From Octopus vulgaris (lineage: Eukaryota), in contig OX597827.1 of assembly GCA_951406725.2 (NCBI GenBank), positions 73,036,001 to 73,100,000 on the forward strand: a stretch of DNA of 64,000 nt, written 5' to 3'. The translations under genes and the position numbers were made by a program. Under the pieces are notes generated by a model, which did no database searches, was not told where the DNA came from, and saw only the letters and a program-made list of their open reading frames with translations. Positions 1 to 64,000 of the stretch are shown here, in pieces. The first letter of the stretch is position 1. Each line of letters starts with the position of its first letter.

Positions 1-734
1 ACATACATACACACACACACATACATACATGCACACGTACATACATACACACGTACATACATACATACATACATACATACATACATACATACACACGTAC
101 ATACATACATACATACATACATACATACATACATACATACACACACACATACATACACACATACATACATACATGTATACACACATACATACACACGTAC
201 ATACATACACACGTACATACATACATACATGCATATATACATACACACACACACTCACACACACACATATGTATACTTCTGATATAGAATAAAGTTTTTT
301 GAAAAAAATTTATCCTACATCAGAAGTGAATTTATTACCATTCGCTTCGGGACTGGTGCCCACTCTACGTGAGTTTCCTGACCGATTACACGTGTGTTCA
401 GGCTTACTACAGAATTTCTGTTTGGATATATTTGGGGTACTTAAATGTACACATGACTTTGCATCTGCTTTTTCCATGGGTATATGTAAGTATCCCATTT
501 ATTTCTTATCGCGTTCTTCGCTGATAAAGGAAAAATCCTTTATGTATTAATCCCAAAATCGACCCGTTTCGGTGATATTGACATTCTAGAAAAAATTCTG
601 TTAGCTTGCTTTCCTCGTTTTCAACACGCTGTGTATTTATAGCAAAAAATATTGTATATGGTGATTGACAATATAAAGTATATTATTTCTCAGCATATTG
701 GCATAGAATTCGTTTTCTTTTGCCCCTATTTATA

Positions 735-839
<105 letters not shown>

Positions 840-918
840 CACACACACATATATATATATCCATGTATATATGTATGGATATATATATATGCTATATATA
901 TATATATGTATATATATT

Positions 919-1028
<110 letters not shown>

Positions 1029-1187
1029 TATATATGTATATATAAGTAGTTGAATGAATTATCTTAGTATGGATAATTCGGTTAACCGATACCTGGCTAG
1101 CAAATTCACGTCAGAAAAACACGGTTGAAGCTACATGCCAAGGGCAGAGATCACGTGCTTTCGTGTGGAAATTTGTATGTTTTTTTA

Positions 1188-1526
1188 ATACAAATAAATG
1201 AAAGAATGGAGTTGAACGACGATTTAACAAAATTCCTTAATTCTCGACACATGTTTCGAAGGCTGCATATTCCTAATTTCGAAGGAATAAGGGGTGCATT
1301 ATGCTGCCTTCTCATCAGGAAAAACAAGGAACTTATGTCAGCATCAAGATGAACAAAAACTTTTAGATGACTGCCCACACAGAGCCCATAGCGATAATCC
1401 TGATGAGAAGGCGGCATAATGCACCCCTTATTCCTTCGAATTAGGAATATGCAGCCTTCGAAACATGTGTCGAGAATAAAGGCATTTTGTTAAATCGTCG
1501 TTCAACTCCATTCTTTCATTTATTTG

Positions 1527-1529
<3 letters not shown>
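1188..1529. repeat. Long inverted repeat (arms 1188-1320 and 1398-1529) with a hammerhead motif in each arm
   Basis: Arms are near-perfect reverse complements with a ~77-nt spacer; abuts (TA)n. Confidence 0.92.
1395..1480 (+). ncRNA. Type I hammerhead ribozyme motif (mirror copy on minus strand ~1235-1329)
   Basis: CTGATGA 1400-1406, stem II gaaggcggcata/tatgcagccttc, GAAA 1460-1463, minimal stem III c-atgt-g, GTC triplet 1469-1471; stem I is better paired in the minus-strand copy (ttttc/gagaa). Confidence 0.75.
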
Positions 1530-1614
<85 letters not shown>

Positions 1615-1621
1615 TATACAG

Positions 1622-2625
1622 CGGAGCCCCGCAGAGTACTGTGCTGGATCCACTTCTTTTTATAGTCTATATAAATGACATTGCAGATGACTCTAAGCTC
1701 CAGTCATTAAGGGAGCATATGATCGAACAATGCTTCAATCGGACCAATGCGCAGTAACCCAGCGGGCACAAAAAACAATATGCATTTGAACGAAGAAAAA
1801 AAATTGATCTCATTCATTTTGGAAGAGAGAGTACACTCAAACAACCGTATACACTACGGTCGGGAGACCTACTTGAACCATCAGATAATATTAAAGACTT
1901 AGAAGTTACTGTCGACAGCAACTTTGGAGTGTGCACATCAACAAAAAAGTCGATATTGTCTGTAGAATGTGCTCATGGATCCTCAGAACTTTCCAATCTA
2001 GGGATCATGAAACCATCATCCTTCTCTTCTCCACATTCGCTAGGCCCCCACCTCGAATACTGCTGCCCATCGTGGTCCCCCTACAAAAAACAAGACATAA
2101 TGAGGATCGAAGCACCACAAAGATCAATCACACACAAAAAAATAAATGGAATGATGGGACTTGATTATTGGTCTCGACTTAGAACCGTTGAAGCTCTATT
2201 CTCTGCAACGCCACCGTGAACGATAATTATTTGCACCATGTGGAAAATATTTCACCAATATTATCCAAATGATATCGGTATTATGTTTACAATTCACACA
2301 AGACTAGCATCACCCCCCCCTCTGTGCAATGCGTCGCCTACAAAGGTCGAGATCATATCACATAAGAACATTGCGAAACTATTTCTGCACTGCAAATGGT
2401 CCTGGACTTTTCAATGTCATCCCCAAAGAAATTAAAGGAGAAAAAGACCCCTCAAAATTTCAAACGGTACAAATTCCTCAAGGGAAAATGCCGGATAAAC
2501 CACCTACACCTGGTTACGTCTCAACCAACAACAACTCTCAGCTTGAGTGGTCAGTGGTGTACCGAAATAATTAACTAAGAGACTTTTCCAGGTGGTGCTA
2601 TTAAGTTAGTCATAGCCTTGGCCGA
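1622..2625 (+). mobile_element. 5'-truncated, frameshifted CR1/L2-group LINE (RT C-terminus and 3' UTR)
   Basis: [21 protein letters not shown] (GVPQGSVLGPLLF motif), PHLEYCCPSWSPYKKQDI..IE.PQR, homologous to 54491-55055; starts in (TA)n. Confidence 0.85.
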
Positions 2626-2656
2626 TAATACATACATACATACATACATACATACA

Positions 2657-2690
<34 letters not shown>

Positions 2691-2691
2691 C

Positions 2692-2839
<148 letters not shown>

Positions 2840-2847
2840 TACTTGGA

Positions 2848-2890
<43 letters not shown>

Positions 2891-3572
2891 TAAAAGTTAC
2901 TTGGAAGATATAAATATATATATATGACATTACCAAACTGTTCATTGCAATCGCTAATATTCTTCTGTAGGGTGAGAAAATCTCTGATCAGTCACTGAAC
3001 CTCTACAAACCTCAAGTGCAGCCGTATCAGATTAGAGTAATGCTCTCATAAATGGGACAGTGTTGCTGTGCAAATACACACATACACACACATGAATATA
3101 TATATATATATATATGTATATACGAGCAAAACGCCCCCCGACTAATGGACGGTGCTGAATCATATCTGCTGAGGAAAAAGCAATCAATGTTTTTTTTTCA
3201 TTAAGAAATAATTAAGCATGCCTCTATTTCAATAAAATTTTGGGTTTTGTTAAACGAAGTTAAGGCAAGAAAGAAAACTTCTTGAGAAACCAAATAGTCT
3301 TTCCTTCCTTCATGCCAAGTTTGAGGAAAATATCTCTTTTGCATCTTACTTTTTTGGTCTCTTAAATATACTGCATTTTGTGGCATTATTTCAAGCCAGC
3401 CGGCTTTTTTTGCGCAAATTGCACGTGAATTTTTCTCGCGTACGCGTTGTATCGGTCGCAACAGCTGATGTACTTGCACATACAAATGCGCGTTTCCACG
3501 GCTTTATCGATCGCATTCTCACCTGGAATCGATTTTTGTAATTTTTTCAAGACTTATACACGCCCTGATACC

Positions 3573-3803
3573 TATTTCTTTATTACCCACTAGGGGCTAA
3601 ACACAGAGGGGACAAACAAGGACAGACATAGGTATTAAGTCGATTACATCGACCCCAGTGCGTAACTGGTACTTAATTTATCGACCCCGAAAGGATGAAA
3701 GGCAAAGTCGACCTCGGCGGAATTTGAACTCACAACGTAACGCAGACGAAATATCGCTAAGCATTTCGCCCGGCGTGCTAACGTTTCTGCCAGCTCGCCG
3801 CCT
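3573..3803 (-). mobile_element. tRNA-derived SINE family A, full length with 17-bp TSD
   Basis: A box gagctggcagaaacgtta, B box gagttcaaattcc, central gcctttcatcctttcggggtcgataaattaagtacc (resembles Meta-type SINE domain); TSD atacacgccctgatacc at 3556-3572 and 3821-3837. Other copies: 5337-5740 (+, dimer), 19640-19868, 22157-22375, 26893-27055, 29078-29290, 31955-32165, 48830-49225, 51375-51555, 53030-53400. Confidence 0.9.
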
Positions 3804-3939
3804 TATGATACCGTCTTATGATACACGCCCTGATACCGTCGGTATCTACATATCTGAGCGCAATCAGATAGAGGATGCCCGAGATCCTAGAAGACACACA
3901 CAGAGACAGATAGAACGGATTTTGTATAATATATATACA

Positions 3940-4224
3940 CATATGAGAGGGATGACCACTATGTGGACAACCCTTATGCTAGAAGTAGATCCGCTATGGT
4001 CTTACCGCTAAGAAATGTTCTCAAGAAAAATTTAGCAAACACCAGAACGTACATTCACATACATGTATGTGAATAATCTGTATTTTGTTACTTTTCATTT
4101 GTCTTGCTTGCTTACGTTCTGGTGTTTGCTAAATTTTTCTTGAGAACATTTCTTAGTGGTAAGGCCATAGCAGATCTACTTCTAGCATAAGGATTGTCCA
4201 CACAGTGGTCATCCCTCTCATATG
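3940..4224. repeat. Inverted repeat (arms 3940-4051 and 4113-4224), no ribozyme core recognised
   Basis: 112-bp arms with a few mismatches, 61-nt spacer, near (TA)n at ~4294. Confidence 0.9.
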
Positions 4225-4292
4225 TATATAATACAATCAATTTACTGAACTTTCAGATTTTAATATGCTAAACCACTGGTGTTAAATTGATG

Positions 4293-4380
<88 letters not shown>

Positions 4381-4769
4381 AGTGGCTGTGTGGTAAGTAG
4401 CTTGCTAACCAACATCATGGTTCCGGGTTCAGTCTCAATGCATGGCACCTTGGGCAAGTGTCTTCTGCTATAGCCCCGGGCCGACCAATGCCTTGTGAGT
4501 GGATTTGGTAGACGGAAGCTGAAAGAAGCCTGTCGTATATATGTATGTATATATGTATGTGTGTGTCTGTGTTTGTCCCCCTAACATTGCTTGACAACCG
4601 ATGCTGGTGTGTTTACGTCCCCGTAACTTAGCGGTTCGGCAAAAGAGACCGATAGAATAAGTACTGGGCTTACAAATAATAAGTCCCGGGGTCGATTTGC
4701 TCGACTAAAGGCGGTGCTCCAGCATGGCCGCAGTCAAATGACTGAAACAAGTAAAAAAAAAAATATATA

Positions 4770-4804
<35 letters not shown>

Positions 4805-5737
4805 ATGTATGTATGTATGTATGTATGTATGTATGTACATATGTATATGTATTAAACCCTCTTAGTTATAATTGTGACTTGCTCATAATTATAAAGATTC
4901 TTTTTTTAGGTATGTTAGGAATAACATGGCTGTCTGTACGAAGCAATGTTACTACCATTTTCTAACTTCAAGAGGTACAGTACTTTTCTACTTTGCGGAT
5001 TTTCACCTGTCGCAAGGTGGGGTTTGGAACGTAACACATGTGAGAGTCGAGGGATTACTGTAGTTAAACCCGAGATTTTCTTAACTAATTGTGAATTACA
5101 GAAACATTTATTTCTGTTTCTATATCCATGTCTTTTAATTGTTTTTGGGTAATTACGACTGTATTTAAGTCAAAGAAATCCGGGAATAAAAATAGAAATA
5201 TGGTAGGAGTGATTGGTCTGAAATTTTACCTTTCTAAATATTTTGTTATGTGTGGGTAAGTAGCTCGATTCGCAATCACGGAGTTTCAGGTTCAGTCTCG
5301 ATGTGCAGCACCATGGCTATACTCGTATGACATGAAGGTGGCGAGCTGGCAGACATGTTAGCGCGCCGGGCGAAATGCTTAGCGGTATTTCGTCAGTCGT
5401 AACGTTCTGAGTTCAAATTCCGCCGAGGTCGACTTTGCCTTTCATCCTTTCGGGGTCGATTAAATAAGTACCAGTTACGCACTGGGTCGATATAATCGAC
5501 TTAATCCGTCTGTCTGTCCTTGTTAGTCTCCTCTGTGTTTATTCCCTTGTGGGTAGTAAAGAAATATGCATTTCGTCTGTCGTAACGTTCAGAGTTCAAG
5601 TTCCGCCGAGGTCGACTTTGCCTTTCATCCTTTCGGGGTCGATAAATAAAGTACCAGTTTCACACTGAGGTTGAAATAATCGACTTAATCCCTTTGTCTG
5701 TCCTTGTTTGTCCCCTCTATGTTTAGCCCCTTGTGGG

Positions 5738-5795
<58 letters not shown>

Positions 5796-6189
5796 TCGTA
5801 TGACATCAGGCTTACTAATGCTTTGTAAGTGAAATCAGTTGACAGAAACTGCGTGATCCTGTCGTATATACACGCACACATACACACGCAAGCGCGTACA
5901 CACACACACACATATATATATATATATGTGCGTGTGCGTGTTCATGTACGTTTGTGCTTGTTAGCACTTGATAAGCGGTTCGGCACACACCCACACCCAC
6001 GCACACACACACACGAAAAACAAAACAAAACAAAACAGGATAGTATATCGTAATTAAAACAGGTACTGGTTTCACTTTTTCACTAGCATGGCTACTGTCC
6101 GATGGCGGAAACACTTAAAATAAAATTAGAGAGTGTAGAAATAAGTTTAGCTGTAAATAAAATTAATAAAGTGATATTTTTATACGGTA

Positions 6190-6695
6190 GTTAACTTCAG
6201 TGCGACAGTCAGGTGGCAATTCGCTCCAATTAATTTCAATGTGGCCTCGTCAGGTGGTAATTAATTTCAATGCGCTTGTGTCAGACCATAATCAACTTCA
6301 ATGTTGTCTCGTCAAATGTATTTCTTTACTGCCCACAAGGGGCTAAACATAGAGGGGACAAACAAGGACAGACAAAGGGATTAAGTCGATTACATCGACA
6401 TCAGTAAGAAACTGGTACTTTATTTATCGACCCCGAAAGGATGAAAGGCAAAGTCGACCTCGGCGGGTCTCGTCAAATGACATTTAACTGCGATGCGATC
6501 TTGTCCGGCAAATTGATTTCAATACCATCTGGTTAGACAATAATTCACTTTAATGCGACCTTGTCAGCTGGCAATTAGCTTCAATTAACTTCAATGTGGC
6601 CTTGACAGTTGGTAGCGATCTTTAATGTGGCCCAGATAGACGGTGCTTAATTTCAGTGTGCCTTTATCGTATAGCAGTTAACTTCAATATGGCCT
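6190..6695 (+). repeat. Degenerate ~32-bp minisatellite
   Basis: Recurring aattaacttcaatgtggcctcgtcaggtggc-like units. Confidence 0.75.
6319..6466 (-). mobile_element. 5'-truncated SINE A inserted in a minisatellite, 13-bp TSD
   Basis: gtctcgtcaaatg duplicated at 6306-6318 and 6467-6479. Confidence 0.9.
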
Positions 6696-7749
6696 TTCAA
6701 CTTGAAAATGTTCCCCACATCTGCCCTCTCATCTTAAGTATTGGACATACAGGATAACGTGATCCCTGATAAGTGCAAAGCAAGGGGACACATTCTTGGC
6801 TCGAAAAAAAACTTTCGATTGTAGGTTCACTCGGTAGCTTTTAATCTAGCTGCCAGCGACCTTGGGCTTTAACCTCTGAAAACAAAAAAAGGGGGGGGGG
6901 GGCACAATTTAGGGGAGAGTTACAGGTAGTTGACTAGATTCATTACAAACTCCTCCCCTTCACAATAAATTGTCCATGTGTTCTGATCTCCCCTCCCCTC
7001 CTTCTTCCTCTACTTCCTCTTCTTCCTCCTCCTCCTACCACCACCACCACCACCACCACCACCACTACTACTACTTGAGTGTTTCTAGCGAGAGATATAA
7101 ATATAAAGTTGTTTGTATTTTTAACCGTCGACCAAAGATCTCTCACCTTGTACTCATTTCCAAGCTGCTTATATACACCCCATCCACACACGCATGCACA
7201 CACACACATACATACATCCATACATACAATACAAGATACACATGCACACACACACACACACACTTACATTTATATATATATATATACACACACATATAAT
7301 ACACATTCATCCCCAAACACGCACACACGTACACATGCACGCACGCGCACACTCATATATATATATAGAGAGATGTCCTAAATCAAAAGTTATTCACTTC
7401 GTTTTGGGATTTGGTTTGCAAGATTCTTTATGTGAGTTCGTGTATTGAATCATATTTTGTCGTGTCCGGGGAAGAGTCATTCTCTTTCAGTGCCTCATTA
7501 TTTAACACACTCACCGGTTCGATTTCCACTCATTTACTTTCTATATATACTTTTGTTCTTTTGCTTGTTTCAGTTATTTGATGCGACCGTGCAGTAGCAC
7601 CGCTTTTAGTTGAAGAAATCGACCCCAGGACTTATTGTAAGCCTAGTACTTCTTCTATCGGTCACTTTTGCCGAACCGCTAGTGTTACGGAGAAGTACAC
7701 ACACCAGCATCGGTTGTCAAGCAATGATGTGGGGACAGACAGACAGACA

Positions 7750-7800
<51 letters not shown>

Positions 7801-8697
7801 ACACACACACACATACACACACACATATATATATATACGACGGGCTTCTTTCAGTTTCCGTCTACCAGATCCACTCACAAGGCTTTGGTCGGCCCAAGGC
7901 TATAGAAAAAAGATACTTGCCCAAGGTGCCACGCAGTGGAACTGAACTCGGAACCATGTGGTTGGTAAGCAAGCTACTTGCCCCACAGCCACTCCTGCGC
8001 CTACTTATGTTTTCCTAAAATTTCTCTTTGCGTCTTGCAACCTTTTCGAAGTTAGGAAAAATATATAACGAAATGAAGGGAAACTTTACCGGTGAATGTG
8101 TTAAATAATGAGGCACCAAAAGAGAATGACCCTCCCCAGACACAGGAAAAGGAATTCGGTTTGACTCTTTTTGCTCAGGGAAACAATTGTTGCATCTGTT
8201 TCTGTATTTGTACAATGTGTTCAATGCTACTTTACATGTACTACATCTGCAGTTTTACATTAAGCAAAACACGCTGCCGACTGTGTTTCTGTATATGTAT
8301 GCATGTATGTACGTACGTACGTATGTATGTATGTATGTATGTATGTATGTATGTATGTATGTATGTATGTATGTATGTATGTATGTATGCATGTATGTAC
8401 GTACGTACGTATGTATGTATGGATCCATGCATGCATATATGTATGTATGTTTGTATGCATATATGCAAGTATGTATGTATGTTTGTATGCATGTATTCAA
8501 GTATGTATGTATGCATGTATGCATGTGTGTATGTATATATGTGTGGATGGATGCATACATGCATGTATATATATGTATGTATGGTTGGATGGATGGATGC
8601 ATGCATGTATATATATATGTATATAAGTTTGTATGTATGTATGCATGCATGTATATATATATATATATATAAGTTTGTATGTATGTATGTATGCATG

Positions 8698-8733
<36 letters not shown>

Positions 8734-8974
8734 TATGTATGTATGTATGTATGTATGTATGTATGCATGCATGCATGCATGTATGTATGTATGTATGTAT
8801 GTATGTATGTATGTATATGGAGGTTCTCTGCCGATCGACGGCAAGTAATCAATAGTTTAATCAATAATTTATCAATCATCAATTATTTTAACTTCTGCCG
8901 ATTAACTAAAAACTATGCATGCACTCATGTTTTGAGTTCAATCTTTCTGCTTGTATTACCAAGACAACCTTACG

Positions 8975-9030
<56 letters not shown>

Positions 9031-9040
9031 AATATATATG

Positions 9041-9361
<321 letters not shown>

Positions 9362-9634
9362 TCAAGTGTGTTTATATATAGATATCTTCTAATCAAACCT
9401 ATAATCAACCATAAATATCTGTTTACGACCGATTTTTGGCGGATTCACTGTTCATATTCCTGACCTTTATACCCATACACACATATGTTCTTAGGTACAA
9501 AGATACTCACAACGGACACAAACAGAAAACATATATATATGTATGCATTTGTCGATGTATGATTGCTTCCTCACGTTTGTATACTGTTTCAACCTCAATA
9601 AATGTGTGTATGTAAGTATACATACCTGTATACA

Positions 9635-9669
<35 letters not shown>

Positions 9670-11249
9670 CTGATCACTGTGACCGATCAGGCTATCAGAT
9701 GTTAATCGCTGGTCACAATGCGCTTCGCATTGTTTTAGCGTTCAAATGACGCCACCTCGCTGGCTAAGCGAGCAGGCCAATAGAAGAAAGAGTGAAAGCT
9801 GTGGAGAAAGAGTTCAGTAGGGACCACCACCAGCCCCTACCAGAGCCTCGTGGAAACGAAACCGCGATCCTACAACGGCAAGTCCGCTGCGCTAACCACT
9901 GGGCCGTATATATATATATATATAAATATATATACGTTGGTTGTCTACTCCTTATGTAGAGTCTGACCATTTCTTGTACTTATGCCTTAGATCCATCATG
10001 GCGTGTAATGTGGCTTTTTAAACGAAACCTTGTATTGAAAAGACAACCTCATAAATTGCATATCTGATTTGGACCACCAAGAGCTGCAGTTAAGTTCTGA
10101 TCTTTGTGGATCGTAAAATGTCTTTTGGGGAATGTTAGATTTACAGACCTTATGGTATACATGGCGTTGAAAGGTGTGCACATATATTTAGGCAAAGTAG
10201 TTGGTGGGGGTTCGTTTTTCATGGGTCGCAAATGAGAATGTGCAAAAACCTTCAGATGCCAATTTTAACAAGGGGTCAGAAAGGCTTTTCTGCACTTATT
10301 ACATGTGAATTAAAATAATATTCCCTTGATATAGTTGTGCTCTCTGAAACTCGTCTCTCCGGTGAGGGTCAAATAAATATATTTGTGCATATATATAGAT
10401 ATATTTTCTTTTACTTCTTTCGGCCATTTGACCGTGGCCATACTGGAGTACCGCCTTTAGTTGAACACATTGATCCCATGACTTATTGTTTGTAAGCCTA
10501 GTATTTATTCCATCGGATCTCTTTTGCTGAACCACTAAGTTATGGGTACATAACACACCAACATCGGTTGTCAAGCGATGGTGGGGGACAAACAGACACA
10601 AACACACAAATATATTCATATATATATATATACGACGGGCTTCTTTCAGTTTCCGTCTACCAAATTCAATCACAAGGCTTTGGTCGGCCCGACGCAGTGG
10701 AACTGAACTCGGAACCATGTGGTTGGGAAGCAAGTGTAAAGAGGTATGCCATTCAATGTTTTATTGGACATACACGCGTTTCAACAAAATGCCGAAATGA
10801 TTACACAGTTGCTGAAGAAACATTATGCGGTCTTGTACCTCACCTTATCAATGTCTTGCACACTATCCTATCTGGAACTTGATGCTCCGGTTGGTGCGCA
10901 TTTCTGTTTTTCTGAAATCATTCATCAAAAATAATAACTGGAGTGTGGGTGATAATAAAATTTAAAATCTGTCAGCTAAATCAAGAGAGATTTAAGGGAA
11001 AAAATGGAATACATTATAACATGTAGTGATATCAAACAGCATAAACACTCATAAGGATATACACATAGGCAATAGAAATACGGATTGACGTATATATGAA
11101 AAAATATATGAACACACAAGCAAGAGCATAAGGATATAGTCATTACACTTGCACGCAGATACATGTCTGTAAACATATTTACGTATGGCTGTGTGGTCGA
11201 CCAAAGCCTTGTGAGTGGATTTGCTAGACGGAGCTGAAAGAAGCCCGTC

Positions 11250-11321
<72 letters not shown>

Positions 11322-12585
11322 TTGTAATGCAAAGGGTGGGGGGCAACTGCAAAATTCCAATTGAATAAACACAACGGGAGGGTTTACTTTAGTTATTGAA
11401 GTTTTGTTCTTATCCTTTCATGGCAAGAATAATCATTAAAGAATAATCTTTAATAGATTTTTCTCTTCATTATGGCTTTAATCATGTTTGATTAAAAAGC
11501 TTAAATGTTGACCTTCACTTAACATCTCCGGAAATTGATGTGATTAGCTGAAGATGATGTCATTTGACTTCGACTTACTAACACTTGCCGTACTGTGACC
11601 TCTGACGTAATAGACACCAGTCATGTAACACGCTGACAATTACTGTACACATAAATTATCTTTGCTCCAACAACGTGACCGATCAGAGGCCAGCGTAGAA
11701 GACTGTATCTGATCATTTGACCTGCTAGAAGCAGCAGCAAAATCTCCGTCAAATCCCACCCTACTGTCTTAAAAAGTGAAAAACAAATTAGACAATGTAG
11801 CCCAATGGTTGAAAAAGGTAAAATGGCCATTGTTGGAATACCTTTGGTTCTAGGTCCGCTTGATCGAAACTACAAAATGATTACGACCTTTGCAAGTCTG
11901 GTCTGCAGTCTACTTCTATCCTACCACAGCTTTATACACAACTTATACGTCAATCCCTTCACATCTGAACATGTTTTATTAAACCGCAAACAAGTGTGAC
12001 CATGTTCCATTGCTCTCACCCTGTCTCTCCTCACACTTTTGTATTATTTAGACAGAAAAGCACAAAGTGGTGCTCATAGGTTTCACAGGTTGGTACTGTT
12101 CAGGCAATTGAATGTTGATCATCTTGAACTTCAGCTAGTCGTTCACAATCGGGGCCAACATGACGCTTACGGGTCTACATAAGATCTTGTTGTTAAAATT
12201 TATGTACAATAAACTGGTTATACTTCAGAAGAGATATTTGAATTATTTTTAATACAATTCCTAATAATATTTAATGATAAAAATGGGATTTTTTAAAGCA
12301 TCAAATGGCTACTAGGGTCCACAGGAATAAAATAGGAATCAAAAGGGTTTATAGGAGAACCACTGAACTAGATAGTAGTCGTAGGGAATCGAGTGAAAAG
12401 GATTGGGTTAAATATGTACTTTGTATAGGGTTTGGGTTCGGGGTGACACAGAGGTACTAGGTGAAGGTGATACAAAACTTTCTACTCCACAGAAACAGGA
12501 ACCGCTGTATAAAGGCAGAAGACGGAAAGACGCAGCAGCACGAGGCTGCAGTCTGTAACAGGGTGAAGATTTACCTTCTGTTATA

Positions 12586-12836
12586 CAGGGTGTTCAAAAG
12601 GTCTCTCCGCTGTAAGTATTTTCTTCGGCAAATAAATATTTATAAGATGGTATAAGACGAAAAAAAAATATATTATACTTTACAAAACTTTAAAAAACTT
12701 TATAAGAAGTGTTGAAAGTATCGTCCTTTATTTTCATTACGTAAGATGACTCATCTAAAAAAAGTTGACTCTTCTAAAATACTTAGGTTAACTCTTCTAA
12801 AAAAATTCTCTGCGGAGAGACTTTTTGAACATCCTA
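12586..12836. mobile_element. Tc1/mariner-type MITE
   Basis: TIRs cagggtgttcaaaaggtctctccgc / gcggagagactttttgaacatccta, TA flanks, AT-rich interior. Confidence 0.8.
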
Positions 12837-12839
12837 TAT

Positions 12840-13285
12840 AAGTGAATGTTTGCGTTACGTTAGATGAGCGAAAGTTTAAATCTAACTAGGTGAGTGAAGG
12901 AATACTTGTCACTAGATGAGTGAAGGTTATCTCTCATTGTGTGTGTGAAAGCTTATATTACACTCTGTAATAAAGATCTGTCTCTTACTAGGTGAGGGAA
13001 GGCTTATGTTTCACAAAGTGAGTGAAGGCTTATCTCTCATCTGGGGAGTGAACGTTCATCTTTCACAAAGTGAGTGAAAGTTTACCGTTTATTAGATGAA
13101 TGATAGTCTATCTCTTCCTAGATGAGTTAAGAGCTCTCACTTGGTTAGTGAAGGTTATCCCCTACGAAGTTTAACACCTACGAGGTGAAAGAATCCTCAA
13201 TATTCATTGGTCAAATGAAGGTTTGCTGTCTACAAGGTGAATTAACGTTTATCTCTCACCAGATGAGGGAAGGTTTACTACTAAT
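12840..13285 (+). repeat. Degenerate ~25-bp minisatellite
   Basis: Recurring tagatgagtgaaggtttatctctcac-like units. Confidence 0.75.
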
Positions 13286-14583
13286 TAGGGGCCAGTGTTC
13301 TGGTTTCTTTGGTGGATATATATTCCTCCTGGACAGGACTCCGGCCTGTTACAGGATTATTCATTTTTGTCAGCTGAGTAAACTAGGGTAATGTGAAATG
13401 AAGTGTTTGCTCAAGAACAAAACGCATCACCCGGTCCAGGAATCGAAACCGCAATCTTACGATGATGAGTCTAACATCCTAACCACTAAGACATGCGCTT
13501 CCACACCTATGAGGTGAGTGAAGGTTTAATGTCTTCTAGCCTTTAGTCATTTCTATTTATTGATAAATGCCTATATTTTGTCTTCAATCACTTCTACGAA
13601 AGAAAACAAATGGAATATTATTGTAATTACTATACTTATTATCATTAATTCATAAACTTCAGCCAAACATCTCCTACACGCATCCCAGCTTCAGGAATGC
13701 TTTGAGCAGTGACCTACCTCGTCAATCTAAGTAATAAGAAAAGGAAGACGTAATGGCACCTTACAGACTGACGTCATTTATGCAATTAATATCAAGCTAT
13801 TCTAATGCTAAACCAGACGCATCAACTCCAAAGAATAAAGCTCAGCGTTGACACACCATCATTGCGTTTCGCATACATACTGCTATCACGTGTGTATGTG
13901 TGTATGTATGTATGTATGTATGTATGTATGTATGTATGTATGTATGTATGTATGTATGTATGTATGCATGCATGTATGCATGCATGTATGTATATATATA
14001 GGGACATGCATATACATATTTATATACGCATGTGCATGTATATGTATATATACATATATGTCTGTCTACATACATATACACACACACACATATATATATA
14101 TGCATAGATATATGTATGTGTGTATAGTTAAATAGATAGCTACATGCATACATACATACATACATACATGCTTGCATACATACTTATATAAAAGTAAACC
14201 ACTACATAGGCGTTAAAATCCTCAAGATTCCGATATCAACTAGAAATCTCTAGAAATATGGAAGAAAAGATAAAGGAGTTGGAGATCTGAAATCAGTGTA
14301 AACAGCCTTGAAATGTCCTATAGTCTCTCACAGACAACACTCGCTAAATAACAACAGCAAAAATATATAAATTGCAATGAAGAGCACGGTAAGAATCACC
14401 GATGAGAATTAAGAAGCTCCAGCATCAAAATTCGAAATTACCGGTGATCTGGCTATATCTGCTGTTGTAGGGAGCTTAGCTCCCTTGTCAATCATTAAGG
14501 TAGTTCTATGGCTATTGAGTTGTTTTGACTCTTATTTCTAGCAATACTGGTACTACTTAGTACCATCTGTTCTGTCACTTTAG

Positions 14584-14621
<38 letters not shown>

Positions 14622-14640
14622 AAGAAATTGGAGATGTGTG

Positions 14641-14677
<37 letters not shown>

Positions 14678-15028
14678 GAGACAGGGTTAGTAATTTTTAA
14701 GTAGTAGGTTGCAAGGCTGACATTGTCTTGGCTTAAAGTTTTTTTGGGAGATATGCAAACTTATTATAGGATTATATACATTTGGCGAAGTGCGTGAAAT
14801 ATGAATAGTACCTGTGTTTACAAGAATAAATAACATCACAGAATCATAATCGTTTCCATTCTGTATAAGTCGCATTTCTTTTATATATATGCATAAGTAG
14901 CTGCTTTGTATTAAATGTATTTAACACATTTTGAATACTGACCTGCCTAACTTGATTGTCCTTACATTTACTCCCCTACCTGCACAAACAGTACGAGGTA
15001 TATTCTATACAGAGAATACCTGTCGCTA

Positions 15029-15100
<72 letters not shown>

Positions 15101-15113
15101 GTCTATCTATCTG

Positions 15114-15152
<39 letters not shown>

Positions 15153-16217
15153 GATCAATTAAAACACTCACACAGCATTTAGATCACCAGTAAACTAAAC
15201 ACCACATATTCTACCTACCTACCTACCTACCTACCTACCTACCTACCTACCTACCTACCTACCTACCTACCTACCTACCTACCTACCTACCTACCTACCT
15301 ACCTACCTACCTACCTACCTACCTACCTACCTACCTACCTACTTACCTACTTACCTACATACATACATATTTATAATATATATATATCTATTTATATATA
15401 ATATATATAATATATACATACATACATGTAATACATATACATAAACAAATACACATGCAAATGCATACACATAAGTGTATATGGTTGTAAACTGTCAGGA
15501 AGTTTAGTTATATACGTAAAATTGTGTGTGGGTAAGCATGTATGCATATCACTTATCGTACTTGAGTTATGTTAGTACAACGATAACGCACACACACACA
15601 CACGCACACACAAACTCACACACTCACACACACTTACACAAACATGCACAAAAAGAAAGAGAGAGAACGGGAGAGAAGACAGAGAACGAGAGAGAAAGAG
15701 AGATGGGAAGGGAAAGAAGAGGAAAAGAAATGTAAAATTTAAACAGAAAACTGATAAAAGAGCGAAACAGAAAACCTAATTAGCTTATCAATTCCTTGGA
15801 ATTCGATATAATTATATGTACGCATGAATGTATGTATGTATGTATGTATGTATGTATGTATGTATGTATGTATGTATGTATGTATGTATGTATGTATGTA
15901 TGTATGTATGTATGTATGTATGTATGTATGTATGTTTGTCTGTCTGTATGTATGTATGTATGTATGTATGTATGTATGTATGTATGTATGTATGTATGTA
16001 TGTATGTATGTATGTATATATGTATGTATGTAAGTATGTATGTATGTATATATGTATGTAAGTATGTATGTATGTATGTATGTATGTATGTATGTATGTA
16101 TGTATGTATGTATGTTTGTATGTATGTACGTACATACGTACGTATATATATATATATATATATACACACACAAACATGCATAAACATGTGTATGTATATA
16201 TACGTATATACACGAGG

Positions 16218-16259
<42 letters not shown>

Positions 16260-16339
16260 TATGCATGTATATGTATGTATATATATATCTATGCTTGCAT
16301 ACATATATGCATGTTATATGTATATGTATGTATGTATGT

Positions 16340-16371
<32 letters not shown>

Positions 16372-16588
16372 TGTATGTATGTATGTATGTATGCATGTAT
16401 GTATGCCGATAACGGCCTCAATTGCGTTTGACCCTCTGGCCGGTAACTGTTGAAGAGTTGGCGATTTTCTGTTTTCTGTTCGCCTTTCTATTTAGTACAC
16501 GTTTATTTATTTACAACACGGTTTTTTAATTATTTAAATATACATACATGCATACATACATACATACATACATACATACATACATACA

Positions 16589-16623
<35 letters not shown>

Positions 16624-16977
16624 GTATATATATATATATATTTAATTCGTCCTTAGTCGAAAGAGACCTGTTGTTATGTCCTGTTATTTGCATGTGTGTT
16701 TGTGTACCATTTCTCCATTTTTTTCCGTCCTTGTTTTCGTATACATTCACTGCTTTCTTCCTGGGAATCTACTGCTCTTAGCTTAGTTTTTCCTTGGGGC
16801 TGGTCAAATAGGAGTAATCTCGAGTATAACCAGCCGAAATTGCAAAGATAATCTGGAACTCGACTGAGGAAAAAAAACACCGAATGACCAGTCCTTGTTT
16901 TTTCTTGTCCCTTTTTGTTTCGTCTGTCTAGATGTTTTGCGTTCTTGCCCCATTTTTTGTATTCCTTTATATATTTG

Positions 16978-17009
<32 letters not shown>

Positions 17010-17624
17010 CATACATACATACATACATACATGCATGCATATATACACATGCACACATAATTAGACACATATCTATCTATCTATCTATTTATCTGTCTGC
17101 CTATTAATGTTTTTCTCTCCCTTCTCTCATTCTCTCTCTCTGTCTATATCTCCCACTCTCTCTATACTTATGTATACATACCTGCATGCATGCTTATATA
17201 TATATACATTAATGACTATAGGCTTGCATACATGTGTACCTGAGTATACACAGGCGCATATATAATGATGTATATACAAACGCACATATTTACTCTTTTT
17301 ATCTCTCTTCTTCCCGCACTCTCTTCTCTCTCTCTCTCTCTCTCTCTCTTTGCCGCCTGTTTTGTTTTTCCTTCCTCTTCCTTCCACCCTTTCTCTTCCC
17401 GCTTAGAACGCCCAACCTCCGCGCCTTTCTGAATGAAATAGATCGATAATGATATTTTCCTTTTATTGCAAAATAGACAGTTAATTCAATAAAATCATGA
17501 AGGTTACTCTGATTACTATGCATAAAATACAAAATATTTTATTGTTTTGTAGATTAGGTTTTGGCATAATTTGCCTCTGTTTTTCAATCTCGGTATTTAA
17601 GCTACGCATAGTTCTGCTGTAGTA

Positions 17625-17847
17625 CACGTGCTGCGTACATTCCTACAACAACGTTTCCTTTACGTGCTATAAAGGCAGAAGTAAATCTGCCAACAACTCA
17701 GTCGCGCGCCTATGTTTCGCCTGTCAACGTTACCAACTGCCCACCAGAGTAATTACTGACGGCACGTGCCTGATCTATCCATCCATCCATCCATCCATCC
17801 ATCCATCCATAGATACATACATGTTTAGCCGTTACTCACTGGTGAGT
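17625..17847 (+). promoter_or_regulatory. Candidate TATA/Inr core promoter and first exon of an unidentified transcript
   Basis: TATAAA 17668-17673, Inr TCAGTC with A at 17700 (32 nt spacing), RCGTG/E-box motifs at 17625, 17661, 17763, consensus donor CTG|gtgagt at 17842. Confidence 0.45.
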
Positions 17848-17968
17848 ATGGTTGATTTTACCACGTTTTCACTAATAACTTTAAGGTTTTTATATATCCA
17901 CAAGCAGACACAACCTTCACCTCAGCTTTCTAACACTTGACTCAACGAAACATCGAGAGTATGACAGC

Positions 17969-18075
<107 letters not shown>

Positions 18076-18380
18076 TGCAAGAGAGAGAGAGAGAGGGAGA
18101 GTGGGAGAAAGTGAGAGAGAGAGAGAGAGAGAGAGAGAGTGTGCGAGAGCGAGAGCTATATCATCAGGACCTAGCTGGTACTCATTTTAAGTCGAGTAGC
18201 ATCATGAAATAATGTGCATTGCCCAAAGACAAAATATGGTACCCAGTCTAGGAATCGAACGTGCGAGTTGATGATTGAGAGACCGACATCCTAACAAGAA
18301 TATCAGATGCGTTCAGACATGTATGAAACATACAAACAAACATATATGCATACAAGCACACACACACAAACACACTTATG

Positions 18381-18430
<50 letters not shown>

Positions 18431-18496
18431 GGTCCCGGGTTGAGTCGGGGTTAACCACAGTAAATAAGGTACTCAATACATAGCAGAGTAAAATTA

Positions 18497-18626
18497 ATTT
18501 ATTTTATAGAAGGAGCTTCTACAGGACTAGAACTGTTTCATTCAAATGAAATCATCAGGAAGCTTCCTGATGATTTCATTTGAATGAAACAGTTCTAGTC
18601 CTGTAGAAGCTCCTTCTATAAAATAA

Positions 18627-18628
<2 letters not shown>
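18497..18628. repeat. Perfect 132-bp spacerless palindrome between (TA)n tracts
   Basis: 66-bp arms exactly complementary about the centre ggaag|cttcc (18562/18563). Confidence 0.97.
18561..18611 (+). ncRNA. Type I hammerhead ribozyme (identical copy on the minus strand, 18514-18564)
   Basis: Stem I agcttc/gaagct, CTGATGA 18567-18573, stem II ttca/tgaa, GAAA 18586-18589, stem III cag/ctg, GTA triplet 18603-18605. Confidence 0.8.
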
Positions 18629-18705
<77 letters not shown>

Positions 18706-18978
18706 GGTATGTATATAAGCATATACGTATATATATGTATGTCACTTCAGCCATGTAACTTGCTTTTCGTAGACTATTTTGCTTCCTCTCTGGACCTTTC
18801 CTTTCTCCTCTTTCTGACGATGAACAAGGCTCGAAACGTTACATTTTACCTCTCTCTTCTGACTTAAACTGAACGTCAACCTAACACATTTGCTGTGTAC
18901 CTCCTTTTGACTTAAACAGTTTTTATTTTCGATTTAAATATAAATATCTATCTACCTGTATATCTCTCTCTTTCGTTC

Positions 18979-19098
<120 letters not shown>

Positions 19099-19541
19099 TG
19101 TTTACGTATTTGGTGCATACATTCATAGAAGCGTACATATTTGCATATATGCTTACGTGCATACATACATTCTTACATACACACATTCATACGAACACGA
19201 GCAAAAGTAAATGACTAATTTCCCGGTGATGATGATGATGATGATGATGATGATCATCATCATCATCATCATCATCACCAAAGTAATCATGTTCCTAATC
19301 AAAGGTAGCTATCAAAAGTTGAGATTAGGGTTTTTGTGTGATGAACGTTCAGCACGTGATCACAGCGTGGTCGTAGACGTTCGGGTGAGGGGGAGTGATG
19401 GAGCAGGGTAGATGTGGTTTGTGGAAAGAGAACTTTTTTTTTTACTTTGTTCACACACACGCATTCATATATACACCGTCGCCCATTCATACACACTTAG
19501 TCACAAACACACGCACACACACACACGCACATATCTATCTA

Positions 19542-19574
<33 letters not shown>

Positions 19575-20306
19575 ATTTCTCTCTCTCTCTCTCTCTCTAT
19601 CTGTCTATTCATACATACATACATATATACATATATTTATTTATTTACTACCCACAAGGGGCTAAACATAGAGGGGACAAACAAGGACAGACAAAGGGAT
19701 TAAGTCGATTCCATCGACCCCAGTGCGTAACTGGTACTTAATTTATCGACCCCGAAAGGATGAAAGCAAAGTCAACCTCGGCGGAATTTGAACTCAGAAC
19801 GTAACGGCAGACGAAATACGACTACGCATTTCGCCCGGCGTGCTACCGTTTCTGCCAGCTCGCCACCTTCCATATATACATATGGAATCATATATACATA
19901 TATACAATCATATATACATATATTGATTGTCAATGATTCAAAGATTTGAATAAAAAGCAATCTCTAAGGTAATAGAGTATTAAAGTAAAAAAAAAAAATA
20001 ATGTCCGAGGACAAAATTAATATTTTTGTCCTCGGACTAGAGTCTGATGAGTTGTCCACGTAGCTACGTCCTTCGTGGATGCAAGACCATTGGTCACTCT
20101 ATGACCAGACATTAATTTTTTTACTTTTATATAGGCGCGGCTGTGTGGTAAGAAGCTTGTCCACCAACCACATAGTTCCTGGTTCTGTCCCACTGCGTGG
20201 CATATTAGGCATGTCTCTTCTAATATACCCTCGGACCAACCAATGCCTTGTGAGTGGATTTGGTTGACGGAAACTGAAAGCAGCCTGTCGTATATATATA
20301 TATATA

Positions 20307-21441
20307 CAAGAATTGGACAAAATAATGGAAACACCTAGCATCATAGCATCATAACTTTGAAATATCTATTAAACCGTCAAAAGCTTGTTTATTTTTATGT
20401 TTTTTGATCTATTATTAGTGTTGCTTAATATGTTTTGCTAAAATTGCTGTTTCTTTTCAGATATCATCAGAAATAGATAATTAAAATTCATTAAAATGAC
20501 AGATCTATCGGACTTTCAAAGAGGTCAAATTGTTGGCGCTCGTATGGCAGACACTAGAAGTACTGTCTCGAAAGTAATGACAGCCTTTGGGAAAGAGGGA
20601 AAAACCTCCTTGTCAAAACAAAACTCCGAAAGAAAACCAAAATTTTCAGATAGGGACCGTCGGTCTCTTACGCGAATTGTTAGAAAGGATCACAAAAGTA
20701 CAGCTTCCAAAATTACTGCGGAGCTTAATGACCTCGAGAACCCAGTTTCCACAAAAATTGGTCGCCGGGAGCAGCACAAAGTCGGATTTCACATGAGAGC
20801 TGCAATCAGAAAACCACTACATTCAAAAACAGATGTTGCAAAGCGTTTAGAGTGGAGTAAAAACTCACAGAATTGGTCCCTAGAGCCGTGGAAGAATGTT
20901 ATTTTCTCGGAGTGTCATCCTTTACCTTATTTCCGACAACCGGCCAAGTATACGTGTGGAGACAGCCGAAAGAATCATTTGACCCAGACTGCCTTCTTCC
21001 AACTGTTAAATATGGAGGAGGGTCTGTGATGATCTGGGCGGGGCTATATCATGGAAATCCGCCGGCCCAATGGTTTCCCTTCATGGCAGGATTTATAGTC
21101 TAGACTATTTAAGCATTTTATCTGATCACGAAGAACATTCTAGTGAAGTTCAATATCTTATCTTACCACCACAGTTCCTAGAACTCAATATTATTGAACA
21201 TTTATGGAGCATTTTAGAAAAACAAGTAAGGAGTCGATATCCTCTATCATCCTCATTACAAGAACTGGAGACTGTTTTAGTTGAAGAATGGACAAAATCC
21301 TTTGGAAACAATTCAAACTTTGTACGGAGTCCGTACCTCGTAGAATTGAAGCAGTAATTACTGCCAAAGGCGGTCCTATCCCGCATTAAAATAAATTTGT
21401 TTGAAATTTTAAGGTGTTTCCATTACTTTGTCCAACCCCTA
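20307..21441 (+). mobile_element. Tc1-family DNA transposon with decayed transposase
   Basis: ~30-bp TIRs (ttggacaaaataatggaaacacct / aggtgtttccattactttgtccaa), TA flanks; DLSDFQRGQIVGAR, WKNVIFS, PTVKYGGGSVMIW, LNIIEHLWS motifs split by frameshifts and deletions. Confidence 0.93.
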
Positions 21442-21525
21442 TATATATATATATGTGTGTGTGCGTGTTTTTTTATGTGTATCTTCCATCATTGCTTGAC
21501 AACCGGTGTTGGTGTGTTTACATTC

Positions 21526-21582
<57 letters not shown>

Positions 21583-21662
21583 TACTAATATAGTATGAAG
21601 AGCTTTTTTACAGAAAAAAAATTTCATCAGAAAATGTCGCAGCATAAAAGTTGCATATAAGT

Positions 21663-21713
<51 letters not shown>

Positions 21714-23490
21714 GCAAACACAGAATCACATATAGACATGCACACGCACACGTACACACGCATGAATGCATTTGTCGGTGTGCGCGCGTGTGTGTATGTA
21801 TCAACATTAATATACGAACACAGTTATGTAAGAATAACGAAATAGATAGAAGAAAGAAGTCGGCAAGATTTAGGGTGGATCACCATTTGCATTTATTTAC
21901 CAGTTTATACCACATTACCGAAGTAATTATCCAGGATATTTATGTTCAAGTTCTATATGACATCTTGGGTGACTTGGAGTGTCTTTACTATATTTTGTAT
22001 CTTTTCTTATCTCTCTTCTTTATTGTTTATTGTAGTATAGATATCTCTTCATTATGTAACTTATTTACCAGTTTAGCAAATGTCCAGCACATTCGATCGA
22101 CTCGTTACATTAGCCAATAAATCCGGCAATGATTTCTGTCTTTGTCTCAGTGGCAAATATTCTTTCCTAATCTAGGCACAAGGCCCGAAATTTTGGGGGA
22201 GGGCGCCAGTCGATTAGATCGTTCCCAGTGCGCAATTGGTACTTAATTTATCGACTTCGAAAGGATGAAAGGCAAAGTCGACCTCAGCGGAATTTGAACT
22301 CAGAACATTAAGACAGACGAAATACTGGTGAGCATTTCGCCCGGAGTGCTAACGCTTCTGCCAGCTCGCCGCCTTTCACAGGCAAATATTGTTACTCTTT
22401 GTATTTTGCGATTTTCTTAATCTGTTAAATTCAATTTCTTTTGTTAGCCATCAATAATTAAGATTTTTCTCGCATAATATTATTTTGTTTTGTACATGAT
22501 ATCACTGCCTGTCCTGCTGCTATAATATTTGCTGGGAAGTATAAGAATTTGTGTCAGTCTCAAATATGCTAAATTTTATGCCATTATTATCGCATGATTG
22601 CATGCTATGTCAGTTATATCTGTACGATAAAATTTATGTAATATCTGTATGACAAAAGTTATGGTGAATCAGGAATAGACTTAAAATAGATGTTAATTTT
22701 GTCTTAAATGCTACAGACGTTGTCATCAATAGAGATATCAGTAACCATTTTATTCGTATTCCTCTTAAGTTTTAAGATTATAAGAAGTTTAATTACCAGT
22801 TGCAAATAATATATATCATACGTTTATTCCTATGTATGTTATAGTAGAATTTCACTCTACTTTCAGACTTTCTTAGCTTTTAATCACTTAAGGTTTCTAC
22901 ATATTTAGTCTTCTTCGATATATTCGAGTCTTCTTCTGCAATTTTAGTTTAGTTAGTCTTCTTGTAAATGCTCTTGTGCTTCATTCGTTTTGACTGAAAC
23001 AAATGATTATCGGCTTTTCCTTTGAGTCGGTTAATATCTGACTAAAATGGAACTATTGTTGTAGTTGTTTCTGCTGCAAATCGCTGTTAACTCCATTACA
23101 ACTTCTAATAGACTTGCTGATTCTGCCCTTCAAGTTTACCCACTCATTTTGTCTCCTAGCTCTAAGTGTATCAAGTGGAAGGTTCTCAGAAAAAGGGACC
23201 AATGAAGTGTTTTCTATACTCATACTACTTGGATATTTATCTAAATAACTATTATTGTCACCTAAGTGTCAACTAGATCTTGTATGGTTAACTTCAAAAG
23301 TTTTATCGGACGAATGTACAGATAAATTTTTAGTATACAAGTATTCTAAAAGCCGTCGCTAGTTATTGTTTTTCAAATCTTTCTTGCATCTATATTACGT
23401 TTAGTTTGCTTCTACCGTGTATAAAGGATGAGCCAAAAATCACGAATGTTTATTTTCATTTCTGAATGGGTTTCGTTCTCCAATAAAATA

Positions 23491-25120
23491 TCATTGGCGA
23501 TTAGCTGAAGTCAAATTACCTTGCGACTGCTTAAAGTATCCGCTCAACTTCGATAATATGCTTCCCCAATTTTGTCTCTTAACTTCGTTCTGTTTCTTAT
23601 TTTTCTGAGAGGAATTAAGCTTATTTGCAGACGACATTTTTATCCATGACACTGATTTTTTCAAATCAAAATTATTCTTTAAAGTTTCATTACTCGTGTT
23701 ATTCAGGTTATTCATCTTGTGCAGAAATGATGCCAAAAGTGAAAAAAGACTGCTGTTGTTCTTACTGCTTAATTTAGACCCCAAATTTAATAAAAATAGT
23801 TTGGCTGTCTTTTTCAAATGTTTTGGTGTTTCCATATTCTTTTTCCCATGCTGTAAGGCAGAAGGACTGTTCGTTTGCTTGGATTTTGGCTGGCTTTGAG
23901 CAGCATTGACTCCACTTCGTTTGATCAGTTTCAATTTTGGATAAGGGGAAGATATGTCAGTCCTTAGTCTATCTTTAAGGGTTTCTAAATATACCTTGTA
24001 CTCATAATCTTGAAGTGTTTCCGGATAAATAATATTTGATGTTCCGTCTGAAAAGTCTTCGCAAATTCCAAATCTTTTTGAAGAAAAAGGCAAGAAAAAC
24101 GCAACTTCACATGACTCGGGAAGGGGAATTGCGGAACTATTCTCCAAACGTTTATTTTGTGATATTAATTTCAGTTGAACATAATTTTGAATGTTGGGGG
24201 CTTGTGTGGCGGCGTATTTCGTCAACCAATTCGATGTCTGTTTCCAGTCCGCTTGTTGACGTTTTAATCTTTTAGATTTTTGAGATGGTGTATCAATTCT
24301 ATTTGGCTGAGCATGTTTCCAGGTTTGTTCAGCTTGAAGCAAATATTGCATGCGATGCTGTTGTTGCACTCGAATTTGAATATTTCTCCATGGAAAGTTT
24401 ACTTTCTGAGGCCGAGGATGGGAACTCTTTCGTTGAGGTAATCCTTTTCTATAAGCGGCTTTGATATCGTCAACAGCTTCCTTGTGTTTAGTAACCTTGA
24501 TCTTTTTCGGTAAGGGTTTTCTCAATACTTTCTGAGGCCGAGGATGGGAACTCTTTCGTTGAGGTAATCCTTTTCTATAAGCAGCTTTGATATCCTCAAC
24601 AGCTTCCTTTTGTTTAGTAACCTTGATCTTTTTCGGTAAGGGTTTTCTCAATAACTTCAACAGTGGTTCCAAAGGGATATTATTTATTCTCCTACCTGTC
24701 GTAGTAGGAATAATTTTGCTAAACTGTTTCCTCTTTCTCGTAGAAAGAGAATCAGTAACATTGGGATTAGTAACAATAGTTTTATTGTTAATCGACGTCA
24801 CGTTACTATTCTTTCCACTTCTCAAAAACTTTGAAGCCTTCCGAATACTTCTGTCCCGGAAGTATGTGATTTTTTTCTTCAAACCGTTGTAATGCATGAA
24901 AAACTGTTGAAGATTTTGGTACTTTCTTTCACCAGCACATTTGCTAGATGGATGTTGTACACACTGTAAATTTTCTGCTGTGATGTTATTCTTCCGTAAG
25001 ATTTCTCGCCACAGAGACAGCTGTTCAAATTTTTCAATCATATTTCGGGGTACAGCACGACAGCCACTTTTAGACAAAAATACGTTTTTCACTGGACAAA
25101 CATGGCAACTACCGCGAGGA
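23491..25120 (-). CDS. Terminal coding exon 4: Cys cluster then long Lys/Arg-rich tail with dibasic sites
   Basis: Acceptor ttttatcttctcag|T completes CG|T=Arg (phase 2); 1630-nt open non-microsatellite frame to TGA at 23491-23493; all three introns phase-consistent, total 2433 nt = 810 aa; no transmembrane segment seen. Confidence 0.85.
24401..24652 (-). repeat. In-frame 126-bp (42-aa) tandem duplication in exon 4
   Basis: LRKPLPKKIKVTK(Q/H)KEAV(E/D)DIKAAYRKGLPQRKSSHPRPQKV x2; units 24401-24526 and 24527-24652. Confidence 0.95.
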
Positions 25121-25272
25121 CTGAGAAGATAAAATAAAATAAAATAAAAAAGGAAGATTATAGTCAAGAAACATCAAAATATATCTGGAATAGGATTTCA
25201 CCCTAACCCCGGCAAGTAAAAGCTCAATAAGTGACATTTTCACCAAGTGTCACAACATAGCAAGTATTATAT

Positions 25273-25865
25273 GTTTCTTTATTACCCACAAGGGGCTAAA
25301 CATAGAGGGGACAAACAAGGACAGACAAACGGATTAAGTCGATTACATCGACCCCAGTGCGTAACTGGTACTTAATTTATCGACCCCGAAAGGATGAAAG
25401 AAAAGTCGATCTCGGCGGAATTTGAACTCAGAACGTAGCGACGGGCGAAATACCACGAAGCACTTCGCCCGGCGTGCTAACGTCTCTGCCAGTAAGTATT
25501 AATATAGCAAGTACGAACTAAATGTGTATGTGTGTGTGTGTATGTGAGCGTGCGTGTGTGTGTATATCAATGTGAATGTGTACATGTGTGTGTGTATATA
25601 TATATATGTGGATGAATGTGTATAAATGTGTATATAAGGCGGCGAGCTGGCAGAAACGTTAGCATGCTGGGCGAAATGCTTAGCGGTATTTCGTCTGCCG
25701 TTACGTTCCGAGTTCAAATTCCGCCGTGGTCGACTTTGCCTTTAATCCTTTCGGGGTCGATTAAATAAATACCAGTTACGCACTGGGGTCGATATAATCG
25801 ACTTAATCTCTTTGTCTCTCCTTGTTTGTCCTCTCTGTGTTTAGCCCCTTGTGGGTAGTAAAGAA
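25273..25865. mobile_element. Head-to-head inverted pair of SINE A copies in the last intron of the LRR gene
   Basis: 25273-25492 (-) and 25638-25865 (+). Confidence 0.88.
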
Positions 25866-25948
25866 AAAGAATGTGTATATATATGTGTGCATGTAGGTGT
25901 GTATGTGCATGTGTGTGTGTATATATGTGTATATATGCGTTTGTATAC

Positions 25949-25997
<49 letters not shown>

Positions 25998-27870
25998 TGT
26001 GTGTATATGCGTGCATATATGTTTGTGTATATATATATATATATATGCGTGTATATGTGTATTATATGTGCGTGTATATGTGTGTATATATATGTGCGAG
26101 TGTGTATATGTATAGATGTGTGAGTATATGTGTGTGTATGTGTATATGTTTGTATATATATGCGTGTGTTTATATGTGTGCGTGTATATATATATATATA
26201 TATGTATATGTGTCTGTGTATATATATATGTGTGTATATATATGTGTGAGTATGTATGTGAGTGTGTGTGTGTGTATGTGTGTATGTGTGTTTGCGTGAA
26301 TGTTAGCAGTTGCTAATTTGTGGCATTTGCTGGAATGTTACCTGTTGAGTTTTTGCTTGGTGAGCTGTGATGCTCTCTTAGGATATATACCTAAAAACAA
26401 ACAAGGTTTTCTGGACAGCAAAAAAATATCCACTATCTGTTTAATAAACCCCTTCCTTTCTGATTTAGTCACATTTCCAGTAATCTTGAAGGGAGGAGTG
26501 GGGTCATTCAGTACCATCAAACTCGGTGGTAAACTGGTACGTTATTTTATCTGCCACGGTGGTGGGGGGGATGAAAGTTGGCCTCGACGGGATTTGAACT
26601 TAGAATGTAAAGAACCAGAAGAGATACCGCGAATCCCTTTTTTTCCTGACGCCCTAATAATTCTGTAAGCTAATACAATCCATTGAATTTATAAGACCGC
26701 GAACAGTTCTCTTTGTGGACACCGAAAAAAAAAATTTATTTATAACATTTAAATACAAAGAAACAAGAAAAGAAAAACCGAGTGATAAAAAGGAAAATAA
26801 ATACAAGGAAAAAATAAATAAAATGGGGGGGGGGGGGTAAAGCAGCAGAAGATGGAGTTGGAGGGAGCGATGGAACACATACGGGCCACATACCTATTTC
26901 TTTATTACCCACAAGGGGCTAAACACAGAGGGGACAAACAAGGACAGACATAGGTATTAAGTCGATTACATCGACCTCAGTGCGTAACTGGTACTTAATT
27001 TATCTACTCCGAAAGGTTGAAAGGCATAGGCGACCTCGGCGGAATTTGAACTCACAACTCCCCGCATCAAATGGTGTGCCTAACCGGACCCGTCGGTCAT
27101 GACCGCGACGGCGTTGCCACGGAGAATGGCTAGTGACACTCGCCGTAGAAGCCTCTCCACGTCGCGGGACTCATTTATTCAGACAGGCCACTGGTATCCC
27201 TATATAATGGTTTGTATTTTATTGCTAGGTGGAGGTGTAAGACAGAGATCAGACTCAAATCTCAACCGATGTAAAATATGGACAAATGCAACATGACAGT
27301 GTTGTTAACAAGTTTGTTATGCGGTCAGGTCGATAAATTAAGTACCAGTTGCGTACTGGGGTCGATCTAATCAAATAGCCCCTCCCACCAAAATTTTTGG
27401 CCTTGTGCCTAGAGTAGAAAAGAATGTATGTGATGCTAAAAAAAATGACAGGGTGGGGTCTGGTTCGTATGGTTTTTGATCGTAGGTGTTTGTACGAAAA
27501 GGCTGACCTGGGACTAAGCAACAACAACAACAACAACATTATTGACAACGACGACGACGATGACGGCGTGAACTACTGCAACAACAATAACAACAATATA
27601 TGCATGTAGGTATACATTGACATGCGCATGCGTACACATATGGCCCCATACACACGCATACATATTCGGGCACACACACACACACATACATTAAGTAAAA
27701 CATAGTGGGATAATCATTATCATTGTTGTCCTCATCGTCACCATCACCATCATCATCATAGTCATCATCGCAGTGATGATGGTGGTGGTGGTGGTGGTGG
27801 TGGCCGTCGTCGTCGTGGTAGTCGTCAAAGATTTCAAGGAAACACAGGAGAACTAAGAGTAATATCCTAC

Positions 27871-28168
27871 CGGCAGATGCTCTTCAGATATCTCCTATTG
27901 ACAGGTATTTCACGTGATTCAGATAGAAGGTAGCACCTGTTGTTTGAAATATTGTGCGCAGAAAGCCAAGACAATCTTTTGTTACATATCAACCGATTCT
28001 CGATAAAGGAGAATACAGGTTTCTCCTGACATCCCAAATCGGCGATTGTATTTCCTTGGAAGACCACATTCTTACTGAGGTAATCATCGTCCGAAAACAA
28101 ACCCGGTTCCAAGGTGGACACATTGCAATGAATCAGTTGAAATACCTCTATGTTTGCTTGGTGGAAAG
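27871..28168 (-). CDS. Coding exon 3 of secreted LRR protein (LRR units and C-cap-like segment)
   Basis: Acceptor tctccacag|CT completes G|CT=Ala (phase 1); AFHQANIEVFQLIHCNVSTLEPGLF...FQGNTIADL...IENRLICNKRLSWL (resembles NPxxCxCxLxWL cap); donor TGCCG|gtagga, phase 2; 298 nt. Confidence 0.85.
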
Positions 28169-28671
28169 CTGTGGAGATATGTAAGTAAAAATATAGGTAA
28201 GATATATATATATACAATAGATAATGTAGCGTATTTTCCGGTATACAAGTCGAATTTTGCAGCGTGGAAGGTGTTTGTAAGCCATTTAAGAAACACACAA
28301 AAGCCGTTCGATTCACTTCAACATTTAAGTTTAATTTGTCAAAATATTTTCTTCGCTAAAATCTGCGACCTGTTCACTGACAAGAATCCGTGGTGCATCT
28401 CATCCAGCACACGATCTCAGATCAAATCACTTGCTATGCGAGTACATCTCCGTAAGTCGAATTTTTCAAGCCGAAAATTTACAGCTAAAAAAAGCTTGGT
28501 CGACTTATACTCTGAGACGACTTTGAAGGACGAACGATTCCATGTGAAATTGCAGTAGGATTTGGAAAGATAGTGACAATGTTTGAATGGTATGCTGCAC
28601 GTATACGCTATGGAATACGTCGACTTGTATGGCGGAAAATACGGTTGGTGAAATAATTATTAATAATAATA

Positions 28672-29060
28672 GGCGCAGGAGTGGCTGTGTAGTAGGTAGC
28701 TTGCGTACCAATCACATGGTTCTGGGTTCAGTCCCACTGCGTGGCACCTTGGGCAAGTGTCTTCTACTATAGCCTCGGGCCGACCAAAGCCTTGTAAGTG
28801 GATTTAGTAGACGGAAACTGAAAGAAGCCCGTCGTATATATATATATATATACATGTTTGTGTCTCCGTGTTTGTCCCCCCAGCATCGCTTGACAATCGA
28901 TGCTGATGTGGTTACGTCCCCGTAACCTAGCGGTTCGGCAAAAAAGAGACCGATAGAATAAGTACTGGGCTTACAAAGAATAAGTCCTGGGGTCGATTTG
29001 CTCGACTAAAGGCGGTGCTCCAGCATGGCCGCAGTCAAATGACTGAAACAAGTAAAAGAG
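28672..29060 (+). mobile_element. tRNA-derived CORE-type SINE family B with internal TA/TG tract
   Basis: ggcgcaggagtggctgtg head, gggttcagtccc B box, gcaccttgggcaagtgtctt CORE-like block, tail gactgaaacaagtaaaaga. Other copies: 4379-4757, 7555-8002 (-), 10405-10735 (-), 20133-20290, 35555-36090, 39935-40285 (-), 50435-50930 (-), 51900-52063 (-), 54333-55340. Confidence 0.9.
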
Positions 29061-29571
29061 TAATATAATAAATAAAGCAGTGAGCTGGCAGAATCGTTTG
29101 CCCGCGGACAAAATGTTTTGCGGTATTTTCGTTTGTCGTTGTGTTCTGAGTCCAAATTCTGTGAAAGTCGACTTTGTCCTTCATCCTTTCGGGGTCGATA
29201 AAATAAGTAGCGGTTGGGCACTGGGGGTCGATGTAATCAACTTGAGCTTTCTCTCAAAATTTTTTACCCCTGTGCCAAAATTTGAAATTAATAAATATAA
29301 AAGATTAAAAAAATTAATAAATATAAATTAAACTAAAATAATACATGAATTTTTTTTTACAAATAAATGAGAATTATATAAAATGAATAAGAAAAAGGCA
29401 AATGGCATAAATTTGTAGTAACTCTTTCTAATTTTGATACAAGGATAGCAATTTTGAGGGAAGGGGTTAGTTGCTTTATTTTATCGCGCCTGGAAAATGA
29501 CAGGCAAAGTTGAACCAGGCGGGATTTGAACTCAGAACAAAACTAATCGGAAGAAATGTCAGTGTATCGTC

Positions 29572-29637
<66 letters not shown>

Positions 29638-29638
29638 G

Positions 29639-30142
<504 letters not shown>

Positions 30143-30153
30143 GGATGAGGATG

Positions 30154-30187
<34 letters not shown>

Positions 30188-30339
30188 GGATGAGGATGAT
30201 GATGATGATGATGATGATGATTTCATTTATTTGTAACAAGAATGAATAATAACAGGAACAAAAATAATGATAGCGAATAAATAAATGTGTACAGTAAAAA
30301 ACGTAAATATAACAAATAAAAAGAAATAGAAAATAATAT

Positions 30340-30746
30340 TAATAATATTGATTTGGTCATCGTCTGTAGTGGATGGTCTGCATGATCGCTCTTTATCAAT
30401 AAGGTTACAATCTCCAGCTCGGAACCTTGCGAACCACTTCCGTACAGTTTTTTCGGATAAAGAAACATCACCGTAAACTGCGCATATTTCTTTGATTGCT
30501 TGTGAGACATTTTTCCCTTTACGGAAAAAGAAAAGCAACAAGTACCGAAAATGAACTTCCATTTTAAAGGGTTACAGAATTAACACAAGTTATAGGAACA
30601 TAAACCTTCTTCCACGAAAAGATAGGTTAAACTGTGCTCTAAATGGAGGTGTAGTCAAATCCTATTTTAAGGACTCAAACATGTTCTAAGATAAGTCGAA
30701 AGGTAAGCTTCTATAAATCGGCACGAACTTTCCGGATCACCCAATA
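30340..30746 (-). mobile_element. Mariner 5' fragment (TIR and HTH DNA-binding region)
   Basis: HFRYLLLFFFRKGKNVSQAIKEICAVYGD..SEKTVRKWFARFRAGD; TIR-like tattgggtgatccggaaagttcgtgc. Confidence 0.85.
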
Positions 30747-30831
30747 CATTTATAGATACGGTCACACGCTGGAAGACACACACACACATGCACACACGTA
30801 TATACATATTTATTTAAATTAAGCTACTTAC

Positions 30832-30976
30832 CTTGGCTTTCCAGGAGTTTGATGTTCGATTGGCTGATTGTAAAATAACGGATTGACGTAGAGAAGAAAG
30901 CAAATCTCTCAATAAACCAAATATGTCCTTGGTGGAAGTGGAACGATTCCAGTTCAGATGTCGAGAATGACGCACA
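30832..30976 (-). CDS. Coding exon 2 of secreted LRR protein (two LRR-like units)
   Basis: Acceptor tctacttcag|TGT (phase 0, matches exon 1); CASFSTSELESFHFHQGHIWFIERFAFFSTSIRYFTISQSNIKLLESQ; donor CAAG|gtaagt, phase 1; 145 nt. Confidence 0.85.
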
Positions 30977-31173
30977 CTGAAGTAGACAACATATACAAAG
31001 GACAGTTTGTGACACGGCTTAATAAGTCAGTACACATATGCGCGAGCGCGGATCTACGCATACATGCATGCACATAAACACACTTTCGCTCTCTTTCTCG
31101 CAATATCTATATATATATGTGCGTGTGTGTGTGTTTGGGTGTGTGCCTCTGTGTGTGTGAGTGTCTCATATCG

Positions 31174-31219
31174 CTTCTTATGATGGAATATCCTTCATAT
31201 TCCTGAAACAGCTGTAAGG
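31174..31219 (+). ncRNA. Decayed hammerhead motif inside an intron of the LRR gene (antisense to it)
   Basis: ctt CTTATGA t ggaata..tattcc t GAAA c-agct-g TA agg; one core substitution (G5 to U). Confidence 0.5.
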
Positions 31220-32200
31220 CTACTTTTCTCTTTAGAAATGTCCTAGAAATTTCACACTACCTTGGCCTTGTTGTCTCATTTTATTTAACACACACACACA
31301 CACACGCGCGCGCGCACACACGTGGTTTTGGCCGGCCCAAGGCTATAGTAACAGACGCTTGACCAAAGTGCCACGCGGTGGGAATGAACACGGAAGCATG
31401 TGGTTGGGAAGTAGACTCCCTACCACACGGCCACGCCTGTTCCTATATCATATGCTAGAAAATAGAGGAGCGTCTTGAAGCTTTACCCAAGAGGGGCCGA
31501 GAATCGCTTGTACAGATACCCGTAGGACTCCGTTGGAAAACCACTGCTCATTTTACACTCTAGTAAACTTTGTCACTACAAGAAAAAGGGAAGTAAGAAG
31601 TAGCACATCAGGATATCGAGATATTCTCAGACGAAATATATGATGCGAACATTTACAAAAGTGTGGACTCAGTCAAAGAATCTGAAGGGTCAGGTGAAGG
31701 TTTTAAAACTTAGCAATAGATTAGGGTTATTAACAAACAACATATTCTAGTGATTTTGAGAGAGGACAATACTTTTTCAGCGGAACTAAATAATTACTCT
31801 CATTAATACACACATAGATGCACACCATATGTACACACATACACATACATACACACCCAAAACACACACACACGCACACATAGTCATTCAGCACACATAT
31901 GCGTGTAGCACACGTACACAGATACGCACACATACACTTATATAAATATACATATTGGCACAAGGCCAGCAATGACATAAGGATGGGTGGCGGTTGTTAA
32001 GTCGATTACGTCGACCTCAGTACATGACTGGTACTTATTTTATCGACTCCGAAATAATGAAAGGCAAAATCGACCTCAGCAGAATTTTAACTCAGAACCT
32101 AAGGCCGGACGAAATGCTACTAAGCATTTTCTCCGGCGTGCTCACGATTCTGCCAGCTCGTCGCTTTCATATATATATTAATATGCTTCAAATAGATTAC

Positions 32201-32560
32201 CTTAAACCTTTTAATTCGACTTTTTTCGAAGTAAAGTCTCTCAACTATTACGTTTCCGAAAAAGCAATCTGTCATTGAGGTCGTCTTCAGGTTCAAAAAG
32301 GTTATGTTGAGACGGTTCGAAGTATTAAATCCTTCACATGGCAGATACGGTCGTGACAAATTAGCGATAACTACCGATGTAATGTTTGGTGGTACGAGTA
32401 AAGGAAAAGTTAAATTGTTGCCTGTACAAGTCATTTCTATTAAAGAACATTCGCAGTCTGAACTGCAGGGTGTTTCCACTGTTGACACTGCTTTCAATGT
32501 TTCCTGCCCAGACGATTGCAACAACCAGAACAAAATTATGGCGGATATTTTACTTTGCAT
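32201..32560 (-). CDS. Coding exon 1 of a predicted secreted LRR protein (signal peptide, LRR N-cap, first repeats)
   Basis: MQSKISAIILFWLLQSSG signal-like start, CSSDCECSLIEMTC N-cap; acceptor ttttattcactttcag 9 nt upstream of the ATG (exon starts 32569, so a 5' UTR exon lies further upstream); donor AAG|gtaatc at 32200, phase 0; 120 codons. Confidence 0.85.
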
Positions 32561-33382
32561 ATTTGTAGTCTGAAAGTGAATAAAAGCAAAAAGTTACCAA
32601 GAGATAATTGGTTCAAACTTAGAAAAACATAATCTTCGCTAATTTCTTCAGAAGAACGCTTCTATGAAATGGAGGTCTTTCTTAACATTTCATTAGTCAT
32701 TTGGTCACCATTGAAGACATCTTATTTTATGCAATGTGTCCTAGATAATTAAGCCTCAAAGACTCAGTTTCTCACTCTCTCACTCAATATCTCTCTGTTT
32801 TTCACTCTTTCTCTCTTGTTCTCTCTCTCTCTTCCAGAATATGGATTACAATGAGAAATCACAGGAACAATGATTGAGTATAGTGAAATAGCTCAAAAAG
32901 TAATCGAACCAGCTTCACAAACTCAACATTCTGCAAGCATATTTTTTCTGAATTTGACACATCATCAGCCGTTTTTAAGGGCAGGGGTAAATCGATTACA
33001 TCGACAGCAGTGCTTCACTTTCACGTATTTTATCGACTTTGAAAGTATAAAAGGCAAAGAGTTGGGCAGCATTATGGAAGCGTAATACACAAGGATTTGA
33101 ACCCGCTTCATACACTTGCCTTTTCGGAAATTTAACCTCTAGAAACGGAACCACTTCATAGGTCAGCCTTTCAAGAAGTTTTCCTCCTCCCCAAAATGTT
33201 TGTTTGGAATTTATATATTTCTACTACTTTTAATCCATTTATATATGAACATGGAACATGTGTACGAAGCATTCTTTTTGTGGATGTAGCTGAACACATT
33301 TTGATTCCGAAACAACCAACGGCACCTACACAGACATGGAATTAAAAATCTAGTTCTTCTTCTCTTCAAAACTAACGACAGG

Positions 33383-33415
33383 GAATGATCTGAGGGCAAT
33401 TTGTCTGTCTTTATA
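33383..33415 (-). promoter_or_regulatory. Candidate core promoter of the LRR gene
   Basis: Minus-strand TATAAA (33415-33410) with Inr-like TCATTC about 29 nt downstream, ~0.8 kb upstream of the first coding exon; motif match only. Confidence 0.3.
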
Positions 33416-33984
33416 GCAGGTTGTTCCACCGCGTAAAGACCCAATTCTTACAGGTAGGGAATAGAAACCGGCCATTAGACTCGGTTATTAATCAATCAAA
33501 GGGAATAACTAATAGCAGAGTTTAATAGCTGTGTGGTTAAGAGGTTTGTCTCGTAACTACGTGGTTCGGGGTTCAATTTTAGTGTATGCTGCTTTAGGAA
33601 AATATCAGTAAATAGAAATATATCAAGTAAGCAAAATGAAATAGGCTCTTGGCACGATATCACCAATTAAACAACTTTTAAAAGGGATGCACGAGGAAGG
33701 AGTTTAAACAAAACTTGGGTGTGGAGTTAATAAGTTCGCTTCACACTGGGGGTGCAACCTGGTACAAGAGGCTGACTTTTAAAACTTAGCAACAGATTAG
33801 GGTTATTAACAAACAACAGATTCTATTGGTTTTGAGAAAAGAAGACACAATACTCTTTCAGCAGAACTAAATATGTGGAAGGAATTTGGTGTGGTGGCGG
33901 ATGCCCTCCATAAAAACGCATGTAAGTATTTATACACACACACACACACACGCAAAAAGACGCGCGCGCACACACACACATGTA

Positions 33985-34018
<34 letters not shown>

Positions 34019-34144
34019 CCGAAATTGCGAAGATGATCCGGTTCTTGACTGAAGATTGAGGGCTTCGAATGTCCCGTCCGTGTTTTTTGTGTCGTCTTCT
34101 AAATGTTTCACGTTCTTGTCCCAGTTTGTATTTTTTTTACTTTT

Positions 34145-34222
<78 letters not shown>

Positions 34223-34254
34223 GCATATATGCATTTATAACTTCCACTCTTTGA

Positions 34255-34515
34255 CAGGTCTTATTTTTCGTCTTGCAGGGTGCCCAACTATCACCCTCCT
34301 TACCAAACAAGCTTGATGGGGTTGCCAGTTTAGTCGCCAACGAGTCGACTGTGCGACGGGTTGTACTGGGTTACATGTTACCAGTAGCGCTCGAGAATGT
34401 TTTAAACCTTGTCAGTCAGCAGCTGGTCTTAAAAGTCATCTAAGGGCTCATCAACGGAGTGATTGTACAGTGTGATGGGGTGGTGGTGTGTGTGTTGATG
34501 GGATGGATACCATCT
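34255..34515 (+). mobile_element. RTE-derived non-autonomous element (related copy 39310-39615, minus)
   Basis: Shared gcagggtg..ccagtttagtcgc..ctgggttacatgttaccag block; CFKPCQSAAGLKSHLRAH zinc-finger-like RTE C-terminus. Confidence 0.55.
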
Positions 34516-34539
34516 GTCAAGATGAAGCAATCATTATAT

Positions 34540-34656
<117 letters not shown>

Positions 34657-35270
34657 CCTGCTCGCTTAGCGTCATTCGAAGGCTAAAACAATGTGAACGC
34701 ATTGTGACCAGCGATGTGTAGCAACATCTGATGGCCTGGTCGGTCACGTGATCACGTGATATATATATATATATATGTATGTATACGCATACACACATAT
34801 GTATGAAATTATATGTATTTATTTATATGTACTTGTATGTGTGTGTGCGAGTGTGTATGCATCTATGTATGCACCATGTGACTGTATCGATATCTCAAAG
34901 ACTCCATACCAACAGCAGTTTTATCTAGACACTATTTGACGCTATTTATATGACACTATTTAATAATGTCACTTTGATATGATTTCAGTTGATAGTCGCT
35001 GTGTATGGTGCAAGCGGTATAATTCACAACACTTCGCATGTTATCAGTATTACGTCCCTTAGCTACGTCTCTGGTTTCCTCACCGAAATTCTAAACCGTT
35101 TAAACAACGATGAAGTTTATAGTACATAGAAATCATTAGCGTTGGGAATCTGTCCCGGGTGGGCATTTTAGTTGTTTTCTTAAAGTGTTCAAAAAAAAGT
35201 AGAGGATAGGCAGTTGTGGACTTGGATTATGAAAATGAATAATACATACATACATACATACATACATACA

Positions 35271-35302
<32 letters not shown>

Positions 35303-35316
35303 AATATACATGTGTG

Positions 35317-35407
<91 letters not shown>

Positions 35408-35428
35408 TGTATATATATATATATGCAT

Positions 35429-35553
<125 letters not shown>

Positions 35554-36632
35554 GATGCAATCGTGGCTGTGTGGTAAGAAGCTTGCTTTCAAACCGCATG
35601 GTTCTGGGTTCAGTCCCACTGTGTGGCACCTTGAGCAAGTGTCTTTTACTATAGGCTCGGGCCGACCAAAGCCTTGTGAGTGGATTTGGTAGACGGAAAC
35701 TGAAAGAAGCCTGCCGTATATATATATATATAAGAACCTGAACAAGAATAGAGAAAATGACATCTTTAATGATTACAGCATCTGCCTAGATTTATTAATC
35801 CGTTTTACCTCTTGTTGTGTGTGTGTGTATGTGCGTGCGTGTGTGTACGTGTATAAATATTTACATGTGTGTATGTGTGTGTATTTGTGTTTGTGTTTGT
35901 GACGCACCACCGCTTGACAACCAGTGCTGGTGTGTTTACGTCCTCGGCAAAAGTACTCTTCGGCAAAAGTAACCGACAGACTAAGTACCAGGCTTTAAAA
36001 AAAATATAAGAGCTGTGTTGATGCGTTCGACTAAAATTCTTCAAGGAGGTGCCCCAACATGGCCGCAGTCTAATGATTGAAACAGTTCAAAGAGAAATGT
36101 CTTATAAAAGCAGACGAATGGGTTATCTGTGAGCGCTAGCATATTTTATTTAACAATTCTATGGTGATATAACATCGTATATGCAGCTATGTTCGACGTG
36201 CGTCAACTATGAGATTATGCAATGCATTACAGTGAGTCTCTCAACTCTTCAGGCGCCACCGTAATGCAGGTAAGCAAATAATTGGTTATGCTGTCAAATT
36301 TTAAAGCCCAACAGCATATGAACATCCATAGCGAGCAATGCAAACAGTTCGAATATGGAAGTTGACAGAAATATAATCGGCTAATCGGAATCGTAGGTAG
36401 TCGAACTGGGCTGCCAAAGAGATTGACACCAAAATTGGTGTCAAGTTAGATATGTGGAAGCTGACCAAATATAATTGATTAGAACAAAAAACACAAAAAC
36501 AAAAAAAAAAGAGAAAAGGTTGAAAGTTGTGTATGTATGTATGTATGTATGTATGTATGTATGTATGTATGTATCACTAAATCAATCAATCAATCACTCA
36601 CTCAATCAATCAATCACTCACTCACTCAATCA

Positions 36633-36723
<91 letters not shown>

Positions 36724-36724
<1 letters not shown>

Positions 36725-38320
36725 GGACCGACGGCCCGGTTGAGTTGCTCGGGGTCTGGTTTGGTCCGGACCTCCAAGTGGAGAAGAACTGGAACGAGAT
36801 AACGAGTAGGGTGGTCACTCTCGCCCGGCAATGGGCCGAGAGGAAACTGTCCCTAAAAGGTCGAGCGGAGGTGGCGAACACGTACATCGCGTCCGTCATC
36901 TACTACCGCCTGACCGTCGTACCTTGTCCCGACCCTACCATCACCAAACTACAACGCATCCTCTTTCGCTTCTTGTGGAAAGGATGCGTCCCGATGGTCA
37001 GGCGATCCATTTGCTGTCAACACCCGTTAAAAGGAGGGCTGGGCATGCCGTGGTTGATGATGCGCAGACACGCGCTGAGACTGCGGCATCTCTGGCTCTA
37101 TGTAGACGACGGTGAACAGGTGTGGTCGCCGTTTGTGAGGCACGCTTTCCCGCAGCTCGTCTCCATGACCGAACTGCAGTCGTGGATCAAAAAGAGGCCG
37201 AGGAAGGGCGAATGGCACCGCGAGTGTCGCGTTGCTCTCAAGCAACTCTGCCGTCCTGGGTCGACCTTAAGTGACTTCAACACAACCAAAGCATTCTATA
37301 GGGGTTTAGTGGAGGGGAGGTACGACGACGAGCTCGGGGCGAACCTGGACGTCGACGAGGAGTACCTGACCCGCCTGTTCAGGACGACCTTCGGGCCAGG
37401 GCCCATGGACAACTTCCAGAGATCCCTGGCCTGGCAGTGCTACCGAGAAGCGCTACCCGTTCGGGATAAGCTCTACAGACACGGCTCGAGAAACACGGGG
37501 CCGACCTGCCCGAGATGCGGTCAGAGCGACGAAACCGTTCTGCACGCACTCGTTCAGTGCCCAACAATTTCCGACCTGTGGGCTTATGTCGAACAACTGC
37601 TGTCACGTGTGGGACGAGTCGGTTTATCAGCTGAGTCTATCGTCAATATTGTCACGCCTCCTTCCTTCAAACGGGAAGGAAGAGCTATTTTCATCATCCT
37701 TGTGGCTATGGCGAAAGAATGTATCTGGTGGACGCGTCTGAAAGGATTGGAGACAAACACTTTCCTCTCTGGTCAATCTCTCATCAACTTCTTCAAGTAC
37801 CACTTGAAAAGGAAAGTGAGAGTAGAGAGGCAAGTTTTGTCTAGCGAATGTTTTAAAAAAAGATGGGTGAATGTAGCAAGAATGGCACGTATGAATGACG
37901 AAGCCACCTTGAGCATAGTCCTATGAACCCAGAAATCGAAAACAGAGAGTTGCTTATTTGCAAAAAAAAAAAAAAAAAAAAAAAAAAAGAAATATAAAAT
38001 GTGACTTCATTGACCGAGGTTACCGTGGTCTTTTCCGTAGGCTTTTCTTTCCACGGGTAAACCTCACCTGTCCTCCCCTTTACACTTCATATTGACATTT
38101 CTGTGATAACGATCCATATTGATCAATTTTTTTTTTTTTTTTTTCCTCTCCCCCTTTTTTTTAACCCCCTTTTTTTTGTCCTCTTTCTCTCCTTTTACGA
38201 TCCCTTTTGATCGAAACTCCCCCTTCCTTTTTTTTTTTTTTTTTTTTTAAACCTTCAAAAGAAAAGCTCTACCTTGTAATTTGTTCTATCTGTGTGCAGC
38301 CCTGTGTGGCTAATAAAGAA
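36724..38320 (+). mobile_element. 5'-truncated Tx1/L1-group LINE inserted in (TCTA)n
   Basis: Uninterrupted ORF2 C-terminus 36724-37926: LLGVWFG, LSLKGRA, GGLGMP, CPRC..ETVLHALVQCP zinc knuckle; GC-rich; 3' UTR ends aataaagaaa; (TCTA)n on both sides. Confidence 0.9.
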
Positions 38321-38323
38321 ACA

Positions 38324-38584
<261 letters not shown>

Positions 38585-38589
38585 CCTAC

Positions 38590-38649
<60 letters not shown>

Positions 38650-38888
38650 TTTACTTCAGAAATTAAGGAAAATCTCGAAGAAATACTAATTAACTTAGAA
38701 GATCGAATAAGGCTACCTTTATAAGACAGTAAGCTGGCTACATTTTACTGTAGATCCAAGTGTATTTTTGCCCGCCATTCTCCTGCTCACAAGATTTCTC
38801 GAATTTCTAAACTAAAAATTTTAACTCACTCGCTTATTTAAAAAAGAATATATCGATTATATATATATGCTTATTTAAAAAAAATTAT

Positions 38889-38935
<47 letters not shown>

Positions 38936-39132
38936 ATCCAAACAAGAGAGTACAAAAAAACACAACAACACGAGTACGTGGAACAAATATAGTATTATTG
39001 GACGCTCAGGAATGAAGGAAAGAAGGAGGGTTCAACGTTTCAAGCGGAGCTCTTCGTCGGAAACAGGAAAGATCCAGAGAAGGGAAGACAGAGGAAAAAA
39101 CATCGCCAACGGTACACACGAGGTCACATTAT

Positions 39133-39258
<126 letters not shown>

Positions 39259-39758
39259 GTACATGAATATATGTATATGTATGTTTATACATATATATAT
39301 GTAATTTATGTCACGTTGTTATTGGGTGATGCTGGTAACATGTAACCCAGTGATTCTGTCGCATGGTCGGGTCGTCAGCGACTAAACTGGTAACCCATCA
39401 AACAAGCTTGGTGAGGAGTATGATTGTTGGACACCCTGCAGGACGAATAAATAAAATCTGTCTAAGTGCGAAGAAGTCATGAGCAGTAAGCGGCCATACA
39501 AGAATATATGTACATGCGTATGTATGCAAGCACGTATGCGCTGGGACCTCGAAATACCTGGGCTGGAGTATTGCCATCAGGCGATGGCAATACTCGAACA
39601 CGAATTTGCACCCATCATGTATGTATGTATGTATGTATGTATGTATGTATGTATGTGTGTATGTATGTATGTATGTATTTATGTATGTGAGTATGTATGA
39701 ATGTATATATGTATATATATATATATATATGAGTGTGTGTGTATACATATATATACAC

Positions 39759-39798
<40 letters not shown>

Positions 39799-39808
39799 AT
39801 ATATATAT

Positions 39809-39840
<32 letters not shown>

Positions 39841-40294
39841 GAATATATATAAATAAATAAAGGGATATCCATAATATCCCAGAAACTCTTCACAGCCTTG
39901 GCTTTGTTATCTCATATATATCTAATATATATTCTTTTTTACTTGTTTCAGTCATTTGACTGGGGCCATTCTAGAGCACCGCCTTTATAGTCGAGCAAAT
40001 CGACCCCAGAGCTTATTTTTGCAAGCCTAGTACTTATTCTATCGGTCTCTTTTGCCGAACCAGTAAGTTACGGGGGCGTAAACACAGACACACACAGACA
40101 CACGCACACATACATATATACGACGGGCTTATTTCAGTTTCCGTCTACCAAAATCGACTCACAAGGATTTGGTCAGCCCGAGGCTATAGCAGAATACACT
40201 TGCCCAAGGTGCCACGCAGTAGGACTGAACTCGGAACCATGTGATTGGTAAGCAAGCTTCTTACCACACAGCCACTCCTGCGCCTATATTTATG

Positions 40295-40744
<450 letters not shown>

Positions 40745-41374
40745 CCTATTTATAATCACCCCACTTGTCGTATGGTTAACACCATATAGATATCCGGTGC
40801 ATCCTAGTTAAGGACCATATTCATGTGAATTCTTTAGAACTCACTAGAATCTCAATTACTTAACCGTATATAAATATATATATATATATATACATAAATA
40901 TAGGCGTATATATATATATATATATATATATAAATATAGGCGTATATATATATATATATAAGAAGGGCTTTCACATATTTTCCATCTACTAAATTCACTA
41001 ACAGGGCGTTGACGGTGTGGGGCAGCTTAGTGTGTTACGCATTGAGACTTAATTCAAAATCACATGCTAGATACTTTCAACTTAAATTTCTTGTTTGAAT
41101 ATCCGGCAAAAATAAAGAGAAAATACCTTACAGATAAATGACTATTGATAAAATGTTTTATCAAAGTTTGGCGTCGTTTGTTGAGTCGCTTAAAGATACT
41201 GGTGAAGATTCATGCTTTGTTGATCGCCTCTGGAGATAATAGGATAGAAATCATCGCTTTTTGAAAGGGTTAAGCAAGAAAACCTACTGTAGCAATCTCA
41301 GGATAGTGTACTGCATTTATATACATGATGAAGAATATGAATACAAATATGAATATATATTTGTATATACATAC

Positions 41375-41423
<49 letters not shown>

Positions 41424-41443
41424 TATTGAATATATTATATATG

Positions 41444-41475
<32 letters not shown>

Positions 41476-41532
41476 TGTATTGAATATATTATAGAGATAT
41501 TTATGAAAACATCAATATGTACATATGTATGC

Positions 41533-41573
<41 letters not shown>

Positions 41574-41682
41574 CACAGGCACGTATATACGTGTATATAT
41601 ATTTAAATATATTTTATACATATTTATGGGAAGACATTAATCTCTCCCTCTTTCTTTCTCCCTCTATATATATATAGAGAGA

Positions 41683-41719
<37 letters not shown>

Positions 41720-42092
41720 CTCATATATACGTGAGCGAGCGAAATAGTGGAAGGATATAGATATGTAAATGAATACATATTTACAATGCTTGATGTATAT
41801 ATTCGTTTGATTGCATGTGTATACATTTGAGAAGTAGAGAAATAGTCACACAAGCAGACACACACACACACACACACACACGCACGCGCGCGCGCACGCA
41901 CGCATACACACACACATATGCAAACACTTAAACGCTCTCTCTCTCTCTCTCCGCAGCACACACACACATACATTGCAGCAAAAGCATATCTGATTGTATG
42001 TGTATATGTATATATATATATATACATACATATTTACACACACACACACACATACATATATATATATACACACGCATACAGATATAAATACA

Positions 42093-42128
<36 letters not shown>

Positions 42129-42380
42129 TATGCACGCAGACACACATACATACATTTATGTATATATTTATATATTTATGTATGTATATATATATGTAAA
42201 TGTATATTCACACATGCACCCACGCACCCCTCCCCCCACATATATATATAAATATTTTTCTGTTCAGTATTTACATATCATTAGTTACTTTATAAATGTA
42301 GTTATGCCTTACGTGAGTGTACTCGAATAAATTTTCACAAAACGTATGGACACAGTTTCGCATATAAACAAACGCACACA

Positions 42381-42468
<88 letters not shown>

Positions 42469-42744
42469 GAAGTGACTTTTCTCTCTTACAATTGTAAATT
42501 TTATAAATGTTTTATAATGTATACTGGCAGAAATCTACATATATCCATACATATGTACACATATATTTCTGCTTAGATATAGTTTTCATAAACCAGATGT
42601 TACCGACAGGAGCGAACCGGGTGGAATAATTCTTCGTGACCAAACAATTCCTATTGTCTATTGATCTTTTGATTTATTGTCGTGTTTTTTTCCTGGTCAT
42701 TGAACAGTTTGGTAAGGAGGAAAATATCATGAGAAAGAAATAGT

Positions 42745-42799
<55 letters not shown>

Positions 42800-42984
42800 T
42801 ACAGTTCTATATTTAAGAAATGAGAAATATATACCTTCGGGCATATGGCGTAGTGGTTAAGAGCACGAGCTACTAACCCCAAGATTCCGAGTTCGATTCC
42901 AGGCAGTGACCTGAATATAATAATAATAGTAATAATAATAATAATAATAATCCTTTCTACTGTAGGAACAGAGCTTGAAATTTG

Positions 42985-43135
42985 TCTAAGCTTGAGAAGC
43001 ACATGGACTGAATAGGGGTTTCAATAATGGTGAAGCACTAGCAGAAAACATCACTGCTTGGAACCGCTCGAATACTCCGGTAGGTGCTCGAAAAATAAGG
43101 GGTGTTACTTTAGTTCACTGGTAGTGAACAGCTGA
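42985..43135 (+). mobile_element. R4/Dong-like LINE extreme 3' fragment
   Basis: QKTSLLGTARILR*VLEK* peptide. Confidence 0.65.
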
Positions 43136-43195
43136 CACCGGATGTCGGGGCGGAAAACCACGCCGCTATCTCTTCAGATATCGAAAAAAATGATA

Positions 43196-43268
<73 letters not shown>

Positions 43269-43474
43269 ATAAAATACATTTATAGGGTAGCGAATAATAA
43301 ATAACCGATAATAAATAACAAGTTAAAAGTTTTAATTTTTCAATCCCTTCGAAAATTGCTACTAAATCGTGGTTTTGGCTGTATTGGCTGCTATTTCTAG
43401 CATGTAAAAAATTACCTGTTAAAAGGTAATTTTCTCTTGTGCTTAAACGTACACTTTTTTAATATTTATATATG

Positions 43475-43506
<32 letters not shown>

Positions 43507-43609
43507 CGTACGTATGTATTTATATCTGTATGCGTGTATATATATATATATATAATATATATATATATATATGAATGTGTGTATATATATATAGTTACGG
43601 TATCATCAT

Positions 43610-43981
43610 AGCACTCCGTCGGTTACGACGACGAGGGTTCCAGTTGATCTGATCAACAGAACAGCCTGCACGTGAAATTGACGTGGAAGTGTCCACAGAC
43701 ACGAGTACCCTTAACATAGTTCCTGGGGAGACTCAGCGTGACACAGAGCGTTACAAGGCTGGCCCTTTGAAATACAGGTACAACAGAAATAGGAAGAAAG
43801 AGTGAGAGAAAGTTGTGGTGAAAGACTACAGCAGGGTTCGTTACCACTCCCTGCCGGAGCCTCGTGGAGGTTTAGGTGTTTTCTCTGCATAAACACTCAA
43901 AATGCCCGGTCTGGGAATCGAAACCGCGATCCTACGACCGCCACGCCGATGTCCCAACCACTGGGCCATTGCGCCTCCACT
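43610..43981 (-). mobile_element. tRNA-derived SINE family C
   Basis: Head ggaggcgcaatggcccagtggtt..ggtttcgattccc; related partial copies at 9670-9905, 50155-50415; similar head at 13290-13505 (-). Confidence 0.75.
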
Positions 43982-44296
43982 GTAACGGTATATTCTGTTA
44001 AGAACGTAGTAGAGTACGAAGCTCATCCACCTTCACATTTCACCCCGTGCTATCTTGTAGTAATGTTATTCGCTCTTCCAGGTTTGCGTTTGATCTTCTG
44101 TCCTGAGTGAACAGATAATTGAAAAAGATTGGAGTCAACAACAAGGATTACAGTTGGACATTTTCAGTCTCTACAATTGTTTCTACGCAGTTCTCCAGGC
44201 GTGCAGGTATTTGATCACGCAACCGTTTCCTTGCATTATGGGATGTAGCTGTGTTTCCTCAGGGGATATGTAAACATTTTCTCTGTGGGAGATACC

Positions 44297-44414
<118 letters not shown>

Positions 44415-44751
44415 GAAGGAAATTGATGTATACATCAGAAAAAAAACCCCGTCAGGCTTTAAAAACCCCCCAGATAAAATATCGTGGTTATTTTAAGATA
44501 AAGGGTTTGGGAAATCAACAATAAGATTATCCAGCGAACTATGGCGTCACTGGGGATGTTTTTTCCTTATTCCTGTTTCGAAGTGGTTCTTGTAATGTCC
44601 TATGTCATTGTATGCAGAACACCTCAACATTTACTAAATTATATGTATGTATGTTTGTATGTATTATATATGTAGATATGGGTGTATGTATGCATGTTTT
44701 ATGCATGTACGTATGTGTGTATTTATGTCTATATAGAATGCATATATACAC

Positions 44752-44792
<41 letters not shown>

Positions 44793-44997
44793 CATAAATA
44801 TATATATATACATATAGATTTTTATACATAAATATATGCATGTGTGTGTGTTTCTATCTATATATACTCCGAAATATATAAGTATGTGTGTCTGCATGTA
44901 GCTATAATATATATATGTGTGTGTATCTATATAAATATATGTATATATATGTATACACACACATATATACGTACATATATGTATACAGGCACTCAAA

Positions 44998-45056
<59 letters not shown>

Positions 45057-45404
45057 ACACTCATATACATATGCGCAGCAGATTGTCCTAGTGATTGAAG
45101 AACACCCAGCCTTATTCTTCTATGAAAACCAATATTGCAATGGAAATTTCGAAGACGAGAGATTGGTCTTGGCCAGGCTGTGCAGTTCACTGTCCCTGCC
45201 AATCTTTATTCTGCCGCCAGAGGCCGCCAGATGTGCAGACAAAAGAAATTATTCTCCAGCAGCGCAAGCACTGCCTGTCGACCAAAATACGAAGCTGTCA
45301 TCTGTTGTAATAATTGTCTTTGACCATAGAAACTCTCACTGCTGCTGCTGCTGTTGTTGTTGTTGTTGTTGTATATGTCGTTGTTGCAGTCGTAGTCGTC
45401 GTCA

Positions 45405-45573
45405 TTTATGATGCTAGTGGTGGTGTTGATGGTGGTCATAGTGATGAGGAGGACGGCGACGACGACGATGATGAATGATGGCACTGATGATGAATATGAT
45501 GAAGATGACGACGATGATGATGATGATGATGATGATGATTATGATGAAGATGACGATGAAGATGATGATGATA

Positions 45574-45611
<38 letters not shown>

Positions 45612-45663
45612 AAAGATGATAATGAAGATGATCATGATGATGATCATGATGATGATGATCATC

Positions 45664-45728
<65 letters not shown>

Positions 45729-45776
45729 AAAGATGATAATGAAGAAGATGATGATGATGATAAAGATGATAATGAA

Positions 45777-45839
<63 letters not shown>

Positions 45840-46050
45840 GATGATGATGAAGAAGATGATGATCATGATGATGATGATGATGATGATAAAGATGATAATG
45901 AAGATGATGATGATGATGATGATGATGATGATAATGATGAAGATGATGATGAAGATAATGATGAAGATGATAATGATGATGATGATGATGATGATGATGA
46001 TGCTGATGAAGATGATGGTGATGATGATTATGACAATGACCATTATTTGA
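45405..46050. repeat. Long degenerate (GAT)n microsatellite
   Basis: Direct observation. Confidence 0.95.
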
Positions 46051-46095
46051 AGCAATACTGCATGCAGGTGACAAATCAAAGTCTATTTTTGTTCG

Positions 46096-46156
<61 letters not shown>

Positions 46157-46412
46157 CAGAGAGCTTGAGAGAAGGTGGGGAGAGTGGAAAAGAGGGATGG
46201 AGAGAGAGCATGTGAGATGAGGGAATCTGGTTGTGCGATACCTACGTTGGCTATGTATGTGTGTGTGTATGTGTTTGTAAGCGTGGGTGTATATGTGTGT
46301 GCGTACATATGTGTGTGAATGTGTGTGTGTGTGTATGTTATTTTATGTCTGTGTGCATATGTGATTCTCTACACCATTTTGAAGTGTATGTATGTGTATG
46401 TATGTATGTATG

Positions 46413-46460
<48 letters not shown>

Positions 46461-47013
46461 TAGGTTTATTTACGTAAGTATAGGTATGTATGTATGGGTG
46501 TGTGAGTATTTGTCTGTATCAAAATGTGTGCGTTTGTCTGTGTATGTGTAAATGTGTGTGTATGTGCGTGCGTGTGCGTGTGTGTGTGTTTGGATGTGTT
46601 TGTAAGTGTTTGCGCGCGCGCGTGTGTATGAGTGTGTGCATATGGGTGTGTATGTGTGTATATGTAAGACTGTGTGTGTGTGTGTGTGTGTATGTGAGTG
46701 TGTGTGTCTGTTCGTACATCATACATAGCAGCTTGGCTACACCGAGATAGCATTGTTTTCAGTAAAAAATAAAAACGCCCAACACCAAAAATAAAAGAAA
46801 CATAAAAACCAAGAAGAACCCTCCCTAAGAAAAACTAAACAATAAAATATATTGTTAGTGACCTCTGTATGGAATCGAGTGGCAAGAAATTGTATTTAAA
46901 ATAATAGTAGCAGCAGCAGCAGACGCGGCAGTAGCAACATCAATAATAATGTTTTTCTGTATTAACCACTAAGAGTTCACAAAAACATAATAATAATAAT
47001 AATAATGATAATA

Positions 47014-47562
47014 GATGCAGTACCAGGCAGTGGCTCTCATGGCTTCTGATCTTAACTGATTGGAAGTGTTATCATGTACATTGTTTTGTCGAGGTATAAA
47101 AGATGGGCTACAGCAAATATTCTGCTCAATACCACAGATATGCTTGTCAGTTGTTTGACCTTAACCAGTTGAGCATGTCCCTTAGTGGCTGACGATATGT
47201 GCATCTCTGATCACGAGCAGAAGTAGTCGGGGAGCATCATAGCCATGTGTTGAGAGGGATTCTTTGGAGTTTGAATAGTTCACCTCTGGAAACATGGGTG
47301 GTTCTTTCAACATCCTTAAACAACCCTTATTCAGGGACCGTTTGAGCGGGATGGGCTACTCAACCTGAAGAAAATTCTAACTGGGCCCCACCTGCAAGGT
47401 CATGTGCTGTTTATCTTGATATGAGATCACCATGTTGCGCACATATGGTTGTGATGCATGTGCCTGGTGTACCTTTATCAGACGGGTAGTCATGATGGGT
47501 ATATTGGGCTTCGTATATTTTACCCCAGTGTCACTTTGATGGCATGCACTGCTCTCTCACTC

Positions 47563-47645
<83 letters not shown>

Positions 47646-48110
47646 TGATGATGATGATACTAATAATAATGGGCTATAGCAAATATTCTGCTCAATACCA
47701 TAGATTTGCTTGTCAGTTGTTTGACCGTAACCAGTTGAGCATGTCCCTTAGTGGCTGATTATATGTGCATCTCTGACCACGGGCAGAAGTAGTGGGGGAG
47801 CATCATAGCCGTGTGTTGAAAGGAATTCTTAGAGGTTTGGATAATTCACCATTAGAAACATGGGTGTTTCGTTCAACATCATTAATCCTTATTCAGGGAC
47901 CTTTTGAGCGGGATGGGCTACTCGACCTGAAGAAAATTCTAACTGGGCTTCACCTGCAAGGTCATGTGCTGTTTATCTTGATATGAGATCACCATGTTGC
48001 GCACATATGGTTGTGATGCCTAGTGTACCCTTATCAGACGGGTATTCATGATGGGCTTCGTATATTTTACCCCAGTGTCACTTTGATGGAATGCACTGCT
48101 CTCTCACTCA
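47014..48110. mobile_element. Two tandem copies (47014-47563, 47670-48110) of a non-coding element embedded in (AAT)n
   Basis: Copies align throughout and share the end gcactgctctctcactc followed by (AAT)n; second copy is left-truncated. Confidence 0.8.
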
Positions 48111-48119
48111 ATGATGATG

Positions 48120-48191
<72 letters not shown>

Positions 48192-48329
48192 GGTTCATTT
48201 ATGTTTCTGCCTCTACCTCTTCCCCTCCCCATGCTTTCGGGCACATTGTAACATCTCTTATCTTTCATTCGCCCTAGGATGCTGTGTGTGTCTCGGCAAG
48301 TGACTGTAACAAACATGCACAGGACATGG

Positions 48330-48778
48330 AAATGCAGAGTCAGTTCTTGAAGAATAAAGATGAGATTGATTGGAATAGAACCTGGCAATGGCTGCAGAAA
48401 GGAGACTTAAAAGAACCCTCTGAGGCATTTAGAGTGCAGCGCTGAAGAACAAGCTCTCAGAACAAACTACTCCAAATATCATATTGATAAAAGCACTGAC
48501 TCGCCACAGTGTAGGATGAGCTCTAAAAATAGAAACAATTCCTATCATACTAGGCCTATTAGGTATGATAAAATACTATTCAGACAAATACGTAACAAAA
48601 ACACCAGGACTAACAAATATATATAACATAGCACTACTAGGCACTGCACACCTCCTACGTGAAACACTTTCAATACAGTAACCATAAGAACATCACAACA
48701 AACCACAGCACATACCCAAGGCACACAGAGCTGTGCTTGGTAGTGCAGTGATAGCACGTGATAAAAATAAGACTACTG

Positions 48779-48830
<52 letters not shown>
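48330..48830 (+). mobile_element. R4/Dong-like LINE 3' relic with (AAT)n tail
   Basis: WQWLQKGDLK..AEEQALRTNYSKYHIDKSTDSPQCRM and terminal IALLGTAHLLRETL peptides typical of R4-clade ORF end. Confidence 0.75.
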
Positions 48831-48832
<2 letters not shown>

Positions 48833-49256
48833 CCTTTCTACTGGAGGCACAAAGCCTCAAATTTGGCGGGAGGAGACTAATTAATCACATCGACCCCAGT
48901 ACTGGTTCTTAATTTATCGACCCCGAAAGGATGGAAGGCAAAGTCGACCTCGGCGGAATTTGAACTCAGAACGTAGCGGCAGACAAAATACCTATTTCTT
49001 TACTACCCACAAGGGGCTAAACACAGAGAGGACAAACAAGGACAGACAAACGGATTAAGTCGATTATATCGACCCCAGTGCGTAACTAGTACTTATTTAA
49101 TCGACCCCGAAAGGATGAAAGGATGAATCGACCTCGGCGGAATTTGAGCTCAGAACGTAGCGGCAGACGAAATACCGCTAAGTATTTCGTCCGGCGTGCT
49201 AACGTTTCTGCCAGCTCGCCGCCTTCAATAATGTTGATGATGATAATAAGAATAGC

Positions 49257-49368
<112 letters not shown>

Positions 49369-49409
49369 GTAATAATAATAATAATAATAATGACCCACAG
49401 CCAGTAGAA

Positions 49410-49900
49410 TTTAGTAAAACATCGTAGATATGCTTGCAGCTGTGAAGGGAAATCGTCGAATCACCATCCGTGAGTTATCAGAGTATGTGCAGATTAGTTA
49501 CGTTTAAGAGGGTTGTGGGACATGCGTCTGCCAAGTTTGTACCAAAACTGCTTTCAGTTGACCAAAAGGACACTTGGGATTCAGTAGCGCAAGATTTCCT
49601 TGATTGTGCCGAGAACGATGAAATCTTTTTGAAAACTTTGCTTAGGCCTCTGAACAGGTATCGCCGATCTTTTGGCAAAATTTAATGCAGATTCTCTGCT
49701 CAACTTTCTCTGTCATGATCAATGCGACGGTCACACGCTACGCACCTTCCTTCCAAGCATTGTTGTAAACAGCGGAAGTCAAAACTTAGAGCGTATGCAC
49801 AGCAGAGTTTAAGGTCAATCTGTGGCAAGGGGCTTCACTCTGTGTGCTTTAGCTTCTTTGTTATGGCACCAATCCGAATACTTATTGATCAGATCACGTA
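49410..49900 (+). mobile_element. Internally deleted mariner relic
   Basis: NRRITIRELSE and SAKFVPKLLSVDQK peptides; TIR-like tccgaatacttattgatcagatcacgta at the right end. Confidence 0.7.
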
Positions 49901-49904
49901 TATA

Positions 49905-49957
<53 letters not shown>

Positions 49958-50074
49958 CATAAGGGACTAAAGCCATCTGAATATGGCTAGGGACAGGGCA
50001 GGGTGGTGGGGGTGTTACTGTTGCATTTAGCCCCAGGCGAACATCGACGTCACCAGAAAGGCTCGACACCGTCA

Positions 50075-50154
<80 letters not shown>

Positions 50155-50749
50155 CACCGTGACCGACTAGGCTATCAAATGTTGCTACACAACGCTGGTC
50201 ACAATGCTCTTCGCTTTGATTTTAGCCTTCAAATGACGCCATCCCGCTGGCTAAACGAGCAGGCCAACAGAAGAAAGAGAGAGAGAGAGGAAGTTGTGGC
50301 AAAAGAGTACAGCAGGGATTGCCACCGTCCCCTGCCGGGGCCTCGTGGAGCTTTAGGTGTTTTCGCTCAATAAACACTCACAACGTCCTATCTGGGAATC
50401 GAAACCGCGATCCTACAACTCTATGTATTCTTTAATTCTTTTATTGTTTCGGTCATTTGACTGCTGCCATGCTGCTGCACTACCTTGAAGTGTCTTTCTT
50501 CGACCAAGTCGGCCCCAGAACTTATTTTTGAAGGCTAGTACATCTTCCATCCGTCTCTTTTGCCGAATCGCTTGGTTATGGGGATGACAAACACCAACAC
50601 AGACATACAGACATCCGTATATATACATACATACATAATACACACACACGTAATACATACATACATACATGCATACATACATACATACACACATATATAC
50701 GTACATGCATACATACATACATACATACATACATACATACATACATACA

Positions 50750-50782
<33 letters not shown>

Positions 50783-51167
50783 GACAAACTTCTTTCAGTT
50801 TCTGTCTAGCAAATCCACTCATAAGGCTTTGGTCGGGCTGAGGCTACACTAAAAAGACACTTAACCAAGGTGCAGTGCAGTGGGACCGAACTAGGAACCT
50901 TGTGGTTTGGAAGTTAGCTTCTTGCCACGCTTTTTATTTTAGTTTTGTTTGTTTGTGAGTTGCTTATAAAAAATGTAAGAGATTTTTGTTTTAGAAAGAA
51001 AAAAAATTCGTTTAAGCGTACATACATTTACCATTGAATGTACATGTGTATGTATGAGATATTATCGCATAGCAACACATGTGACATGCACCCCAGAAAC
51101 AATATTTAAATTAGTGCCAACGTAATGATCGTAATGCGCATCCACATTAGAAATGTAATTTGAAATA

Positions 51168-51308
51168 TAAGGTTGTCCCAAAAGTTCGTAGAAAGTCTTG
51201 GAAAATAATGGTCTTTATTTGGAGGAATAATTTTTGTTGTTTTTGTTAGTACTTGGCGAGTAAAAATTCAATTTTCGCAAGTGTTTACGAACTTTTGGGG
51301 CAACCTAA
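51168..51308. mobile_element. Mariner-type MITE
   Basis: TIRs taaggttgtcccaaaagttcgta / tacgaacttttggggcaacctaa, TA flanks. Confidence 0.8.
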
Positions 51309-51775
51309 TATTTGGCGATGACGAGGAGAAATTAACATATTGGTTTTAGATTTTAGTAGCAAACCATAATGCCGAGGAAATGGATAAGTCGATTATATCA
51401 ACCCAAATCTCATCTGGTAATTACATAATCGACCACGAAAGGGATGAAACGCGAAGTCCACCTTGGCGTCATTTGAACCCAGAACGTAAAGACGGACGAA
51501 ATGACGCAGAGCATTTTGTCCTGCGTGCTTAACGATTCTGCCAATTCTCCGTCTTGGAAGAAATTAATGTATAAATTAAAAATGTTTTGAAGAGGTTTGG
51601 CAAGTAGGGGAGACAACTCCGGCTATGTTGTAAACTTGTAATTTAAGCTTGTGTATGGATAATGTATCTGAGAGCTGTGTCTATTGTTATTGATACATGT
51701 CTTGATTAGCACTTGCATGCATGAGTGTGTTTGTTCATATGAGTGTATTACATACACGCACATAAAATATGCATA

Positions 51776-51830
<55 letters not shown>

Positions 51831-52182
51831 AACGCATGTATATTATATATATACAATACATACATATACATATCTGTCTTTACGCAAACACACATATATA
51901 CACGATGGGCTTCTTTCAGTTTCCGCTCATCAGATCCACTGATAAGGCTTTGACCGGCCTGAGGCTTTAGTACGAGACGTTTACCCAAGGTGCAGCGCAG
52001 TCGACTGAACTTGGAGCTGTGTGATTGGGAAGTAAACTTTTTACTACACAGCCACGTCTGCCCTTATCTCTCTCTCTTCCTCCCTTTCTCTCTCTCTCTC
52101 TCTCTCTGTATATATATATATATATATATATACACATACATATCTATCTATCTATCTATCCATCCATCCATCCATCTACCTA

Positions 52183-52246
<64 letters not shown>

Positions 52247-52360
52247 CAGCCGAAATCTGCGATGAGGGATCAGTTTCTGACTGAAGAATGAAGGCTTTGA
52301 ATGACCCGTTTGTCTTTTTGTTCGTCCCTTCGTCTATTTCCGTTATTTATTTATGTAAAG

Positions 52361-52428
<68 letters not shown>

Positions 52429-53964
52429 CATATATATAGTTATGTTGTTTTCCGTTAGGAACGTGTCAGAGTACAGCATAGAGCTCACAGAGGATGGTTT
52501 CGAAGTCGAAGATTTTAAACTAACGGAGACAACACTTATATATCGCATGAGAAAACACAACTAGATGTCATTATGCAACGACCCAGTTGCATAATCAAAT
52601 ACCTGTATTCTTGGAGAACTACGTTGTATCGAAACAATTGTAGCGAATGATAAACATATGTCCAACCGTACTCCCTCTTCCTGATTCCAATTTCTTGAAT
52701 TATATGTATTTATATATATAAGCATAAGTATGCAAATGTATGTTTATATATGCATGTGTATTTTATGTGTGAGATTTCGAATGTAAATTTGCTAGCGTGT
52801 TGTCTGGTAAGTATAATAATGTCATTGTAACATTCCTTGTTAATTATAGTAGGAAAGAAAAAATAAAACGTGTCTAGCGATAATTCCAAGTATAATTATG
52901 TAACTTAGCAAAATTTATGAATAAATATATCTTTTCTGGCAGATGAATCCCGCCATTAATCGTTAATATTACACGTAGCGTTTAAATGTTTAAAAAAAAA
53001 GTTGAATGTGTTGTTAGTAAGAGTTATAATCCTTTCTGGTAAAGGCACAAGGCCTGAAATTTTGGGGGATGGGAGTGGTCAATTACCTCGACCCCAGTGT
53101 TTCACTGGTACTTAATTTATCGACCCCGAAAGGACGAAAGGCAAAGTCGCCCTCAGCGGAATTTGAACTCAGAATGTTGCGACGGGCGAAATACGGCTAA
53201 GCATTTCGTCCAGCGTTCTGACGATACTTTTCTACTGTAGGGACAAGGCCAGAAATTTTTGGAGAGAGGACCAGTTACTTAGGTCGATCCCAATTATCAA
53301 CTCCGGAAGGATGAAGTCGACCTCGGCAGAATTTGATCTCAGAACGTAAAGACAGACAAAATACCGCTAAGCGTGTTAACGATTCTGCCAGCTCGCCGCT
53401 TTAGTAAGTGTTATAAACATCAAAACCAGTGTTATGCTGGTTTTTCCTTTCGGCCACGATTGTTTTCAAGCTCACAGCAGTCTTCGAATTTTGTGACGAA
53501 GTATTCGTCGCATTGGGCTTATAAGTCTCTGGCTTGACATGGAAATGTCATGGGAACTTTCTGCTATTATAGACATCGATGGCGCACGTCCTTCCCTTTC
53601 ATTTTTTAATCTTGGACTAGCATGGTTATGAAGGAAAGCCCCTTTTGTTCATCACCTTTCAAATCTTAAGAAGGTTTTGCAGATTTCTATAGTCCCAGAA
53701 TCATAATCATTTGTATAAATTAAGGATTTGCGTTCTCTTCCCAAGAACCCAAGCTCAGCTATGCTTGTATGTATGTATGTATGTATGTATGTATGTATGT
53801 ATGTATGTATGTATGTATGTATGTATGTATGCACGTATAGATAGATAGATGTAAATATATACTTTTCTCGCTGGATTGCGTGTTCCTTTCTCTTTTTGCC
53901 ATCTGTGATTTTATCTTTGATCTTCTATATAAATGAAGATATTTCCGCCATCTGGTTGTTTTTC

Positions 53965-54240
53965 TTTCTACAAAACCGGAAATTACATTGTGGAACAGTT
54001 CTTTTTACCAGATGCATTTCTTTGTCATCCGACGAGATACATCTGTATAACCGGATGCTCCTGAACCAGTCGTTGAGTGACCCACCCTCACGGAATCAAT
54101 GCTAGATGTGTCGAAACAATTGTCGTGATTAATAATAAATTCTCGTATATATCCCATCTTCCATTGGACATATACATAACGATCACTGTGAAAGTGACCG
54201 TGCTTTACCAGTAACGTCCCAGGTGTGTAAACCATTCGTT
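53965..54240 (-). pseudogene. Possible decayed Mind-bomb-like (MIB/HERC2 + ZZ) fragment
   Basis: GT..VYVQWKMG...FDTSSIDS..G then HP..RC....QCNFRFC after frameshifts; visual similarity only. Confidence 0.3.
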
Positions 54241-54287
54241 TTATTATCCATTATATATATATATACATACATACATACATACATACA

Positions 54288-54321
<34 letters not shown>

Positions 54322-54452
54322 CATATATATATAGGCGCAGGAGTGGCTGTGTGGTAAGCAGCTTGCTTACCAACCACAAAGTTCCGGATTCAGTCCCATT
54401 GCGTGGCACCTTGTGAGTGGATTTGGTAGACGGAAACTGAAAGAAGCCCGTC

Positions 54453-54490
<38 letters not shown>

Positions 54491-54491
<1 letters not shown>

Positions 54492-55050
54492 GACAAAACA
54501 TCTCCAGAATTGAGTCACCCCAGAGGGCACTCACTAAACAAATTGAAGGCATGGCTGCTCTCGATTATTGGGATCGCCTTAAAGCCTTGAAACTTTACTC
54601 CCTCCAGCGTCGCCGTGAGCGGTACATTATTTGTACGATGTGGAAAATATACCGCCAACTTTGCCCAAACGACCTAAACATTAGCTTCAAGGTTCATCCA
54701 AGACTTGGACCACGGGCTATACATCCCCTGCCCAATTCAAGATCACAACATACATGTACACTGCAACATAATTTCTTTTCCTCAACAGGCCCTGCCCTAT
54801 TTAACATTGTCCCGAGGGAGATCAAAGAGGAAAAGGATCCCATCAACTTTAAACAGAGTCTGGATAGATTCCTTCAAAGAATACCAGATAAGCCACCCAT
54901 AATTGGATACAACTCACCCAACAAGAACTCACTACTTGAACAAAACTTGACTTAAACAGGATTCGAATAATCCTATCAGGTGGTGCTATTAATTTAGACA
55001 TGGCCTGGACCAATCTTTGGTCGAAACATATCTAAGTTTATCTAAGTCTA

Positions 55051-55055
<5 letters not shown>
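54491..55055 (+). mobile_element. 3' fragment of same CR1/L2-group LINE nested in the (TA)n of a SINE
   Basis: IESPQRALTKQIEGM..LDYWDRLKALKLYSLQRRRER...stop 54955; 3' UTR caggtggtgctattaa shared with ~2590; short ctaagttta tail repeats. Confidence 0.88.
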
Positions 55056-55145
<90 letters not shown>

Positions 55146-55374
55146 TTGTGTGTATGTGTCCCATAACATGTCTTGACAGCCGATGCTGGTGTATTTACGT
55201 CCCCGAAACTTAGCGGTTCGGCAAAAGACACCGATAGAATATGTACTAGGCTTACAAAGAATAAGTTCTAGGGGCGATTTTCTCGACTCAAGGCGGTGCT
55301 CCAGCATGGCCGCAGTCAAAATGACTAAAACAAGTAAAAGAATAAAATAAAAGAATACATACATACACACGCAC

Positions 55375-55407
<33 letters not shown>

Positions 55408-55723
55408 TGTATGTATGTATGTATGTATGTATGTATGTATGTATGTATGTATGTATGTATGTGACCTTCGAAACGTGGAGTAGATGAAATTAAGGCGACT
55501 GAAGAAGGGGAATTTTCCTTGTTTTGTATGTCCTGTACTCTATTTTTTCTTTGTTTAAAAAAATGTCCATTTCCTTGGTTTTGTGTTTATGTTTTCGTTT
55601 CTCATTGTGTTCGACGTTTTTTTGGTGTCCTGTACCCATAAATGCATGTATATGTATACATGTAGAGGTAGGTACGTACATATATGTATGTATATATGCA
55701 TATATTTTATTTATTTATTAATT

Positions 55724-55786
<63 letters not shown>

Positions 55787-56039
55787 TTACATATATATAT
55801 ATTTATATAAATACACAGTTATACAGATGCAAAGATCGATCGATCTATGGATAGATAGATAGATCCATACAAATCTTTATAAATAGATAGCTATATCCCA
55901 ACGAATGCGTCGACTCCGGCCAACAGTAAACATCATTACTATTATAATGGTTCGGCTTTATTGTGCAATTGTCCTGCCAACGGTTCTGTTTTGGCAGTGA
56001 ATCATGGAAAATATCGGCGACTTTAACCAAGAAACTGCA

Positions 56040-56392
56040 AAGTCAGCTGGTGAGATAGAATTATAAAAGAAAATATTTCCCCGAAGCAAATCGCAGCCAT
56101 TACAAATCATTATGGTGCTGCTATGACGATGGTAGGTCACATAATGCATCTGCCAGCCACTCGGCATACAAACACTGTAGTGACGGTGAAATAGGAAGAA
56201 GGGAAATTTTTAAAATGAAAAAGAACAGCAAAAATCTTTGACCCACTAATACTTGGCGCCATACAGTTGAGGAGGATCTTAAATGCACGAGAAGCAGATG
56301 GATGGGAGAGGAAAGAGAAACGTAGCAGATTAACAACGCAGGAGGATGTTTGTTGTCTTTTGTGCCTCAAAGCGTGAGAAGACCTAAGTCAA
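56040..56392 (+). mobile_element. Decayed RTE-like LINE 3' end
   Basis: RWxGH and PTNTWRHTVEEDLK-like peptides ending gaagacctaagtc. Confidence 0.55.
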
Positions 56393-56394
56393 AG

Positions 56395-56489
<95 letters not shown>

Positions 56490-56671
56490 CACTCTCATTC
56501 TTTTATTCTTTTACTCATTTATTTGTTTCAGTTATGTGACTGCCGCCATGCTGGAGTCTGCCTTAAAGAGGTTTTTAGTCGAAGAAATCGATTCCAGGAT
56601 TTATTCTTTGTAAGCCTAGTACTTATACTATCGGTCACATTTGGAGAACTGGTAAGTTACAGGGAATGTAC

Positions 56672-56702
<31 letters not shown>

Positions 56703-56778
56703 TGTATGTATGTATGTATGTATGTATTTATGTATGTATGTATGTGTATATATATTTACATGTATATATATAAATATA

Positions 56779-56810
<32 letters not shown>

Positions 56811-56903
56811 CACATATATACATATATGTACATATGATAGATCGGTAGCCACTATACATTTCTCTTCTATCCTTGTTTCTCTCCCTGTTTTTTTTCTGTC
56901 TCC

Positions 56904-56940
56904 CTTTCTGTAGAAGAGCGTAGGCTCGAAACGTAAAAGA
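56904..56940 (+). ncRNA. Minimal/degenerate hammerhead motif in a dispersed repeat (relatives at 18811-18842 + and 39033-39064 -)
   Basis: cttt CTGTAGA a gagc-gtag-gctc GAAA cgTA aaag; relatives read CTGACGA..gctcGAAAcgtta and CCGACGAagagc..gcttGAAAcgttg; 56.9 kb and 39.0 kb copies share a downstream ttcctgagcgt motif. Confidence 0.5.
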
Positions 56941-57062
56941 CTTTTTCAATTCCTGAGCGTTATACTAATACATCTGTTTGTTTTCTACACCACCTGTCTT
57001 CGTCTTCTGTTGTTTCGTGAACTCTCCCTATATATATACATAGCAGCAGAAATTCAACAAAG

Positions 57063-57102
57063 CCTGTTACTCTGAGTTTCACGTTCCCGTTCGTCGGACA
57101 GT
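57063..57102 (-). ncRNA. Second copy of the CCGAYGA hammerhead variant family
   Basis: Minus strand ctgt CCGACGA acg-GGAA-cgt GAAA ctcagaGTA acag; flanks homologous to 59628-59690. Confidence 0.65.
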
Positions 57103-57198
57103 TTATATATATATCTACATATATACTGATATATACCTATATATACGCATATGCATATATACATATATATACCTATATACATATATATACACATCCAT

Positions 57199-57248
<50 letters not shown>

Positions 57249-57379
57249 TTATATATCTTTATGTACGCATTCATAAATAATCCATATATATTTATATGTA
57301 TATGTGTATTTATGTGTTGTTTAAGTTATTTTTAAAATATGAGAAACAGAGTCTGTCATTAAGAACTTAGTTAAAAACA

Positions 57380-58080
57380 ACTTCTAGGGTCTTACACCTA
57401 TCTGCTAATGAAAAATTCTCAAAAAGCTGTTTATAATACGTGGTTTTAAAATCGATCACAAATCCGAAACATACGTAGAAACATTAGTTCTGATAACCCA
57501 ATTAGTAAATTTCTACTGAAGTTGCAGTATAACAGTTGCAACTTCAATAGCTTGAGTAATATTGACACAGTCATTACGAAGCACTTTACAGAAAACACAA
57601 ATGCTGCAAACTGTTCAGCGTAATACTATCAATATTACCTTGTTCAAAGATTTCCCGCTCCAACAAATCTCAGCTATACAAATACCTAACATACTGTTTT
57701 AGCGGACAATGTAAGTGTCTCAAAGCTGACTCATTCTCCATACACTCAAAATGCTTTATTAAGGATATTGTCTATCAATAAACTGTGTAGGTAAAGTAAA
57801 CTTCAAAGTCCTACAATCGCTTGCAATTGAACGATTTGTAACTCCAATACCCACATCTTTAGAAATCCAACAAATCTAATCAGAAATCACTAGCTTCATG
57901 CCTCAGAAACTAAAAACCTTGAAAATTCTTGGAATACCAAAAACCATGCAAACCTTGTACCACAGAAAGCCTGGAAAATTTCTTTTGCGCGATTTCTTTT
58001 GTGAACAAAATTCCGAATAACTTTGATCTTGCATGCACAAAATCTTTAAAACACATAAATTTAAAAAAAATACCTACTAA
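57380..58080 (+). pseudogene. Heavily decayed LRR-coding relic
   Basis: LxxLxL-type fragments in shifting frames: RVLHLSAN (57386), VETLVL/DNPI (57475), VLADN (~57696), LLRILSINK (57756), VLQSLAIE (~57808), LKTLKILG (57910), SLKHINLKK (58043). Confidence 0.45.
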
Positions 58081-59514
58081 CTACCCGGTTCGGTAATGAA
58101 TAAGCTAGTCTACTCTTTCTAATGTACCAGCCATCATTTATTATTTCGTTTTATTATGTGTGGGTATTGGTCTCTTATTTCTAATCTTATATATTCTAAA
58201 TCTTACACCCCACATATCACTACTTCTCTCGTATCTTCCAATTTTCATCACAACTATAGATTTCACCAGTTTTACTCATAACTATATTTTCTTAATAGTT
58301 AACTATTACATCGCTCCCATCAACTACAGTTCCGTTAATAACATGTGTTTTAAAATCCTTTTTCTCCTGTTTTCTTATTTCTCTTTCTTCCTACATTCTT
58401 TTACAATGTATAATATACAACTTTTGTAAGTATTTGTACTCTTGCTTATACTACTGTTCACCTCTTATTTACAATATTCTCTTTTAACATTTACGGTGAC
58501 AAACCTTAAGGGTCTGATATAGTTTAAATGCAAATTAGGTATCACTGGTTTCTGTCATTCTCATTAAATAATTTAATTACAATGAATTAATTACTCGTAT
58601 CAATGTTGTAATTGTTCGTTACATCTATATCCTATCGTCCCCTTATATATATTTATTCTTATCTTTATCGTTAATAAAACAAAAACTTTTATCATACCTT
58701 ATCATACAAGGTAATATTATTTAATGATTTTTTTTAAAATTCGAAAGCTTAAAAATTAAAATTAAAATTAAAACTTGTAGCTTTGGTTTACAACCCTTTT
58801 CTCTGCTTAACACAATGTGACATAATGTAAAAGAAAAATCGTAAAAGACCTGAAAATTATAAATTCGGATTACAATTTGTTATTCTGTTTCAGTAACTGA
58901 ATCCTTTAATTCTTTTATTGATTTTGATATTATTAAGTAAAGCCAATAATACAGATTTAATCTGTATACTATGATCCTTAAAGCATCTCTTTAACTTTGA
59001 TTCTAGTTCTTTCTGACTTAGAATTTTTATTACTAATCTTTTTCATACTTTAACCCTTTCACACATACAAACCATTTTTCATTCAAGTTACTTGATATAG
59101 CCATACTCAATCTAATGGTTTGATTCTCTCCTCTCGATGATGTTGACTGATAAATTTAATTAGCACCATCTTAAAAAACTGATCGTTCTTTCACTCATTC
59201 ATTTATTTGATTCATTTGGTTGTTTTTGTTTTGTTTTTTTATCTAACAATCCTCCTCCTTCTTCCATTTATCTCTCATCTCTTTTTAAAATTGTCCCAAT
59301 GCAATGACGCCATCAGGTCTCTCTCTCTGTTATCCTAAAAAACACAGTCCTCTCTAATTTGATGCGAAATTCTCCATTCACCTCATCTCCTACTCAATTT
59401 GTGCTGCACCACATTTTTTACACCCCAAGTAATTCAAAGCTTACTGACAAACCAACTGGCAGACAAATCGCACAACTAATCTTGATCCTATAATAATTTT
59501 TACCTTATGACGTA

Positions 59515-59613
<99 letters not shown>

Positions 59614-59618
59614 ATATC

Positions 59619-59773
59619 CTTTATTTAAAGCAGCAGAAAATTCAACAAAACCTGTTACTCTGAGTTTCCCGTTGCCGTTCATCGGACAATTTTTGCTAGA
59701 AACTGTCCGATGAACGGCAACGGGAAACTCAGAGTAACAGGTTTTGTTGAATTTTCTGCTGCTTTAAATAAAG
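59619..59773. repeat. Palindrome, 70-bp perfect arms with 15-nt loop, hammerhead variant in each arm
   Basis: 59619-59688 is the reverse complement of 59704-59773. Confidence 0.95.
59703..59740 (+). ncRNA. Hammerhead variant with CCGATGA core
   Basis: Stem I ctgt/acag, CCGATGA 59707-59713, stem II cg-GCAA-cg, GAAA 59724-59727, stem III ct-cag-ag, GTA 59734-59736. Confidence 0.65.
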
Positions 59774-61015
59774 CATATTACTCTACCACTGGTATTTGAG
59801 TACTCTTTTTTCCACCTTGTTTCACATTTATGTATTTACTCCGGTATATATATATATATATCGATAGATAGTACATAAATATGTATACATACATATACAT
59901 ATACAAGCTTAGACCCGTATAGACATCAAAACCTGCAAGATATGTCCCAACTGCTTGCTAAAAAGTGAACTCCTTTAAAGCAACTCGTGAAAGCTACCCC
60001 AACAAAAGCACCATATATTTTTCCTTGCGGTGGGTTTGTGGATTTAAGTCAGGCAATGAATTAAGAGTTCTTTTCGATGCGGCCAAGACTTGGACTGTGA
60101 AGTCTTGCTGACACATACAGCAGACTTCAGTTAAGGTCTCAAAATATCGCATGGCGTGTGCACATGACCAAAAGAGATTTATGGATATACTCCAGCCACC
60201 TCTATTATTGTTATGCAGTGTAGTTATGCTAGCCATTACTAGCATGATGACTATCAAGCTGCATCAAATGTTGTATTTTTAAAAGTGGAAAAATCGTTTA
60301 TATTCTGAGTTCAAATGCCGTCGAGGTAGTCTTTGCCTTTCGTCTTTTCAGTATCGATGACATAAGAATCTGTCGAACACTAGCATCGATGTAATCAACT
60401 CCCCACCTCTTTAAAGTTACTGAACTTGTGCTAGAATCAGAAGGAACATTCTGGAAACATCTATACGCGGATAAAGGATGCAGGGCGCTGATTCTAATTG
60501 ATGTTACTGGAAGACATACCGACGGCTACATCACGAAACTGCGTGCCAGTAAAACTAATGAGGGAGACAGACTTTTGGTGAGACGTGCGAAATACATGTG
60601 GGTTACAATAGATTGGAGAAGATTAGTCTACCCAACGAATTCGAGAATTTTCTTCGCAGCAAGCTTCCGAACAGTTTCCATCTATCAAATTTCACTCAAG
60701 GCTTGGATTGATCCGACGCTACGGTAGAAAAAATAAATTTGCTCAACGTTTAATGATCGGTTGATAGTTTGTTGAAACGGCAGCACTTATTTGCATTTGC
60801 ATTAACCCTGGAGGCTGAAGCTAAGAGATGCTAATAATTTGTCCAACATCTCAGTTCGAAGAAATATAGTGTAGCTTATAAATGAAAAGAAAAGAATTTT
60901 AAAAGATTCAAAAACTCAAGAATCGAAATAAATTATTAGAAAATGAGTTTGAAAGAGATAGAGATAGATAGATAGATAGATAGATAGAGATAGGTAGATA
61001 GATAGATAGATAGAT

Positions 61016-61077
<62 letters not shown>

Positions 61078-61177
61078 GAACAAAAACTAACGTGTCGCAT
61101 ACTGCGAATAGTTTAAAGATTGGATGCTTAAAATCAATATTAAAGGTTGCAAATGTCGAATTTGTAACAAATTAATA

Positions 61178-61229
<52 letters not shown>

Positions 61230-61256
61230 AAATATATATATGTATATGTATATATA

Positions 61257-61290
<34 letters not shown>

Positions 61291-61822
61291 AATATATATA
61301 TATGCATATATATTCATGTATAGAAATATGCATATATGTGTATATATATATATATGTATACATATATTCGTATGTGCATAAAATTCTGAATGTAAACACA
61401 TACATATATTGTTATATATATATATATAACTTAGGTATGTATAATATATATCTAATGTATATGATAAATGATATAATATACATATGTATGTATACACACG
61501 CACTTATATACATATATCGATATTTTTGAGTCTCTAAATATATATCGATACTTACATACATACATATACACATATATGTATATGTGTGTGTGTGTGTATG
61601 TGAGTTTACACACACTCACGCACGTATACATAAGAAAGCATATATATATATATATATATATATACAAACACCCTTTCTCATTGACGTATATAAATATATA
61701 TATATATATCTATGAATTTATACCTATATATACTTATGTGTATATTTATGTATTTATATATATGCATGTATGTATATGTATATGTGTGTTTGTGTGTGAA
61801 TAAGTATACATATATATAATAT

Positions 61823-61907
<85 letters not shown>

Positions 61908-62254
61908 CATACATATATACATACACATACATATTTGTCTTTAAATATATTATGTATACGTATTTGTATAAACGCGCTTACACACATATTGGTAGATATA
62001 TGAATATGTGCGCTGTATGTGTGTGTGTCTGTGTGTGTGGCTGCGTGCGCGAGTTTTTATTGGTTTTATTCCACTTCAGAATGTTGCTTAAGAAAATCGC
62101 CAACAATGCAAGGGATCAGATCAGATGTCTTTGGAGCCATTTAAATGCAAATGTTAGTGAGCGAGAGACATAATGTTTTATTCGGAGATTGGCAGCAGAT
62201 AAATCCTGAGCACACCTTCTGAAATTTTGCTTTGCAACAGATGTCGTATAAGAG

Positions 62255-63085
62255 GTTACGGCGGCGGAGGTTGTGGCGGCGGAGGTAGCGTTGAGGTGTG
62301 TGTGTGTGGGGTGGTGGTGTAACGATGCTGTATGTAGTGGTTGTGGTGGTGGTTGTGGTGGTGGTTGTGGTGGTGGTGGTGCTGGGATGTTTTTGCGCGG
62401 TGTTTGTGATAGTAGAGTCTGTGACAATGATGGTGGTGGTGGTGGTGGTGGTGTTTGTGGTGATGATGGTATCGGTTGTGGTGGTTGTGGTTGTAGTAGT
62501 ATGACGTTTGTCGCAGTGTTTGTGATGTTGTAGTTTGTGGCAGTGGTGGTGGGGGTTGTGGTGGAGGTGATGGTGGTGGAATGTTTGCAGCGATGTTTTT
62601 GATGGTAGAGACTGTGGCAGTGGTGGTGGTGGTGTGGGTGATGCTGATGATGGTGGTTGTTGTGGCGATGGTGGTGGTGCGGGTGCATGTTGTGTTGTTT
62701 GTGGTGGTGGTGGTGGTAATTTGGTGGTAGTGTTTGAGGCGGTGATTATGGTGGTGGGGAAGGTGATGATGATGGAGGAGTTAATGGTCGTGATGTTTTG
62801 GGTGGTGGTAGTTGCAATGGTGGTGGTAGTGTTTGTGGTGGTGGTGGTGATGGTGGTGAGGTTGTTAGTGGTCGTAATGTTTAGTGCTAGTCGTGGTAAT
62901 TGTAGTGGTCGTAGAGGTGTTGATGGTGGTTGCTGGTGGTTGTGGTGGTGGTGGTGGTATTAGTTGTGGGGATGTAGTTTTGGTGATGGTGTTCCTGGTT
63001 GTTGTGGTGGTCCTGGCTGGAGCTGAAGTGGTTTTGTTGTTGTTGTTGTTGTTGCTGGTGGTGCTGGCAGTAGTGGTGATGCATC
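62255..63085. repeat. Degenerate (GGT)n low-complexity tract
   Basis: Direct observation. Confidence 0.9.
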
Positions 63086-64000
63086 AATAGCGAGAGAGGA
63101 AGGTGGATGTTGAGGGAGAGGACAGGAATAATAAAAGAGTATCTGAGTGAAAGGGAGGAGGAGGAGGAGGAGGAGGAGAAACGAGGGAAATAGTGAGAGA
63201 GTGTGTGCGAGAAAAGGGGGTAAAAAGAGGAGTAGGAGGATTTTGAGGAGAATGTTCTGTGCGGACCATAAAAACATTAACGTAATTATTCAGTTAGGAT
63301 TCGAAACAAATAGAATAAATAAATAAATAAACAAATAGAATAAATAAATAAATAAATAAATGAAAAATGAATAAAGGAAACATAAATAAATAGATAAATA
63401 ATGAGCGACAATAAAATTAAAGAAAGATATAAAGATATAGAATATAAAATAATCAGAATAAAAATTATAAAATGACAAAACAAAAAAAAAAAAAAACCCC
63501 GCAAAAATGAAATATTGAAATTTTCTTAACTACAGTTTCAATAAGTTGTGTATGTGGTTGTGTATGAGCGTTTGTGCGTATACATCCATCCGTCCATCTA
63601 TCCATCCATCCACCCATCCATCCATACATCCATCCATACATACATACATACGTACGTATGTGCATGTACGTATGTCATTGTTCAGTTTTATTTCAAGATT
63701 TCTTGCCAATAGAGAAAGAGCCGGTTTCCAACCTAGATCTAAGGCGCCTTCATTGGAATTTCAACATCAACAACGGTATTTTTGCGTTTATACATGTATG
63801 TCAATATGTATGCACGTATGTATGTATCTATGCATGCATATGTAAAGCTTTGTATGTTTTGTTTTATGTATGTATTTTCATGCATATAGCTACATATCTA
63901 GACATGCTCATATATATTTAAATGATAAGCTTCTGGAAAGTTTTACAAAATTTTACAGTTCCAGTGATGGATTGGATCTGTAGTCTTCAAATTAGCTCTC

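Follow-up and report, generated by a model that had tools for sequence, protein, structure and literature searches.

A four-exon gene and its relatives

The window, by which we mean the whole 64,000-nucleotide stretch of Octopus vulgaris DNA that was analysed, carries four coding exons on its minus strand, the strand on which every feature described below lies. All four are bounded by GT-AG splice sites and join into a frame of 810 amino acids (aa) without an internal stop. Exon 1 (32201–32569; aa 1–120) has its ATG at 32560 and encodes a likely signal peptide, a four-cysteine cap and the first repeats. Central 23-residue repeats follow in exon 2 (30832–30976; aa 121–169). Exon 3 (27871–28168; aa 169–268) encodes the last repeats and a degenerate segment (C230, C247, C267) which, by its consensus, we take to be C-cap-like, and exon 4 (25120–23491) encodes a Cys cluster and a long basic tail through the stop codon. 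The acceptor at 32569 implies an upstream 5′ exon; the 36 upstream-exon residues of the O. sinensis N-terminal extension were not found within the 64-kb window. The stop codon (23493–23491) is followed by a probable 3′ UTR (22700–23493, stop included) with polyadenylation hexamers at 23454, 22884, 22828, 22793 and 22754. Contigs from presumed-RNA runs read through the stop to 22700 or further (among 4 runs from 2 studies, compared over exon 4 and its flanks).

Two orthologues were found, both annotated as ‘uncharacterized protein’. The RefSeq protein of O. sinensis (LOC118766127, XP_036365303.1, UniRef A0A7E6FCQ0) is identical at 801/810 residues and shares the exon junctions, its model having 40 more N-terminal residues ahead of the signal peptide. 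The O. bimaculoides protein (LOC106870499, XP_014772096.1) shows 76% identity across the 435 tail residues that can be aligned, and its model likewise splices the end of exon 3 to exon 4. This 522-aa model lacks the head and a 42-aa duplication present in the window, and has other sequence after a basic site discussed below. A further relative, P0003 (446 aa), also lacks the head, and the head–tail fusion is therefore seen only in the window and in O. sinensis. When 7871 candidates were searched with exon 4, three proved homologous: the protein of the window itself, that of O. bimaculoides and P0003. A search of exon 3 against 1.84 billion representatives gave three matches, all to repeat proteins of bacterial type (DUF5122, PKD, Por tail), which we rejected as spurious. 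Nothing above cut-off emerged from Pfam, NCBIfam or PDB sequence searches. The gene and protein identifiers were not found in the literature, and topic searches (supplements of preprints aside) gave no paper on the gene, which is also absent from the supplements of PMC9712504, PMC10138644, PMC9476566, PMC9258296 and PMC11202624, the last of which contains no gene tables. At the level of sequence, this is a real and intact four-exon octopus gene; as best read, its protein evolves fast, and the searches found homologues only in octopus records and as P0003.

The amino-terminal head

The most hydrophobic 9-mer of the whole protein spans residues 5–13, within a hydrophobic stretch (5–14) that is followed by SSG|Q, the predicted cut of a likely signal peptide (aa 1–18; 32507–32560 with the start codon). 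The preliminary description had claimed a signal peptide outright; hydropathy, as distinct from SignalP, agrees with it, but the case is weaker than claimed. The O. sinensis RefSeq model has an upstream ATG. The N-terminal cap, C32-x3-C36-x-C38-x6-C45 (32467–32426), has the form Cx3CxCx6C, which is the class I SLRP cap motif (PMC8305803). It is followed by seven degenerate repeats of 21–26 aa each with an hxxhxh strand pattern, and a 23-residue period stands out at z 6.1 in residues 50–230, a region chosen by eye (0/2000 shuffles reach that z).

Recognition of these repeats as leucine-rich repeats (LRRs) is partial. Exon 2 alone matches Pfam LRR_5 at E 0.019, with 15.3 bits against a cut-off of 27.7, while the full protein has no Pfam match and the head none among PDB sequences. 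The canonical LxxLxLxxN pattern with its Asn ladder is absent, position 9 being S, G, S and C in the four central repeats. Of the LRR solenoid with caps described earlier, the periodicity and the N-cap are thus borne out, and the Pfam threshold is not reached. The ESM feature neighbours of the head are LRR proteins (best score 0.93), although the best match shares 160/256 features, below the 170 typical of same-family matches. An Atlas model (mean pLDDT 0.49) placed LRR proteins at TM 0.54–0.61 by query and a cluster named for a beta-helix also at 0.61. AlphaFold2 run on the head as a single sequence, without an alignment, gave a mean pLDDT of 37.8 and left residues 1–279 unfolded and under 50.

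Behind the repeats lies a Cys cluster with a short helical subdomain (aa 273–350; 24874–25107; C273, C276, C288, C321 and C329), modelled as three helices with a pLDDT of about 55–75. Its cysteines are kept wherever relatives align, and aa 248–333 are identical to O. bimaculoides at 73/85 positions. VIA-align of the first AlphaFold2 model reached a best Z of 4.0, with no clear fold match or family.

The basic tail

The 481-aa tail contains 20.4% K+R and carries a net charge of +69, in a protein of 16.4% K+R, +77 and 19 Cys overall (16.7% K+R and +76 when mature). The relatives' tails keep this bias (K+R 91 vs D+E 25, and 78 vs 30). No 19-residue Kyte-Doolittle window exceeds 1.44 anywhere in the protein, and the tail is, as had been described, rich in K/R and free of a transmembrane helix. 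N-glycan sequons in the tail number 11 against 5.8 expected (P 0.02). FoldIndex is negative across most of residues 300–570 and 650–810; AlphaFold2 of exon 4 with a 3-sequence alignment gave a mean pLDDT of 35.7 (517/542 residues under 50); and the ESM Atlas held no usable match for the tail (TM at most 0.20 by query). The most basic part, predicted to be disordered, covers aa 334–555 (24259–24924) and includes RKRK (24738–24727) and a recent in-frame 126-nt (42-aa) tandem duplication (24400–24653; 120/126 nt alike), which is common to O. sinensis and absent from O. bimaculoides and P0003. Conservation is highest in a core at aa 580–630 (24034–24186) containing C605 and C621, with 47/51 residues identical in O. 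bimaculoides and 37/51 in P0003; no family, fold or confident model was found for it in Pfam/NCBIfam, the Atlas or AlphaFold2. Between residues 247 and 621, both included, nine Cys are retained wherever the relatives can be aligned.

The basic sites reported in the preliminary description are all present. RLKR (24259–24270, beginning at 24270) is the tail's sole RxK/RR motif, the only other in the protein being at position 115 (against 552 here), and the site is polybasic in all relatives (RFKRR, KLKRR). IKR|SG lies at 23925–23917, with KR|SG kept in 4/4 sequences, and the KR of VKR at 23580. RKRK, which had been listed among the cleavage-like sites, does not fit the RxK/RR consensus. Basic clusters at 396–399, 552–555 and 668–669 are kept in both O. 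bimaculoides and P0003, so some convertase cleavage is plausible. KR/RR residues stay basic at 16/16 aligned positions in O. bimaculoides and 12/14 in P0003; by Fisher tests (P 0.10 and 0.34), this retention does not significantly exceed that of the remaining basic residues. Predicted cuts at RKRK, RLKR, IKR and VKR would yield pieces of 381, 156, 114, 114 and 27 aa.

An oddity of this region is that the most divergent seven codons of the tail (24258–24238) directly follow the conserved RLKR. Turning them into codons for the O. bimaculoides residues takes at least 10 nucleotide changes, the highest count among 479 windows (P 0.0005 by a permutation that ignores the clustering of variable sites). 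Against P0003, which carries a deletion at this segment, the same window again ranks top, at a non-significant P of 0.16. A local inversion was considered as the cause and rejected, as the fit to O. bimaculoides did not improve (null 0.6) and that to P0003 improved marginally (0.03).

Function and comparison with known systems

The reading we favour, with a probability of about 0.5, is that the product of the gene is a protein of ~91 kDa, likely secreted and probably glycosylated. Its degenerate LRR head would bind a protein partner, its long basic and predicted-disordered tail would tether it to polyanions, be they mucus, sulfated glycans of the matrix or the surfaces of bacteria, and a convertase would probably cut it into a few large pieces, using between one and three of the conserved basic sites. 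The earlier proposal of a secreted, LRR-headed, cationic and lineage-restricted protein holds up, secretion and the LRR fold as predictions. A purely electrostatic tail does not, however, explain the conserved 580–630 core.

That core has a place in an account which we regard as unlikely, in which the protein is a convertase-activated proprotein. Cleaved at RLKR (555) and IKR|SG (669), the precursor would release a two-Cys fragment of 114 aa, close to neutral, whose N-terminus differs between species and which might serve as a signal or recognition ligand, the head and basic stretch acting as carrier or anchor. The basic sites on either side occur in 4/4 sequences, residues 556–669 form the only long near-neutral piece of the tail (net +2) and contain the core, and the codons directly behind RLKR are those that diverge most from O. 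bimaculoides. Against this, the permutation P value is subject to the site clustering noted above and the P0003 comparison is not significant, the deletion in P0003 fits a relaxed linker equally well, the Cys loop contains another conserved KR, the third (616–617), and the core has no recognised fold or family. It is quite doubtful, though conceivable, that head and tail park the protein on a coat (of mucus, egg or spermatophore), and that RLKR cleavage bares an N-terminus peculiar to the species on a conserved, disulfide-bonded domain of 114 residues, which would then be a rapidly evolving ligand by which species or mates are recognised. If it is true that the segment after the furin-type site is positively selected and exposed by cleavage, it would offer a testable species-recognition ligand in octopods.

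The preliminary description had instead proposed a prohormone-like polyprotein releasing short cationic peptides (QQADW..., QNWGS...) that carry an N-terminal pyroglutamate and a Trp and act as antimicrobials or pheromones, a view that now seems quite unlikely. Its basic sites do exist, and compared with 20,000 shuffles of the tail the motif [KR]RQ..W, defined post hoc, is rare (2 vs 0.03 expected, P 0.0004). In the same shuffles neither KR/RR (8 vs 6.1 expected, P 0.24), RxK/RR (1 vs 0.36, P 0.30) nor [KR]RQ (2 vs 0.46, P 0.07) is enriched. The two proposed units, unit 1 (aa 556–570; 24214–24258) and unit 2 (aa 781–800; 23524–23583 with VKR), are unrelated, 15% of random tail pairs scoring equally high, and by hydrophobic moment their supposed amphipathic helices come no higher than 57th and 55th among 470 tail windows. 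Conservation of the KR|Q..W units, whose lack in orthologues the preliminary description had itself named as refuting, is split, and for unit 1 that condition holds. Unit 1 coincides with the tail's conservation minimum and lacks its Gln in 2/3 relatives, both other than O. sinensis: after the basic site O. bimaculoides has RYVPRIW (5/15 identical) and P0003 RSSPMKE (1/8). Unit 2, a terminal predicted helix (pLDDT about 50), is kept in O. bimaculoides (14/17, about background at a median of 12/15) and O. sinensis (15/17) and is absent from P0003. Downstream of unit 1 the next basic pair comes only at 591, the units carry net charges of just +1 and +2, and G-K/R-K/R amidation signals occur only at 410 and 693. 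Five short peptides sought in one skin-mucus proteome supplement were absent, a result that bears on that material alone. Precedent for such a mechanism in cephalopods comes from the Sepia sex-pheromone precursors SP-alpha, alpha′ and beta, which have a signal peptide, a feature predicted for the octopus protein too, and, like it, dibasic sites. As far as the available text of PMC3484142 describes them, these are far shorter (248–252 aa), are cut into 5–7 pieces of 1–8 kDa with products seen by mass spectrometry, and have no LRR mentioned, whereas the octopus protein has 810 aa with conserved sites 110–380 aa apart. Large pieces in place of a string of short peptides, no dibasic excess and unrelated units speak against the polyprotein.

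Alternatively, a shorter transcript or a later start (M343, or in O. bimaculoides a Met of exon 3) might be the main source of the tail, which would then be a basic protein inside the cell, possibly in the nucleus, with the complete LRR form minor or confined to one lineage; we consider this very unlikely. The head is missing from 3/4 database sequences, P0001 starting at M343, O. bimaculoides late in exon 3 and P0003 in exon 4, and the tail's basic clusters resemble nuclear signals. Homologue searches found no other head sequence either: exon 1 matched 0/93 candidates among longer proteins and the head 0/427 among shorter ones, although the latter blank is weak because the search also missed P0003, which overlaps the query. 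Yet the three starts differ, as expected of truncated models, the kept cysteines and enriched sequons fit the secretory route, and exons 1–3 are open, have clean splice sites and hardly differ from those of O. sinensis.

An ectodomain of a receptor (LGR-, Toll- or adhesion-GPCR-like) whose membrane part is lost, or is added when a latent donor close to the stop codon (AAG|GTAATT at 23520/23519) is spliced, is highly improbable, despite one ESM neighbour set named lutropin receptor (0.91) and an FGICEDF motif that we take to recall the LGR hinge: the motif reads CEEF in 2/3 relatives and, with no transmembrane helix, the hinge likeness was rejected; the contigs of 4/4 presumed-RNA runs (2 studies) cross the donor unspliced, with no splice joints listed over exon 4 and its flanks; and hydrophobic stretches are no denser downstream (10) than upstream (18, over a longer stretch) and look like intron noise. 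LRR-bearing adhesion GPCRs are known in octopus, according to the part of PMC6408891 consulted, but in RefSeq the models from two species share this stop codon.

We return to the secreted, polyanion-retained LRR protein as the preferred reading. It would add one uncharacterised, fast-evolving secreted protein of unusual architecture to the octopus secretome, unsurprising in kind, but useful as a candidate in proteomic work on mucus, egg coats or immunity. The nearest ESM Atlas clusters, automatically named Oplophorus-luciferin 2-monooxygenase non-catalytic subunit-like, slit-like and coil-less LRIM, consist of secreted invertebrate LRR proteins with feature scores of 0.92–0.93 to the head. Pfam LRR_8 is found in 98–100% of their members, whereas the octopus head reaches no LRR cut-off, and their lengths of 312–428 aa leave no room for a 480-aa tail; the 154–165/256 shared features suggest distant likeness only.

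The mode of action may resemble that of PRELP or chondroadherin, vertebrate SLRPs that pair LRRs with a basic glycan-binding end, without membership of either family. In the portion of PMC4859157 drawn on here, both have a secreted LRR core, an N-terminal four-Cys cap and a basic terminal region binding heparan sulfate (HS), the PRELP N-terminus binding heparin/HS and chondroadherin HS. The octopus protein differs in having about seven degenerate repeats, against 12 in class I–II, no recognised ear repeat, a basic region of 480 aa in place of a short end, and no sequence match; an SLRP ends with its ear repeat or LRRCE cap, whereas 540 more residues follow the octopus repeats. In bulk chemistry the protein may also be likened, again without family membership, to the egg-case proteins SepECP1/2 of the cuttlefish Sepia officinalis, which contain 17.2% and 14.3% K+R, carry charges of +70 and +42, and are N-glycosylated and bacteriostatic (PMC4500399). 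Compared by description rather than by sequence, both are secreted, cationic and N-glycosylated, the secretion and glycosylation being predicted in octopus, but the SepECPs hold 50–55 Cys in three Cys-rich domains without repeats, where the octopus protein combines 19 Cys with a putative repeat solenoid.

A probable secreted leucine-rich repeat protein with a basic tail

Translation of four coding exons on the minus strand (32560-32201, 30976-30832, 28168-27871 and 25120-23491, with GT-AG at all introns) gives a reading frame of 810 residues with zero internal stops. The gene is annotated as uncharacterised, and its gene and protein identifiers had no match in the literature or paper supplements searched, including the available portion of PMC10138644. 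We propose, with a probability of about one half, that it encodes a secreted leucine-rich repeat (LRR) protein in which the head would bind a protein partner and the basic tail polyanions, the protein probably being clipped at a few conserved sites.

The N-terminus is likely a signal peptide, as predicted from hydropathy and an SSG-Q junction: no other 9-mer in the protein is as hydrophobic as residues 5-13, which SSG-Q follows. Cysteines C32-C45 are spaced Cx3CxCx6C, the cap spacing of class I SLRPs, secreted LRR proteins, in the accessible part of PMC8305803. Seven repeats of 21-26 residues each extend across residues 60-225. Self-alignment of the head, over a region picked by eye, peaks at lag 23 (z 6.1, reached in 0 of 2000 shuffles); the tail has no comparable periodicity peak (best z 2.7). 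The repeats are degenerate, with S, G, S or C at the Asn position of LxxLxLxxN in the four central copies. Pfam returned LRR_5 alone on exon 2 (E 0.019) and no match on the full protein, and a PDB sequence search with the head found no match. In the ESM Atlas the neighbours of the head are LRR clusters (best score 0.93, 160 of 256 features in common), the Atlas model reaching TM 0.54-0.61 against LRR proteins and 0.61 against a beta-helix-named cluster; a single-sequence structure model of the head was unfolded. A predicted LRR-type solenoid is the likely form of the head. A cysteine cluster and, in the predicted structure, three helices follow the repeats, and structure comparison of this segment gave no fold match.

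The tail (residues 330-810) contains 20.4% K+R and 6.0% D+E, for a net charge of +69, with 11 sequons vs 5.8 expected. Pfam and other profile searches and the ESM Atlas found neither family nor fold for it. FoldIndex and AlphaFold2 point to predicted disorder with isolated helices, pLDDT in the AlphaFold2 model (alignment of 3 sequences) falling below 50 at 517 of 542 exon-4 residues.

Processing at basic sites

Some processing would be favoured by conserved basic clusters. Those at 396-399, 551-555, 616-617 and 668-669 are retained in both O. bimaculoides and P0003, a 446-residue relative from the assembly proteins, and KR-SG (668-669) is retained exactly. KR/RR residues remain basic at 16/16 and 12/14 positions in the two relatives, without significant excess over other basic residues (P 0.10 and 0.34). 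The furin consensus tolerates upstream Arg; predicted cuts at RKRK, RLKR, IKR and VKR yield pieces of 381, 156, 114, 114 and 27 residues.

An unlikely alternative is that cleavage activates a 114-residue core bearing a species-specific N-terminus. The most conserved tail stretch, 580-630 with C605 and C621, is identical at 47/51 and 37/51 positions in the relatives, and the seven codons after RLKR directly precede it. Converting these codons to the O. bimaculoides residues takes at least 10 nucleotide changes, which ranks first among 479 windows (permutation ignoring clustering, P 0.0005); against P0003 they again rank first, without significance (P 0.16). Either relaxed constraint on a linker or selection on an N-terminus exposed by cleavage may explain the divergent segment. 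Visual inspection shows a perfect inverted repeat of 7 nt on either side of it (24268-24219); in a test, local inversion did not account for both relatives.

Quite improbable is a short-peptide polyprotein, as the preliminary description had it, in the manner of the Sepia sex-pheromone precursors (PMC3484142, in excerpt). The motifs lie where that description placed them, and [KR]RQ..W, a pattern defined post hoc, is the only one in excess (P 0.0004, 20,000 tail shuffles). The same number of shuffles showed no clear excess of cleavage motifs (KR/RR 8 vs 6.1, RxK/RR 1 vs 0.36 expected) or of [KR]RQ (2 vs 0.46). The two proposed peptides, unit 1 after RLKR and unit 2 after VKR, carry net charges of +1 and +2. 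They do not behave as a repeat, their likeness being matched by 15% of 3945 random tail pairs, and by hydrophobic moment the suggested amphipathic helices come only 57th and 55th among 470 windows. Unit 1 is not kept in orthologues (5/15 identical in O. bimaculoides, 1/8 in P0003, Gln replaced by Arg in both); unit 2 is kept in O. bimaculoides (14/17) and absent in P0003. In peptide precursors the peptides themselves are the conserved parts. Judged by alignment, the pattern here is the reverse, because unit 1 sits at the conservation minimum: the median 15-mer keeps 12/15 residues, and the lowest of 406 windows fall on unit 1.

Orthologues, transcripts and neighbouring elements

The O. sinensis RefSeq model XP_036365303.1 has three identical junctions and 801/810 identical residues. 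It carries a 40-residue N-terminal extension, the upstream-exon part of which was not found within the 64-kb window. A 126-nt duplication at 24400-24653 is common to these two genes only; the first copy of the 42-residue repeat holds 3 of the 9 differences from O. sinensis, and unit 2 (17 residues, 23524-23574, minus strand) holds 2. XP_014772096.1 (O. bimaculoides gene model, 522 residues) starts late in exon 3, likewise joined to exon 4, and the P0003 model spans most of exon 4. All of these are annotated gene models rather than read data. The head is missing from 3 of 4 database sequences, a point in favour of a tail-only intracellular protein, which we consider quite improbable. Named homologues are from Octopus only, a restriction that appears provisional because the searches were of low sensitivity and one missed P0003.

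Contigs from 4 of 24 listed runs, presumed RNA, were checked over 22700-25260. They cover much of exon 4 and sequence beyond the stop, carry no listed joint, and in no case reach into the intron past 25120. All 4 runs read unspliced through a latent donor site at 23520/23519 and 3 of them bridge the stop; a membrane exon spliced on there therefore finds no support and, with no window of a hydropathy scan reaching transmembrane values, a truncated or alternatively spliced receptor (PMC6408891, in part) is very improbable.

The surrounding octopus DNA is rich in microsatellites. Intron 2 holds a ~95-nt unit in three copies with (ATT)n tracts between (29570-30060) and a 5' fragment of a mariner transposase (30230-30571, minus; Mos1-type HTH_48, E 2e-20) that terminates in an extended ATC/ATT microsatellite. 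On the plus strand lie a Tc1-type transposase broken over two frames (20481-21357; HTH_Tnp_Tc3_2, DDE_3), ~2 kb past the gene's 3' end, a non-LTR retrotransposon ORF represented by its 3' part (36475-37926; zf-RVT, E 4e-8), GC-rich vs its surroundings, and two LINE-like 3' fragments, alike by eye and without Pfam match (1758-2574 and 54335-54955). A long (GAT)n-type microsatellite at 45400-46100 gives a 274-residue poly-Asp open frame, likely non-coding.

Comparison with known systems

Although it falls outside the cuttlefish egg-case proteins (SepECPs), the octopus protein resembles them in charge (PMC4500399, as excerpted). It likewise lies outside the PRELP/chondroadherin (SLRP) family, but is predicted to work like PRELP and chondroadherin as presented in the available text of PMC4859157.
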